Below the pieces are notes generated by a model. It worked only from the letters and a program-made list of their open reading frames with translations, had not been told where the DNA came from and ran no database searches. This document shows, in pieces, positions 1 to 64,000 of a stretch of 64,000 nucleotides of DNA. The stretch's first letter is position 1. The number at the start of each line of letters is the position of its first letter. The translations under genes and the position numbers were made by a program. Source of the stretch: Planctomycetota bacterium (GTDB lineage Bacteria; Planctomycetota; SZUA-567; H5-PLA8); contig JBBRPR010000004.1 in NCBI GenBank assembly GCA_038227875.1, positions 32,001-96,000 of the forward strand. Reading direction: 5' to 3'.

Positions 1-246
1 GTCGGCGTCCTTGGCCGATTTCTTCAAGTCGTCGATTGCTTTTTTGGCCTTGTCCAAAGTCACGTAACTGGGCGTAAAGTCTTTGGCGATACCGGCTACG
101 ATGGAATCCTTGGAGCTGGCCTTCTTGCTGGACGTGAGGTCGCGGACGTGGCCGAAGCTGGCTTTAACGACAAAGCCCTTCCCGAGGACCTTACTGATGG
201 TCTTGATCTTTCCGGGGGACTCCACGATCACAAGATTCTTACCCAC
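1..246 (-). CDS. topA: DNA topoisomerase I, N-terminal part (runs off window start)
   Basis: Manual translation from GTG at 246 gives [37 protein letters not shown]..., with the TOPRIM motifs VIVESP.K and GHVRDL. AAGAAGGGA RBS upstream. Confidence 0.93.
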
Positions 247-316
247 GTCGTATCCCTTCTTTACTGTCTGGAACGCTGCCCCACTGAATTAGTGGGCACA
301 CGTAGCAAGCGGCGGA

Positions 317-346
317 CTTCTAGCAAAAATGATTTACCGAAGTCAA
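317..346 (-). promoter_or_regulatory. Candidate sigma70 promoter of topA
   Basis: Minus strand TTGACT-N18-TAGAAG with TGn before the -10 box. Confidence 0.35.
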
Positions 347-613
347 GAACTAAGTCGGCATTTAATTATTCGCACCCATAGAGAAATCTTTGCACAAGTG
401 CACAATCTACGATGTGCAGAAAGACGGCCTGGGGCATCCAAGGAGCCTAAATAGGTATGTTTTGGAGGCCGGCTTTTATTGCGCATTGCGGAGCACCGAT
501 TCCCAATTGCAATGGTTAACTCGGCCTCCGCAGGTCCGAAAGACAGATAGTGCAGCTGGGAACGATTCCCTATGGACACGGTCTGGTTTTAGTTCATTAT
601 CTGTCGGGTATAT

Positions 614-2839
614 ATGGCGATATCGCGCAAGCTGGTTGTCCGCTTATTCATGACCTTTGCCGCAGCCGCGGTCGGCATGGCTGTTTATGAGCTGCTCAAA
701 CAAACACTCTGGCCCGACATCTCGCTCTGGGAATCCCATACACTCACGGTTTTTTTCAGCGCGATGATCGCGCTGGTCGCGGCGTTTTACGTGCTGCGGC
801 AGGCGGAGATCCAGAACCAGCGCCTGGAAGCGGAACTCGCCGAGCGCGTCCGCATCGACGAACTGCTGCGTGTGCGCGAAGAGGACCTGCGCATCACGCT
901 CAATTCCATCGGCGATGCCGTCATCGCCACCAACACGGACGGACACGTCACGCGCATGAACGCGGTGGCCGAACGGCTCACGGGCTGGACGTTGGCCGAG
1001 GGCGCAGGACGGCCGCTCGAAGAGGTGTTCAAGATCCGGTCTGAAACCACCGGCGCGACGGTGGAGAACCCGGTGAAGAAAGTGCTGCGCGACGGCATCA
1101 TCGTCGGGCTGGCCAACCACACGGAGCTGGTGTCGAAGAGCGGATCGGTCGTGCCGATTGCCGACAGCGCGGCGCCGATCCGCGGACCCAACGGAATCTG
1201 CGGCGTGGTGCTGGTCTTCCGCGATCAGAGCGACGAGCGCAAGGCCGAGCAGCAGCTGGTGGAATCGGAGGCCCGCTGCCGCGCGCTGATTGAGCACGCG
1301 CCGGAAGCCATCGTGGTGCTCGACTGCGACACGGGAAAGTTCGACGACTGCAACACCAATGCGACGATGCTCTTCGGAATGACTCGCGAGACGCTGCTGA
1401 GCAAGGGGCCTCTGGAGCTCAGCCCGCCCACGCAGCCCAACGGCCGTTCGTCGGCGGAGTGGGCTCAGGAGAACATAGGCCAGGCATTGGCGGGAAAAGT
1501 TCCGGCGTTCGACTGGACGCACCGCACGGCGGACGGCAAGGACTTCGAGTGTGCGGTCCGCCTGATCAAGCTGCCGTCGGAAACGCGGCGGCTGGTGCGC
1601 GGCAGCATCACCGACGTGACGCAACTGCGCAAACTGCAGTCGCACGTCGAACAGTGGCAGAAAATCGAGAGCATCGGGCGGCTGGCCGGCGGCGTCGCGC
1701 ACGACTTCAATAATCTGCTGACGTCGATCACCGGCTTCGCGGAACTGGCTGGGATGAAATCCAAGGACCCCGCCGTCACGCATCATCTCGACCGCATCCT
1801 GGAAGCCTCGCACCGGGGCGCGGGGCTGACGCAACAACTGCTCGCCTTTGCCCGCAAAAAGATGGTGACGCCCGAACTACTCGACGTCAACCGGGTGCTC
1901 AAACGCATGGAGGCGATGCTGCAGCGGCTGATCGGCGAGGACATCGACCTGTCGATCAAGCCCGCGGCGGAACTGGGCACCGTGAACATCGACGCCGGGA
2001 GCCTGGAGCAGGTGATCATGAACCTGGCGGTCAACGCGCGCGACGCGATGCCGCGCGGCGGCACGCTGACGATGGAGACGGTCGTCGAAGAACTCGACGC
2101 CGACTACACGGCCGCCAATCCGGAAGTGGTGCCGGGGACGTACGTGCGGCTGGCGGTAAGCGATTCCGGGTCGGGTATGTCGAAGGAGACGCTGGGCCGG
2201 ATTTTCGAGCCGTTCTTCACCACCAAGCCCGTGGGCAAGGGGACGGGATTGGGGCTGGCGACCTGCCATGGCATCGTCAAGCAGGCCGGAGGCCACATCG
2301 CCGTCTACAGCGAAGTGGGCCGCGGCACGGCGATCAAGATCTACCTGCCGCGCCACGCCGCCGCCGCCGTTTCCGCCCCGGCTCAGACGGCCGAAGCACT
2401 TCAGCACAAAGCCGGTTCAGAGACACTGCTGGTGGTCGAAGACGACCCGCTGATCCGCGAGTACGTCGGAGAATTGCTGCAGGGCGTCGGCTACGACGTG
2501 ATTGTCGCCGCCGATGGCCCCAAGGCGCTGCACAAAGCTGCCGCAGCCGGTCGGCCGCTTCACCTGATGCTGACGGACGTGGTGATGCCCGGGATGAGCG
2601 GCAGTCAGCTCGCGGAGAAGATGGTGGAGCTCTACCCGAATCTGATTGTGCTCTACAGTTCCGGCTACACCAACGACGCGATCGTGCGGCACGGAGTATT
2701 GCAGGACAACGTGAATTTCATTCAGAAGCCGTACAACGCCGCCGCGCTGACGCAGCGGATCCGCAAGCTGTTGGACGAGCGCGCGACGGCGTTGGGCGAA
2801 CGGTCGTTGGCCGGTCCGGGGGGAGAGCGGAAGGACTGA
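614..2839 (+). CDS. Hybrid sensor histidine kinase (2 TM, 2 PAS, HisKA, HATPase, receiver; CckA-like)
   Basis: H-box AHDFNNLL, FEPFFTTK..GKGTGLGL and C-terminal receiver VVEDD...TDVVMP...KP. Confidence 0.92.
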   Translation: MAISRKLVVRLFMTFAAAAVGMAVYELLKQTLWPDISLWESHTLTVFFSAMIALVAAFYVLRQAEIQNQRLEAELAERVRIDELLRVREEDLRITLNSIGDAVIATNTDGHVTRMNAVAERLTGWTLAEGAGRPLEEVFKIRSETTGATVENPVKKVLRDGIIVGLANHTELVSKSGSVVPIADSAAPIRGPNGICGVVLVFRDQSDERKAEQQLVESEARCRALIEHAPEAIVVLDCDTGKFDDCNTNATMLFGMTRETLLSKGPLELSPPTQPNGRSSAEWAQENIGQALAGKVPAFDWTHRTADGKDFECAVRLIKLPSETRRLVRGSITDVTQLRKLQSHVEQWQKIESIGRLAGGVAHDFNNLLTSITGFAELAGMKSKDPAVTHHLDRILEASHRGAGLTQQLLAFARKKMVTPELLDVNRVLKRMEAMLQRLIGEDIDLSIKPAAELGTVNIDAGSLEQVIMNLAVNARDAMPRGGTLTMETVVEELDADYTAANPEVVPGTYVRLAVSDSGSGMSKETLGRIFEPFFTTKPVGKGTGLGLATCHGIVKQAGGHIAVYSEVGRGTAIKIYLPRHAAAAVSAPAQTAEALQHKAGSETLLVVEDDPLIREYVGELLQGVGYDVIVAADGPKALHKAAAAGRPLHLMLTDVVMPGMSGSQLAEKMVELYPNLIVLYSSGYTNDAIVRHGVLQDNVNFIQKPYNAAALTQRIRKLLDERATALGERSLAGPGGERKD

Positions 2840-2854
2840 GTGGATGCACCGAAC

Positions 2855-5416
2855 TCAGGGTGCCTTCACCACCTTCGCCAATTTCCCCTTCAACAACGCT
2901 TTGCTAACGGTGAATTCCACGGACGCATTGGCACTGAACGAACCATTCTGCCGATAGATCGCCAACGGTAAATCCTGCTTGCCTGACGGAGTGGAAGAGG
3001 AGAGCGGAAAGCCGCTTTGCAGCAGCGCAGCACCGAGCGTGCTTTTGGCCAGCGTCACGGTGAATTTCGAGATGCCGTTTTTGGGTGCGCTGATTGAAAA
3101 TTTGTCCTTGGAGCTGGACGTCGATTTTCCTTTCCCGTCGACAACGAACGAGCGCACGATGGCTCCACTGTCGCCGATCGCCACCACGATGGCCTGCTTG
3201 GCGCTCAAGCGGCCGAAGTCTTCGATCTCTCCGCTGAACGAAAGCGTGTCATTGCTGGATGGCGTGGTGCCGACGTTGATTCCGGCTTTCAGCGTCTTGA
3301 CGGTGAATGTGCCGGACGGAGCGAGAGGGTCGATCGTAAAACCCAACTGGGAATCGGCCAGCGCGGCGGCTGTTACCTGATCGTTCAGACCGTCGCCGTC
3401 GCCATCGGGAATCTGGAGCGAGCCGTCGGCGGCGATGATAAAACGCTGCCGGTTGAGCGCCGGCAGGTGCCGCAGGTCGCCTTCGTAGCCGGAGAGTAAT
3501 TCGTACGCGCCGGGCGGCAGCACCGGGGTCTCAAAGCGAGCCATGCTGCGAATGCCGTCCGCCAGCGGATTGAGCACCACGCCTGTCAACACCTGCTCGG
3601 TTGCGTCGGGCTTTTTGATTTTTAAGGCGACCGTGCCGAACGGTGAGCCCGGATTGCTCAGCAGCGGATTGTTCACCACGAAAAGATCTTCCTTGAGCGT
3701 GAACGGCAGCGTGGTGGTGAGGACGTCGTTCTGGCGGCTGAAGCGGATGACGGTCGGCCAGCGCCCGACATTGACGGTGATCTGGTTCGAGACGCTGGGG
3801 CGTAAAATGGCGTTGCCGGAGTAGGCGGTCTGATATGTATAGGTGCCTTCCACGCGGTTCTCAAACAAGGTCGTGTCGCCGTTGGGAAGCACGACCGGCT
3901 GCGGAGCCTGATTGTTTTGCAGGCCCGCGGGCAACGGGACGACAAGCTGGTACTGATGCGTACCCCCGACGCAATCGAGAACCGGCGTGGTGCGCGCTTT
4001 GATCGTGTAGGTGAAACCGGCGGGCGCGAAGAGGGGACCGGTGAGCGTTGTTTTCGATGGTTTCTTTTGGGAATCGGGGGTTACCGGTATGGGGTTGCCG
4101 CCACCGCCCCCGCCGGGGCCTTTGCCGCCGCCCTTAAAGAAGGCGGAGATGGAATTTTTGCGCGTGCCGTCGCCTTTGTAGCTGATGCTGACCGTCGCAC
4201 CGCCGCCGCCCAGCAGCGGGACCGATTTGCCTTCGCTGGCATTGCCGAAGGTGTCCCCAAATTCCGCGGTGCCGGTGGTCTTCAAAAATACAATCTTGTC
4301 GTTGGGATTGAGCGTGCCGCGCGGAAAAACGCTGGCGCCGGTGAGGTTCGCATCGTTGACTTCGATCGGCACCGTGAAGTCTTTCATCAGTCGCGGTGAG
4401 AAGACCGAGTCCGGCTTGAAATCCAGCAGGCCGTTGCAGGTCAGTGACTTGTCCACAAACAGCGCCGCCGACGGTCCCACGGTCAGGCTGGTGCACGAAC
4501 CGGCAAAGACGTTGAACACGGCGCTCCGGCCCAGCGTGATGGCCGTCTCCGTGCCGGTGAAGGTGTTGCTGGTGACCGAGCCGCTGTCGATGAAGAACGC
4601 GCAGGCGCCGTTGATCGTCGTATTGAGCGTGTAGCCGGCATCTCCGATTTTTCGAATCCGCGATCCGTTCAAGGCATTGAACGTGCCGCTATAGGAATTG
4701 GCGCGGCCGTTGGCCGGAAGGACGGACGCAGTGCCGATGGTCAGTGTGCGGACATCCAGGTCGACGGCTCCGCTGCCGATCAGCGTGCCGCAGGTGACGT
4801 CCGCGTTCAAGACCAGGCGCCCCTGCGAGATGTTGACCACCGCGGTAGGCGGAACGGCCAGCGGAGAAACAATGCGCACGGAATCGGTGGCGGTGGAGAT
4901 GCCCAATTGAAGAAATCCCGTGAACTTGTTTCCGCCAAACGCATCGAGGCCGTTCAATTCGTACGAACCGCCCGTCTGCGACTGCAGAAACACGTTGCAG
5001 ACGCCGCTCGGTCCATCGTTGATGGGACCGCTGATATCGATCAGGACGCCGGCCGTGTTGAAAAACGCGAGTTGCCCGTTGGACGAGAGAGGCATGTTCA
5101 GTTCAATGCGGCCCTGGGCTCCGCCAAACTGGGCGCAATCGATCTGATCGGTGACAATTTCATTGCCTTGGAGGATGAGATTCTTGCAATGGATATAGAG
5201 TCGGTGAAATTGCTTTGCCGGCAGATCGTTGGTGAGCGTTTGGTCATCCGCGGCCTGCGGAAACATCAGGTCGGCACCGTCTATAGGTACCTTGTCGTCG
5301 AGCCAATTGAGCGCGTTGGAGAATTTAGTGTCGCCACCGCCCCCATCCCAGGTCGATGCGTACAGCGAACCGCCCAAGCAGGCCGTAAACAGCAGGACCA
5401 CATAAAATCGTGACAT
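2855..5416 (-). CDS. Secreted protein: autotransporter-passenger-like N-terminus, Ig-like domains, DxDxDG motif, Lys-rich C-terminal domain
   Basis: Signal peptide MSRFYVVLL..SLYA, then STWDGGG..FSNALNW. Ig-like YSGN/YEGD strands, PDGDGDGLND. Start placed at ATG 5416. Confidence 0.75.
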   Translation of the reverse strand: MSRFYVVLLFTACLGGSLYASTWDGGGGDTKFSNALNWLDDKVPIDGADLMFPQAADDQTLTNDLPAKQFHRLYIHCKNLILQGNEIVTDQIDCAQFGGAQGRIELNMPLSSNGQLAFFNTAGVLIDISGPINDGPSGVCNVFLQSQTGGSYELNGLDAFGGNKFTGFLQLGISTATDSVRIVSPLAVPPTAVVNISQGRLVLNADVTCGTLIGSGAVDLDVRTLTIGTASVLPANGRANSYSGTFNALNGSRIRKIGDAGYTLNTTINGACAFFIDSGSVTSNTFTGTETAITLGRSAVFNVFAGSCTSLTVGPSAALFVDKSLTCNGLLDFKPDSVFSPRLMKDFTVPIEVNDANLTGASVFPRGTLNPNDKIVFLKTTGTAEFGDTFGNASEGKSVPLLGGGGATVSISYKGDGTRKNSISAFFKGGGKGPGGGGGGNPIPVTPDSQKKPSKTTLTGPLFAPAGFTYTIKARTTPVLDCVGGTHQYQLVVPLPAGLQNNQAPQPVVLPNGDTTLFENRVEGTYTYQTAYSGNAILRPSVSNQITVNVGRWPTVIRFSRQNDVLTTTLPFTLKEDLFVVNNPLLSNPGSPFGTVALKIKKPDATEQVLTGVVLNPLADGIRSMARFETPVLPPGAYELLSGYEGDLRHLPALNRQRFIIAADGSLQIPDGDGDGLNDQVTAAALADSQLGFTIDPLAPSGTFTVKTLKAGINVGTTPSSNDTLSFSGEIEDFGRLSAKQAIVVAIGDSGAIVRSFVVDGKGKSTSSSKDKFSISAPKNGISKFTVTLAKSTLGAALLQSGFPLSSSTPSGKQDLPLAIYRQNGSFSANASVEFTVSKALLKGKLAKVVKAP

Positions 5417-5606
5417 CGCCTTTGCCCCTCGCAATTTTCAGGTGAGATAACGAGACTTTGGCCGCGCCTGATTTTGTATTACTTTAGGAATCGCCATCCC
5501 ATTTACCATCTAATTTCATCGGCGAAAAAATCACTAATGCGTTCCGCGCCCTGTTCGGTAACATGAGTTCTCGGTTATCGTGAGACTCGATCGGGAAGCT
5601 TATTTT

Positions 5607-6452
5607 ATGTACAGCCGCCTGTTGATATGGATCACCTTACTCCTGTTTTCATACTCTGGCGTCCACGCGGAGACGATCGAGCTTGCCGCCGAAGACGACG
5701 CCGCGCCGTGGTCGCAGAAAGACGGCAGTGGTTACGCCAACGAAGTCGTCGTCGCCGCGTATAAGGCCGTCGGCATCGATGCCAAATTGCTGGTGATGCC
5801 TTACGCCCGTTGCAAACACATGGTCGTCGAAGGGGAAATCGCCGGCTGCTTCAGCATGGCGAAACTTCCCGAACTGGAAAAGACCGTCGCGTTCCCCGAC
5901 ACGCCGCTGTTTGTCTGCTACTCCGACTATTTTCAGAACGTGAACAAACCCATCGTGGCAAGACCTGTCGGTGCTCCCACCACTACCGCGACCGCGGCCA
6001 GTCTGCCGAAGGGTTCGCGCGTGGGGGCTGTCGAAGGCTACGAGTACCCCGCGGCGGTCTACGCGATGAAGGATGCGGGCGCAATCGTGATGGAAAATTG
6101 TGCATCCGAGGAGCTTAATCTGAAGAAACTGGCGGAGAGCCATCTCGACGCGGCGCTGATCAACTACAACGAAACAAAGCCCGAGGAATTTCTAATGATC
6201 AAAGCCGGCGTGACGGGAAAAGTCGAGGTGGCCTTCCACGCGGGCGCAATCGATGTGTTCATCGGCTTCAGCCGCAAGCACGCGCAGGGTCCGCGGGCGC
6301 TGGAAAAATACAACGCCGGCATGAAGCTGATTTCGGAAGACGGTACGCTGAAAGCCATCGAGAAAAAATGGGTGGAAATTGCCCGCAAGGACAGCGAGCA
6401 GCTCAAGAATAAATCACCCGCACCAGCCGATCAGAAGGCGGCGCAGCCTTGA
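5607..6452 (+). CDS. Extracytoplasmic solute-binding protein (family 3-like)
   Basis: Signal peptide, EDDAAPWS..G.G...EVV..A, MPYAR and VG.VEGYEY. Confidence 0.8.
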   Translation: MYSRLLIWITLLLFSYSGVHAETIELAAEDDAAPWSQKDGSGYANEVVVAAYKAVGIDAKLLVMPYARCKHMVVEGEIAGCFSMAKLPELEKTVAFPDTPLFVCYSDYFQNVNKPIVARPVGAPTTTATAASLPKGSRVGAVEGYEYPAAVYAMKDAGAIVMENCASEELNLKKLAESHLDAALINYNETKPEEFLMIKAGVTGKVEVAFHAGAIDVFIGFSRKHAQGPRALEKYNAGMKLISEDGTLKAIEKKWVEIARKDSEQLKNKSPAPADQKAAQP

Positions 6453-6571
6453 GGGGAAGGGCGGTATTGGGCATTTTTTTTTGGTCATTTAAGGAGAGCG
6501 GTGACCCTTTGCCAACCGCGCGTCCCGGTATAGGCTTATACCCGCCTTCCCTAAGGCTTAAATCCCGCTCC

Positions 6572-7207
6572 CTATTTATGTCTATTCTTGATGGCAAGAT
6601 ATGTTGCTATAGCGGTACGGAAATGAGTGTTCGGAGTTTGGATACTAAAATTACTGGCTTCGCCGGATCCGCCGACGAGTGGGGAATCAATTGGGGCATA
6701 GTGGCTCCCAAAAGGCAGTGCTCCCAATCGTTGCTGAACAGTGTTTAATCGATGGGGATCGGTAACTCCATCGGAGGTAGAAAGGATATTTGTGTAGAGT
6801 TCATCAAAATTATCAGATAGAACAAAAATTTCGTTTGTATCAACGATGTATAAAACTGCACGAACTATCTTATTTACAAAACGAAATCCAATTTGTTCGC
6901 CGAAGCATGTTTCGGCGAAGAACAGTGGACGCCCCTGATTCCATGCGGGCATCACATCCTTCCAAAAATCCTTTTTGTTCCAATCAATTAAGCTGTCGCG
7001 AGCATTGTCTTCGCCAGTGCCGAAAAAGTAGAGTTCTTTCTTTCCAAAATAACCGCAACCGAAGGTGTTCCAAAATTCAAGCAAGAGCTTTGGGGAGGGA
7101 ATCCCGAATTCCGCTGCGATTCTCGTCTCCATTTGCTGAGCAATTACTGGAAAGTGTGTGGTCTGTGGAAACGCATTTTTAAATCGATCAAACGCAGGAT
7201 TGGTCAT
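6572..7207 (-). CDS. SMI1/KNR4-GAD-like plus DUF1851-like (Tdi1-type) immunity protein, low GC
   Basis: P..LLEFW..FG.GYF and FAETCFGEQ, with C-terminal LG.L..G..Y....PLVGG....NF......H. AT-rich relative to flanks. Confidence 0.6.
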   Translation of the reverse strand: MTNPAFDRFKNAFPQTTHFPVIAQQMETRIAAEFGIPSPKLLLEFWNTFGCGYFGKKELYFFGTGEDNARDSLIDWNKKDFWKDVMPAWNQGRPLFFAETCFGEQIGFRFVNKIVRAVLYIVDTNEIFVLSDNFDELYTNILSTSDGVTDPHRLNTVQQRLGALPFGSHYAPIDSPLVGGSGEASNFSIQTPNTHFRTAIATYLAIKNRHK

Positions 7208-7288
7208 TTTCTCGTATTACCCATAGCGGTGCGGTTTAGCAAGCGCCTCGTCGCGGACGTGTTGTTTGAAAGGTAGACTTGTTATTTA

Positions 7289-7308
7289 TTAGGGTATACT
7301 TAGGGTAT
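7289..7308 (+). promoter_or_regulatory. TTAGGGTAT direct repeat x2, 11-bp period, upstream of dnaE2
   Basis: Exact copies at 7289-7297 and 7300-7308. Confidence 0.4.
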
Positions 7309-7364
7309 GGTAGTTGGCTTGGCAAGCGGGCCGGGGCGCGACACCCGGCCTGCGAAAGGCTCCC

Positions 7365-10300
7365 GTGTACGCCGAACTGCATTGCAAAACTCACTTCTCG
7401 TTTCTCGAGGGCGCGTCGTTTCCGGATGAGCTCGTCGACCGGGCCGCCGAGCTGGAACTTGCGGCGCTGGCGGTGACGGATCGCAATTCGCTCGCCGGCG
7501 TCGTCAAGGCGCATACGGCGGCGAAGGAGCGCAACGTCAAGCTGCTGATCGGCGCGGAGATCCGGCCGACGGATGCGCCGCCGATCCTCCTTTACGCCAC
7601 CGACCGCGCCGCGTACGGGCGGCTGTCGCAGCTGATCACGGTCGGGCGGCGGCGCGCGGAGAAAGGCGAATGCGAGCTGACGGCCGCCGACATCGCCGCT
7701 CACGCGACGGGATTGATCGGGGTCGCGGTTCCGCCATCCACCTGTGACGGAAACGGCGGCGCTGACGCGGCTTCGCGACTGGCGCTTTACCGCGACGCGT
7801 TTGCCGGTCGGTTGTTCGTCGCGGCGGAAGTGCATCTCGGACACGACGACGCGGGGAAACTCGCGGCAACCAAAGCGTTCGCGGCGCAGCTTGGTGCGCG
7901 GCTGGTCGCGTGCAACGACGTTCATTACCACAACTCGCCGCGCCGGATTCTGCAGGACGTGCTGGTCTGCACGCGGGAAGGCGTGTCCATTCACGAGGCG
8001 GGGACGCGGCTGTTTCCCAACGCGGAACGTCGCCTGAAATCGGCGGCGGAAATGCGGGCGCTTTTTCAACGGCACGCGGAGGTCCTGCTGCCGGAATCGC
8101 CGGATGTGCTGCTGGAACGATCGCTCGAGATCGCCGGCGGCTGCTCGTTTTCACTCGACGAACTGCGCTACGAATACCCGCATGAACTCACCCCGCCGGG
8201 CGTGACGTTGACGGACTATTTGAATCAGCTTACCTGGGACGGAGCGAAAAAATTCTGGCCCCACGGCATCCCGGAAATAGTCCGCAAGCAGCTCAACCAC
8301 GAACTGGCACTGATCGCGGAGCTTCATTACGAAGCGTATTTTCTGACGGTCTGGGACCTGGTCGCGTTTGCGCGCGCGCGGGGAATTCTCTGCCAGGGGC
8401 GCGGGTCGGCGGCGAATTCGGCCGTCTGCTACGCGCTGGGCATCACCTCGGTCGATCCGGAACGCAGCGATGTGCTCTTCGAGCGCTTCATCAGCCGCGA
8501 ACGCGCGGAGGCGCCGGACATCGACGTCGATTTCGAACACGAACGGCGCGAAGAGGTGATGCAGTACGTTTACGCCAAGTACGGCCGCGACCGCGCGGGC
8601 ATCGTCGCGGAAGTGATCTGCTACCGTCCGAAGTCGGCAGTGCGCGACGTGGGCAAGGCGCTGGGCTTGCCGCTGGACCGCATCGACCAGGTCTCCGCGG
8701 TGCTCGACCCGTATGAGTCCGGCGAGAAAATCGCGGCGAGACTGGCGGAAAGCGGGTTGGATCCCAACGAGCCGACCACGCGCACGCTGATCGCGCTCAG
8801 CCGCGAACTGCTGGGCTTTCCGCGCCATCTGTCGCAGCACGTCGGCGGCTTCGTGATCACGCGCGGGCCGCTCTCCGAGCTGGTCCCGATCGAGAACGCA
8901 TCGATGGCCGACCGCACGGTGATCGAATGGGACAAGGACGACATCGACGCGCTGGGCATTCTGAAAGTCGACTGCCTGGCGCTGGGGATGCTGACGTGTA
9001 TTCACCGCTGCTTCGAGCTGGTGAATTCCGACGTGGCGAAGGCGGAGTACGTGCCCAATTCCGTGAACTTCGCGCCGGCAGATTCCATCCACAAAACGCA
9101 AATCGTCCCGCGGCCGCTGGCGTTGACGGATATTCCGGCGGAGGACCCGCTGGTCTACGAGATGAGCAGCCGGGCCGACACGGTGGGCGTCTTCCAGATC
9201 GAAAGCCGGGCGCAGATGTCGATGCTGCCGCGCTTGAAGCCGCGCTGTTTTTACGACCTGGTGATCGAAGTGTCGATTGTGCGGCCGGGGCCGATCCAGG
9301 GCGGGATGGTCCATCCGTATCTGCGGCGGCGCAACGGCGAGGAGCCGGTCACGTTTCCCAATGAGACGATCCGCGCGGTGCTGCAGAAGACGCTGGGCGT
9401 GCCGTTGTTTCAGGAGCAGGTGATGCGGCTGGCGATGGTGGCGGCGGGATTTTCGCCCGGCGAAGCCGACCAGTTGCGGCGCGCGATGGGCGCGTGGCGG
9501 CGGCCGGGCGTGATCGACCGCCTGCGCGAAAAGATGCTCCACGGGATGCTCGCCAACGGTTACCCGGCCAGTTACGCCGAACAACTGTTCGACCAGATCC
9601 GCGGTTTCGGTGAGTATGGATTTCCCGAGAGCCATGCGGCCAGTTTCGCGCTGCTGGTCTACGCGTCGGCGTGGTTGAAGCTGTATTACCCCGCCGCGTT
9701 TTTGACGGCACTGCTCAACAGCCAGCCCATGGGATTTTACGCGCCGGCGCAGTTGATCCGCGACGCGGTGAATCACGGCGTCACGGTCCATCCCGTCGAC
9801 GTCAACCACAGCCAGTGGGACTCGTCGCTGGAGCCTGGCAACGCCGTGCGCCTGGGCTTTAGGTTGGTGCGCGGTCTGTCGGAGCTCAAAGATGTCGCGC
9901 CGCTGCTGGCCGCACGGACGACGCCCTTCCGGACGCTCGAGGATTTTGCGCGGCGGTCCGGACTGTCGAAGGCGGTGCTCTCGCGCCTGGCGGCGGCCGA
10001 TGTCTTCCGCTCGCTGCAGATCGACCGGCGCACCGCGTTGTGGAGCGTGCTGGCGCTGGAAGAAGAGCTCCCGCTCTTCCGCGGCATCGACGTCGAGGAA
10101 CCCGCGCCGTCGCTGGAAGCGATGCCGCTGCGCGAACACATCTCAGAAGACTACCACGCCACGGGCCTCTCGCTGAAGTCGCATCCGCTGGCGCTGATGC
10201 GTGCGGGCTTGAGCAACGTGCGGGTGCGGACGTGCGCGGAGCTCGCGGAGATTCAGGCCAACACGTTCGTTCGCGTGGCCGGCGTGGTGCTCGTCCGCCA

Positions 10301-10544
10301 GCGCCCGGAGACCGCGTCGGGCACGGTCTTCATGACGATTGAAGACGAGACGGGCAACGCCAATCTGATCTGCTGGCCGAAAGTCTTCGAGCGCCACCGC
10401 CGCGTGGGGCGCAGCGCCCCGGCCGTGATCGCCGAGGGGCGTCTGCAGAAAGAAGGCCTGGTGATCAACCTGATCGTCTCGCGGTTGCTGGACCTGAGCG
10501 AAATGCTGCCCGAGCTGGAAAATCAGTCGCGCGATTTCCGGTAG
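7365..10544 (+). CDS. dnaE2: Error-prone DNA polymerase DnaE2 (ImuC)
   Basis: PHP domain YAELHC..HFSFLEG, GRGSAANS, PDIDVDFEH, GFPESHA and the diagnostic C-terminal SRDFR. GTG 7365 follows GAAAGG. Confidence 0.95.
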   Translation: MYAELHCKTHFSFLEGASFPDELVDRAAELELAALAVTDRNSLAGVVKAHTAAKERNVKLLIGAEIRPTDAPPILLYATDRAAYGRLSQLITVGRRRAEKGECELTAADIAAHATGLIGVAVPPSTCDGNGGADAASRLALYRDAFAGRLFVAAEVHLGHDDAGKLAATKAFAAQLGARLVACNDVHYHNSPRRILQDVLVCTREGVSIHEAGTRLFPNAERRLKSAAEMRALFQRHAEVLLPESPDVLLERSLEIAGGCSFSLDELRYEYPHELTPPGVTLTDYLNQLTWDGAKKFWPHGIPEIVRKQLNHELALIAELHYEAYFLTVWDLVAFARARGILCQGRGSAANSAVCYALGITSVDPERSDVLFERFISRERAEAPDIDVDFEHERREEVMQYVYAKYGRDRAGIVAEVICYRPKSAVRDVGKALGLPLDRIDQVSAVLDPYESGEKIAARLAESGLDPNEPTTRTLIALSRELLGFPRHLSQHVGGFVITRGPLSELVPIENASMADRTVIEWDKDDIDALGILKVDCLALGMLTCIHRCFELVNSDVAKAEYVPNSVNFAPADSIHKTQIVPRPLALTDIPAEDPLVYEMSSRADTVGVFQIESRAQMSMLPRLKPRCFYDLVIEVSIVRPGPIQGGMVHPYLRRRNGEEPVTFPNETIRAVLQKTLGVPLFQEQVMRLAMVAAGFSPGEADQLRRAMGAWRRPGVIDRLREKMLHGMLANGYPASYAEQLFDQIRGFGEYGFPESHAASFALLVYASAWLKLYYPAAFLTALLNSQPMGFYAPAQLIRDAVNHGVTVHPVDVNHSQWDSSLEPGNAVRLGFRLVRGLSELKDVAPLLAARTTPFRTLEDFARRSGLSKAVLSRLAAADVFRSLQIDRRTALWSVLALEEELPLFRGIDVEEPAPSLEAMPLREHISEDYHATGLSLKSHPLALMRAGLSNVRVRTCAELAEIQANTFVRVAGVVLVRQRPETASGTVFMTIEDETGNANLICWPKVFERHRRVGRSAPAVIAEGRLQKEGLVINLIVSRLLDLSEMLPELENQSRDFR

Positions 10545-10567
10545 CGCATATGCGCAATTCAAAATAC

Positions 10568-10709
10568 TGGTGCCACGGATGCATAAGTTTTTGAACGTAG
10601 TGAAGAAACTTATTCATCCGTGCGTTACGCGTCCGCTAGTGAGGAAGCACAACGCACGGATGAACGGACACTTTCGCTACGCTTAAGTGTCCGCGCATCC
10701 GTGGCACCA
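10568..10709. repeat. 142-bp multi-hairpin palindromic element (REP/MITE-like)
   Basis: 15-bp terminal inverted repeat TGGTGCCACGGATGC / GCATCCGTGGCACCA. Four alternating CACGGATG/CATCCGTG cores. Confidence 0.75.
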
Positions 10710-10780
10710 CAGCAACCGCGTGCGTTTTTGAATTTTTTAATTTTCAATTTTTAATTCACATGCGCGTCCTCTCGGTGTAC

Positions 10781-10811
10781 TGTAGTCACGTTGTAGTTAC
10801 AATGTAGTCAC
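10781..10811 (+). promoter_or_regulatory. Triple direct repeat TGTAGTYAC, 11-bp period; probable operator
   Basis: Copies start at 10781, 10792 and 10803 and abut the AAGGAG RBS of the GntR-type gene. Confidence 0.65.
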
Positions 10812-10823
10812 AAGGAGTTTAGA

Positions 10824-11924
10824 ATGGTGGTCTCGAAAGTCGATCCGGCGGGCACCTCAGACACGAAGGGCTACGTGTGGCTCGCATCGCAACTGCGCGA
10901 AGCGATCTTGGGCGGCGAGATTCAGGCCGGGCAGTCGCTGCCGGCGGTGAAGTTTCTCGGGCGCAAATACGGCACGTCACCGGAGACGGCGCGGCGCGCG
11001 GCCAAGCAACTGCAGAGCGAAGGGCTGGTCGCGTCGCTACCGCGGCAGGGGTTTCGCGTGCTGGCGCGCGTCAACGATCCGGACCGCGGGCTGCCGATCG
11101 CGTTTGTGGTCGACGATTCCGAACAGCCGGGCGCGTGGAACGATTTCTACCGGCACCTCTTCGCGGGATTGCAGAGCGCGGCGGGCGAACGCCACTGGCC
11201 GATGCTCGCCGTCGGGAGCACGGGACGTTCCGGCCATCAGATCATGGAGCAACTGCGCGACTGCCGCGCGTGCGGCGTGGTGCTGGACTCGCTGCACCCC
11301 GAGCTGGTGAAAGCGGTCTCGGGCATGGGCATGCCATTGGTGATGATGGACGCCTGGCAGCCTGACATGCAGCTGGACGCGGTCGTGCAGGATTCGTTCC
11401 AAGGCGCGTTGCAGGCGGTGCGCTACCTGGTCGAACGCGGCCACACGCGCATCGCGTGGCTGGGAAAAGTTTCACAGAGCGTGCAGGGCCAGGAACGCTT
11501 CGGCGGATTCTGCGCGGGAATGGCGGGGGCGGGGCTGTCCGTCCGCGCCGACTGGCAGCGCGATACACCGCCGGACAAAACCGCCGCGGCCGCGCGCAAG
11601 CTGCTCAGCGGCAAGGACCGTCCCAGCGCCGCGGTGGGGCTCTGGAATAGAGAAGCGGCCGAACTGACGAAAGCCGCCGCGGAGTTTGGGCTGACGCTGG
11701 GCAAAGACGTCGACATCGTCGGCTGGTCGGCGGCGGAACTCTACCCGACGGAATACCGTTCGCTCTTTGGGAATCTGCCGATGCCGCCGACGATGGTGTG
11801 GAGCATCGCCGAACTGGCGCGCGCTACCATCGCGCGGCTGGCCGAACGCCGCCTCAATCCCGCTCTGTCCGTCGCGCTGTTGAAAATTCCGGCGCGGCTC
11901 AAACTTGCCGAACCCGCAGTCTGA
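10824..11924 (+). CDS. GntR wHTH plus LacI-type ligand-binding regulator (AraR-like architecture)
   Basis: LREAILGGEI.AG..LP....L...YG.S..TARRA...L..EGLV, followed by a periplasmic-binding-fold domain (YLVERGHTRIAWLG). Confidence 0.88.
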   Translation: MVVSKVDPAGTSDTKGYVWLASQLREAILGGEIQAGQSLPAVKFLGRKYGTSPETARRAAKQLQSEGLVASLPRQGFRVLARVNDPDRGLPIAFVVDDSEQPGAWNDFYRHLFAGLQSAAGERHWPMLAVGSTGRSGHQIMEQLRDCRACGVVLDSLHPELVKAVSGMGMPLVMMDAWQPDMQLDAVVQDSFQGALQAVRYLVERGHTRIAWLGKVSQSVQGQERFGGFCAGMAGAGLSVRADWQRDTPPDKTAAAARKLLSGKDRPSAAVGLWNREAAELTKAAAEFGLTLGKDVDIVGWSAAELYPTEYRSLFGNLPMPPTMVWSIAELARATIARLAERRLNPALSVALLKIPARLKLAEPAV

Positions 11925-11938
11925 TCAGGAGACCGTTC

Positions 11939-14122
11939 ATGAAAACGATACACCTACTCGTCGCGGTGTTACTGCTGGCTGGAGCTGGCGCGCAGGCCGC
12001 TCAACCGGCTCCGCCGCAGATGCCGGTGCGCGCCGATGGCATCAAACAAGCCACGATCCCCGATCACGCGCCGCTGCCGGCCGAAGAGAAGGGCAAGCCG
12101 TTCAAGGTGATCGCCACCAACTGGGAACAGCGCCCGGTGATCTGGGGCTGGAGCTGCGAACTGCCCGACGGTTCGGGATTGCAGTTCGGCGGTACGAATC
12201 AGACCACTGACGACGGCCGCGGCCACACCTGCATCAAAGAAGGCGGCAATTGGAAGCCGATCATCGACGACCTGCGCAAAGGTAACGCGCTGCAGAAGCA
12301 GTTCGATGCGGTGCTGGCGCTGCGCAATACCTGTAAGGATACACTGGCCCACGCGCGGTCGCTCTATTTCGACGGCAAACCGGCCGCGGACGAAGGTGCG
12401 AAGATCAAAAGCGACATCGATCCGGCCCTGGCGGAACTCACCGCCGCTCTGGCAAAACGGAGCACGGAGCTGAAGGGCATCTCCGGCGACGCCTACGACG
12501 TGGGGCAGGCCAAGGTCGCGCTGAAGCATGTCGATGCGGCCGCGGCATTGATCAAGCCCTTCGGTGCGCTGGTCACGCCGGAAGCGATGGCCACATTGCG
12601 CCAGGCGCAGGTCGAGCTGGAAATCGCCAGCGACGCGCTCGACGCCGAACCGCCGCCGCGCGCGCTGAGCATCATTGCTTATGACGCCAAGACAAAGCTC
12701 TTCGTCGTCTTCGGCGGCGATCACTACGATTACCTGATGAACGACATCTGGGTCTTCGATCCGGCCAAGCGCAAGTGGTTCGAACGCCATCCGGAAACCG
12801 CACCGGAACCGCGCGCCGATCACCATCTGGATTTTACCGGCGACGGCCGCGTGACGATGTTCGGCGGATACTTTCGCGGCCAGGGCTACCAGCACTACGG
12901 GCCCGCGCGCTGGATTTACGATCTGGAAAAGAACACCTGGTCGGCCGACGGACATTCCGAAAAGGCTGTGGCCAGCGGCATCCGTTCGGGCGGCTACGCT
13001 CCGCCGTCATCTCCGGAAGACTACATGAAAGGCCCGCGCCCGGACGCGGCTGCTTTTGAAGCGAAGCTCAAAGCCGTCCCCGCCAACGCCTGGACCAAGT
13101 TGGAACTGGTCAACATGATCAGCCGCGACTGGGGCACATGGCTCTTCGATGCCGATCGCGATCTCTGGTACGTCTACGCCGGCGGCCATGCCAGCTATCC
13201 CGGCTGTGACGTGGCGCGGTTCCATCTCTCCACCGGCCGTTGGGAAATCACCGATCCGATCGAACTCCCGCTCGGCGGCGCGGGCTCCAACGAACAGTAC
13301 CCCAGCGGCGTGACCTTCAATGGACACCCGTGGTGCCGCCGGCACGTTTGGAATTCCCAGGCGTACGAACCGACGCTGAAGAAAGTGGTCAATGCCGGCG
13401 TCAATGACACGAAGCTGGATTCGGGTTTCTACATCTACGATCCGGACAAGGGCGATTGGACCGAACGGCACCCCATCCCTGACGGCATCAATAACTGCCA
13501 GGGCATCCAGGTGCGCGCGACGGTGCATGGCCTCTTCGGCTGGATCGGCGGGTCTGTGTACCTGATGGACGCCAAAACACTGACGTGGAAAAAATTCGAG
13601 ACCAAAGGCACGATGCCCGGCACGTGCGTCGACGGTTGCGGCATGGTTTACGATGCCAAGCGCGACCGCATGCTGCTGCTGACTCTGGGCGGCTACGCCA
13701 AGCCGTACGACGGCCAGATCTTCGCCGTCGACATGAAAACCCACGACGTCACGAAGCTCAACCCCGAAGGCATGGACAACCCGCCCAGTTCGTGGCGCAT
13801 CTACCTGCGCGAGATGGCGATCGATCCGGTGTCGGACATGCTGCTGATCACGCAACCGTTGATCCGCGGTAACAAAACTCTTCCCGACCAGACGCTGAGC
13901 TACGACATCGCCAAGAACCGCTGGGTGCTGATCAAAATCCCCGGCACCTCGGACAATGGCGTGTGCTCGTCGATCGCGTACGACGCCAAGCGCGGCATCT
14001 TCTGGGGCGGAGAAGCGGGCTACGGCGGCTATGTGAGAGTCCTGCGCTTCGACGCGGCGAAAGCGCAGATCACTCCGCTGAAGGATTTTGTGATGCCGGC
14101 GTCGGTGCCGGAGAAGAAGTGA
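11939..14122 (+). CDS. Secreted kelch/beta-propeller repeat protein
   Basis: Signal peptide MKTIHLLVAVLLLAGAGAQA after AGGAG. Repeated YD....VFGG...W.FD....W blades. Confidence 0.75.
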   Translation: MKTIHLLVAVLLLAGAGAQAAQPAPPQMPVRADGIKQATIPDHAPLPAEEKGKPFKVIATNWEQRPVIWGWSCELPDGSGLQFGGTNQTTDDGRGHTCIKEGGNWKPIIDDLRKGNALQKQFDAVLALRNTCKDTLAHARSLYFDGKPAADEGAKIKSDIDPALAELTAALAKRSTELKGISGDAYDVGQAKVALKHVDAAAALIKPFGALVTPEAMATLRQAQVELEIASDALDAEPPPRALSIIAYDAKTKLFVVFGGDHYDYLMNDIWVFDPAKRKWFERHPETAPEPRADHHLDFTGDGRVTMFGGYFRGQGYQHYGPARWIYDLEKNTWSADGHSEKAVASGIRSGGYAPPSSPEDYMKGPRPDAAAFEAKLKAVPANAWTKLELVNMISRDWGTWLFDADRDLWYVYAGGHASYPGCDVARFHLSTGRWEITDPIELPLGGAGSNEQYPSGVTFNGHPWCRRHVWNSQAYEPTLKKVVNAGVNDTKLDSGFYIYDPDKGDWTERHPIPDGINNCQGIQVRATVHGLFGWIGGSVYLMDAKTLTWKKFETKGTMPGTCVDGCGMVYDAKRDRMLLLTLGGYAKPYDGQIFAVDMKTHDVTKLNPEGMDNPPSSWRIYLREMAIDPVSDMLLITQPLIRGNKTLPDQTLSYDIAKNRWVLIKIPGTSDNGVCSSIAYDAKRGIFWGGEAGYGGYVRVLRFDAAKAQITPLKDFVMPASVPEKK

Positions 14123-14125
14123 CGG

Positions 14126-14466
14126 GAATGACGAATTTGTGAATGTCGAATGACGAATGTCGAATAACGAAAAACTCGCCGCTCAATGCGGCGAGTTTTC
14201 TGAATACACGAGAAACCCGCGAGGGGTGAGCCGCGCGAACGAGAAGCTCTTTTTCCACATTACTTGGTCAATGCAGCGTGTTCCGCGCTTTTTCGAACCA
14301 ACCGTCGGTTGGCTTGCTCAATCAAGACGGCGGCGAAAAACAGCATCGCCAGACAAACAACGAGATTCTTTACCAACGCGTCTTATTGTTTCAACTCATA
14401 CAAAAACGCGCCATTAATCCGGGCGCGTTTTATTTCGACATTCGACATTCGACATTCGAAATGTCC
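14126..14466. repeat. Inverted heptamer arrays (GAATGWC)n ... (GACATTC)n bracketing an intergenic segment
   Basis: Arrays at 14126-14168 and 14434-14466. Confidence 0.8.
14171..14199. terminator. Bidirectional intrinsic terminator
   Basis: AAAACTCGCCGC-TCAAT-GCGGCGAGTTTT between convergent genes. Confidence 0.7.
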
Positions 14467-14469
14467 GCG

Positions 14470-16470
14470 TCAGTTCTTCGCCACCGGCTTCGGGCTTCCG
14501 GCGATGACACCGTTGTTCAGGAAGGCGACGAAATCTTCCGTCTTCTCCGCCAGGCCTTCGAACTGGCTGACGTTCTTGTCTTCCGGCGAGACAATGGCAT
14601 AGAGCGGCAGCGCGACGGAGTTGAAACGCTTCTCCTGCAGGTCGGCATTGGGCTGCGAATCTTCCTTATCCGTGTAGAGCCGGACCAGCACGTACTTCGT
14701 CAGCAGCGACGCAACTTCGGGTTTCGGGAAGACGTTCTTCTCCATCTTCGTGCAGTTGACGCAGGTCACGCCGGTGAAATCGATGAACAGCGGCTTGCCG
14801 GTGCGCACGGATTCGGCGCGCGCGGCATCGAAGTTGTTCAGCCAGACCAGCGGCGCAGTCTGCGCGGGATCCTTGACCGGTTCGCCGGTTCCCGGAGCGG
14901 GCGCCACGGTGGCGACGGCTTCGCTGTCGTTGGCGATCAGAGTGTCCCAGAAGCCGAGGTTGCGACCCGTCAGGCCCGTGGCGATGAAGACGCCCATCGC
15001 CAGAAAGGCCGAGGCGAAGAGCACGCGCACGCCGCCGATCTTTTCCACGGGCGTGTCGTGCGTGAGCTGAAACCAGCCGAGCAGATACGCCGTCGTCAGC
15101 GCGCTCACGGCCACCCAGATGCTCAGGCACACTTCGCGGTTGAAGATGCCCCAGTGGAAGAGCGCGTCGGCGCTGCTCAGGTATTTCATGGCAAACGCGA
15201 CTTCAACGAAACCCATCACCACCTTCACGGCGTTGAGCCAGCCGCCGGACTTCGGCAGCGCTTTCATGATGCTGGGAAAGAGCGCCAGGAAAAAGAAGGG
15301 CGTCGCGAAGGCCGAGGAGAAGGCGAGCATGCCGACCAGCGGCCACTTCCAGTCGCCGCCGGCCGCCGAGACGAAAATCTGTCCGACAAACGGGCCGGTG
15401 CAGGTGAATGAGGTCAGCGCGAAGAGTGAACCCATCAGGAAGACCGAGATGAAATTCTCGCCCTTCGAGGACGATTTGTTGAGGCGGTTGAGGATGAAGC
15501 TGGGGATTTGAATTTCGAAGACGCCGAAGAGATTCAGCGCGAAGACGAACATGATCGCGGTGAAGGCCAGGTTGAACCAGCGGTTGGCAACCAGGTGATT
15601 CAAACTCGCCGCGCCGAAGGCGATGGCCATCGGAAAAGCCAGGCCCGTAAACGTACCGACGATGCCGGCGGAGAAGATCGAGGCGTCGAGCACAGACTTG
15701 ACGCGCGTGGCGTGCATGCGCTTGGTGAAGAAACTGACCGTGATCGGAATCATTGGGAAGACGCAGGGCGTAAAGAGCGCCGCGATGCCGTAGCCCATCG
15801 CCAGCAGCGCGTAGGAGATGAAGCCGGCCTTCTGCGCGTCGGCGATGGCCTGCTTGGTGCCGACGTTGCCGTTGGTCAAGCTGCCTTCAGCGCCGCCACC
15901 TCCACCTCCGCCCCCTCCACCGCCGCCATCTTTCTTCGCGGCTGCGTCGAGGACGGTGATCTTGAAGGGGACCTTCGTTTCCTTGGGCGGCATGCAGGTC
16001 TTTTCGTTACAGACCTGCGACTTGGCGGCCAGCGTCGCGTCGATGTCTCCGGGCTTGGCGTCGGCGGGAATCGTGATCGGCACGGTGAAGGTCGTGGTGC
16101 CTTCGATGGTTTCGATGGCGAAATCCCACGCGTCGGTCTTTTCAGACTTGGCGTCGGGGTTGGTGATCGCGCCGACTTTTCCGGCCGTCTCGGGCGTGAC
16201 CACAATCGAAGTGGGGAACGGACCGTCTGCGCCGTAGGTCTTGGTCGAGTAGCTGTGCCAGCCGACGGGAATCTCAGCCTTGACCTTGAGCTGGATCGTT
16301 TCGCCGGGCTTGCCCTTGATCGATAGATTGGTGATGCTCCACGTGATCGAGACGCGTTCGGCGGCGTGAACGGCGCCCGTGGAGAAGATCAGGCCCAGCA
16401 GCGCCACGGCGGAAAAGACGCCCAGCAGCGGGCGCTTGACAGTCGGACGGATTGCAATGATCGCGGACAT
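14470..16470 (-). CDS. dsbD: Thiol:disulfide interchange protein DsbD family
   Basis: N-terminal Ig-like domain QVCNEKTC, TM domain TPCVFPMIP and SFTCTGP, thioredoxin domain FTGVTCVNC. Poly-Gly linker. Confidence 0.88.
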   Translation of the reverse strand: MSAIIAIRPTVKRPLLGVFSAVALLGLIFSTGAVHAAERVSITWSITNLSIKGKPGETIQLKVKAEIPVGWHSYSTKTYGADGPFPTSIVVTPETAGKVGAITNPDAKSEKTDAWDFAIETIEGTTTFTVPITIPADAKPGDIDATLAAKSQVCNEKTCMPPKETKVPFKITVLDAAAKKDGGGGGGGGGGGGAEGSLTNGNVGTKQAIADAQKAGFISYALLAMGYGIAALFTPCVFPMIPITVSFFTKRMHATRVKSVLDASIFSAGIVGTFTGLAFPMAIAFGAASLNHLVANRWFNLAFTAIMFVFALNLFGVFEIQIPSFILNRLNKSSSKGENFISVFLMGSLFALTSFTCTGPFVGQIFVSAAGGDWKWPLVGMLAFSSAFATPFFFLALFPSIMKALPKSGGWLNAVKVVMGFVEVAFAMKYLSSADALFHWGIFNREVCLSIWVAVSALTTAYLLGWFQLTHDTPVEKIGGVRVLFASAFLAMGVFIATGLTGRNLGFWDTLIANDSEAVATVAPAPGTGEPVKDPAQTAPLVWLNNFDAARAESVRTGKPLFIDFTGVTCVNCTKMEKNVFPKPEVASLLTKYVLVRLYTDKEDSQPNADLQEKRFNSVALPLYAIVSPEDKNVSQFEGLAEKTEDFVAFLNNGVIAGSPKPVAKN

Positions 16471-16677
16471 ACGGTCTCCACAAGGGTTCGTATGCTAAAC
16501 TTATACAGTAAGACTCGAAGTATATTCAATGCCCCGAAAAAATCTTCACAGAGTGCGTGTGATTGCACCACGACCATATCATTCTAGTGCAGCTAACCAT
16601 TGAAAGCCAAATGATTTGGAGTCACATCCGCACGGAAATGGGTGAGCGTCGCGTTCCCACATCGGAGAATATCGGAC

Positions 16678-18015
16678 CTACATCTTGATCAGCGTCTTCA
16701 CAAACGCGAGCGCGCCATCGCGATCGACCAGGCCGCCTTCAAGCTGCTGATCTTCCACCTGCTGCAGGATCGCTTTGAAATCGGGGCCCGGCTTCAGGCC
16801 CAGCGCGATCAGATCGGCGCCGGTGATCAGCGGGGCGGGATGCAGCGACTGTGGCGGCGCCGCCTGAAGTTTTTCGGAGCAGAAGTCGTAGTTCTTCAAA
16901 CTGCCGTGCGAGGCCATGCAGTCGAGCTTGTGGAGCGCGAGGTGTTCGTCGAAGTGCGGCTGGCGCAGAAAACGCTTCAGCGTCGCCGGGCGCATGCGTT
17001 GCGTGTCTTTGAAGACCATGTGCTGCGCCACGAGGCTCACCACGCGTTCAATTTCGGCGTTGGAGAACTTCAGGCGCGTCATGATCTCGCGCGTCATCTC
17101 CGCGCCGACCTTTTCGTGGCCGTTGAAGCGGATGCGGTCGGCGCGTTCAAATGTGCGCGGCTTGCCGATGTCGTGAAAGAGCGCCCCCAGCGCCAGTTCC
17201 AGCGGCGCATGCTCGAGTTGCTCCAACAGCATCAGCGTGTGCGTCCAGACATCGCCTTCGGGATGGAACTGCGCGGGCTGTTCGACGCCGGCCAGCGCTT
17301 CGACTTCCGGCAGGACGTGTTTAAGCAGGCGCGATTCCTTGAGCAGTTCGAACGCGCGGCGCGGGTTGGGGCCGGTGAGCATCTGGCAGAGCTCATCGCG
17401 GATGCGCTCCTGGCTGATGGTCAGGATCGCAGCGGCGTTGTCCTTGATTGCGCCGAGCGTGTGGCCATCGAGCTCAAAGTTCATGCGCGTGGCGAAACGG
17501 ATCGCGCGGAGCATGCGCAGGTGGTCTTCGCCGAAGCGCAGTTTCGGGTCGCCGATGCAGCGGATCACTTTCCGTTCGAGATCGCGGCGGCCATCGACGT
17601 AATCGAGGACTTCGTTCTTGAGCGGATCGAAGAAGAGGCCGTTGATGGTGAAGTCGCGGCGCTTGGCGTCCTCGACTTCATTCGTAAAGACCACCGCGTC
17701 CGGGTGGCGGCCGTCGGAGTACGACGTGTCGCCGCGGAAGGTCGCGACTTCGATCTGGATCGGATCCTTGCCCGGGCTGAGCACGCAGACGACGCCAAAC
17801 GCCGCGCCGACGGCGATGGTGCGGGGAAAGAGTTTCAGGACCTGATCGGGCGTTGCGGCGGTGGCGACATCATAGTCCTTCGGAGTCAAGCCCAGCAGCG
17901 TATCGCGCACGCAGCCCCCCGCGAAAATGGCACGATGCCCCGCGGCCGTCAGGCGCTGGACGACGCTGAGGGCGAAGGCGTGCTGCGGGTTGGGTTCAAG
18001 TACCGGCGTATCCAT
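16678..18015 (-). CDS. cca: CCA tRNA nucleotidyltransferase with HD domain
   Basis: GGCVRD, DYDVAT, RRDFTING, EDHLRMLRAIRF and LFHDIGKP. Confidence 0.88.
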   Translation of the reverse strand: MDTPVLEPNPQHAFALSVVQRLTAAGHRAIFAGGCVRDTLLGLTPKDYDVATAATPDQVLKLFPRTIAVGAAFGVVCVLSPGKDPIQIEVATFRGDTSYSDGRHPDAVVFTNEVEDAKRRDFTINGLFFDPLKNEVLDYVDGRRDLERKVIRCIGDPKLRFGEDHLRMLRAIRFATRMNFELDGHTLGAIKDNAAAILTISQERIRDELCQMLTGPNPRRAFELLKESRLLKHVLPEVEALAGVEQPAQFHPEGDVWTHTLMLLEQLEHAPLELALGALFHDIGKPRTFERADRIRFNGHEKVGAEMTREIMTRLKFSNAEIERVVSLVAQHMVFKDTQRMRPATLKRFLRQPHFDEHLALHKLDCMASHGSLKNYDFCSEKLQAAPPQSLHPAPLITGADLIALGLKPGPDFKAILQQVEDQQLEGGLVDRDGALAFVKTLIKM

Positions 18016-18507
18016 GGGCGCATTGTATCATATTGGATTGATAACTGACCTTCAGGACTTGGGGCCTGAAGGTGGGTACCTTAAGGAAAATTTTCCTTAT
18101 CCACAATCGCTTGGAACTCTTGTCACTCGATACCACTACATATAGATATAAACCATGGAAACGATGTAATCGCGCTAAGCCATGCGGTTTTGTGAGGCAT
18201 ATTTTGCGACATTATTGCCGGGGTTGGCATCAAAACGCACCTCTTCAGGGTCAAATTTATCACAGAAAATTGTGTGCACGTGAGCAACATCCGCCGTGGA
18301 AACATTTTTGATAAAATCCCAGCGTCAGCCTCGCCGAAAACTTATATCTGGTGTACCATAGACGCTTTACGCTCTACAAAAAGAGCGTCATTTAACGATG
18401 ACTCCGCCTTCGCGCACCTTGTTAAGTACTCTCGTAGCTTTTGGGGATTTTGTGTGAACCGATCACCCACCCAAAACGTAGATACTGATGAAGGACGGAG
18501 GGGGTCT

Positions 18508-19173
18508 GTGCCAGCAGCGACCACGTCGTTGAACCTGCCCGCTGCGCCAGCCGTTTCGGCTCAGCGAGCAGCGCCCCAGAAAGAAGTAGTGGCTCCACCC
18601 GACGAGAAGCTTTTCGAACTGGCGATCGGCGGCGACCGGGAAAGTCTCGGGGAGCTGATCGGCCGCTACGAGAAGTCGCTCTTTGGCTTGTTGCTGCGGA
18701 TGACCGGCGGCGATTCGCACCGTGCCGACGATCTCTTTCAAGACACCTTCCTGCATGCGATGCGCGCGGGAAAGACGTTCGATAAGAAGCTGCACTTCAA
18801 ACCGTGGGTGACGGCGATCGCGGTAAACCTGGTCCGCGACGACGCCCGCAAGCGCAAAGTGCGGGGCGAAGTGGGGCTGGATTCGAAGACCGGGTCGGGG
18901 GCAGAATCGGAACGCAGTACGGTTCCGGAACCGGCGGCCACTGGCGAAAACCCCGGGGAAAGCGCCGAACGCAGGGACGAGGAGCTTAAAATTCAGCGGG
19001 CGCTGAATGGCTTGACGGAACTGGAGCGGGAAGTGGTTCTGCTTCATTTCTACGACAGCATGACACTGGTGGAGACGGCCAGTGTGCTGCAGGTGCCGCT
19101 GGGGACGATCAAGAGCCGCCTGCACGCCGCGCTGACGCGCCTGAGTGGAATTCTTGAAAAACCCGCTCCGTAA
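18508..19173 (+). CDS. ECF sigma-70 factor
   Basis: Region 2 ADDLFQDTF...FKPWV..IAVN and region 4 VPLGTIKSRLH. GTG 18508 follows GGAGGGGG. Confidence 0.9.
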   Translation: MPAATTSLNLPAAPAVSAQRAAPQKEVVAPPDEKLFELAIGGDRESLGELIGRYEKSLFGLLLRMTGGDSHRADDLFQDTFLHAMRAGKTFDKKLHFKPWVTAIAVNLVRDDARKRKVRGEVGLDSKTGSGAESERSTVPEPAATGENPGESAERRDEELKIQRALNGLTELEREVVLLHFYDSMTLVETASVLQVPLGTIKSRLHAALTRLSGILEKPAP

Positions 19174-19257
19174 ACGGCGGCGGCAACGTCAAAAGAAGCG
19201 CAGGGACTGTTGGCGGAATGCAGCGATGAATGGTAGGTTGAAGGCAGAGGTGCTGGT

Positions 19258-19707
19258 ATGAATGACGAACCGAATCTGAACGATCCGAAACTGATACGCG
19301 CCGGCGAATCGGTCGCCCGGCTATCCCGGCCTCAACCGCCGGCAGGCCTGGCTGCCCGTACGCTGGCGCGGATCTCTGCTTCCTACCAGAAGCCGATCAA
19401 GAAAGTCTTCTGGATGCTGCGCCCGATCACGCACCCGGTGGCTCGCGTTGCCGCGGCCGCGATGATCATTTACGCGCTGGCCCCGATGACCGACCTCGAT
19501 GTGGCCTCGCAGCTGGGCGTGCAGATCGAACGCCACGTCACCGGACACGTTTTCGAAAATCACGTCGAAGCGCTGGTCGACAGTGTCATCAGCAGCCCCG
19601 GCGATTCGCAGCCGTACCTGGATTCGTTCATGGGCGTACAGCGCACGAATTCGAACGCGAATGGCTCCCGCCACGCGAATGTCCGCCACACGCGCACGGG
19701 CACGTAA
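19258..19707 (+). CDS. Small membrane protein downstream of ECF sigma, putative anti-sigma factor
   Basis: GAGGTG RBS, PPAGLAARTLARI motif and one hydrophobic segment. Position directly after the sigma gene. Confidence 0.6.
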   Translation: MNDEPNLNDPKLIRAGESVARLSRPQPPAGLAARTLARISASYQKPIKKVFWMLRPITHPVARVAAAAMIIYALAPMTDLDVASQLGVQIERHVTGHVFENHVEALVDSVISSPGDSQPYLDSFMGVQRTNSNANGSRHANVRHTRTGT

Positions 19708-19710
19708 TCG

Positions 19711-19865
19711 AATTCAAAAGTAAAATTCAACTTTCAAAAACGCACGCGGATGGGCTGACGCCTTCCGCGTGCGGTTGTTTTGGCTCTTAGCTTTTGGCTC
19801 CTGTCGGTAATGCGTTGACTCACCGATAGGACTCCCAAGAGCCAAGAGCCAAGAGCTAAGAGCCA
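19711..19865. repeat. Hairpin plus inverted heptamer arrays (TTGGCTC)n / (CCAAGAG)n
   Basis: Stem CGCACGCGGA...TCCGCGTGCG at 19741-19772. Heptamers at 19780-19800 and 19835-19865. Confidence 0.75.
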
Positions 19866-19919
19866 GCCACGCCGTTTCACGTGTGCACCCGCCCCTGTCT
19901 CAGTCTGCGTCACTCCGCG

Positions 19920-19936
19920 TTGGCACGCCGATTGTA
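19920..19936 (+). promoter_or_regulatory. Candidate sigma54 (-24/-12) promoter
   Basis: TTGGCACG-CCGA-TTGTA versus consensus TGGCACG-N4-TTGCW; the -12 C is replaced by T. Confidence 0.5.
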
Positions 19937-20091
19937 TAAAGAACTTCCGAAGTAAAGCATCTGACCCAAAAAGTGACCGGGCAAGTCAGGCAAAGGGCGG
20001 GGGGGTGTCCCCACGTCGCGGAGATACTCTGTCCCTACGTGTGCAGGAGCGGGAAGAGAACAGATTGCAGTCAGCGAAAGGAGCTCTACCT

Positions 20092-20439
20092 ATGTCAGTC
20101 AACTTGAGTTTTGCTTCGGGATCCACCGGAATGGCCGCGCCGACTTATGCGGCGCCTGGCGCGCCGATGGCAGCGCCGGAGAAGCGAATCGACCAGCATC
20201 CGACATCGGCGACGAGCGTCACCTTTACGGTTGGCCAGTCGCTGGCGGATATCGAGCGCGAGATGATCATCAAGACGATGCAGTCGACGCGCGGCAACCG
20301 CACCCGCGCCGCGAAGCTGCTCGGAATCAGCGTCCGCACGCTGTACACGAAGCTGTTGAAGATTGAAGGCGAGACGGCCGGCGCGCCCGCCGGCAGCGCG
20401 ACGACCGCGCCAGTCGAAGCGCACCAGCGCTCGGCGTAA
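20092..20439 (+). CDS. Stand-alone Fis-type (HTH_8) DNA-binding protein
   Basis: SLADIEREMI..T.....GNRTRAAKLLGISVRTLYTKL. AAGGAG RBS before ATG 20092. Confidence 0.85.
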   Translation: MSVNLSFASGSTGMAAPTYAAPGAPMAAPEKRIDQHPTSATSVTFTVGQSLADIEREMIIKTMQSTRGNRTRAAKLLGISVRTLYTKLLKIEGETAGAPAGSATTAPVEAHQRSA

Positions 20440-20478
20440 CCGTCTGCGCCGACTTGTGCCGCTGTTCACTTTTTGCAG

Positions 20479-20529
20479 TGAAACGGCGAGCGAAAGCCCT
20501 ACCCGCGGGGCTTTTGCTCGCCGTTTTCA
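20479..20529 (+). terminator. Intrinsic terminator-like hairpin
   Basis: AAACGGCGAGCGAAAGCCC...GGGCTTTTGCTCGCCGTTTT. Confidence 0.65.
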
Positions 20530-20650
20530 TTTTCAATTTTCTAGTTCGAAATTACATGGCGCTGAAATAGGGCGAAGATTTTGGGCCTGGGTGTCAAGGA
20601 GCAAGCAAATTGCCGCTTGCTCCTTGACACCCACCCGCTGGATTGAGCTG

Positions 20651-21397
20651 TTATGAGTTGCCTAACCGTCCCGCGTACGTGCGCTTCACATCAAAGTCCC
20701 CGCGCTTGTGGTCCGGCGCGCCGGGAAGATATTCGGTGCGGTTACCGATGCCGTTGGTGCTGCTTTGCGTGCCGCGGTATTCCAGGCCGATCTTCTTGCC
20801 GTCGGCGGCTGTGACCCAGCGCACGAAAATCACGCTGTGGCCGGAACTGCCGTGCCATAGCCGGATGAAGTCTCCCGGCTGAGCGTCGAGCAGCGGAACT
20901 TCGTGGCCGATGCCCAGCCACTGCAGCGCGAAGATCTGCTGCTTCTCGCGGGACTTGGGCGTGTTGGCGTACCAATGCTGCTGAAACGCGCGGATCTGTT
21001 CGGCGGACTTGCCTTCCAGCAGCCCTGCTTCTGAAGCAGCGCGCATCACTACCGCGAACGTGAACCCGCAGCAGTACGTCCCGCGCCTGGACTTCGAGAG
21101 AATCTTCTCTCCGTTGAATTTGATCTCTTCGGGCGTGCCGGTCCCGCCGTCCCAGTTGAATCCGCCGCCATCGGGAAACGCCGCCGCGATCTTCAGCACG
21201 TTGGGTCCGGGGAGCGGTTTCGGCACCGCGGCGGAGACGGGAGCAGGCGCTGGATTCGTCGCGGGTTCACTCTTCGCAGCGAGCGGCGGTGTTTTGGGCG
21301 GTTCGACGTCGGACTTCTGGAACGAGCGGTAGACGGGCATCACGGCCAATCCGACCAGCAGTCCGAATGAAAATGTAATGAACGTGGGACGCGACAT
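20651..21397 (-). CDS. Exported protein with putative papain/NlpC-P60-like Cys-His dyad
   Basis: N-terminal TM, Pro-rich linker, TYCCGFTF, QPGDFI and GHSVIF. Confidence 0.55.
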   Translation of the reverse strand: MSRPTFITFSFGLLVGLAVMPVYRSFQKSDVEPPKTPPLAAKSEPATNPAPAPVSAAVPKPLPGPNVLKIAAAFPDGGGFNWDGGTGTPEEIKFNGEKILSKSRRGTYCCGFTFAVVMRAASEAGLLEGKSAEQIRAFQQHWYANTPKSREKQQIFALQWLGIGHEVPLLDAQPGDFIRLWHGSSGHSVIFVRWVTAADGKKIGLEYRGTQSSTNGIGNRTEYLPGAPDHKRGDFDVKRTYAGRLGNS

Positions 21398-21636
21398 GAC
21401 GAATGACCCTCCTCCGAGCTAATCCGGTATCGTCGCGTTGCGCGCTGAGGTGTAGCCCTCAGTACGAAAGTGAACCGTGCGGCCTGCGGCCGAGGGGTCA
21501 GGGGTCAGGAGTCAGAGTAGAGCTGTCGCACGGACGGGCTCGCGTTCGACATTCTGTGATTTCCATTTGTCATTTTTTCGCCTAAATCGAAAATCAAAAG
21601 CGTCAAGCATTCTCTTTTCAACAGACCGGAGGCGTC

Positions 21637-23028
21637 ATGGTATTTCGAACGGAAATGGATTCACTGGGTCCCGTGCAGGTTCCCGCGGAAGCGTATTGGG
21701 GCGCGCAGACGCAACGCGCGGTGGAAAATTTTCCCATCAGCGGACTGCCGCTGCCGCAGCGCTTCATCCGCGCGCTGGCGTTGATCAAAAAAGCGTGGGC
21801 GCAGGTGAACCTGGAGCAGAAGCTGCTCGACGAGAAGGTGGCCAAGGCGATCATCCAGGCCTCCGACGAAGTCGCTTCGGGAAAACTCGGCGCGCAGTTT
21901 CCGGTCGATGTCTTCCAGACCGGATCGGCGACCTCCACGAACATGAACGCCAATGAAGTGATTTCCAACCGCGCGATCGAAATCCTGGGCGGCGAACGCG
22001 GCAGCAAAAAGCCCGTTCACCCCAACGATCATGTCAACAAGAGCCAGTCGTCGAACGACATCATCCCCACCGCGCTCCACGTCGCGGCGCTGGACTCCGT
22101 TGAGAACGACCTGATCCCCGCGCTGAAATACCTGCACGCCGCGCTGGCGGAAAAGGCGCGCGAGTTCGATGACATCGTCAAGATCGGCCGCACGCATCTG
22201 ATGGACGCCGTCCCGCTGCGCCTGGGCCAGGAATTCGGCGGCTACGCTTCGCAGCTCGAACATTCCATCGGTCGCGCGGAGAGCATCAAGAAGAACCTCG
22301 GCGAACTGGCGCTCGGCGGAACGGCCGTCGGCACGGGGATCAACGCCGATCCGAAACTTCCGCCGCTGGTGATCGCCAAGGTCGCCGCGGAGATGAAGCT
22401 GCCGCTGCGGCAGGCTCCGAACCTCTTCGAAGCTCTCGGCGCCCGTGACGCATCCGTCGAAGCGTCCGGCGTGTTGAAGACCATCGCCGTCTCGCTGATG
22501 AAAGTGGCCAACGACATCCGCCTGCTGGGTTCCGGCCCGCGCTGCGGTATCGGTGAAATCGTGCTGCCGGATCTGCAGCCGGGATCGAGCATCATGCCCG
22601 GCAAGGTCAACCCGGTGATGCCGGAAATGCTGACCATGGTCGCCTGCCAGGTGATCGGCTGTGACGCGGCGATCACGGCCGGCGGACTGCAGGGGCACTT
22701 CGAGCTCAATACCTTCAAGCCGCTGATCGCCTACAACCTGCTCTTCGCGACGCAGATTCTCTCCAATGGCTGCCGCGCCTTTGCGGACAAGTGCGTGAAG
22801 GGCCTCGTCGCCGATAGGGAACGCTGCGCAGAACTCGTCGAGAAGAGTTTAATGCTCGGCACCGCGCTGAATGGCAAGATCGGCTACGACGCCGCCGCGA
22901 AGCTCGCCCAGGAAGCGCACAAAACCGGCAAGACCGTGCGCCAGCTGGCCACGGAAAAGAAGCTCATGCCCGCCGACGAGCTCAACCGTCTGCTGGACGT
23001 CCGCAAGATGACCGAGCCCGGGGCGTAG
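21637..23028 (+). CDS. fumC: Fumarate hydratase class II
   Basis: WGAQTQR, FQTGSATSTNMNANEV, GRTHLMDA and GSSIMPGKVNP. GGAGG RBS. Confidence 0.96.
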   Translation: MVFRTEMDSLGPVQVPAEAYWGAQTQRAVENFPISGLPLPQRFIRALALIKKAWAQVNLEQKLLDEKVAKAIIQASDEVASGKLGAQFPVDVFQTGSATSTNMNANEVISNRAIEILGGERGSKKPVHPNDHVNKSQSSNDIIPTALHVAALDSVENDLIPALKYLHAALAEKAREFDDIVKIGRTHLMDAVPLRLGQEFGGYASQLEHSIGRAESIKKNLGELALGGTAVGTGINADPKLPPLVIAKVAAEMKLPLRQAPNLFEALGARDASVEASGVLKTIAVSLMKVANDIRLLGSGPRCGIGEIVLPDLQPGSSIMPGKVNPVMPEMLTMVACQVIGCDAAITAGGLQGHFELNTFKPLIAYNLLFATQILSNGCRAFADKCVKGLVADRERCAELVEKSLMLGTALNGKIGYDAAAKLAQEAHKTGKTVRQLATEKKLMPADELNRLLDVRKMTEPGA

Positions 23029-23040
23029 CGCGGCGTAGCC

Positions 23041-23217
23041 GCGAGGGGTCAGGGGTTAGGGGCCAAGGGTCAGAATAGAGCGCGCGCACGAGGTATTCGT
23101 GCGCGCGTTTTGCTTTTGGGCCAGCTGCCACTGCTTTCGCTCTCTCAAAAGCAAACCGCGCACACGACCTCCCGTGCACGCGCACTCTATTCTGACCCCT
23201 GGCCCCTGACCCCTCGC
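23041..23217. repeat. ~177-bp imperfect palindrome with GGGGTCA-type heptamer ends
   Basis: The left arm GCGAGGGGTCAGGGG...CAGAATAGAG pairs with the right arm CTCTATTCTGACCCCT...GACCCCTCGC. Confidence 0.8.
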
Positions 23218-23231
23218 CGCGTCAGCGGCGC

Positions 23232-23951
23232 TTACTTCGCGGGCATGCCGGTGAGTTTGCCGAACTTTTCCGGGTGGTGGGAGCTGTCGTTGTAGACGGG
23301 GGACCAATAGGTGAGTTCGCCGGCGGCGGGGCGGTGGCGGACGACATTGAAGGCCCACTTCGCGGCGAAATTCGGCGATTGCGTGTAGATGGTGAAGGGT
23401 AGGGCGAGGGTGCAGGTCCAATTGTCCTTGTTGATCTTCACGGCGGTCTTGTATTCGGGGTTCCACGATTTGTCCGGACTGCTGGGGCTGGGCAGGAAGC
23501 CGTCCCACGTGACGCCTTTGGAATTCACGATCAACTGGTAGTACGTCTCACGCTTGCCGGACGGATCGATGAACACTTCGACCGTGTCGTCGCCCCAGAT
23601 GTTGTCTTCGTCGTGGCCCTTGCCGTCGGCTTTGAGTTTCTTCAAGGCTTCTTCGCTTTCGAAACATTCGACGGCGACATAGAGCGCCGTGTTGTCCCGG
23701 GTGACGTAGACCTTGGTGTGGCCCTTGGCCTTGCTGCCTTCCTTCAGGAAGAACGCCTCGGAAGTCGCGGCTTCTTTCCACGCGGGGCTCTCCAGCGTGC
23801 CGTCGATCTTCGGCGCTTCTTTCGCCAGCGGAACTTTCAGTTCGGGGAGAATGCCTTCTTCGGCGTGGTCGTCGCCCGGTCCATCGGCGGCGGCGGCGAA
23901 GAGCGGTGTGATCAGGCAACAGGCAAGGGTGAAGACGAGCAGACTGCGCAT
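23232..23951 (-). CDS. Secreted CBM9-like (DOMON) sugar-binding protein
   Basis: Signal peptide, PKIDG.L....W, LYVAV.C, DD.VEVFIDP, YYQLIVNSKG and W.FNV.R. Confidence 0.8.
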   Translation of the reverse strand: MRSLLVFTLACCLITPLFAAAADGPGDDHAEEGILPELKVPLAKEAPKIDGTLESPAWKEAATSEAFFLKEGSKAKGHTKVYVTRDNTALYVAVECFESEEALKKLKADGKGHDEDNIWGDDTVEVFIDPSGKRETYYQLIVNSKGVTWDGFLPSPSSPDKSWNPEYKTAVKINKDNWTCTLALPFTIYTQSPNFAAKWAFNVVRHRPAAGELTYWSPVYNDSSHHPEKFGKLTGMPAK

Positions 23952-24090
23952 GCGGGTTCTCCATTTAAAGCGCGCGACACCAACTTCATTCATCCCATAC
24001 ACGCCGGAACGGCGATGCTAGCGCGAATTCGAAGCGAAAAAGTAAAAATCAATCTCCGTACGAACCACCCGACCATTATAGTAGCAAGCG

Positions 24091-24714
24091 ATGAAAGTGC
24101 CTAAAAAACACAACCCGTATCTTGCTCCGCTCATTGAAGCCGCGATCTATCTGATTCCCATTTTGCTGCTCACACTATCCAATTTTCGAGTCTCGCGCAC
24201 GCTTTCAGCAGCTATGAAGAATCCAAAGTATGTGCTCCCTGCCATTGGGTTATTTCCGCTGCTGATCGTTTGGCAGGTGCGGCGCCGAAAGCTTCGTTAC
24301 ACTCTCGCCGATTTGAGTGCTGCATTTCTGGGATTCGGTGCCACGCTGATTCCGCTTGATTATCTGTCGCAGAAATTCAACTATCCGCTTCGGGAATACC
24401 TGGTGATCGTGCTGTACGTGGAAATCATGATCGGCTTCGGCTTTCTCTCGGCCTTGAAAAATCGCAATCTCCTCCAGGAACGCGCCGTCGCGCTGCGCTG
24501 GCTGATCTTCGCGGCGTTTCTCATGGCGCCGGCGACGGCGCTTCCCGCGCTCTATGCGACTATTGAACTCGTGATCAACAACGAGCTCTTTCACAACGAT
24601 TGGACCGGGATGCTGGCGTGGCTGGCGCTGATTCTTCCTGTCTTGATTTCAGTCTGGTTCCGTACGATTTTCAATGTCAGCAAAGTCGACGCCGAAGGCG
24701 CGCCGCGGGAGTAG
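24091..24714 (+). CDS. Hypothetical integral membrane protein
   Basis: About 6 hydrophobic segments; fills a gap between real genes. Confidence 0.65.
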   Translation: MKVPKKHNPYLAPLIEAAIYLIPILLLTLSNFRVSRTLSAAMKNPKYVLPAIGLFPLLIVWQVRRRKLRYTLADLSAAFLGFGATLIPLDYLSQKFNYPLREYLVIVLYVEIMIGFGFLSALKNRNLLQERAVALRWLIFAAFLMAPATALPALYATIELVINNELFHNDWTGMLAWLALILPVLISVWFRTIFNVSKVDAEGAPRE

Positions 24715-24855
24715 CGCGATTTACACCTTCCCAACGCGCTGACATGCGCAATACTCACCACTTGAATCATTGGGACTCGGGTTTGCTTTTACTCCGCGCC
24801 GAGCGCGATCACTGGATTGCGCGCTTCATTTAATCATTCTTCGAGAACCTCCGAC

Positions 24856-25767
24856 GTGGAAACCGTAAACAAAACCCGACGCTTGAAAATCCGCCACACC
24901 ACGACCTACGCCTACGACAAACCCGTGCAGCACAGCCTCCATGCGTTGCATCTGCGGCCGGTTCACGATTGGAAGCAGAGCGTCCTGTCACACGCGCTGA
25001 CGATCAGCCCGCACAATCCGCAGGTCGTCGAGTACGAAGACGTCTTCGGCAACTGGGGCGTCAACTTCGAACTCTTCGTGCCGTACACCAGCCTCACCCT
25101 GCACGCCGAATCGTTGGTGGAACTGCTCGACGTCGATCCGTTCGCCTTCACCAAGATGCTCAAGCGCCCGATATTTCCCGTTACCTGGATGCCGTGGGAG
25201 CAGAAGATGCTCGGGCCGTACCTGCAGCCGATGGAACTGCCCGACACGCAGCTGTTGGAAATTTACGACTACGCGCGGCAGTTCGTCAGCGACAACAAGT
25301 ACGATCTGCTCGAAGCGCTGTTCGCGATCAACCTTGAGTTCAAGAAATCGTACAAGTACGTGCCGGGTTCGACGCGCCACGAGACGACGCCGTACGAGGT
25401 GTACGTCAAGAAACAGGGCGTCTGCCAGGACTTCGCCGGACTGTTCATCCAGATGGCGCGGTTGCTGGGACTGCCGGCGCGCTATGTCTGCGGCTACATT
25501 TACACCGGCAACTTGAACGACGAGATGGCCGATGCCTCGCACGCGTGGCTGCAGGTGTACATTCCGAGCGTCGGCTGGAAAGGCTTCGATCCGACCAACG
25601 GTACGCTCCCCGACACCGACCACGTCCGCGTCGCGTATGGCCGCTACTACCGCGACACGACGCCGACGTCCGGCACGCTCTTTACCGCCGCCGCGGAGAC
25701 AATGACGGTGAAGGTGCGCGTGGAGGAAGAATTACCGACCACGGGAACGCCGGGAGCGACGAACTGA
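24856..25767 (+). CDS. Transglutaminase-like protein (Bact_transglu_N plus core)
   Basis: IRHTTTYAY, DVFGN, GVCQDFA, ARYVCGY, SHAW and GFDPTN. Confidence 0.9.
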   Translation: METVNKTRRLKIRHTTTYAYDKPVQHSLHALHLRPVHDWKQSVLSHALTISPHNPQVVEYEDVFGNWGVNFELFVPYTSLTLHAESLVELLDVDPFAFTKMLKRPIFPVTWMPWEQKMLGPYLQPMELPDTQLLEIYDYARQFVSDNKYDLLEALFAINLEFKKSYKYVPGSTRHETTPYEVYVKKQGVCQDFAGLFIQMARLLGLPARYVCGYIYTGNLNDEMADASHAWLQVYIPSVGWKGFDPTNGTLPDTDHVRVAYGRYYRDTTPTSGTLFTAAAETMTVKVRVEEELPTTGTPGATN

Positions 25768-25912
25768 ACGGCATTGCGGATTTCGGAATGCGGACTGCGG
25801 ATTAGATTGGGGACGTTGTGACTTAGATAGAGCTACGCGGTGCGGGGAACCTTACCGCAAATTTGCGGCATGGTTAGAAACCACCACTCTTTGGGAGTAG
25901 GAGCGGACTAAT

Positions 25913-26278
25913 TTGACACAGCGATCCACGCGACGGTGGTTTCAACTTCACTTGTCGACGATGGTGGTTGTGATGATTGTTGCGGGCGGATTGATGTGGG
26001 CTAATTTTCAGCGTCATGAGTCAACCGATATCACAGATGACGACGCAGGTAACCGGATAACCGTTCACACTCTGGAATGGGGTTGGCCATGGACGGCAAT
26101 GTATACGATCTATTGGACACCACTCGACGGCTCCGCAAAAGCCCTGTCCGTGGAGCAAATCCGTAGCTACAGGCCTGAATCCATATACGACGATCTATTC
26201 GTCGCGGCCCTGATTCTGGTGTTAACCGCAGCGCTTTTTGAATATCTTTTCCGCCGCCTTGAGCGTACGCGCTCGTAA
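25913..26278 (+). CDS. Small two-TM membrane protein with RRWFQLHLST N-terminal motif
   Basis: AGGAG RBS and TTG start. Two hydrophobic helices and a WGWPW motif. Confidence 0.7.
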   Translation: MTQRSTRRWFQLHLSTMVVVMIVAGGLMWANFQRHESTDITDDDAGNRITVHTLEWGWPWTAMYTIYWTPLDGSAKALSVEQIRSYRPESIYDDLFVAALILVLTAALFEYLFRRLERTRS

Positions 26279-26279
26279 A

Positions 26280-27644
26280 CTACTTCGCGTCCTTCCCCAC
26301 TTCCTTGTACGCGCCGTCGTTGTTCTGCGCGAGGGTTTCCAAAAACGCTTTCATGTCGGTGAGGTCCTCCTGCAGCAGCGCGGGCGGATCGCCGGCGGCT
26401 TTGCTGAAGATGCCGATCGCGTGGATGCGCACTTTCAGGAACTGGTTGATCCACGTGATCAAGCGGACCTGATCGGCGACCTTGATCTCCTTCGACCACG
26501 GGTTGGGACCGCCGTCGCTGACGAGGAAGACCGTCTCGCAACTGGTCGCGGTGACGATCTTCTGCAGCACTTCTTCGAAGGCTTCGGCCGTCTGCGTGCC
26601 GCCCTTGGGCACCAGCGTTTCCAGGAACGCCTTGGCGGCTTTCTTCATCGGTTCGGTCGCCTGGACCATCGGCGCGTCCTGCCAGCGCTTGGTGTGCGTC
26701 GAGAACGTGACGATGTTGAAGTACTGCTTGTCGTTCATGCGGCCGATCAGTTCCGACATTTCCTTCACCGCCGATTCCAGGCGATTGGGCTTGCCACCGG
26801 CGATCATGCTTCCGGAAACATCGAGGACGAAGACGATGCGGTTTTCGATCAGCGGGATTTCGTAGTACGACACTTCCGTTTTGTTCTTCAGCTCAAAGTT
26901 GTATTCGGGCCCCTGTGAACTTTTCGCTTCGAACGTTTTCTCGTTCTGATCCCACCAGCCCTTCCACGTGCCGGGATCGGGCGGATAGGTCAGCGCCGTG
27001 ATGGCGCGCAACGCACCGCAGGCTTCGTACATGCCGCGGCCGATCGCCTTCTCTTTGCACTCTTGCATGTATTTAATCAGCACCGGCACTGAGCGCTTGT
27101 CGGGAAGCTCGCCCAGCGCGCGGCAGACGGCAATCTGAACGGGCAGCGGTTCCTTTGTGACGGCCAGCGGCAACAGCTTGTCCACGGCGCCGGGAAATTT
27201 GTGGGCGGCGAGCACGTCGGCCATCGCGACTTTACAGCGATAATCCAGCGAAGGGCTGAGCGCCTTGGCGACGGCCGCATCGAATTCCGCGTTGCCTCCG
27301 GCCTTGCGCAGCGCGAAGCACAATTCCGCCATCACTTCCGGGCCGACGCGCTGAAAGTTGGTCGCGTAGATTTTGTAGCTTTCGGTCGAGACGTTTTTGG
27401 CGATCTGGTCTTCCAGATTGCAAATGAGCAGTTCGAGATTGCGGCGCGGCGGGCCGTTGATGATGGACGAAGCCTTGGCCGTGACTTCCGCGACCTGAGC
27501 CAGCAGCATCGACGCGCCAGCCGCGTTGTCGTCCTTTGGAGTACGGATGCGGCTGACGAGCTTTTCATACTCGTTCTCGCCCGCTACCGCCTGGTGAAAT
27601 AGACCCGTGAGCAAAACCAGACACACCACACCGGCTCGGAACAT
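26280..27644 (-). CDS. Exported HEAT-repeat plus VWA-domain protein
   Basis: Signal peptide, HEAT-like ALGEL...SVPVLI repeats, MIDAS DVSGS, GGT.T and VSDG. Confidence 0.85.
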   Translation of the reverse strand: MFRAGVVCLVLLTGLFHQAVAGENEYEKLVSRIRTPKDDNAAGASMLLAQVAEVTAKASSIINGPPRRNLELLICNLEDQIAKNVSTESYKIYATNFQRVGPEVMAELCFALRKAGGNAEFDAAVAKALSPSLDYRCKVAMADVLAAHKFPGAVDKLLPLAVTKEPLPVQIAVCRALGELPDKRSVPVLIKYMQECKEKAIGRGMYEACGALRAITALTYPPDPGTWKGWWDQNEKTFEAKSSQGPEYNFELKNKTEVSYYEIPLIENRIVFVLDVSGSMIAGGKPNRLESAVKEMSELIGRMNDKQYFNIVTFSTHTKRWQDAPMVQATEPMKKAAKAFLETLVPKGGTQTAEAFEEVLQKIVTATSCETVFLVSDGGPNPWSKEIKVADQVRLITWINQFLKVRIHAIGIFSKAAGDPPALLQEDLTDMKAFLETLAQNNDGAYKEVGKDAK

Positions 27645-28020
27645 AGATTTCCTCCCTTATAAGATTTCCACTCAACGTCCTCTGTGAGCCGGAAAGCGAG
27701 CGCGCCGAGCCGTCGAGAATCAGGAGCATGCGGTGGGTGCGTCATGTGCAATGCGTTTTGCCGTAACGTGCACATCCCGAGTTCGTTAGTCGCACACACG
27801 AGCGATTTACTGCCGCCTGCCGTCTGTTTACTTACCCGAAAACAAATTTGCGTACGACCACTCCTTGCGCACACTTTATTCTGTCCCCGCCGGGCTCCTC
27901 CGCGCCCGCGCGGCATGTGCATATAACTATGACAGCACGGTGTACACACCCCGGATTGGCGCGGCGCTATAGTTCCTCTTGTCGAAAAATGCAGCGCCAT
28001 GACAATTAAACGTTGAGGAA

Positions 28021-28875
28021 ATGAAGACCATGTCCATGCTCACCGCCTGCGTCGAAGCGATCAAGATCGAATGCCTGCCGACCGAGAAGGATGTCGCGTT
28101 TTACCAGGAGAACGGGTACTGGACGTCGCCCAAGATTTTCAGCGACGAAGAACTGGCGGCGCTGCGCGAGCATCAGGATCTGGTCTACAACGGCGTGCAC
28201 GAAACGGGCAAGCAGCCCTGGCATGGCGGCTGGAAATTCAACGCCAAGCGGCCTCTGGAAATCCGCAAGACCGACAATTCGCACTGGGCCGATCTGACCA
28301 TTCGCAAAGCCGTGCTGAACGCCACCGTCGGCGCGATCTCGGCGAAGCTCCATGGCGTCGACACCGTGCGCCTCTGGCACGACCAGCTGCTCTACAAGCC
28401 CAACGGCGGCGAACAGACGGGCAACGTCGGCTGGCACCAGGACTATGGCTACTGGCGCGCGTGCAAGGAACCGAATCTGACCACCGCCACCCTGGCGCTC
28501 GTTAATCTCACCACCGACAACGGCTGCCTGGAAGTTGTCCCCGGTAGCCACAAGCGCGGCCTGCTCGCGGCCAGCGATTTCTTCAATCAGGATATGGACG
28601 GACTGAAGCAGCGCATCGAAGCCGAAAGCGGGCAGGCGATGCTTCCCGTCGCGATGCCGATGAAGGCCGGCCAGGTCGGCTTCCACCACTGCCTGACGAT
28701 CCACGGCAGCGGCGCCAACCGCAGCAACGCTCCGCGCCGGACGATCGCCGTGCATCAAATGTGCGGTGTGATCCACCGCAGCATCAACGGCAAGCACATG
28801 AACACGGAGATCGTCGAGCTCGCCGACGGCGCGCCGTTTGTCAATCCGGCGTTTCCGGTAATGTACGGCGTGTGA
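28021..28875 (+). CDS. Phytanoyl-CoA dioxygenase family (Fe/2OG) protein
   Basis: WHQD, NGCL.VVPGSH and HGSGAN.S..PRR. Confidence 0.88.
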   Translation: MKTMSMLTACVEAIKIECLPTEKDVAFYQENGYWTSPKIFSDEELAALREHQDLVYNGVHETGKQPWHGGWKFNAKRPLEIRKTDNSHWADLTIRKAVLNATVGAISAKLHGVDTVRLWHDQLLYKPNGGEQTGNVGWHQDYGYWRACKEPNLTTATLALVNLTTDNGCLEVVPGSHKRGLLAASDFFNQDMDGLKQRIEAESGQAMLPVAMPMKAGQVGFHHCLTIHGSGANRSNAPRRTIAVHQMCGVIHRSINGKHMNTEIVELADGAPFVNPAFPVMYGV

Positions 28876-29020
28876 ACAGCGTTGCGGATTGCGGATTGGA
28901 GATTGGGCACGCTTGGGGATGAGCGTGCCCAATTTCGTTTCTAGAATCTCATCCATGAAATTTCAGCGCATCGACCATGCGACGCGCACCCATCTAATCC
29001 GCAATGCAGTTCGTGGCCGT

Positions 29021-29899
29021 TTACTCCCCCTTCAACAGCTTGATGAACTTCTGAATCGTCGGCGTCAGCGATTTGTTGCGGCGGTGGATGATGCCGACGG
29101 GGCGGACGAAATCGGCGCCGGAGAGCGGGATGGCGCACAGCCGCTTGGCTTCGACTTCGCGCCGCAGCGTCGGTTCGGGGAGAATCGAGACGCCGGCGTT
29201 GACTTCGATCGCCTGTTTCATCGTTTCGATGTTATCGAATTCCATCACGGTGTTGACGTGTGAATGCTGCTGCTTCAAGCCGCGGTCGATGGCTTTGCGG
29301 ATGGGCAAGTCTTCGTCGAAGCCGATGAAATTTTCGCCTTCGAATTCCTTCGCCAGCACCGAAGACCGCCCCGCCAGCCGGTGCGACGGATTGCAGACGA
29401 AGACCATCTTTTCAAAACGCCACGGCAGCACCGTCACAGCGCGGTCAGCGCGCGGGTAGCTCATGATCCCGAGGTCCGCGTCTTCGTGGACGATGGCGTC
29501 GTAGACCTTGTTTGGGCGCAGGTATTCCAGGCGCACTTTGGCCTGCGGATTCATCGACATGAATTTCTGCGTGTAGCGGTTGAGATCGTAGAGTCCCACG
29601 GAGTAGATCGCCGCGACGCGCACCGTGCCGCCGATATCGTTGCTCGAACCTTTCAGCTGGGATTCGAGCTTGGTGTATTCCGAGAGCAATGCGCGCACGC
29701 CCGAATAATATTTCTGGCCTTCGGGGCTGAGCGCAAACGGGCGCTTGCTGCGGTCGATCAGCAGCACGCCCAGATCGTGTTCGAGCTGGGCGATGGCCTG
29801 GCTGGCCGCCGACTGCGTGACCTGGTTGGCCTTCGCGCCCTTCGAGAAACTCTGCAGGCGCACGATATCGCAGTAAAGTTTGAGCGTCTCGAGATTCAT
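29021..29899 (-). CDS. LysR-family transcriptional regulator
   Basis: SFSKGA....VTQSAASQAI.QLE..LGV.LIDRS. Confidence 0.92.
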   Translation of the reverse strand: MNLETLKLYCDIVRLQSFSKGAKANQVTQSAASQAIAQLEHDLGVLLIDRSKRPFALSPEGQKYYSGVRALLSEYTKLESQLKGSSNDIGGTVRVAAIYSVGLYDLNRYTQKFMSMNPQAKVRLEYLRPNKVYDAIVHEDADLGIMSYPRADRAVTVLPWRFEKMVFVCNPSHRLAGRSSVLAKEFEGENFIGFDEDLPIRKAIDRGLKQQHSHVNTVMEFDNIETMKQAIEVNAGVSILPEPTLRREVEAKRLCAIPLSGADFVRPVGIIHRRNKSLTPTIQKFIKLLKGE

Positions 29900-29953
29900 G
29901 CTGGGAGAGTTTCGGCACGGGCAAATCGTTTGGCAAGCGGGAAAACGTTCAAT

Positions 29954-29986
29954 AAAAAACCCGGCCTCATTGCTGAGGCCGGGTTT
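29954..29986 (-). terminator. Intrinsic terminator after lipoprotein gene
   Basis: Minus strand AAACCCGGCCTCA-GCAA-TGAGGCCGGGTTTTTT. Confidence 0.85.
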
Positions 29987-30008
29987 GAATGCTGAACCTG
30001 CGGGAAGC

Positions 30009-30545
30009 TTACTTCGATTCCGGCGCCGGCGGAGCGTTGGGTTCAACGCGCTTGGGCTGGTAGGCGTAGGGGTAAAGTTCGCGGAGCTGGTTGTCCATGA
30101 ACTTCTTCAGCTCATCGTTGTTCTTGACCATGTCGTCGCGGATCTTCTGGAGGTCGCCGGCGAACGTCTTGCGGGCGTTTTCCAGTTCCTTGTCGAAGTC
30201 GCCGCGGGACGATTCGGTGATGCTCTGCGCCAGCTTGCGGGTTTCGTCCGCGTCCTTGGCGACACGCTGCAGCAGGTCGTTGATCGCGGCCGTTTCCTTG
30301 TCGGAGGCTTTGTCGATGCGTTCGTTCATCGACTTGCCCAGATCGTCCTGGACCGCCTTGAGTTTCCGTTCGAGGTCGTCGTGCTTCGACGTCAGCGCCG
30401 ACAGCTGCGACTTCAATTCGCTGATGTCCTTGCCGGTCGATTGCACCATCTGCCGCGCTTCCGGATCGTCGCAGCCGCTGAGCAGCACCACGCTGGAGAA
30501 CAGCAGCACGGGAACGAGCTTGTGAGTCCAGTTGCGGGACATCAT
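30009..30545 (-). CDS. Coiled-coil lipoprotein, unknown function
   Basis: Lipobox LLSGC and a heptad-rich helical body. Confidence 0.75.
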   Translation of the reverse strand: MMSRNWTHKLVPVLLFSSVVLLSGCDDPEARQMVQSTGKDISELKSQLSALTSKHDDLERKLKAVQDDLGKSMNERIDKASDKETAAINDLLQRVAKDADETRKLAQSITESSRGDFDKELENARKTFAGDLQKIRDDMVKNNDELKKFMDNQLRELYPYAYQPKRVEPNAPPAPESK

Positions 30546-30739
30546 AATTCAAATCTCCAAGCGCTTGAGGCGCATCGGTTGCATGCAAAACGTAATGGGA
30601 AAGCGAATTGTCAGGGTTTCTACGGAGCCTGTCAAGCGCCAGTGATGGTCGCCCTAAAATTGCACGATGCGAATGAACTGTGCTGCCTACCCTGGCGCAA
30701 ATTTGCGCCAGGGTTCCTCCGATCTCAGGATTCGAATTC

Positions 30740-31630
30740 ATGAAGAAGACCACGGCGGTATCTCATAAAGTCCGCGTCGGGCTGATCCAGATGTCCTGCT
30801 CCACGCAGCCCAAAGAGAATCTCGCCAAGGCGCTCAGCCGCATCAAGCAAGCCGCTAAAGAAGGGGCGCAGGTTGTTTGCATGCAGGAGCTCTTCCGCTC
30901 GCAGTACTTCTGTCAGAGCGAAGACGACGCGCAGTTCGCTCTGGCCGAATCGATTCCCGGACCGACGACGCAGGCGCTTTCGCGCGCTGCTGCGGCGGCG
31001 AAAATCGCGCTGATTGGCTCGGTCTTCGAACGCCGCGCGGAGGGGCTTTACCACAACACGGCCGTGATCTTCAACGAGAAGGGCAAGCTGATCGGCACGT
31101 ACCGCAAGATGCACATCCCGGACGATCCGTGCTACTACGAGAAATTCTATTTCACGCCCGGCGATGCGACGCCGGGATTTCAGTCCTTCAAAACCGAACG
31201 CGCGCGCATCGGCACGCTGGTCTGCTGGGATCAGTGGTATCCAGAGGCCGCGCGGCTGACGGCGCTGGCCGGCGCGCAGCTGATTTTCTATCCGACCGCG
31301 ATCGGCTGGCACATCAAGGACGAGCCCGAGGTCAAGCGCGGCCAGGCCGACGCGTGGGAGCTGATCCAGCGATCGCACGCCGTCGCCAACGGCTGCTTTG
31401 TCTGTTCCGTCAACCGTGTGGGCCGCGAGCAGAACCTGCAGTTCTGGGGCGGTTCGTTCATCGCCGACCCGTTCGGAAAAATCATCGCCAAGGCCGGCCA
31501 CGACACGGAAGAAATCCTGCACGCCGAATGCGATCTGGAACAGATCGACTGGACGCGCCGCCACTGGCCCTTCTTCCGCGACCGGAGAGTCGATGCGTAC
31601 GGCGGCGTGACTAAGCGCTGGGGGGAGTGA
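30740..31630 (+). CDS. Carbon-nitrogen hydrolase (N-carbamoylputrescine amidase/AguB-like)
   Basis: QELF, YRKMHIPDDP.YYEKFYF and CWDQWYPE (Glu-Lys-Cys triad). Confidence 0.9.
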   Translation: MKKTTAVSHKVRVGLIQMSCSTQPKENLAKALSRIKQAAKEGAQVVCMQELFRSQYFCQSEDDAQFALAESIPGPTTQALSRAAAAAKIALIGSVFERRAEGLYHNTAVIFNEKGKLIGTYRKMHIPDDPCYYEKFYFTPGDATPGFQSFKTERARIGTLVCWDQWYPEAARLTALAGAQLIFYPTAIGWHIKDEPEVKRGQADAWELIQRSHAVANGCFVCSVNRVGREQNLQFWGGSFIADPFGKIIAKAGHDTEEILHAECDLEQIDWTRRHWPFFRDRRVDAYGGVTKRWGE

Positions 31631-31644
31631 CGCGTGACGAGGGG

Positions 31645-31717
31645 CGGGATTCGGGAATCGGGATTCGGGAATCGCGCAAGCGGATGGTCGGCGAATCCCG
31701 ATTCCCGAATCCCGATT
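31645..31717. repeat. Inverted heptamer arrays (CGGGAWT)4 / (AWTCCCG)3
   Basis: Arrays at 31645-31672 and 31694-31717, between convergent genes. Confidence 0.85.
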
Positions 31718-31733
31718 TTCGCCGTTAGTAGCA

Positions 31734-32129
31734 CTACTTCTTCGTCGCCACTTCCTTATACCGCTTGCCGTCCGACTTCATGTACGCCCACGTCCCAACC
31801 AACTTGCCCTCTTCGATAATAAAGCTCGAGACGCCGTATTCTTCGCCTTGATGCCAGATGGCGGAGAGCACGCCCTTGGTGACCAGGCCCGTGCCGAAGA
31901 ACTTTCCATTGCCGGTGGTCCAGACGAGTTGATAGACCTCGCCTTTGCGCGTGATCGATAGCGAGCCGGTGTATTCGCCGGAGCCATCCGTGGTCGAACC
32001 GATGATCGTGTAGTCTCCGGTGACCTCCAACGCGCGTGCGTCGCAGGACATGAATTGGGCGCTGAAAGTCAGGGCGAAAGCCAGAAACAGAAAACGCAAA
32101 ATCGTGATCCTCCTAAGAGACGATGCCAC
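31734..32129 (-). CDS. Small exported beta-rich hypothetical protein
   Basis: Signal peptide, then G.Y...G...DG...Y.G.L.I...G.VY.L.W. Confidence 0.7.
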   Translation of the reverse strand: MASSLRRITILRFLFLAFALTFSAQFMSCDARALEVTGDYTIIGSTTDGSGEYTGSLSITRKGEVYQLVWTTGNGKFFGTGLVTKGVLSAIWHQGEEYGVSSFIIEEGKLVGTWAYMKSDGKRYKEVATKK

Positions 32130-32225
32130 GGCGGCTGCTACTGAGTTCAGGCGAAGACGGAGTTTACCACACCGCGCGACTTCAGCACAGCCGCCGGTTG
32201 ATAAATTCCGCGGCCAGAGCCAGGT

Positions 32226-33713
32226 TCACAAGGAGGTCAGAACTTTCCGGACTTCGACGGCGTTGGCGACTGTCGACGGCACGCAAATCGGCGTGCCCGT
32301 GACGACCGCGACATCTTCTCCGGCGATGGCCAGTCCGAGCTTCTGCGCTTCGCGGAATGTGGCCGCCAGAAATTCTTCCTTGGAAATGCCCGCTTCCTTC
32401 ACGCACAGCGCCGGCACGACGCCCCAGAACAGGCTCATGCGCCGGAAGGCTATCTCGTTGTTGGTCGCGCCGAGGATCATCGCCCGCGTGCGGCTCTTGG
32501 AAAGAAACAACGCCGTCTCGCCGGTCGACGAGCTGGTGATCAGCAGGCGCAGATCCAGGTCTTCGACGATGCGGAACGCCGCGCGGCCGATCACATCCAG
32601 CAGGCGGTTGTGCGAATTGGCGGGCTTCGGCAGCGTATCGAGATGCGTGAGCAGGAACTGTTCGGCCTGCAGCGCGATCTTGTTCATCATCTGGATCGCT
32701 TCGGCCGGGTAGCGGCCGCTGGCGGTTTCCCCGGAGAGCATCACCGCGTCGGTGCCGTCCAGAATCGCGTTGGCGATGTCGGAGACTTCCGCGCGGTTGG
32801 GCGTCAGATTGCTCATCATGCTTTCCAGCATCTGCGTGGCCACGATCACGGGGCGGTCGAGCGTGTTGCAGATGCTGATGATTTTCTTCTGCAGCATCGG
32901 AATTTCTTCCGGCGGCATTTCCACGCCCAGGTCGCCGCGCGCGACCATGATGCCGTCGGACGCTTCGATGATCTCTTCGATTTTCGCGACCGCTTCCGGC
33001 TTCTCGATCTTCGCGATCACGCGCACTTCCGAACCAACCTTCTGGATGAGCTGCTTGACGCGCAGAATGTCCGCCGGGTCGCGCACGAACGAGAGCGCCA
33101 CGTAGTCCACCTGGGCGTCGAGCCCCGCGCGCAGATCGGCCATGTCTTTTTCCGTCACCGACGGCGTCGAGAGCGTCAGGCCCGGAAGATTCATGCCCTT
33201 CTTCGATTTCAACACGCCGCCGCGCAGCACCGTGCAGTGGACGTCCCAGCCTTTGACCGAATCCACGCGCAATTCCATCTTGCCGTCGTCGAGCAGGATG
33301 TGCGCGCCGGGAGAGACGTCGCCGGGCAGCGCGGAGTAGATCGTCGAAAAGCGTTCGGCCGTGCCTTCGATATCGTCGGTGGTGACGATGGTTTTCTGGC
33401 CTTCAACCAGCAGCGCCTCATCGCCTTTCATCGTTCGCGTGCGGATTTTCGGCCCGCAGAGGTCCTGCAGAATCGCGACGGGTTTGCCCAGCTCCTTGCT
33501 GACGGCCCGGATTCGTTCGATCGTGGCGACGTTCACTTTTACATCGCCGTGCGAGAAGTTGACGCGGGCGACGTCCATCCCTGCGAGCATCAACGTGCGC
33601 AGCATTTCCTTGCTTTCGCAGGCGGGACCAATCGTGGCCACGATCTTGGTGCGGCGGCGCGGTTCAATTTTTCGCGTTGCTTCCATGATTCTCGATTTAC
33701 CGGCGCTGGCCAC
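32226..33713 (-). CDS. pyk: Pyruvate kinase
   Basis: TKIVATIGPA, RVNFSHG, IAKIEK, MVARGDLG, ATQMLESM and MLSGETA. Confidence 0.97.
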   Translation of the reverse strand: MASAGKSRIMEATRKIEPRRRTKIVATIGPACESKEMLRTLMLAGMDVARVNFSHGDVKVNVATIERIRAVSKELGKPVAILQDLCGPKIRTRTMKGDEALLVEGQKTIVTTDDIEGTAERFSTIYSALPGDVSPGAHILLDDGKMELRVDSVKGWDVHCTVLRGGVLKSKKGMNLPGLTLSTPSVTEKDMADLRAGLDAQVDYVALSFVRDPADILRVKQLIQKVGSEVRVIAKIEKPEAVAKIEEIIEASDGIMVARGDLGVEMPPEEIPMLQKKIISICNTLDRPVIVATQMLESMMSNLTPNRAEVSDIANAILDGTDAVMLSGETASGRYPAEAIQMMNKIALQAEQFLLTHLDTLPKPANSHNRLLDVIGRAAFRIVEDLDLRLLITSSSTGETALFLSKSRTRAMILGATNNEIAFRRMSLFWGVVPALCVKEAGISKEEFLAATFREAQKLGLAIAGEDVAVVTGTPICVPSTVANAVEVRKVLTSL

Positions 33714-33859
33714 GGATGATCCCCCTTTTTCAGAACATTTGGTTTACTTTTGACTCAGTGTAGCGCACGAGCCTCAAAATCCACGCGCCATTGCCATTTT
33801 TGGCACTACAGTGTGGGTACAGAAAGCGTCAGTACCATTAAGGTGGAACAGGTCTCCCG

Positions 33860-33888
33860 TTGACTATCCGCGCAAAAACCAGAATAAT
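33860..33888 (+). promoter_or_regulatory. Candidate sigma70 promoter of the kinase gene
   Basis: TTGACT-N17-AATAAT. Confidence 0.5.
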
Positions 33889-33915
33889 ACGTACTTGAAA
33901 AAACCGGAGTGACCC

Positions 33916-36537
33916 GTGGCTAAGATCGTCATCAAAGCCGGCCGAAACACAGGCGCCGAGTTCAAGCTCGCGGGCGATCACCTCGTCATTGGCCGCCGTT
34001 CGGCCTGTCCGATTCCCATCGCTGACGCGAAAGCTTCTCGCGAACACGCGGCCATTAACATCCGCAACAGCATCTATTTCGTCCAGGATCTCTCCCGCAA
34101 CGGCACGCTGCTTAACGGCAAACCCGCCGACAAGGCCGACCCCGGCACGTTGATGAAATACGGCGACCAGATCCGCATTGGCGACACCATTTTGGAGCTC
34201 GTCGACCAGGCCTCCGAGGTGATCGACATTGGCATTCCCGGCTACACGGTTCTCGAGAAAATCGGAACCGGCGGCATGGGCATCGTTTACAAAGCGCGCC
34301 AGCTATCCATGGACCGCGTCGTCGCGCTCAAGGTGCTCAACGAACGCTATTCGTCCAACGCGGAGTTCCAGGACCGCTTCATTCGCGAAGCACGGGCCGC
34401 GGGCCGCTTGAACCATCCGAACGTGATTCACGTCCACGACATCTCGCGCGCCAACGGGCGACACTACTTTTCCATGGAGTTCATCGACGGGTCGTCGGTG
34501 AAAGATGTTCTGCGCATCGAGCGCAAGCTCGATGTGAACAAAGCGCTCGATATTGTACTCCAGGCCGCCAAAGCGCTCGAATTTGCACACGAGAACCGCA
34601 TCGTCCACCGCGATATCAAGCCTGACAATATCATGCTGACCCGTGAAGGCATCGTGAAGATCGCCGATCTGGGCATCGCGAAAACGTTCGAAGAGGCCGC
34701 GCCTTCGGCCAAGGAACACCGCCGCATCATGGGCACGCCCCATTATATGGCGCCCGAACAGGCGCTGGGCAAGGCCATCGACCACCGCGTCGACATCTAT
34801 TCGCTGGGCGCGACGTTCTACCACATGGTCACCGGCAGCACGCCTTTTACCGGCAGCACCGCGCATGAAGTGCTGAAGGCCCACATTCAAGAATCGCTGC
34901 CGCCGATCCAGGATCTCAATTCGAACGTGCCCGATCCGGTCTGCTTCATCATCGAACGCATGATGGCCAAGCTTCCGGAAAAGCGCTACCCGGACATGTC
35001 GAAGGTGATCGAAGACATCGAGCGCGTGCAGCGCGGCGTGGTTGCGGGCATTCATCGCATCGAAGCCGGCGACTCGACGATCATGCGCGCGATCAAGGCC
35101 AAGTCTTCGGCCAAGCGCGCGAAGTCTCCGGAAGAAGAGGAAGACAACGCCGCGACTGGTGCGCAGACGCCGATTACGTCGGGAAAGCTGGCGCTGATTG
35201 TGTCGCTGGTTTTCGCTGTAGGCGTGGCCCTGGTCATGGTTGTGGCGCACAACCGGGACAACGCCGCCGTTGAAAACACCGCGACGAAAACCGGGACGTC
35301 CGTGGCCGTGACGACCAACACGTCCACCGGCACCGACACGCAGCCCAAGGGCCCGCGCAGCGATCCGGCCGCCAAGAAGCTGCTCGACGAAGCCACGGCC
35401 GCCGAGGCCGCGAACAATCGCGCCGACGCCAAGACCAAGCTCAACACCATCCGCACGCAGTACGGAGCAAGCATCGAAGCGATCGAGGCGGAGAAGCGAC
35501 TCAAGGCGATCGCTGAAACGGAACTGAAGGAACTGAAAGCCAGCGTCGAAGCCCAGGCGGCGAAGGCGAAGGAATTCGACGACGCCAATCCGGGTAAGTA
35601 CGCGGAAGTTCTCGCCAAGTACGACGAAGCAGCCAAGCAGGCGGCCGTGGCCAATATGCAGGAACTTCACACCACGATTTCAACCCGCATCGAAGCCCTG
35701 CGCAAGCAGATGAACGACGAGCAGGCCAAGCAACTGGAAGGCGAATACAAGACCGCGCTCGACGCCACCAACGACGCCAAGGGCAAGCAGGACTTCGATA
35801 CCGCGCGCAAATCCCTGCAGGACTTCATCGCCTCGCACCAGGCCGCGAAGCAGAAGGACGATGCGCAGAAGGCGCTCGACCAGGTCAACGCCGACGCCAA
35901 GGCGCGCTTTGCCGATGTCCAGAAAAAAGCCGAAGGCTCTGAAATCCCCGACGCGCTGCGCACCTGGGACGACTACGCCAAGGAAGTCAAAGACGCAGTC
36001 AACGCGCCGGAAGTCGAAAAGGCGCGCGCGGCTTTGAAGCAGAAAGCCGACGACCTGACCAAGGCCAAGACCGACGAGGCCTCCAAGAAGGCGCACGATT
36101 ACCGCTACGACGAAGCCATTCAGCTCATGGACGCGCTGGAGCAGAAAGTCAAGACGACGGAATTCGAAGTCGCCGCAAAAGCGCGCCGCGAATCGTTCAC
36201 CGCGCAGAAGGCGCTCCACGAAAAAGCGTTGAAGTCCGCGCTCGATAAGATCAAGACCGACGGCCCGCAGTTGCTCGACTTTTACGAAGACCCGAAGTTG
36301 AAGGAAATGAAGTGGGCGCTGACCGGCATCACCGGCGAAATGCTGCAGCTGGATTCGACCTCAAAGGAAAAGGCCGGCACCTCCAAGAAGCTGCCGCTGA
36401 TGACGCCGACCGCGCAGTACCTGTTCCACAAGCTCTTCCAGCCCGATGATCACCGGGGCCTGCTGGAACTGTGCAAAGAGCTGAATCTCGCCAAGGAAGC
36501 CGAAGCCGAACAGCTGCTCGCCGCCAAGCCGAAGTAA
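33916..36537 (+). CDS. FHA-domain Ser/Thr protein kinase with TM and extracytoplasmic helical domain
   Basis: FHA (IGR, SREHA, SRNGT), kinase (GTGGMG, VALK, HRDIKPDN, DLG, YMAPE) and one TM helix. Confidence 0.93.
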   Translation: MAKIVIKAGRNTGAEFKLAGDHLVIGRRSACPIPIADAKASREHAAINIRNSIYFVQDLSRNGTLLNGKPADKADPGTLMKYGDQIRIGDTILELVDQASEVIDIGIPGYTVLEKIGTGGMGIVYKARQLSMDRVVALKVLNERYSSNAEFQDRFIREARAAGRLNHPNVIHVHDISRANGRHYFSMEFIDGSSVKDVLRIERKLDVNKALDIVLQAAKALEFAHENRIVHRDIKPDNIMLTREGIVKIADLGIAKTFEEAAPSAKEHRRIMGTPHYMAPEQALGKAIDHRVDIYSLGATFYHMVTGSTPFTGSTAHEVLKAHIQESLPPIQDLNSNVPDPVCFIIERMMAKLPEKRYPDMSKVIEDIERVQRGVVAGIHRIEAGDSTIMRAIKAKSSAKRAKSPEEEEDNAATGAQTPITSGKLALIVSLVFAVGVALVMVVAHNRDNAAVENTATKTGTSVAVTTNTSTGTDTQPKGPRSDPAAKKLLDEATAAEAANNRADAKTKLNTIRTQYGASIEAIEAEKRLKAIAETELKELKASVEAQAAKAKEFDDANPGKYAEVLAKYDEAAKQAAVANMQELHTTISTRIEALRKQMNDEQAKQLEGEYKTALDATNDAKGKQDFDTARKSLQDFIASHQAAKQKDDAQKALDQVNADAKARFADVQKKAEGSEIPDALRTWDDYAKEVKDAVNAPEVEKARAALKQKADDLTKAKTDEASKKAHDYRYDEAIQLMDALEQKVKTTEFEVAAKARRESFTAQKALHEKALKSALDKIKTDGPQLLDFYEDPKLKEMKWALTGITGEMLQLDSTSKEKAGTSKKLPLMTPTAQYLFHKLFQPDDHRGLLELCKELNLAKEAEAEQLLAAKPK

Positions 36538-36596
36538 GGCTCCCCGCGCATTTCACATTTCATTGCTGAATCGGACGTTCGCCGCCGGCTATGTCA

Positions 36597-37460
36597 GTCC
36601 GGCTAAAAGTTGTCGGTTGTCGGCATGGGGCTTTCGTCGTCAATTCTGTCGTATGTGAATACTGCGTGTTCCGATTTCGTCTGTATCTGTCCGGCTAAAA
36701 GTGGTCGATACAGCGCTGCCGCTTGCAGAGCTCCGCTTCACCGCCCCATTGCCTTTGAACTGAAAAGCGATACCCTGTTTGTGCTGTGCCTGGAGAATCC
36801 GCCGATGCGCAAATCGTTCCTGGCCGTGACCGTATTCGGATGTCTGCTTTTCGCGGGTGCGTGCGCTGCCGCGGATGCTCCTGCCGCTGGCACCGTCAAG
36901 ATGACGGGCACGTTTGTCTGGGACCATCAGCCTGCTCAGAACCATCCGCTCACCGCCATCTTCACACCCAACGGCGATAAAAAGTGGACGGCGGTCTTCA
37001 CCTTCGATTGGGGTCCCAAGGGCGCGCAGAGCTGGAAGGGCACCGCCGAAGGCGATCTGAAAACGGGCGAAGTCAAAGGCGAAGGCTTCCACCCCGACGG
37101 CCGCCGCAAATTCACCTACAGCGGAAAATTCAAAGACGGCAAGCTGGTCTGCTCCCACAACGAGACGACCAGCGGAGCTCCCGCGGCGACGGGCACGATG
37201 ACGCTGTCGCAGTGAGGCAACCCGCCGCAATCAGCGATTATTTGACTGATTGACTTTTTTCCGCCGAACACGGCTGTCCGGCGAAAAGTAGTCGGTCGTC
37301 GGTCGGGGGCTCTCTGCGGTAATCAGCCCACCCGTTCTCCGACGCGTTTCGGATCCGTCCGCATCCGTCCGGCTAAAAGTTGTCGGTACATCGCTGTCGC
37401 CGATGTATGGAAACCCAGCACCGAATTCGCGCCCCGTTCACCGACGACTTTTCGCTGGAC
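36597..37460. repeat. Two diverged ~125-bp direct repeats built from GTCCGGCTAAAAGTNGTCG units, flanking one gene
   Basis: Units start at 36597, 36689, 37276 and 37367, with an inverted unit at 37441-37460. Confidence 0.8.
36805..37215 (+). CDS. Small secreted beta-rich hypothetical protein
   Basis: GGAG RBS and signal peptide MRKSFLAV..ACAAA. Confidence 0.75.
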   Translation: MRKSFLAVTVFGCLLFAGACAAADAPAAGTVKMTGTFVWDHQPAQNHPLTAIFTPNGDKKWTAVFTFDWGPKGAQSWKGTAEGDLKTGEVKGEGFHPDGRRKFTYSGKFKDGKLVCSHNETTSGAPAATGTMTLSQ

Positions 37461-37486
37461 AGAGAACTGCAATCGCGGCAAACCGC

Positions 37487-38212
37487 TCAGGCCCCAAGCG
37501 CCAGGCGGTCGGCGATTTTCTCAGGCAACCCTGCCGCCTTGAATTCCGCCACTGCGCGTTGGACGTCGTAGCTGACGCGGCGCAATTCGACCTGGCTGGC
37601 GGCTGAATCGAGAATGGCGTAGCACGCGCGCGGATCCTTGTCGCGCGGCTGGCCGACAGAGCCGACGTTCATGATCGCGCGAAGATTTTTCTCCAGCTTC
37701 CAGATCGGTTCGGTGCTGTACGAAATGGGATCGGTTTTGAAATACGCCATGGGCACGTGGGTGTGACCATGGAAGACCCAATTGTGCGTCGCTGCCCCAA
37801 ACGCTTCCTCCGCCGCTTCCACGGTCAGGAGATAACGTTGATTGGAATTGGGTCCCACCGGCGAACCGTGGACCAGCTGAAACTCGTCGGTCGCCAGCGC
37901 CAGTGGAAGTGAGCGCATCCATTCGCGGTCGGACTTGGTCATCGCGCCCATCGAATAATAAAGGCACATCTTTGCAATTGGCGTGAACTGCTCGCCCAGA
38001 GTCGGGTCCAGCAGCGCCCCCTCGTGGTTGCCCAGCAGAGACGGCCAATTCCGCTCGCGCACAAATTGGATGCATTCGTGCGGCTGCGCACCGTAGCCGA
38101 CCACGTCGCCCAGGCAGTAGACGCGGTCGATGCGTTGCGATTCCATGTCACGCGCGACCGCTTCCAGCGCCAGTAAATTGCCGTGAATGCAGCAGACAAA
38201 TCCGGTTCTCAT
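37487..38212 (-). CDS. Metallophosphoesterase (calcineurin-like)
   Basis: CIHGN, LGDVVGYG, LGNHE, VHGSP, GHTH and NVGSVGQPRD. Confidence 0.9.
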   Translation of the reverse strand: MRTGFVCCIHGNLLALEAVARDMESQRIDRVYCLGDVVGYGAQPHECIQFVRERNWPSLLGNHEGALLDPTLGEQFTPIAKMCLYYSMGAMTKSDREWMRSLPLALATDEFQLVHGSPVGPNSNQRYLLTVEAAEEAFGAATHNWVFHGHTHVPMAYFKTDPISYSTEPIWKLEKNLRAIMNVGSVGQPRDKDPRACYAILDSAASQVELRRVSYDVQRAVAEFKAAGLPEKIADRLALGA

Positions 38213-38883
38213 GATTCCATTTCCTTCTTCAATACGATCGGTTTCAGCAGGCGCTGCACCGCGGCCACAAACCGCCGGCGCTCTGCTGTGTCCATGTCTT
38301 CTGTACCCGTGGCAGTCCCCGCCCCGGCTCCAGCCGCATGAGCGCTGGCCGCGACAGCGGCACGCGCTTCAAACAGCCGGCGCTTGACCGTGCCCACGGG
38401 CACTTCCAGAAATCCCGCGATCATCTCGTGCGAGAGTCCGCGCAGGTAAAACAGGGCGAGCACCACTTTCTTGCCTTCACTCAGTTCATCGAGTGTGCGT
38501 TCCAGTTGCTGCAGCCACGGATCGTCGCCTGGGTCCGCGTCTTCAAACAGCGGATCGTACATCGCCGTGGGGGCCGTTTCGGCCAGCGTCTTCTTCACGC
38601 GGCGTGCCGCCTGTTGAGCGCGCACCCAGCCGCGGCATTCGCGCCACGCGATCGACTTGAGCCACCCCGCGAAACGCGCGGGATCGCGCAGCGTATGCAA
38701 CTCTTGAAACGCGCGGAGAAAAACCTCCTGCGCCACGTCTTCCGCTTCCGGAATATGTTCGAGCAACTGGTCCGTGTACGCCGAAACCAGCCGCTCATAA
38801 CGCCCGATCAGCGCTTCAATCGCCTCCGCGTCACCGCGCTGAGCGCGTTTGACGCAATCGATTTCCGCGGTGTCGGCGTTCAC
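38209..38883 (-). CDS. ECF sigma-70 factor, translationally coupled to the phosphoesterase
   Basis: AEDVAQEVF...F.GWL..IA and VPVGTVKRRLF. GTG follows GGAG; ATGA overlap with the next gene. Confidence 0.88.
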   Translation of the reverse strand: MNADTAEIDCVKRAQRGDAEAIEALIGRYERLVSAYTDQLLEHIPEAEDVAQEVFLRAFQELHTLRDPARFAGWLKSIAWRECRGWVRAQQAARRVKKTLAETAPTAMYDPLFEDADPGDDPWLQQLERTLDELSEGKKVVLALFYLRGLSHEMIAGFLEVPVGTVKRRLFEARAAVAASAHAAGAGAGTATGTEDMDTAERRRFVAAVQRLLKPIVLKKEMES

Positions 38884-39136
38884 GGTAATCTCCAGACAAC
38901 AGTTCCACACGCAGGCGCCACCGCGCCGTCGTTCTGCTCAGTCTAGCAGTTCAATGGTAAGAAACGGAATGTTCGTTCCAAACTCAAGGAAGCATGCCGG
39001 CCTCAAAGGTTCGGTACAATTTGAAGTATTTTTTCCAGCGCAGTGAACTATTGACTTCCTGGCATCTTCTGCCGAACGCGCGCCTATCCCCGTGTTTTCA
39101 ATACCGCTACTTTGAACGCGCCTATACACTTCCGCC

Positions 39137-41518
39137 ATGCGCTGCACGCTCCCCTTATTCGCACTGAGCCTGGCGATTGCCACTGGGCTGGCCGCAGCCG
39201 AGGGGCCTCTTACCCTCGTCGCCGATAAAGACTACCCGCCGCTGATTTATCTCGACCGCGACGTTCCCAAGGGCATGTTCGTTGACCTGACCCGCGCGTT
39301 GTCAAAAAAGATGGGCCGGGAAATTCGAATCGAATTAATGGCCTGGGACCAGGCTCAGAAAGAAACCGTCGATGGCCATGCCGATATCGTCGGGCCCATG
39401 GCCCATTCCAAACAGCGCGACGAGCTCTTCGATTTCTCGCAGTCGTGCCTGACGTGCGAATACTCCCTGTTTGTGCGCGACAATGAAATGTCCATTCGCA
39501 GCGTCGACGATCTGGCCGGCGTGCAGGTGGGTGTGACGACCGGTGGTTATCCCCGCCAGCTGCTGGCTGAAAAGTCCGGGGTCGAGCTTGTCCTGGTGGA
39601 GAACTACGGTGAAGGCATCGAACTGCTGCGGCAGGGCAAGATCCGCGTGCTCGCCGCCGATCGCTGGGTCGGTGCGTATTACATCCAGGAGCGCGGAGTT
39701 CAGGGCATTTCGATTCTCGACAAGCCCATGGCCGTGCGCGAGCTGGCCTACGCCGTCAAAAAGGGCAACACGGCGCTGCTCAACAAGCTGAACCGCGGCC
39801 TGAGCGAACTTCGCGCCGAAGGCGCCACCGATGCCATCGCCGGAAACTGGGAGCCGAAGAAGGTTGTGATCCTCACCCAGGAAAACATGCGGCGATCGCT
39901 GCTGCTGGGGGGATGCGTCCTGGCTGCGCTGCTGATCGCGGCCTTGTCGATCTGGATCCACCTGCTGCGGCGCGAAGTCCGGCAGCGGCGGCGCGCCGAA
40001 GCGGAGCTCGCCGGTTACCGCGGCCAGCTGGAAGACCTCGTGCGCCAGCGCACCGACGCGCTCGAAAAGGAAATCACGGAACGCAAACGGATCGAAGAAG
40101 CGCTGCGGCTGGCCAAGGACGGCGCGGACGCGGCCAGCAATGCCAAGAGCGCGTTTCTAGCCAGCATGTCGCACGAGATTCGCACGCCGCTCAACGCCAT
40201 TCTCGGCTACGCGCATCTCCTCAAGCGCGACATCGAGCTCTCGAAGAAGCACACGCAGGCGCTGGCCTCGATTTCCAGCAGCGGCGAACACCTGCTCGAT
40301 CTGCTCAGCGACATCCTGGCCATGTCCAGCATCGAAGCCGGCCGCACCACGCTGGACGAAGATGTCTTCGATCTCCACGAACTGCTGCGCACGCTGGAAA
40401 GCATGTTCAGTCTGCGCGTGCGCGAGAAGGGCCTGGTCTTCTCGGTGGAAATGGAGCCCGGGCTGCCGCGCCATGTCAGCGCCGATCAGCGCAAGTTGCG
40501 GCAGATCCTGTTCAACCTGCTCTCGAATGCCGTCCGTTTTTCTGATCGTGGAACGGTCACGTTGCGCGTGCGTGCGCGGGATGGCGTGCTTGAATTCGAC
40601 GTCGAAGACTCCGGACCGGGCATGTCGCCGGCCGAACAAGCGGCGCTGTTCAGGCCGTTCTCGCAGACCGAATCCGGACGCCGTAAATACGGTGGTGCGG
40701 GGTTGGGTCTGGCGATCAGCCGGGGGTTCGTTGAGTTAATGGGCGGACACATCGGGGTGCGCAGCGAGCCGGGCAAGGGGAGTTGTTTCCAGTTCTCCGT
40801 CCGCGCCCGGCGCGTGGAAAAGGAGCCATCTCTGCGAGAGCCGGATCAGATCGTCCGCCTCCGGTCCACGTTGAAACCGCCGCGCGTGCTGGTAGTGGAA
40901 GACCATCCCGAAAGCCGGAAACTTCTGATCGAGCTGCAACGCTCCGCCGGTTTTGATGTACGCGGCGCAGGCGATGGCCGGGAGGCCATCCGCATCTGGG
41001 ACGAATGGCGGCCGCATTTCATCTGGATGGATATGAATCTGCCAGTCCTGGACGGTTACCAGTCGACGCGCGAAATTCTCGCCAAGGACGCGACGAAGCA
41101 GACGGTGATCGTCGCGCTGACCGCCAGCGTTTTCGAAGAAGACCGCGCGCGTATTCTCGCCAGCGGCTGCGCCGACTTCATGACCAAGCCCTTCAGCGAG
41201 CAGGCCATCTTCGCGTGCCTGGAGAAACATCTGCACGTCGAATACGAACGGGAAGCGACGCCGCCATCCGGCAACGAATCGCTGGAGACCATCGCCGCAA
41301 AAATGGAGGCCTTGCCCAAAGAACTTTTCGACCGCATCCGACGCCACACGCGAATGCTCGACGCCGCCGCGCTGACGGATCTGGCCGACAACCTTGCCGC
41401 TGAGCACCCGGTCGTTTCGCAATTTCTAAAACACAGCGCGGAGCAACTGGACTTCGCCGCGTTGGAAGCGGTAATCAGCAGCCACGAGCAGCGCGCGTCA
41501 GATTCTTTTCAGCCTTAA
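39137..41518 (+). CDS. Hybrid sensor histidine kinase with periplasmic solute-binding sensor and receiver
   Basis: DYPP SBP domain, TM, SHEIRTPLN, GAGLGLAI and WMDMNLP...KP. Confidence 0.92.
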   Translation: MRCTLPLFALSLAIATGLAAAEGPLTLVADKDYPPLIYLDRDVPKGMFVDLTRALSKKMGREIRIELMAWDQAQKETVDGHADIVGPMAHSKQRDELFDFSQSCLTCEYSLFVRDNEMSIRSVDDLAGVQVGVTTGGYPRQLLAEKSGVELVLVENYGEGIELLRQGKIRVLAADRWVGAYYIQERGVQGISILDKPMAVRELAYAVKKGNTALLNKLNRGLSELRAEGATDAIAGNWEPKKVVILTQENMRRSLLLGGCVLAALLIAALSIWIHLLRREVRQRRRAEAELAGYRGQLEDLVRQRTDALEKEITERKRIEEALRLAKDGADAASNAKSAFLASMSHEIRTPLNAILGYAHLLKRDIELSKKHTQALASISSSGEHLLDLLSDILAMSSIEAGRTTLDEDVFDLHELLRTLESMFSLRVREKGLVFSVEMEPGLPRHVSADQRKLRQILFNLLSNAVRFSDRGTVTLRVRARDGVLEFDVEDSGPGMSPAEQAALFRPFSQTESGRRKYGGAGLGLAISRGFVELMGGHIGVRSEPGKGSCFQFSVRARRVEKEPSLREPDQIVRLRSTLKPPRVLVVEDHPESRKLLIELQRSAGFDVRGAGDGREAIRIWDEWRPHFIWMDMNLPVLDGYQSTREILAKDATKQTVIVALTASVFEEDRARILASGCADFMTKPFSEQAIFACLEKHLHVEYEREATPPSGNESLETIAAKMEALPKELFDRIRRHTRMLDAAALTDLADNLAAEHPVVSQFLKHSAEQLDFAALEAVISSHEQRASDSFQP

Positions 41519-41745
41519 ACGCTCGGCGTACGACGGCATATTTGCTGAGTATAGCGACTCGTGATTATCGGACCCGCTGAGATCGGAAAAATTCGCACGG
41601 CCAATGCGGCAGATTTTTCTGTCTCGGCGGTAATTTGACGATAAACTTTTAATTTCGATCATGCACCTTGCCATTCATGTCGCCCACCGGAATAAACCTC
41701 TGCACGCGCGCAATTGTATCAATGACACTTTGGAGACATTCCGCC

Positions 41746-44700
41746 ATGCCCGCCGCTCTGCTGCGTCCTTTTGTCGTGCTGTTCGTCCTCACCGCGCTTC
41801 CGCTTTGGGCTGCTGACTATTACGTTGACATCGCGATCGGCAGTAATGCGTTCGACGGTGTGAGCCCTACCGTCGGCGGGGGGCACGGCCCCAAGTTGAC
41901 CGTCAATGCCGCTATTGGCATCGCGACAGGCGGAGATACGATTCACATCGCCGCCGGCACGTATGTTGAACAAGTGTCGCTGACCACCAATCTCACTCTG
42001 CTGGGCGCCGGCAGCGGCAGCACGACCTTGAAACTGCCCGCCGCGCCGACGACCAATGTTCTGGGTACCGACTACGCCGTCGTCTTCGCCGGAGCCTCCG
42101 GCGCGAATGTGACGCTGCAATCGCTCACGATCCAGGGACCCGGCCCGAACGGCGGTCCGGCGCTCTACGGAATTTTCGCGGGTAACACGACCCACCTGAT
42201 CGTCACCGATTGCATCGTCCGTGACATCACCGACAACCCGTTCGGCGGCGTGCAGCACGGCAATGCCATTCAAGTCGGCCGCAACGCGCTGGCGCAAGCG
42301 GCCACGGCGACAATCACAAATGTGCAGGTCATCAATTATCAGAAGACCGGCATCATCGTCGACGGCCCGGGCAGTAACGCGTCCATCATCAATTGCCAGA
42401 TCACCGGCGTTGGTCCGACCGGCGCCATCGCTCAGAATGGAATTCAAATCAGCCGCACCGCCACGGCGACAATCAGTGGCACGACGGTGACGGGCAACTA
42501 CTACACCAACGGCGTCGCTTCGTGCGACGTTCTGCTTTTCCAGAACGGCGCAGTCTCCATCGATACCAGCACATTTACGGGCTCGAACGTCGCCGTGGAT
42601 GTCACCCAGAGTTCCGCCACCGGCACCGTCGGCCTGACCGGATGCACGCTCGGCACGTCGCTCAGCGGCAACGATGAAGGCTTGGCGACCGATCAAGCGG
42701 GCGCGGCAGTGACCGTTACCGGCTCCACCTTCACCAACAACAGCATCCAGAACATTGATATCACCGATACAGCCGGTAAGGGGATCACCTTCTCCGGCGG
42801 CAATACCATCACCGGCGGCGCGTCGGGTATTTCAGTCAGCGGCAGTCCCGTATTGAGTCTGGGCGATACGTCTTTCAACGGACAGTCCGGCAATGTGATT
42901 ACCTTGGCCGCTGGCGCGCTCGCCACTAAGACACTCGACGCCACCGGCATCAGCGTGAATGGCGCAGCAGTCTCCGGCCTCACCACTACTCAGCTTCTGG
43001 CGCTCGAAGACCGCATTTCTCACGGCGTCGATACACTCGGCGAAGGTCTCGTGCGCGTGAAGGCTGCGCAGCTTTTCGTCACGCAGGCCAGCGGCAGCAT
43101 TCAGCGCGCAATTGACCTCGCCAGCGCCGGCGATTCCGTCTTCGTCGGGCCGGGCACGTTCAACGAAAACGTCACCGTCAACAAACTCCTGACGCTCCAG
43201 GGCTCCGGCGCGGGCAGCGATCCAACCACCAACACCGTCGTCTCGAATGGCGGCAATGTCATCACCGTCACCGCTGGCGGCACAGACAGTACTCACCAGA
43301 CCACGCTGCGAGCGCTGTACATTACGGGCGGCGCGTACGGCGTCGTCGTCAACAGCACGCTCGGCTTTCTGACGCTGGATACGATCACCGCCACGAAGCT
43401 CGGCCAGTACGGCGTCTTCGTGGGGCCCAATGCCATTCTCAACGCCGTCACGCTGCTTAATTGTAATCTCTCGGCGAACAACACCAATCTGCAGGCCGAA
43501 CAGGCCGGCCTCTGGATCGACGGCGCCATCGACGGCCTGACGATCACCAACGGCCACTTCGACAGCAACACTTATGGTCTGTACACGCGCCAGTTGCCCG
43601 TACCAGCCAATCCGCTCCGCCCGCTAACCAACGTGCTGATCACCAACACCACGTTCAGCACCAATTTCTCCAAAGGCATCTACGCCGAAAAGCTCGATCA
43701 CGCCACGCTCACCAACATCGTCGTCGACGGCAGCGGCTACAGCAGACCGCAGTCGGCCGCACCCGATCCGCTGGCCTTCTTCGTGCCGCCGGCCGGAATC
43801 GACATCAACCTGAAGTACTCGACCTACACCTCTATCGTGCTGAACAACGCGACGGTGACCAACTGCGGCGCCAACAATCCCACGCAGGCCAGCGCGGTGG
43901 CGATCAAGGGCCGCGATGACCCCAGCAATTACAACACCAACCCCGCGCTGCTCAACGGCGTTCAGATCGTCGGCGGCACGTTCCAGACTCCGCCGTACGC
44001 TGCCCGTCCCGCGTTTTCGTTCGGAAACAACGCGACCAACATCGTCTTCTCCGGCGGCGTGAATGTCACCGGCACCGGCGTCGGCGTCAGCAGCTACATC
44101 AACAGCGGCGGCACGATCGACCTGGGCAACACCAGCCTCGCCAACACGCTGGCTCAGTATATTCAAAGCCTCACCACCGCCACGATCACCGCCAGCGGCG
44201 TGAACTTCAACGTCAGCGACGATTTCGCGATCGAAGACAAGATCCTCCACGCCGTCGACGCCCCGGGCCTGGGCGTCGTGCGCTGGAAGTCGGGGAACAT
44301 CTTCGTCACCGTCAATTCGTTCTCCGCGCCCACCACGACCACGCCCAGCCTGCAGCGCGCGGTCGATGCCGCGCTCAGCGGCGACACCGTCCACGTTCAG
44401 GCCGGCACCTACGGCGCGCAGAGCGTCACCTTCTCCGCCAAGGCCGTGACGTTGAGCGGCCCCAACGCCGGCGTGGATCCCAACGTCGGCTCGCGCGGCG
44501 CGGAAGCCATCGTCAACGGTGCGTCCCTCTTTACACTTTCCAATGGCAGCAGCGCGGCCGTGACCATCGATGGCCTCACCTTCGATCAAGTCACCGGCAG
44601 CACCGGCGTCATCACCGCCAGCGGTAGCGCCGACAGCGTGACCGTGCGCTGCAACCGCTTCCTCTCTCCGGCGCCCGCCGCGGTAAATCTCTCTGGCGCC

Positions 44701-46728
44701 ACGCGGTCGAACTGGACCATCACCCAGAATCGCATCACCACCGTTCAAGGCACGTCCGCCGGCGCGTTCTCCGCCAGCGGTCCGTCGGGCCTGCAGCTCT
44801 CCAACCTGAACGGCCTGACCTGCAGCTACAATTTCATCAGCGGCACGCCCAACAGCGGCATTCTGGCGGATGCTCTCGTCAGCAGCGCGATCACGGGAAA
44901 TCGCGTCCTCAACGTTCCGCAGGCCGGCATCCAGTTAAGCGGCACGTCCAACACCGTGAACGTCGCCTTCAACGAGATCAGCAACGCGAACATCAATCAG
45001 AGCACCGCCGACATGGGCGGCATCCGCCTGAACGCGCAGACGTTCACCGGAGCCGTCACCGTGCAGAACAACATCGTCGCCGGTTCGGTCAACGCCGTCG
45101 CCATCGCCGACGCGGGTAACAACGTCTCCAACGGTTTCACGACTGTCCGCAACAACAACCTCTCCGCCAATACGCGCGGCGTCTACCGCGCCGCCGGCGG
45201 CACTGGCACGCTGAACGCGCAATCCAATTGGTGGGGCAGCCCGCAGGGCCCTGTTGACCCGTCGAATCCCTCCGGCCAGGGCGTTGCCGTCAGCCCCGGC
45301 GTCACGTTCAGTCCGTTCCTGATCGACGGCACCGACACCGCGCCGCTGGATCCGACGACCTTCACCAGCCTCCAGAACAGCGTCGGCTTCCAGCCCAACA
45401 CCGGCCTCAGCGGCTCGGCGCAGCGCCTGGTCTTCACCACGCAGCCTGTTGGCAGCCTCGCCGGTTCGCCGTTGACCACCCAGCCGGTCGTGCAGGTGCA
45501 GGACGTCAACGGTAACGTCGCCACCAGCTTTACTGGGTTCATCGCCGTCTTCCTCGCCACAAATCCTTCGGGAGCCACGTTGACCGGCACGACGGTGCTC
45601 ACCGTTACCTCCGGCACCGCCACATTCACGAACTTGAATCTCGATCAGCCCGGCACCGGCTACCAGCTGCTGGCGATGTCCAGCGGCAATCTTGCCGCGT
45701 CGCTCAGCGCCACGTTTAACGTGCAAGCCGTCTTCAATCCCCTCCCGACCCTCACCAGCCTCTCGCCCAACAGCACCACCGCCGGCAGCCAGCCGCTGGC
45801 CCTGACCGTGACCGGCACGAACTTCATGTCCGCCTCAAAGGTACTCTTCGGAGGCCAGCCGCGCCCCACGATTTATTTGAGCTCCACGCAGCTGATCGCC
45901 GTGCTGCCCGACACCGACCTGGCCACCGCCGGCACGTTCACCATTGCTGTGAATTCCCCTGCACCCGGCGGCGGCACGACTGCGACGCTGGCATTCACTG
46001 TGAATCCTGTGACGGTACCCAACGCGCCGCCGCTGATGATCAGCCCCGCCAGCGCGACGCCCAATCCCGCCGCGCCCGGCCAGCTGGTGACGCTCAGCGC
46101 CGCCGCGGTTGATCCGGAAAATCAGTCGATGACCTACGCCTGGAATTTCGGCGACGGCGTCGCTGCCGGGGGTTCAACAGTCACCCACACCTTTACGGCG
46201 CCCGGCATCTACACCGTGAAAGTGATCGTCACCGATTCCGCCGGCGGCACGACCAATAGCCTCGTAACCGTAACGGTGGCTGCTGCTGCCACGGCGCCCA
46301 ACGAGACGATGACGCTGAAGTCCGCGAAGTTCAAGACCGTCACGCTCGCGCCGGCCAAAGGCACCGCGCAGGTCGCCGGCTCGTTCATCATGCCCACCGG
46401 AGTCACCACGCTTGCCGGCTCCGCGACGATCCTGATCAACGGCAAAACGCAGACATTCACCGTCGGAGCGACGGGCAAAGCCAAGGTCGGCAAGACGACA
46501 CTGACGATCAAGGGCAAACTGAAGAAAGGCGTGTTGAGCTCGTCGAGCGTCACGTTCGCGTTCAAGGATTTCGGCGACTACAGCACAGTGCTGATCAACG
46601 GAGGCCGCCCCGCGGGGACCTCCGGTGCGTCACTGATCGATGTCCAGCTGACCTACGCCGGCAAGACCTACGAAGGCACGCTCCAAGTCACCGTCACCGT
46701 GGGTAAAACGGGCAGCGCTGCGAAATAA
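41746..46728 (+). CDS. Large secreted protein: three beta-helix (pectin-lyase-like) modules, Ig/IPT, PKD, Lys-rich C-terminal domain
   Basis: Signal peptide, three AI..A..GD.V.V..GTY caps, Asn ladders and PKD YAWNFGDG. Confidence 0.85.
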   Translation: MPAALLRPFVVLFVLTALPLWAADYYVDIAIGSNAFDGVSPTVGGGHGPKLTVNAAIGIATGGDTIHIAAGTYVEQVSLTTNLTLLGAGSGSTTLKLPAAPTTNVLGTDYAVVFAGASGANVTLQSLTIQGPGPNGGPALYGIFAGNTTHLIVTDCIVRDITDNPFGGVQHGNAIQVGRNALAQAATATITNVQVINYQKTGIIVDGPGSNASIINCQITGVGPTGAIAQNGIQISRTATATISGTTVTGNYYTNGVASCDVLLFQNGAVSIDTSTFTGSNVAVDVTQSSATGTVGLTGCTLGTSLSGNDEGLATDQAGAAVTVTGSTFTNNSIQNIDITDTAGKGITFSGGNTITGGASGISVSGSPVLSLGDTSFNGQSGNVITLAAGALATKTLDATGISVNGAAVSGLTTTQLLALEDRISHGVDTLGEGLVRVKAAQLFVTQASGSIQRAIDLASAGDSVFVGPGTFNENVTVNKLLTLQGSGAGSDPTTNTVVSNGGNVITVTAGGTDSTHQTTLRALYITGGAYGVVVNSTLGFLTLDTITATKLGQYGVFVGPNAILNAVTLLNCNLSANNTNLQAEQAGLWIDGAIDGLTITNGHFDSNTYGLYTRQLPVPANPLRPLTNVLITNTTFSTNFSKGIYAEKLDHATLTNIVVDGSGYSRPQSAAPDPLAFFVPPAGIDINLKYSTYTSIVLNNATVTNCGANNPTQASAVAIKGRDDPSNYNTNPALLNGVQIVGGTFQTPPYAARPAFSFGNNATNIVFSGGVNVTGTGVGVSSYINSGGTIDLGNTSLANTLAQYIQSLTTATITASGVNFNVSDDFAIEDKILHAVDAPGLGVVRWKSGNIFVTVNSFSAPTTTTPSLQRAVDAALSGDTVHVQAGTYGAQSVTFSAKAVTLSGPNAGVDPNVGSRGAEAIVNGASLFTLSNGSSAAVTIDGLTFDQVTGSTGVITASGSADSVTVRCNRFLSPAPAAVNLSGATRSNWTITQNRITTVQGTSAGAFSASGPSGLQLSNLNGLTCSYNFISGTPNSGILADALVSSAITGNRVLNVPQAGIQLSGTSNTVNVAFNEISNANINQSTADMGGIRLNAQTFTGAVTVQNNIVAGSVNAVAIADAGNNVSNGFTTVRNNNLSANTRGVYRAAGGTGTLNAQSNWWGSPQGPVDPSNPSGQGVAVSPGVTFSPFLIDGTDTAPLDPTTFTSLQNSVGFQPNTGLSGSAQRLVFTTQPVGSLAGSPLTTQPVVQVQDVNGNVATSFTGFIAVFLATNPSGATLTGTTVLTVTSGTATFTNLNLDQPGTGYQLLAMSSGNLAASLSATFNVQAVFNPLPTLTSLSPNSTTAGSQPLALTVTGTNFMSASKVLFGGQPRPTIYLSSTQLIAVLPDTDLATAGTFTIAVNSPAPGGGTTATLAFTVNPVTVPNAPPLMISPASATPNPAAPGQLVTLSAAAVDPENQSMTYAWNFGDGVAAGGSTVTHTFTAPGIYTVKVIVTDSAGGTTNSLVTVTVAAAATAPNETMTLKSAKFKTVTLAPAKGTAQVAGSFIMPTGVTTLAGSATILINGKTQTFTVGATGKAKVGKTTLTIKGKLKKGVLSSSSVTFAFKDFGDYSTVLINGGRPAGTSGASLIDVQLTYAGKTYEGTLQVTVTVGKTGSAAK

Positions 46729-46748
46729 AGACGACGACACACTGTGAA

Positions 46749-46764
46749 TGTTCCACGTGGAACG
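46749..46764. promoter_or_regulatory. parS-like centromere site
   Basis: TGTTCCACGTGGAACG, 15/16 match to TGTTCCACGTGGAACA. Confidence 0.75.
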
Positions 46765-46861
46765 TTCGCAGTGTGCGTCGTGGATTCGCAAAACCGTGAT
46801 GGAAAATTTTCCACCTCTCGAATGTGTACCGCTCCGAATGTCGTGGTCAGCACGCTGCTGC

Positions 46862-50629
<3,768 letters not shown>

Positions 50630-50674
50630 GAATGGGCCTCCGTGGAGCGATCTATGCGGATTGAACTGCGATCA

Positions 50675-50706
50675 CCGTTCTGTTCCACACCGGTGCCGAA
50701 CCTCAC
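50675..50706 (-). promoter_or_regulatory. Putative ECF promoter of the protease gene
   Basis: GTGAGGTTCG-N10-GGAACAGAACGG, the same motif and spacing as 52490-52521. Confidence 0.7.
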
Positions 50707-50883
50707 GCTGAAAATAGTAAAAAGTTCCACACTCCTGTTGTGTAATCGTAAGTACTTGATAATTATGATATTTATGATTTTATTCTTAGAGGTGACGGCA
50801 TCGTGGCGGGGTGATTGGCTAATGAAATCGCCGCGCCATTCCCTGGCGCGGCGAGCATAAAGAGTGTCGAAAAGAAGAATGCG

Positions 50884-51294
50884 TTAGCGGGAATTCTTGG
50901 CCTTGAAGACGGTCTTGGCAACGAGGTGACCATCGACTTCGGCGACCGTCAGGTAGACATTGTCGCCAGCCTTCAGTTCCGGAAGATCTTTGACGTCTTT
51001 GACGACGACATCGACTTCTTTGTCGTTGAGTCCCATCTTCTTGAACGCGATGGATAGCTTGAGCACGATCGAATCGGTGCCGGCTTTCACGACGGAACCG
51101 TTCATGGTGCCGCTGTAGCCTTTCAATTCCGTGGGCAAGGTGGCGGGCGTTGCGGCCACCGCAGGTGCGGCGTCTTTGTCGTCGCCGAACGCCTGGCTCT
51201 GCCCCATCGTCAAGACCGAGCGCGAACCGTTGAAATCCACGCTGACACTGCCGGCCAGCACGCTCACTGCCATGATCATTGCAGCACGCTTCAT
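50884..51294 (-). CDS. Putative nested in-frame secreted protein (136 aa) from an internal start in the FecR gene
   Basis: AAGGAG-N8-ATG, then MKRAAMIMAVSVLAG...QAFG|DDKD. Confidence 0.5.
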   Translation of the reverse strand: MKRAAMIMAVSVLAGSVSVDFNGSRSVLTMGQSQAFGDDKDAAPAVAATPATLPTELKGYSGTMNGSVVKAGTDSIVLKLSIAFKKMGLNDKEVDVVVKDVKDLPELKAGDNVYLTVAEVDGHLVAKTVFKAKNSR

Positions 51295-51942
51295 CGTCGT
51301 TTCTCCTTGAGTGTTTTGTCCTTTGGGTTGAAGTTCAACGGAGAACTGCGTGCCCAGGACAGTGATCAGACCGACTTCCGTACTCACACGAAATGCGTGT
51401 TCCGCATCTGGTGCCTTTTGAATCTGAAAGCTCGCCTTGCCTGATTTCAGTTCCACGCTGCGGGAATGCAGAATGCTGGAACTCGACGATGCCAGATCCA
51501 TCATCGAGCCGTCGGGAAAGCGGATCGTGGCCGCGTTGCCGGCGTCGCAGGCCACGACTGAACTGTCGCTGATCGAGCCATCCCGCTTCTCATTCACCAG
51601 CGCCGAGCCGGACACCAGCTCAAATCCGCCGTGCGGTTTCACGGCCATGTTCGCCAGATAGAAGTAGGTCGCGCCGGCGCAGAAAAGCAGCACCGCCGCC
51701 GCCGACCAGGCCAGATACCGCCGCGCCGGCAACGGCGTGACGCGGGGCGGAGCAGAGCGGGGGAGTTCCGGCGCCGCTGCGCTGACTTTCAGCGCTTCGA
51801 CCAGCGTCGCCGTGCCCACGAACTCGTCGTAGAGGCGTTCGCGGTTGGCCGGTTCGGCCAGCAGGCGTTCGAGTTCCTTCAACTCGTCGGCGGTGATGGA
51901 TTCGTCGCGCCAGGCCAGCAGCAGTTCGTCGAGGGATTTCAT
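50884..51942 (-). CDS. FecR-domain anti-sigma factor
   Basis: N-terminal helical anti-sigma domain, TM, F.DGS...L...S, VLGTQFSV and V.VLAGSV.V. ATGA overlap with the sigma gene. Confidence 0.85.
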   Translation of the reverse strand: MKSLDELLLAWRDESITADELKELERLLAEPANRERLYDEFVGTATLVEALKVSAAAPELPRSAPPRVTPLPARRYLAWSAAAVLLFCAGATYFYLANMAVKPHGGFELVSGSALVNEKRDGSISDSSVVACDAGNAATIRFPDGSMMDLASSSSSILHSRSVELKSGKASFQIQKAPDAEHAFRVSTEVGLITVLGTQFSVELQPKGQNTQGETTMKRAAMIMAVSVLAGSVSVDFNGSRSVLTMGQSQAFGDDKDAAPAVAATPATLPTELKGYSGTMNGSVVKAGTDSIVLKLSIAFKKMGLNDKEVDVVVKDVKDLPELKAGDNVYLTVAEVDGHLVAKTVFKAKNSR

Positions 51943-52472
51943 ACGGTTCGATTCTCCCCCTGGATCCGGCGGGCCACACACTCGCGCAGGCCTTTGCGCA
52001 CGCGGCTGAGCAGCATCAGCACGGCTCCGTACGTCTGGCCCGACTGGCCGGCGATGACCGTCAACTGCACGCCCCGCTCGTAAACTTCCACCAGAAGCTG
52101 GCGCGATTTTTCGGGAAGGGCGCGCACGCATTCCAGCAGCGCGTTGCGGCGCGCCGTCCAGACGTTGTGCGAACCGGCCTGTTCATCAAACGCCTGCTCA
52201 ACGAGATCCAGCATGGAACTGTCGGGGATCACGCGGCTGGAGCGTTTCTCGCGCCAGTAATGGAGCACGAGATTGCGCGCCGTACCGCGGCACCAGGCGG
52301 CGAGGTCCTCGATCGCCACGCCGGTGCGGGAAGCTTCGGATAGTCGCAGCCAGACTTCCTGGAGAATGTCTTCGGCGGCATCCGGATCGCGGATCAATCC
52401 GGAGATGAAGGCCATCAGCACGTGGCGTTGAGCCAGGAACTGTGCGCCGAGGTTTTCAAGCTTTTCGGTCAT
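51939..52472 (-). CDS. ECF sigma-70 factor, Rhodopirellula/Verrucomicrobium type
   Basis: LMAFI..LIRD..AAEDILQEV, AWCRG.ARN and LSRVRK.LRECV. Confidence 0.9.
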   Translation of the reverse strand: MTEKLENLGAQFLAQRHVLMAFISGLIRDPDAAEDILQEVWLRLSEASRTGVAIEDLAAWCRGTARNLVLHYWREKRSSRVIPDSSMLDLVEQAFDEQAGSHNVWTARRNALLECVRALPEKSRQLLVEVYERGVQLTVIAGQSGQTYGAVLMLLSRVRKGLRECVARRIQGENRTV

Positions 52473-52489
52473 TCTCTCATGCTCTCCAC

Positions 52490-52521
52490 CCGTTCTGTTC
52501 CGCGTGGGGAACGAACCTAAC
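52490..52521 (-). promoter_or_regulatory. Putative autoregulated ECF promoter
   Basis: GTTAGGTTCG-N10-GGAACAGAACGG, ending 17 nt upstream of the sigma ATG. Confidence 0.7.
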
Positions 52522-52804
52522 AGGAATTCTCAGAATTAATGTCCTCGGCGTGGCACTTGATGCCTTTTTGCACGGATTGAGGTGCACAGATTTTTATGGT
52601 CTTTCACACTACACCGTGGCTGGGTTGCGCCGGTTTAGTTCAATACCCGATGAAGCACACTCGAACAAGATTCCCCGTCCACCTTGCCCAATCGTTTCAT
52701 CTACTATTGAAATGACGTTTTGCGTATATTCTGCAGGCCAGCCACCTCGAAATTGAAGTGTGGCTCGGCCGGTCGAACATGTGGGTGACACAGGCGACAC
52801 ATTT

Positions 52805-53710
52805 ATGGCAGGCACACGATTCAACGCTCCGCGCAATGCAATGCAGATGTACCGCTACACGCCGCATGACCGCGGCGCCTGGACGTTTCTGACCGACCGC
52901 GGCCCCGATTTCAAAATGAAAGCGCATTGTCACGAGGACCACGAGATCAACGTCTGTGTCCGCGGCGCGGGACGTTATGTGTTGGGAACCGGGGAGTCCT
53001 GCCCGCTGAGCGCCGGACAAATTCTCTATCTGCCCGGCGGTATCGCGCATGAATTGAAAGTCGATGAGCGCATCGTCATCCGCGGGATCTGCATCCATCC
53101 CAGCGAATTCGAATCCATTCCCAACGACGCGGTGGCGCGAGGCCTTGCAAACTCGCCGCAGATCAAGAGGTGGCGCGCGAAGCCGGCATTGCTCCCGGCC
53201 CGGCTCGCGATCGATGCGCTGCTTTATGCAACCTTGTTGGGACTTTACGAACAGCTGCGGACGGAGCAGACCGCCAAGGACGCCTTCTGCTCGCGGAGTA
53301 TCGCGCATCTTTCGCAGTTGGCGGCCATGCAGGTGCTCCGTATCTTCGCGAGACCGGAGCCGTCGGCGCAACCGGGGTTGGCCGAGCAGCGCGTGCTCAA
53401 CACGCGCGCGTGGATGGATCACAACTTCGCCACGGAGATCACGCTGGACCGGCTGGCGGAGCTCAGCGAACTGTCGCCCTCCCATTTCACATATCTGTTC
53501 AAGAAATGCGTGGGCCGTGCGCCCAAGCAATATGTCCTTGAACGGCGTCTGGAATATGCGGCTGGATTGCTCGCTCAGACGGGCATGCCGGTGCTGGAGG
53601 TTTCGCTGGAGTCGGGATTTTCGCATCTGGCTCACTTCAATCGCTGCTTCAAGCATTTCACCGGCGCGACGCCCACGGGATATCGTAAGAAACATCAAAG
53701 AAATCGTTGA
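52805..53710 (+). CDS. AraC-family regulator with cupin sensor (start uncertain)
   Basis: HCHEDHE cupin motif, LSPSHF..LFK..VG..P..Y...RRL and SGF..LAHFNR.FK..TG.TP..YR. Confidence 0.9.
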   Translation: MAGTRFNAPRNAMQMYRYTPHDRGAWTFLTDRGPDFKMKAHCHEDHEINVCVRGAGRYVLGTGESCPLSAGQILYLPGGIAHELKVDERIVIRGICIHPSEFESIPNDAVARGLANSPQIKRWRAKPALLPARLAIDALLYATLLGLYEQLRTEQTAKDAFCSRSIAHLSQLAAMQVLRIFARPEPSAQPGLAEQRVLNTRAWMDHNFATEITLDRLAELSELSPSHFTYLFKKCVGRAPKQYVLERRLEYAAGLLAQTGMPVLEVSLESGFSHLAHFNRCFKHFTGATPTGYRKKHQRNR

Positions 53711-53784
53711 ATCCCGTAGGCTTCAACCGGGCCTTTCTCGTTATGTTCTGCAGCGTGACCAGAACCCGCTGAGGAATCGCCCAA

Positions 53785-54699
53785 ATGAGCATCGAATTAA
53801 AAGACACCCACGGTGTCGCGCATGTGATCAGCAGTGAGCAGGAAGAATTCTTTCGCCAGCACGGTTACCTGCTGATTGAAAATGTGCTGAGCCGCGCCGA
53901 ACTGGAGGCGCTTGATGCCGGGGCCAATGCGCTGATCGCCAAAAGCGCGGAGCAGCCGCCGCCGGCGCATTTCAATTTCAGCAACGGGCATCGGTCTGGC
54001 AAGCCGGTGCTGCGGCGCATCGACTATCCCATCGACATGAGTGAACCGTTCCGCGCGCTGCTGGGCCACCCGTTTATTTTGCGCTCAGTGGAACGCCTGC
54101 AGGGGCGATCGTTCATTCCCACGTGGGATGCGATGGTGCTCAAGATGCCGTTTGAAGGCATCCAGGTGACGTGGCATCAGGACGCGTGCGTTCACTGCGC
54201 CGGCGACGAGCCCATTTTCAATGTCGATTTTTATCTCGACGACTCCGACCAGGATACCGCCGTGTGGGTGATTCCGGGAAGTCACCGCTGGACGCCAGAG
54301 CAATTGAAAGCTGTGCTTGCCAATCCCACGCAGTTCCCACAGGCCGGCGCATTTCCAGTTCCGGTCAAAGCTGGCAGCGTTTTATTCCATAACATCAAAC
54401 TGCTCCACGGCTCACCGGCCAGCACCGGGCCGAACATGCGTCGCGTGATCTATTACGAATTTCGTCCCGCCTCAGTGGAGTTCGAACGCGGACCGCACGT
54501 GCCCGAATACATTCCATTAAAGCAGCGCGTCTTGCGCGCCTGTCTCGAACGCCGGGCTGCGGCTGCGTACGTGCCAGAGGACGAAGTGCCGTTTGAGTAT
54601 CGTCCGGCAGTGCCATTCAACGGCGCGGATGGGATTCCAAGCGGTCCCATGGAGACATACAAATACGAGCACAAGGACTATCTCCGCAAGAAGAACTAA
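53785..54699 (+). CDS. Phytanoyl-CoA dioxygenase family protein
   Basis: WHQD, VIPGSH and LLHGSP.....MRR. Confidence 0.87.
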   Translation: MSIELKDTHGVAHVISSEQEEFFRQHGYLLIENVLSRAELEALDAGANALIAKSAEQPPPAHFNFSNGHRSGKPVLRRIDYPIDMSEPFRALLGHPFILRSVERLQGRSFIPTWDAMVLKMPFEGIQVTWHQDACVHCAGDEPIFNVDFYLDDSDQDTAVWVIPGSHRWTPEQLKAVLANPTQFPQAGAFPVPVKAGSVLFHNIKLLHGSPASTGPNMRRVIYYEFRPASVEFERGPHVPEYIPLKQRVLRACLERRAAAAYVPEDEVPFEYRPAVPFNGADGIPSGPMETYKYEHKDYLRKKN

Positions 54700-54922
54700 T
54701 CGGCCCGGACCTATTCCTGCAGCCAGCGTCCGGTTCGTCCGCTGGGCGTGATTCTACTGGCGGTGGTGCTGCATAAACTGGGCGGATAACCCGCCTCGCC
54801 TTGATTTTCACTTTATCACTAATGATAATTCAAAATATCGACTCCGTCAGCGTCGCTCCAGCGGGGTAGTCATCAGCACGGATGTAAAAGACGCGTGTTG
54901 CGCCCCCTGGTGAGGACTTCCT

Positions 54923-56734
54923 ATGCATCGGCAGAACAACTGGCTCGCGACGGTCTTGACGCTCATCGTTCCGTTACTTTCGGCGCGAGCTTCCGACGAC
55001 GGCAACGCTGTCGTCCCCGCCGAATTGCGCGCGACGCCCACGATTCTCTGCATCGGCCTGTATTGGCCGCTGCATGGCGATGCCAATGGCAACGCCAGCG
55101 CCAGCGTCGAATACCAGGAAGCCGGCACCGACGCGTGGAAACCCGCCTTGCCGCTCTTTCGCGTCTCTCCGCAGACCGTCGATGTTCAGGGCAACACCAT
55201 CGGCAAGATTCCCGTCTCGTTCCGCAACGGCATCAAAAACTGGGGCGGGATGAAAGAGTACGCGATCGAGCGGTACGCGCAGAATTACATCGCCGGTTCG
55301 ATCTTCAATCTCAAACCCGCGACGCATTATCTCGTGCGCGTCAAACTCACCGACCCCGACGGCGGCGGCACAACACAAACCGTGGAAACCACCACGCGAG
55401 CAGTGCCCGTGATCCCCACGCAAGGCAACGTGATCGCCGTCTCCGGCGGCGGCACGGCCCTCAACGATGCCGTCGCCAAGGCGCAGCCCGGCGACATCTT
55501 CAAAGTCAGCGCCGGCGTCTACGGCAACGTGATGGTCACCGCCAGCGGCACGGCCGAAAAGCCGATCGTGATCCAGTCCGCCGGCGACGGCGACGTCGTG
55601 ATCCAGTGCCCATCGCCGGTGCAGAATTTTGAAGACGGCTCGGGCAACGGCATCGAACTGACCGGGTCGTATGTCCACATGCACGGACTGACCATCAAGG
55701 AATTCCGCGTCGGCATCCGCATGCGCACCAAAACGGCAACCGGCCTCAGCGTCACGCGCTGTACGTTCGTGAAGAATTGGACGGCGATCGAATACGGCGG
55801 AAGCAACGGTTACTTCGCCGACAATTCCATCTCCGGCATCAAAGGCCCTGGCGAAGCCGGCGGCGACGTCACCGAAGGCCACGCCTTCGACAACAATCCC
55901 GATCGCACCGGCGGCGGAAACGTGATCTGCTACAACACGATCACGCGCGTCTCCGACGCCCTGCGCCTGCACTGTTCTGACGCCGACGCCTACGGCAACG
56001 ACGTCCTCTTCGGCTCCGACGACGCCGTAGAATTCGACGACGGCGGCGCCAACGCGCGGCTCTGGGGCAATCGCTTCACGCACCCCGGCAACAACGGCAT
56101 CAGTTTTCAGCCCTACATCGGCGGTCCGGCCTACGTCATCCGCAACCTGGTTTTTGTCGGCACCGAGGACGTGATCAAGGACCGCTACAAATCCTGCGGC
56201 GCGATCTTGATCAACAACACGTTCGTGGAGGCCGGCCCGAAAAACGCCGAATCCGTCACGCCGCCGGAACACACTTTCGCCCGCAACAATCTCTTCATCG
56301 GTTACGGCCGCACCTCCATGAAATACCACGCCGAAGATTTCCTCCGCACCCCCGCGACGCTGGATCTGGATTTTAACGGCTACAACAAACCCCTCGGAGC
56401 CCCCGGGTGGAAGGCCTTCAATCTTCCCAAGCACGAAATCCGCCCGCTGGCCGAAATCCGCGACGCCACCGGCCTGGAAGCGCACGGCGTACAGCTCGAT
56501 CCCGCCGCGTGTTTCAAACAGCCCCTGCCCACGCGGGAGGAAATCGATCAGGCGCTGAAAACCTGGACCGGCGCGCACCCCGACCTGAGCCTCAAGGCCG
56601 ACTCCCCCGCCATCGACAAAGGCGTCAGCCTGCCCAACGTCGCCGACGTCTTCGAAGGCGCCGCGCCGGACCTGGGCGCGCTGGAATTCGGCGCGCCCCT
56701 GCCGCAGTGGGGCGTTCGTCCCGAAGGAAAATAA
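54923..56734 (+). CDS. Secreted right-handed beta-helix protein (polysaccharide-lyase-like) with FN3-like N-domain
   Basis: Signal peptide, GSIFNLKPAT.Y.V, AQPGD.....GVY, DDAVEFD and SPAIDKG...APDLGALE. Confidence 0.8.
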   Translation: MHRQNNWLATVLTLIVPLLSARASDDGNAVVPAELRATPTILCIGLYWPLHGDANGNASASVEYQEAGTDAWKPALPLFRVSPQTVDVQGNTIGKIPVSFRNGIKNWGGMKEYAIERYAQNYIAGSIFNLKPATHYLVRVKLTDPDGGGTTQTVETTTRAVPVIPTQGNVIAVSGGGTALNDAVAKAQPGDIFKVSAGVYGNVMVTASGTAEKPIVIQSAGDGDVVIQCPSPVQNFEDGSGNGIELTGSYVHMHGLTIKEFRVGIRMRTKTATGLSVTRCTFVKNWTAIEYGGSNGYFADNSISGIKGPGEAGGDVTEGHAFDNNPDRTGGGNVICYNTITRVSDALRLHCSDADAYGNDVLFGSDDAVEFDDGGANARLWGNRFTHPGNNGISFQPYIGGPAYVIRNLVFVGTEDVIKDRYKSCGAILINNTFVEAGPKNAESVTPPEHTFARNNLFIGYGRTSMKYHAEDFLRTPATLDLDFNGYNKPLGAPGWKAFNLPKHEIRPLAEIRDATGLEAHGVQLDPAACFKQPLPTREEIDQALKTWTGAHPDLSLKADSPAIDKGVSLPNVADVFEGAAPDLGALEFGAPLPQWGVRPEGK

Positions 56735-56748
56735 GGTTTGACCACTGC

Positions 56749-57546
56749 ATGAAAAACGACGCCCGCGCCGCAACCTCTCCCACTCCCGCGCTCGACCGCG
56801 GGATTGCAATTCTGGAGATGCTGACCGGGCCGCTGCGCGACGGCGCCACGCGCCACGACATTCAAAAGCGCCTGGCCATCCCGCAAGCCTCCACTTACCG
56901 CTTGTTAAAAACGCTGACCGACGCGCGCCTGATCAGTGAAGACCCGTCGACGGGAAAATTCCGCCTCGGCGCGCGCAGCATGCGCCTGGGTTTCTGGGCG
57001 CGCCACGTCTCGCCGGTGGTGAAAGCCGTGCAACCCCTCCTGCGCGAGTTGTCGCTGCTCACGCACCAGATGAGCACCCTGATCGTCCACGATCACCGCT
57101 GGAAATTAATGGTGCTCGAAACCTGGCAGACAGAAGGCACGCCGCTGCGCGTGCCCGTTCGTCCCGGCATGTTTTTCGGGCTCGACCAGTCCACCGCGCC
57201 GGGCCTCTGCTACCTGACGTTTGAACCGTCGCTCCGCGCCGAAAAATTCCTCCACCAGATCGCGATCCCCGAACGCCGCGAGCTGATGGACCTGCAGGTC
57301 GAGCCGCCGGACAAAAGTATTCTCGACGTCTGCCAGAATTTCCGCCGACTGGGCTATGCCGTGCAGTCGGTAAATCCAGTAAACTCCGGCCTGGCCGTAC
57401 CGGTCTACGATCGGCGCGCCAAAGGCGTGCGCGTGGCCGCCGCGCTGAGCATCGTCTGCGACGCCAAATTCCTCACCCCCCGCCACGTGGAAAAGTGGAG
57501 CTCCGCCGCGCGCCGCCTGGCAAAAGAATTGGAAGCCGCCATCTGA
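56749..57546 (+). CDS. IclR-family transcriptional regulator
   Basis: ALDRGIAILE.L, IPQASTYRLLKTL and LAVPVYD......AALSI. Confidence 0.88.
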   Translation: MKNDARAATSPTPALDRGIAILEMLTGPLRDGATRHDIQKRLAIPQASTYRLLKTLTDARLISEDPSTGKFRLGARSMRLGFWARHVSPVVKAVQPLLRELSLLTHQMSTLIVHDHRWKLMVLETWQTEGTPLRVPVRPGMFFGLDQSTAPGLCYLTFEPSLRAEKFLHQIAIPERRELMDLQVEPPDKSILDVCQNFRRLGYAVQSVNPVNSGLAVPVYDRRAKGVRVAAALSIVCDAKFLTPRHVEKWSSAARRLAKELEAAI

Positions 57547-57760
57547 CCCTGCCCATCCCTCTCCCCCTGAGGAAGAGTTACTCATAGGTAGAGCGGAAAA
57601 TATTTAGACACTTATAGTGATCCAGCGAATTCGGAATGCTGTGATAGATTTTTCCGCTTCGGATTTTCCGTTTTTCATAGGAGGTCGGAACGGAGTATCC
57701 AATAGCGGGATTGAACTTCAGTGTCGAGTTGGTTCCCGAAATAGTTCCTGGAGGAAAGCC

Positions 57761-58264
57761 ATGATTAGTAAACCAGGCATTTTTAATTTATTGGATAAAT
57801 TGAAGATGATTCTACAAAAAAATAATGTTACGCATGGCGATTCTTTCAGTATCTGTCCTCGCCCTAATTTGAAAACAGGATGGCGAATACCCGCCATTGA
57901 AAAAGGGGTTTACCTTGAACCGTCGCCAATGTTAAAATGTCGATTTGAATATGCTGGAACTTGGGTTAATGCCGAGCCCGGCAAGTCCTGGCTTGACCTA
58001 GTGGAACTTGAATCGGTATGGGATAATACGCGCGTACTTAGGCAATTGGAAATTCGAGAGAAGCATTTTGAAAACTCCATACTTTCAATGGTTCCTAAAA
58101 CTCATCTTTCGATTTTGGGATTAGATATGGACGGGAGGGAGGAGTCTTACCTACATTGGAAGTCGGACGCCATTGAACCACGTATAATTCAGTACTATGG
58201 CGGTAATGAGAACATATTCGACAACTTTTACCAATTTCTTGTCTGGCTCACGACTGAAAAGTAG
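57761..58264 (+). CDS. Low-GC hypothetical protein, SUKH/immunity-like C-terminus
   Basis: GGAGG RBS; C-terminal YL.W....EP.I..Y.....F.NF..FL.WL. Confidence 0.55.
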   Translation: MISKPGIFNLLDKLKMILQKNNVTHGDSFSICPRPNLKTGWRIPAIEKGVYLEPSPMLKCRFEYAGTWVNAEPGKSWLDLVELESVWDNTRVLRQLEIREKHFENSILSMVPKTHLSILGLDMDGREESYLHWKSDAIEPRIIQYYGGNENIFDNFYQFLVWLTTEK

Positions 58265-58310
58265 ATCTATTCGATTACGCGCCAACTGAAACCCGAAATC
58301 CGCGCGATCC

Positions 58311-59026
58311 AGGGCCGAAGGCCCGCCGCTATACCAGCCCAGGGCAACGCCCTGGGAAAAATCCCCCCCATCGCCACAAGGGCTGAAAGCCCGAACTATC
58401 AACCCTCTCGAGCGCGCCGCCCCGCCGTCGCTGAAGAAGCGCCCGCCTCAGAGACCTCACGTCGCATGCGTTCCGCCGCCTCGCCCCGCCTCACAACCTC
58501 GAAGAGGTTGCGTCTACAAAGCCCAGGGTTGCGCCGCGAGGCGCTACCCTGGGTTCACGATCATGAATCGAAACCAACCCTGAAAGGGTTGCGGCTTCAA
58601 ACTGAAGCGCGCCGGGAATAGCGCCACGTCGTCCCAACCGCCGCCGCACGTTCGCCGCACGCGGCCCGCCGAGTCTCACGCGCGCACCGCCCCGAGTTCC
58701 GAACCCGGAGGGTTCACAACCATTAGCCGGCGGTTGAGCGCAGCGACACCGCCGGACCCGCGCCCCCCAATTGCTCCACATCCCGGAGGGATGCCAGACG
58801 AGCCGCACGTCCCACGCCAGAACTCCCTGCCCCCAGCGCGCCGCCCCACCGTCGCTGAAGAAGCGCCCGCCTCAGAGACCTCACGTCGCATGCGTTCCGC
58901 CGCCACGCACCGCCTCACAACCTCGAAGAGGTTGCGCTACAAAGCCCAGGGTTGCGCCGCGAGGCGCTACCCTGGGTTCGCGATCATGAATCGAAACCAA
59001 CCCTGAAAGGGTTGCGGCTTCGAACT
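58311..59026 (+). repeat. Cluster of REP-like triple-hairpin elements including a ~192-bp duplication
   Basis: 58411-58603 and 58835-59026 are nearly identical. Related elements lie at 58311-58392 and 58701-58795. Confidence 0.9.
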
Positions 59027-59159
59027 AGCGACTAAGCGCAAGTTCCATCGTTGCTATATCGTCCAAAGAAGCCTTCGTAGGGCTCAGGTCCCTCGAGAAA
59101 ATTCACAATCAAGCTGTTGTGTTGCGGCGTGGCGCAAGTATTGGCGAAATTGTTTAGCC

Positions 59160-60500
59160 TTACCGGTCTCGCCTTAGGCTCCGGGTCGCTAACTGTTGTA
59201 CTCTACTGTCTCCATGCGAGGTCAGCTGCTGAACTAAAGGCAAAAACTCTGGATGCCAATTCCCCGCTTGTGCTATGTTACTCAATACTAGGAGACTCTC
59301 AGGATTCTTAACCTTTCCATAATATTCGAGAATTCGCTTGAAGATTTCGACTCGATGACGTGCCAATCGATCATAAATTGCCGGCTCCAGAACTATGTTT
59401 TGGTATACAACTAAAAATTGGTCGTTGACTCGGAAAGCAGATTTCAAAACAGAGTCGAGGCGCTCGGGATCTGTGCAGATATTTGAAAAAATCCAAAGAG
59501 CAGTGCTGCTTGTGTTTGGGTCTTTCTCCATCGCAATTTTCTCTAAATCGTCAATACGTCTTTGAAGTTCAATCCTGTGCGTACTGCAAAAGTTATTCTC
59601 CATGATTATTTCAAGAGCTGAACGCCTGACGGGCGTGTCGTGATCATTGAATGCGACTGCAATAATACGCGCGGCATACTTGTCAGGGTCTAACTTTCCC
59701 AGAGCTTTCACTGCTCCTACTCGGAGTTCTAATTTCTCAGAGGTAAGAGCAGATTCCAATAGGCTGTAGCAATTTTCGGCAATTTGCGTTTCTCCCAATG
59801 AGTATAAGACCGCCATTTTAACTTCCATTGATGCTTCATTGAAAGCTCCTTGAAGATCAGCACAAATGTCAGGACCGACATCATGAAAGGCCTGCAGCGA
59901 GTATGCGGCAAGTTCTTGATCCTTTAAGGACTTTGAACAAAGTTGCCCTCTTAGAAGTGCAAGTTCATTCGATCCGTCACTAAGAGCGTCGGGTAGAAAG
60001 CGACACTGCGGGATTGGATTCCCCCAAGCATCATCTTCGCCATCTGTTATGTCTAGAAAGCGCTCAACAGGCTGAAAGGGGATATTGAGTTTAGACATTG
60101 TTGTCAAGACGTCGCTCAAAGCATCCCGAAAGGTCTTCTCGTTTCCCTGCGCGTAAAGGTTAGTGCGTGCAAAGTTAGCGATTGACCTAATGGAATTGTA
60201 CAATTTGTCTGCTTCATTCTTTCTTAGAGAACTGATTCCTGTCGAGCCGTTTTGCCACTGCATAATTTGTGAAGGGGATTCGGGCAGCCTAGACAACATC
60301 AAATCTTCCCATTTGCTGAGATCCCGAAAACTCGTGAAGGACCACAGGATAGTTATTGCATGGTCAATTTTTGGAGACACTTGCAATGTCGAGTGTGCAT
60401 ATGCGTCAAGGCATGAAACGAGGTACGCCACGCGCGTTCGTTGTAAAACACCGCAAAGATTTTCATACAATTCTTCAAAATTTAAACTCTGTTGGTCCAT
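59160..60500 (-). CDS. Low-GC HEAT-repeat protein with immunity-like N-terminal domain
   Basis: 446-aa AT-rich ORF with HEAT repeats (VKMAVLYSLGE, LRVGAVKALGKL, VRRSALE). Confidence 0.7.
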   Translation of the reverse strand: MDQQSLNFEELYENLCGVLQRTRVAYLVSCLDAYAHSTLQVSPKIDHAITILWSFTSFRDLSKWEDLMLSRLPESPSQIMQWQNGSTGISSLRKNEADKLYNSIRSIANFARTNLYAQGNEKTFRDALSDVLTTMSKLNIPFQPVERFLDITDGEDDAWGNPIPQCRFLPDALSDGSNELALLRGQLCSKSLKDQELAAYSLQAFHDVGPDICADLQGAFNEASMEVKMAVLYSLGETQIAENCYSLLESALTSEKLELRVGAVKALGKLDPDKYAARIIAVAFNDHDTPVRRSALEIIMENNFCSTHRIELQRRIDDLEKIAMEKDPNTSSTALWIFSNICTDPERLDSVLKSAFRVNDQFLVVYQNIVLEPAIYDRLARHRVEIFKRILEYYGKVKNPESLLVLSNIAQAGNWHPEFLPLVQQLTSHGDSRVQQLATRSLRRDR

Positions 60501-60862
60501 TTAGTATCCGCCGCGAGGCCAAGTCTTGGTTTTTCCTGTCGCCGCAATTTGTTCGCCAACTTTCTGCGGTAGGGGCTCTAATCTTTAGGCTACTTGATGA
60601 GGTAGTTATAGTACCTGCGATTAAGGAAACTCTTGAGAAGAAAGTACGGGCTGAAGGTAAACACGTTTCAAATGTGGTCGCTGAGGCGCTATTGAAATAG
60701 GGCTTTAAGGTTTTAAACCTGAATGTGGGTTAAATGATTTTCTTACCTAAAGGTTTGTCCCTCTAGGCTTGTGCTTATGCGGGATTTTCACTAGAAGTAA
60801 TGGCTCATAGTTGCAGAGCACTTTTGAGTATCCCGATAGAGTATTCCAGAAGTGTTTAAGTT

Positions 60863-60984
60863 TTCCTCTTTCCCCCTGAGTGACTATCCCTCATGGGGAG
60901 AGGGGACGCGCGCATAGATCGGCCTAACCCAGGGTAGCGCTGCGGCGCAACCCTGGGCTTTGTCGCCATTAGCCCGTTGGGCTA
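60863..60984. repeat. CCCCT/GGGGAGAGGG hairpin plus inverted copy of the AGCCCAGGGTTGCG..CGCTACCCTGGG element
   Basis: Hairpin at 60863-60906. 60927-60963 is nearly the reverse complement of the 58.5/58.95 kb core. Confidence 0.8.
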
Positions 60985-61039
60985 AGCGAACGGCGAGCGC
61001 ATCAACCGGTCCTTTCCGGCCGCCCGTCCGCTCCGCGGA

Positions 61040-61081
61040 AATGAAAAATGACCGATGACCAATGCCCACTGACCAATGACT
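61040..61081. repeat. Heptamer array (AATGACC-like)x6
   Basis: AATGAAA AATGACC GATGACC AATGCCC ACTGACC AATGACT. Confidence 0.75.
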
Positions 61082-61416
61082 CCGTTAAATGGGCGCGATC
61101 CCGTCGCGAATGGGCGTGAACGCACCGGGATGAGACCGCGCGTCTTTTTGCAGATGGACACCGCGTCTTCGTCTTTCACGAGAATGATGTTGCAGCCGTG
61201 GGAATACTCACGGGAAGTCCTTCGGTCTCACGACGGAGCATTTCGGCGTACGGAGCCAGGCCAGGCCGGATTTGAACATGTGCGAGTCGGGCAGTTTGCA
61301 AACGCCGCGTTCGCAAGTCCGCGTTTCCGGACAAAAATGCTTCTCACCCTGCACCGTTTGCCGGAGGCCGAATCGAGTCGCGCGGCGGACGCAAGCGGCG
61401 CCCGCGACTCCGGATT

Positions 61417-61431
61417 TGGCATGACGTTCGC
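61417..61431 (+). promoter_or_regulatory. Candidate sigma54 promoter
   Basis: TGGCATG-ACGT-TCGC with correct GG-N10-GC spacing, ending 35 nt before ATG 61467. Confidence 0.4.
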
Positions 61432-61466
61432 CATTACTCCTCTCGTCCTGACTGGGGGGCGCAGAC

Positions 61467-62096
61467 ATGAGTCGAATCTCCAATTCATTTCTTACCGCGA
61501 CGGAAAGCCGCAAGACGCGCCGCGTTGAGATCCTGCCCGACGTGGCCGACGTCACACCCACGCCGTCGTCGTTGTGGCGCGCGGTGGATGAGTCGTCGAT
61601 GAGCCCCGCCAATATTACGTTGCTGTTTATCGCCGGGGATTCGATGCACACCAAATTGGTGCGCATGGTTCTGAACTCCGCCGGATTTGTCACGCGGGAG
61701 ACGGCCGGAACGCTTGACGTCGCTGGAGCCGCAGTGCCGTCGCTGGTGCTGCTGGATTGGGACGCCGAAGGCGTCGATGGCCACGCCATTCTCAACGCAC
61801 TCCGCACGGATCCCCAACTGCGCCAGGTTCCGGTGATCGTGCTGACCAACCGCAGCGTCTCGCAGGGCTGGTGTTGTGAACTGGCGAAGTATTTCGTGAG
61901 TTGGGTGCTGGAAAAACCGATCGTCGTGCTCAGCCTGCCGCAGCTGATCCAGCGCACGATCGCCGCGCGGGGCCACGCGCTCCAAGGCTGCCAGATCGAA
62001 CGCTCCGCCTTGCTCGTCGAGAACGGCCTGACCGCCTCCGGAGCGCTCTACAAATCCGTGATCCTCCCGTGTCTGGCGAGCGAGAGAAGTGAGTAG
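61467..62096 (+). CDS. Atypical single receiver-domain protein (start may be later)
   Basis: PSLVLLDW...VDG..IL..LR.DP.L..VPVIVLT...EKP. Confidence 0.75.
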   Translation: MSRISNSFLTATESRKTRRVEILPDVADVTPTPSSLWRAVDESSMSPANITLLFIAGDSMHTKLVRMVLNSAGFVTRETAGTLDVAGAAVPSLVLLDWDAEGVDGHAILNALRTDPQLRQVPVIVLTNRSVSQGWCCELAKYFVSWVLEKPIVVLSLPQLIQRTIAARGHALQGCQIERSALLVENGLTASGALYKSVILPCLASERSE

Positions 62097-62274
62097 AGGT
62101 CTCACAAGAAACACATCTTTGAAAAGGTGGCAGGCCCCGGTCCTGTAACATTGGGTAACATTTTGCCACATCGCTCATAGGTGAGCCCGAATTTGACCGA
62201 GTCCGCGAATTTATGTCAAAAAACGAATAACCGTGGTTGCAAATTTGCAACCACGAATTCACGCACACTGCGAA

Positions 62275-62290
62275 CGTTCCACGTGGAACA
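62275..62290. promoter_or_regulatory. parS-like centromere site
   Basis: CGTTCCACGTGGAACA, the reverse complement of the 46749 site. Confidence 0.75.
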
Positions 62291-62309
62291 TTCACACTGT
62301 GGCGTAACC

Positions 62310-63998
62310 TCAAGGACGTGCGGCGAGGAAGCCCCAGAAATAGACCGCCGTCAGCGTCGTGGTGTCGAGACAGTTCTCGTTCATCATCGGGTAGATCCCG
62401 AAGTCGATGTACTGCTCGTTGGCCGGCCACGCGAAGAAATCCGGAACCATCTTCGGAGGCTGAAAATTCAGGTACCACTGCTGCACCCAGCCGCTCATGC
62501 CCCGCGCCATTTTGCTGGACTCATCGCCCTGCCCAAACGGGATATAGCCGACAGGCTGGTTCGGAAACTGCCCCGAAATCGCGGAATCCACTTTGAACGG
62601 AAAGTGCACGAACTTCTTCCCGATACCCGGGCAGTACGAAAGATTGTCCGGGTTCGCCCCGAGGCTGTAGTTGCACGCTTGGACGGCCGCGGCCAGATGC
62701 GAGCTCTTCTTCGAGAGCACATACGCCCGGATCAGATTGTACCCCCGCACGCCCGGCGCAGCGAAGTACGTGCACGGCCCGATCACCGGCAAATCCGTGC
62801 GCGCGCCGTTGATGATCTCAAACGCGTTCTTGTGGCTGAAGTCGATGGCGTAGTCGGCGTACGCGGAGAACATCTCGACGGCGCGCTTCTTTAACGCCGC
62901 GTCGGCCAGCTCATCAGGCAGCCGCGCATAGGTAAAATCGGCATCCGGCTGATCGAGGTACCGCGGCGCTTCCGGCTTGGTGAGCTCCGTGAGCTGCTTG
63001 AAGGCCTCGTGGTACGCAGGCTTCTTGGTGGTGGCGAAGAGTTCCAACGCGGCCCGGCAGCGCGAGCCCTTGATCGAGTTGCCGAAGTTCGGCCACATGT
63101 CTTTCTTGGCGATGAGGCGCTTGTAGACGGGGTCGCTGACGTTGCTGTGGCTCTCGGCCCAGTCGTAGGCTTTGATGGCCGACTCGAGGTACTCGGCGGA
63201 CTGCTTCTTGTCGAAGGCGCTAAGAATACGCGAAGCCTTCGCGGCGCACGCGGTGTAGTCGTAGCTGGTGACCTGATCGGGCGCGTAGACGCCGGCGGCT
63301 TTCACCATCGGGCTTGTCTGCGCTTTGCGGCAGCCCCAGCCTTCGCCGTATCCGCCGCGGACGCCGCCATCGGGCATCTGCAGGCGCTTGAAACAGGGCA
63401 GCTGCCACAGGGCTTCGTCGAGAAGATCGGGAATGGCGTTGGCCTGCTCGTCCTTGGGCAAAGACAGCTTCAGATTCGCGAAGTACTCGGGCGCGAGTTC
63501 GTACAGTTCGAGCATGATCGACGTGACGGCAAGATGGTGGCCGAGCGTATCCCAATCGCCGGCGTCCTGGTAGCCGCCCCAAACTCCCGTGACGCGCTCG
63601 AGTTTGCCGGCCTTCGCCAACTCGGCGAGATTGGCGCCGCGCTCGCCTTCCTGGCCTTCGTGGACGGACATGGTGAGCTGGTAGAACTCCACGCCATCGT
63701 CGGGATGGAACGCCCGCGCGCGTTTGAAGGCGCACATCGGCGGTCCGAGTTCGATGCCCTGGCGCTGGGTGAGAATGCCGAGCATCACGGTCTTGAACGG
63801 CGTCTCCCAGACGTCGCGCTTGAGGCTGAATTTTTCGCTGATGCCGATGCCGGGAACGTAGACGACGTAATCCCCGGGCGTGTTGAAGGCGCTGAAATCG
63901 AGGCGCTGCACGGCGGTGTTCGTGTAGTCCTTTTCCTCGTGGACACAGAGGCGCTCAACGGCGTCTTGAGCCTTGGTCAGTTCCGGTTTTCCGGTGAA
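62310..63998 (-). CDS. Glycoside hydrolase family 9, C-terminal part (5' end beyond window)
   Basis: GGYQDAGDW, PDLLDEALW, Y.LGANP...SY..G.G and C-terminal NE. Frame is open to the window edge. Confidence 0.85.
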   Translation of the reverse strand, partial: FTGKPELTKAQDAVERLCVHEEKDYTNTAVQRLDFSAFNTPGDYVVYVPGIGISEKFSLKRDVWETPFKTVMLGILTQRQGIELGPPMCAFKRARAFHPDDGVEFYQLTMSVHEGQEGERGANLAELAKAGKLERVTGVWGGYQDAGDWDTLGHHLAVTSIMLELYELAPEYFANLKLSLPKDEQANAIPDLLDEALWQLPCFKRLQMPDGGVRGGYGEGWGCRKAQTSPMVKAAGVYAPDQVTSYDYTACAAKASRILSAFDKKQSAEYLESAIKAYDWAESHSNVSDPVYKRLIAKKDMWPNFGNSIKGSRCRAALELFATTKKPAYHEAFKQLTELTKPEAPRYLDQPDADFTYARLPDELADAALKKRAVEMFSAYADYAIDFSHKNAFEIINGARTDLPVIGPCTYFAAPGVRGYNLIRAYVLSKKSSHLAAAVQACNYSLGANPDNLSYCPGIGKKFVHFPFKVDSAISGQFPNQPVGYIPFGQGDESSKMARGMSGWVQQWYLNFQPPKMVPDFFAWPANEQYIDFGIYPMMNENCLDTTTLTAVYFWGFLAARP

Positions 63999-64000
63999 GA

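Follow-up and report, generated by a model that had tools for sequence, protein, structure and literature searches.

A FecR-type anti-sigma gene of a planctomycete contains a conserved candidate internal start and probably encodes a second, exported product

A FecR-type anti-sigma gene in a planctomycete genome is probably a two-product gene, encoding a membrane-bound regulator and, from a start codon inside the same reading frame, a C-terminal product that is likely to be exported. We infer internal initiation, export of the short product, and its role from the sequence of this gene and its homologues. FecR-type regulators, of which Planctomycetota encode many, are a main bacterial route by which outside signals reach ECF sigma factors. 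To our knowledge, the C-terminal fragment of such a regulator has so far been known to arise by autocleavage only.

Results

The anti-sigma gene and its neighbors

The window analyzed here is a 64,000-nucleotide stretch of a Planctomycetota contig. The full-length anti-sigma gene spans positions 50884 to 51942 on the minus strand, from an ATG at 51942 to a stop codon at 50886-50884 (counted in), and encodes a 352-residue protein, P0002, for which a homologue search found eight relatives. An ECF sigma factor gene of 177 codons (51939 to 52472, minus strand) is adjacent and co-oriented, its TGA stop overlapping the anti-sigma start as ATGA; this arrangement recurs in the homologous loci L002 and L004. 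The sigma protein matches Pfam Sigma70_r2 at 32.3 bits (cut-off, 24), and its best NCBIfam match, TIGR02989 (Rhodopirellula/Verrucomicrobium family), scores 115.5 bits, under the cut-off of 124.55.

The anti-sigma protein begins with a cytoplasmic helical region, presumed to bind the sigma factor (residues 1 to 51; 51790 to 51942, minus strand), which AlphaFold models as helices at residues 4-12, 18-28, and 31-51 with pLDDT of 94-97. These residues are strongly conserved across homologue alignment A1, and a Pfam scan of them matched no family. An AlphaFold helix of hydrophobic sequence at residues 76 to 99 (51646 to 51717, minus strand), with Arg74-Arg75 just before it, is the predicted transmembrane segment. 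The FecR domain follows at residues 131 to 233 (51244 to 51552, minus strand), matching Pfam PF04773 at 48.8 bits (cut-off, 24; E = 9.6e-13) over profile positions 4-96 of 97. Its best Foldseek structures are the anti-sigma BDI_1681 (4m0h, 4m0n) and PupR (6ovk_R); a PDB sequence search returned a single weak match, which was irrelevant. Within the domain, the codons for Gly197-Thr198 (51349 to 51354, minus strand) align with the FecR/FoxR autocleavage site and mark a putative cleavage point, and the Gly-Thr pair is present in most aligned homologues.

Residues 277 to 347 (50902 to 51114, minus strand) are modeled as strands of a small OB-like beta barrel (pLDDT 91-96), with Foldseek matches to CusF (2qcp, TM 0.73 by target), the C-terminal domain of SilB, and CspA, and with no family in a Pfam scan. 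A first-pass annotation had placed a small beta domain downstream of the signal-like segment described below. The Pfam scan gave no match to FecR_C (PF16344) at E up to 0.1. The gene downstream encodes a PKD-domain protein, and no TonB-dependent transducer was seen beside the anti-sigma gene. With no FecR_C, an OB-like C terminus, and a PKD protein as its neighbor, the protein is therefore a FecR-domain anti-sigma factor and not a canonical iron-signaling FecR.

A terminator-like hairpin of eleven pairs (nine of them G-C) with a T-rich tail lies 3' of the gene (50828 to 50854, minus strand); the region holds four such sites compared with 2.9 expected, so that the hairpin alone is weak evidence. 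A scan for sigma-70-type promoters, which does not cover ECF-type promoters, found no site upstream of the internal Shine-Dalgarno (SD) sequence; its sole match, at 50921-50893, is close to the anti-sigma 3' end. No RNA run is listed as containing the stretch. It is present and unchanged in DNA contigs of four runs, and a 153-nt contig from a second sample of the same study spans 51223-51375 with zero differences.

An SD sequence and start codon lie in an expanded loop of the FecR domain

Read on the minus strand, the site is ...ACT CAA GGA GAA ACG ACG ATG AAG CGT..., bearing out the in-frame internal SD and ATG reported by the first-pass annotation. The SD, AAGGAG (51303 to 51308, minus strand), stands 8 nt upstream of the ATG, counted from GGAG. 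The ATG itself (51292 to 51294, minus strand) encodes Met217 in frame with the 352-residue reading frame. The nested frame (50884 to 51294, minus strand, stop codon counted in) would yield a product of 136 residues, P0001, the first part of which, Met217 to Val233, lies inside the Pfam FecR domain.

Both elements sit in an A-rich loop at residues 207 to 221 (51280 to 51324, minus strand), which AlphaFold models with low confidence and follows with strands at 222-230 and 232-237. From the Thr to the conserved Gly of the V.V..G.V.V strand there are 34 residues here versus 19 in short-loop homologues, and the loops of the homologues are 10.6 points lower in GC and 10.6 points higher in A than the rest of the gene. 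The loop is thus expanded and A-rich, as had been claimed, and the putative cleavage site lies, also as claimed, 19 residues before the Met (Thr198 versus Met217).

Taken singly, this copy could be due to chance, because an SD core at a spacer of 4-12 nt precedes 4.3% of the 41901 internal ATGs in long reading frames of this genome; only across homologues does the pattern go far beyond chance. The corresponding share among the 5'-most ATGs of its 5595 long reading frames is 30%, and the GGAG spacer in this genome peaks at 5-9 nt. The 16S rRNA 3' end, where the anti-SD would be read, was not found in this assembly. The 91 nt around the site in the window itself fold unremarkably (z = 0.28), with GGAGAA pairing with an upstream UUCUCC in the minimum-energy fold, not above shuffles.

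The candidate start site is conserved among homologues

We collected 96 regions from Planctomycetota genomes, which with the locus itself (L001) and L002 gave 98 loci with a FecR-domain match; 94 of these aligned through the hairpin and form the comparison set. A related-locus search gave one metagenome locus (L003, short form) and two genome loci, one duplicating G007. A Met is present in the loop of 51 of the 94 aligned domains, a share that is not a prevalence, as the profile used to pick the loci was itself derived from this protein's relatives. The module is spread over 19 of 28 family codes and 32 genera. In the genome studied here it is found in 1 of 13 FecR-domain genes, the other 12 having short, charged hairpins.

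An SD core (spacer of 4-12 nt) precedes 49 of the 51 loop Mets; for the remaining internal ATGs of these reading frames the figure is 47 of 438 (Fisher P = 8e-38). The first-pass annotation had proposed two checks, for a conserved (K/Q)G(E/G)xxM pattern and for SD conservation at synonymous sites, and both gave strongly positive results. GGA encodes the Gly at -4 in 34 of 35 instances versus 478 of 3911 (12%) elsewhere (P = 8e-30), and AAA encodes the Lys at -5 in 21 of 23 versus 462 of 1774 (26%) elsewhere (P = 1e-10). Synonymous resampling (2000 draws) predicts 25.0 +/- 2.75 SD cores, with a maximum of 34, compared with the 49 observed; the amino acids alone account for about half of the signal. 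With one sequence kept per 50%-identity cluster, the SD is present in 18 of 20 and GGA in 8 of 8; pairs of Met-bearing domains share a median identity of 32%. Both anchors are present in 143 cluster representatives, of which 81 carry a loop Met, and the pattern [GE][EDG]xxM fits 52 of those 81.

The SD consensus, AAGGAGA, occupies -14 to -8. All 49 sequences have G at -9, and the GGAG spacer is 8 nt in 30 of the 49 and 5-9 nt in 45. Four more loops lack the Met and have an SD with an in-frame GTG. Across the 51 genes, the mRNA from -25 to +25 is more weakly structured than expected (mean z of +1.70), and in 75% of them the site falls among the weakest-structured tenth of its own gene. The seven close full-length homologues have Met at the position of Met217 in four cases, Val in two, and Thr in one; P0007 therefore has no start there. 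Two predicted proteins in public data, P0015 and P0020, begin exactly at the loop Met. Their contigs measure just 524 and 965 nt and the genes may be truncated, for which reason we rejected them as proof of stand-alone genes.

The internal SD and ATG most likely form a conserved internal translation start. As judged from the homologous genes, these patterns show that selection acts on the synonymous sites of the SD, keeps the start codon and an open mRNA structure, and maintains the basic-then-hydrophobic N terminus that the start would create. That the element in this particular gene is an accident or a relic without present function is very improbable. The genomic background rate and the several Mets of a 352-residue protein would allow one such element to arise fortuitously, but they would not account for its recurrence at the corresponding place in the loop of 49 of 51 Met-bearing homologues, at identities down to 23-49% and with strong synonymous bias. 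The closest relative with DNA, L002 (59% identity), reads AAA GGA GGA ACG GAC ATG. We also rejected the relic of a gene fusion: canonical short-loop proteins likewise have the post-Met strand as part of their FecR domain, and a synonymous bias would not persist in a relic at 32% identity.

The internal product would begin with a signal-peptide-like segment

The putative N terminus of the internal product, MKRAAMIMAVSVLAGSVSV (51238 to 51294, minus strand), resembles a signal peptide in the pattern of charge and hydrophobicity seen among homologues. In the AlphaFold model of the full-length protein, this segment makes up the final beta hairpin of the FecR domain. MKR is followed by 16 uncharged residues in this copy. 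Similarly, 48 of the 51 Met-bearing homologues have an n-region with a net charge of +1 or more, and 47 of 51 have 10 or more uncharged residues in a row. Mean Kyte-Doolittle hydropathy over a 15-residue segment is 1.87 with the Met (n = 51) versus 0.64 without it (n = 43; P = 3e-12, ignoring shared ancestry), and the segment holds 1.1 versus 2.9 charged residues. Just before the conserved Gly, Met-bearing sequences have A, V, S, or T, and those without the Met have E, R, or H; Met-less loops are short, and their strand bears charged residues. An independent-pairs test on a poorly resolved tree (94 domains, trait columns removed) yielded one pair on supported branches and had no power.

The hydrophobicity of this segment could have a structural reason, because AlphaFold places the residues confidently in FecR beta strands (pLDDT of 94 and 93 for blocks 221-230 and 231-240). 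In another reading of the whole element, the SD-like sequence does not initiate translation but is a pause or other regulatory site for ribosomes elongating the full-length frame, and the Met and hydrophobic strand are protein-level features of a FecR subfamily. We regard this reading as decidedly unlikely. It is compatible with the modeled strands and with the share of SD cores that the amino acid motif alone would give, and the module and the hydrophobic strand may be co-inherited, a point on which the tree test is silent. It leaves unexplained, however, why, in 45 of 49 genes, a fixed spacing of 5-9 nt separates GGAG from an ATG (GTG in four cases), why local mRNA structure is weak, why basic residues follow the Met, and why gene callers chose the loop Met as the start of P0015 and P0020. 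SD-driven ribosome pausing is itself disputed.

Typical signal peptides are longer and less beta-branched; the hydrophobic stretch of this copy is short and rich in Val, Ser, and Thr, and in several homologues it is interrupted by K, R, or H. Small residues follow the h-region (A-G-S, S-V-S), and sequence inspection found no clear AXA-type site after the stretch in this copy. In one homologue subgroup, A-W-G or A-G-A ends the segment about 21-22 residues after the Met, and L020, L021, L022, and L037 have a lipobox-like x-V-A-C about 20 residues after the Met. The first-pass annotation had read the segment as a Sec signal cleaved at an AxG site, QAFG|DD. The signal reading stands as regards the basic n-region and the uncharged stretch. 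The cleavage site does not: QAFG|DD lies about 22 residues beyond the hydrophobic stretch and directly after modeled strand 249-252, is unlikely to be a signal-peptidase site, and was rejected.

These features bear on a further alternative, in which internal initiation does take place but the short product is not set free in the periplasm. It would instead be retained in the cytoplasm, or in the membrane by an uncleaved signal anchor, acting as a truncated regulator without the sigma-binding part. All of the start-site evidence (the SD, the GTG loops, the mRNA structure, the consensus, and the synonymous bias) fits this alternative, and the short, beta-branched, occasionally interrupted stretch and the missing AXA-type site in this copy favor it. 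The basic n-regions and uncharged stretches of nearly all Met-bearing homologues argue against retention, as do the A-W-G/A-G-A subgroup and the lipobox-like cysteines. In addition, the parent domain acts outside the cytoplasm in known FecR proteins (PMC12036975). On balance we consider retention unlikely, though the least improbable of the alternatives, and favor an exported product.

A shared C-terminal cargo carried by the internal product was considered as the explanation and rejected. Of the 51 internal products, 48 were scanned (all but L054, L077, and L097); 36 of these match no Pfam family, and the others differ (CarboxypepD_reg, EF-hand, DUF3108, FecR_C).

Discussion

We propose that ribosomes starting at the ATG at 51942 would make the full-length membrane protein, with cytoplasmic sigma-binding helices, one transmembrane helix, a periplasmic FecR domain containing Gly-Thr, and an OB-like barrel. 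AAGGAG, the 8-nt spacer, and the ATG of Met217, in a weakly structured A-rich stretch of the loop, would permit internal initiation and a 136-residue product in the same frame. The residues of the last hairpin, MKR and the 16-residue uncharged stretch, would be reused as the new N terminus of the short product, where they would probably direct Sec-type export or serve as a signal anchor. The C-terminal part would then reach the periplasm separately from the membrane-bound half; the short product, starting 19 residues further on, would be a near equivalent of the fragment released by Gly-Thr autocleavage. We favor a role in tuning signaling, with the sensor or C-terminal fragment forming a free pool that could, for instance, be a decoy for the input or the site-1 protease.

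The planctomycete protein resembles the FecR, FoxR, and PupR regulators of E. coli and Pseudomonas in its adjoining ECF sigma gene, cytoplasmic N terminus, single transmembrane helix, periplasmic PF04773 domain, and Gly-Thr site, and PupR (6ovk_R) and BDI_1681 (4m0h) are structural matches to its FecR domain. E. coli FecR is described as undergoing autocleavage at Gly-181|Thr-182 (PMC12036975), which frees a C-terminal fragment that stays bound, and this fragment is described as being carried across by the Tat system. Unlike those regulators, the planctomycete protein has a hairpin after the Gly-Thr strand that is about 15 residues longer and encodes an SD and start, a comparison made at the protein level for the E. 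coli and Pseudomonas genes. Further, the strand after its loop has lost charges, no FecR_C or STN domain was found, the C terminus is an OB-like barrel, and no TonB-dependent transducer gene was seen next to it.

In-frame internal starts are known from other genes, including those for IF2, ClpB, and ArcB. Further parallels are SctQ/SsaQ/Spa33 and CheA-L/CheA-S (SsaQ, Spa33, and CheA are described in the review PMC13515050), in which one reading frame likewise gives two proteins through an SD-led internal start that yields the C-terminal part. In the examples considered, the short forms are cytoplasmic or lose a targeting leader, whereas the planctomycete start would create an export-like N terminus from beta strands of the parent domain. 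It also lies in an anti-sigma gene, and that review contains the term "anti-sigma" 0 times. The first-pass annotation knew of no description of such a design; our literature search, limited in coverage, agrees, having found none for a two-product anti-sigma gene. The segment shares with Sec-type and lipoprotein signals a basic n-region, an uncharged stretch of 10-24 residues, and, in subgroups, small residues or Cys after it, and differs from them in lying within a larger reading frame and doubling as a structural hairpin.

A broader proposal, which we offer tentatively and hold to be possible rather than probable, is that in many Planctomycetota the anti-sigma gene would give both a membrane regulator and a self-exporting free copy of its autocleavage fragment, with one stretch serving as beta hairpin and as export signal and with the free pool setting the threshold of the switch or resetting it. 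That pool could compete for the input or the site-1 protease, or it could re-cap the membrane stub. P0009, P0010, P0160, and P0161 have lost the Gly-Thr site; in these, if the proposal is true, any free C-terminal fragment would come from the internal start alone.

The SD can be removed by silent changes that leave the long protein unaltered, making the hypothesis directly testable. For annotation, there is a warning that such genes probably encode two proteins and that, if the upstream part is absent, gene callers already choose the internal start. If the proposal is true, the conserved internal start would be a second, independently adjustable source of the C-terminal fragment in this family of regulators. 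It would also illustrate clearly how a single peptide stretch can be under selection in two roles, as a structural strand in the long product and as a targeting signal in the short one.

Architecture of the anti-sigma protein and its locus

The FecR-type anti-sigma gene runs from an ATG at 51942 to 50884 on the minus strand and encodes 352 aa. Its start codon overlaps the TGA stop of an ECF sigma gene (51939-52472, minus strand), whose 177-aa product matches Sigma70_r2 in Pfam; the best NCBIfam match of this sigma protein, TIGR02989 (Rhodopirellula/Verrucomicrobium family), scores 115.5 bits and so misses the 124.55 cut-off. Residues 131-233 of the anti-sigma match the FecR domain (PF04773; 48.8 bits, cut-off 24). 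An AlphaFold model of the full-length protein (mean pLDDT 86.6) places helices at residues 4-51, a hydrophobic helix at 76-99 and the start of the beta-rich FecR domain at about residue 108. Within this domain, a strand (199-206) leads into a low-confidence loop (207-221) and then strands 222-230, 232-237, 240-245, and 249-252, and a disordered linker joins the domain to a small beta barrel (277-347). By Foldseek, the FecR part resembles the anti-sigma BDI_1681 (4m0h, 4m0n) and PupR (6ovk_R), and the barrel resembles OB-like proteins including CusF, SilB-C, and CspA.

A twin arginine, Arg74-Arg75 (A-R-R-Y-L-A-W; 51718-51723, minus strand), lies immediately before the membrane helix. It recalls the Tat-dependent insertion of E. 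coli FecR reported in the available part of PMC12036975; it occurs in only 2 of the 9 rows of protein alignment A1 and is thus not a family feature.

The next gene downstream (46862-50629, minus strand) encodes 1,255 aa with PKD and He_PIG domains. Its product has a signal-peptide-like N terminus, an HELGH (HExxH-type) motif, and a Gly-Thr(-Ser) repeat (GTGTGTGTS...) of well over 100 residues. A terminator-like hairpin and an AT-rich spacer precede this gene, which the sigma factor may control.

A probable internal start within the FecR domain

The DNA of the loop reads ACT CAA GGA GAA ACG ACG ATG AAG CGT. The Shine-Dalgarno (SD) sequence AAGGAG (51308-51303, minus strand) stands 8 nt before an in-frame ATG (51294-51292, minus strand) encoding Met217, which sits 19 residues downstream of Gly197-Thr198. 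The internal open reading frame encodes 136 aa, with the N terminus MKRAAMIMAVSVLAGSVSV. The first-pass annotation had proposed a gene within a gene here, and on re-reading of the sequence its coordinates were all correct. Because 4.3% of the 41,901 internal ATGs in long ORFs of this genome also have an SD core at a 4- to 12-nt spacer, the single copy alone proves little; among 5,595 crude 5'-most ATG starts, 30% have an SD core, with GGAG spacers peaking at 5 to 9 nt. We looked for the 16S rRNA 3' end in the genome assembly and did not find it. In the minimum-energy fold of the 91 nt around the site, the SD GGAGAA base-pairs with a UUCUCC that encodes part (F-S) of the preceding strand (51303-51345, minus strand), and this fold is no better than shuffles (z 0.28). 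Such pairing could, in this model, link internal initiation to upstream translation.

Conservation of the probable internal start

A word-indexed search returned eight relatives of the anti-sigma, and in the seven of them that are full-length the Met217 position holds M (four), V (two), or T (one). A full HMMER search of cluster representatives gave 418 proteins at E <= 0.001, two of which, P0015 (139 aa) and P0020 (138 aa), start exactly at the loop Met; their contigs are 524 and 965 nt long, and both may be truncated genes for which the caller picked the internal start. In a 56-protein alignment, relatives at 25-35% identity again show a KGExxMK-like loop motif ahead of the strand LAVAV..G.V.V. 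Of the 143 cluster representatives in which both anchors are present, the loop Met occurs in 81, and 52 of these fit [GE][EDG]xxM.

For comparison at the DNA level, we searched 401 Planctomycetota genomes with a profile (matches in 134) and 62 genomes at class level (13 places). From the matches listed in the 401-genome search we took 88 regions, requiring a match to profile position >= 245 so that the loop was covered; about 60 listed matches ending before that position and 95 unlisted ones were left out. Eight class-level regions brought the total to 96, with L003-L007 excluded as duplicates or other forms. With the window's own locus (L001) and L002, its closest relative with DNA, added, 98 loci had a FecR-domain match; 94 aligned through the conserved hairpin Gly, and the other four ended before it.

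A Met lies within the loop window in 51 of the 94 aligned loci, a proportion to be read within this Planctomycetota sample, in which relatives of the query are over-represented. The first-pass annotation had suggested looking for a conserved loop pattern and for SD conservation at synonymous sites, and both are borne out. An SD core (GGAG, GAGG, or AGGA ending 4-12 nt before the ATG) precedes the loop Met in 49 of 51 loci (all except L054 and L077); of the remaining internal ATGs of these ORFs, it precedes 47 of 438 (Fisher p 8e-38). The codon for Gly at -4 is GGA in 34/35 cases, compared with 478/3,911 Gly codons in the rest of these reading frames (p 8e-30), and Lys at -5 is encoded by AAA in 21/23 versus 462/1,774 (p 1e-10). 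The consensus of the 49 aligned SD loci, spanning -14 to -8, is AAGGAGA; position -9 is G in 49/49 and position -12 in 46/49, and the GGAG-to-ATG spacer is 8 nt in 30 of them. Synonymous resampling of the seven residues before the Met (2,000 draws) yielded an SD core in 25.0 +/- 2.75 of 51 loci (maximum 34); the amino acids thus account for about half of the signal, and codon choice for the remainder. The median pairwise domain identity of the 51 loci is 32%, and with one sequence per 50%-identity cluster the counts are 18/20 for the SD and 8/8 for GGA. The synonymous bias cannot stem from constraint on the long protein, and it is very improbable that the element in this copy is a chance occurrence or a relic.

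Four loops lacking Met (L013, L044, L056, and L059) have an SD followed, at the distance seen for the ATG, by an in-frame GTG. Around the loop ATG, a 50-nt mRNA window is less structured than the gene's remaining windows (mean z +1.70; t-test p 5e-21); it falls in the weakest tenth of its gene in 75% of genes and differs by -10.6 points in GC and +10.6 points in A. The SD might instead act on elongating ribosomes, with no initiation there; this would leave the fixed ATG/GTG distance, the open mRNA, and the basic residues after the Met unexplained, and we consider it improbable. Internal initiation as such at the loop Met is likely.

The N terminus of the predicted internal product

After the loop Met comes a stretch of net positive charge in 48 of 51 loci, and an unbroken run of 10 or more uncharged residues in 47 of 51. 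The 15-residue segment that surrounds the conserved Gly averages 1.87 on the Kyte-Doolittle scale in the Met-bearing loci and 0.64 in the 43 that lack the Met (p 3e-12); it holds 1.1 versus 2.9 charged residues. Immediately before this Gly, Met-bearing loci mostly carry A, V, S, or T, and the others E, R, or H. P0007, the sole close-family member with Thr instead of Met, has a strand Glu (VSVEAGSV versus VSVLAGSV). The raw module/hydrophobicity table reads 48 (module, hydrophobic), 5, 3, and 38, counts that ignore shared ancestry; an independent-pairs test on a poorly resolved tree gave only one pair on supported branches.

In four internal products (L020, L021, L022, and L037), M/V/I/A-V-A-C closes the hydrophobic stretch some 20 residues past the Met and resembles a lipoprotein lipobox; if it is one, these short products would be lipoproteins. 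In L025, L027, L031, L033, L045, L050, L057, L066, L067, L072, and L076, an N terminus of 21-22 residues ends in A-W-G, S-W-G, or A-G-A before a polar residue, which resembles a signal-peptidase I site. In several members of this group, K, R, or H interrupts the hydrophobic stretch midway.

The SD, start codon, open A-rich mRNA, and basic-then-hydrophobic N terminus together have the look of a real exported-protein start. Combined with the synonymous bias, they lead us to read the gene as probably encoding two products, the short one exported. That the short product is made but not released is rather unlikely given such an N terminus.

Distribution of the module

Loci carrying the module come from 19 of the 28 sampled family codes and from 32 genera, and its distribution is strongly lineage-dependent: by family code, it occurs in 0/15 (f15), 7/7 (f3), and 14/16 (f80) FecR-domain genes. 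This genome has it in only 1 of 13 FecR-domain genes, the other 12 having short, charged hairpins. Where the module is absent, the loop is mostly short, spanning 19-25 residues from Thr to Gly. Downstream of the loop Met the proteins are diverse: of 48 such parts scanned, 36 match no Pfam family, and the remainder differ among themselves. Short family forms of 224-229 aa (P0011, P0017, and L003:389-1033) lack the entire FecR domain and the internal start; in them only a short linker separates the N-terminal and membrane helices from the C-terminal OB-like barrel.

A possible second route to a C-terminal fragment

Our full-text literature search, which covered few subscription journals, turned up no account of an internal start in anti-sigma genes, FecR-type or otherwise. 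In its available part, a 2026 review of bacterial N-terminal proteoforms (PMC13515050) treats SsaQ/Spa33 and CheA and uses "anti-sigma" 0 times; the available part of the ECF classification paper (PMC7826278) does not mention an internal anti-sigma start. E. coli FecR is cut at Gly-181|Thr-182, and its C-terminal fragment remains bound and is carried across the membrane by the Tat system (PMC12036975, available part). The short product would start just 19 residues past the FecR-type self-cleavage point, which suggests a second route to nearly the same fragment, one with its own targeting signal and a level set by two start sites. This product might serve as a decoy or a re-arming subunit. In four close homologues, P0009, P0010, P0160, and P0161 (protein alignment A2), Gly-Thr is replaced (DEAK, PDAT, FDAK, and QDAT) and the loop motif is kept with M or V; in these proteins the internal start would be the sole route to a free C-terminal fragment.
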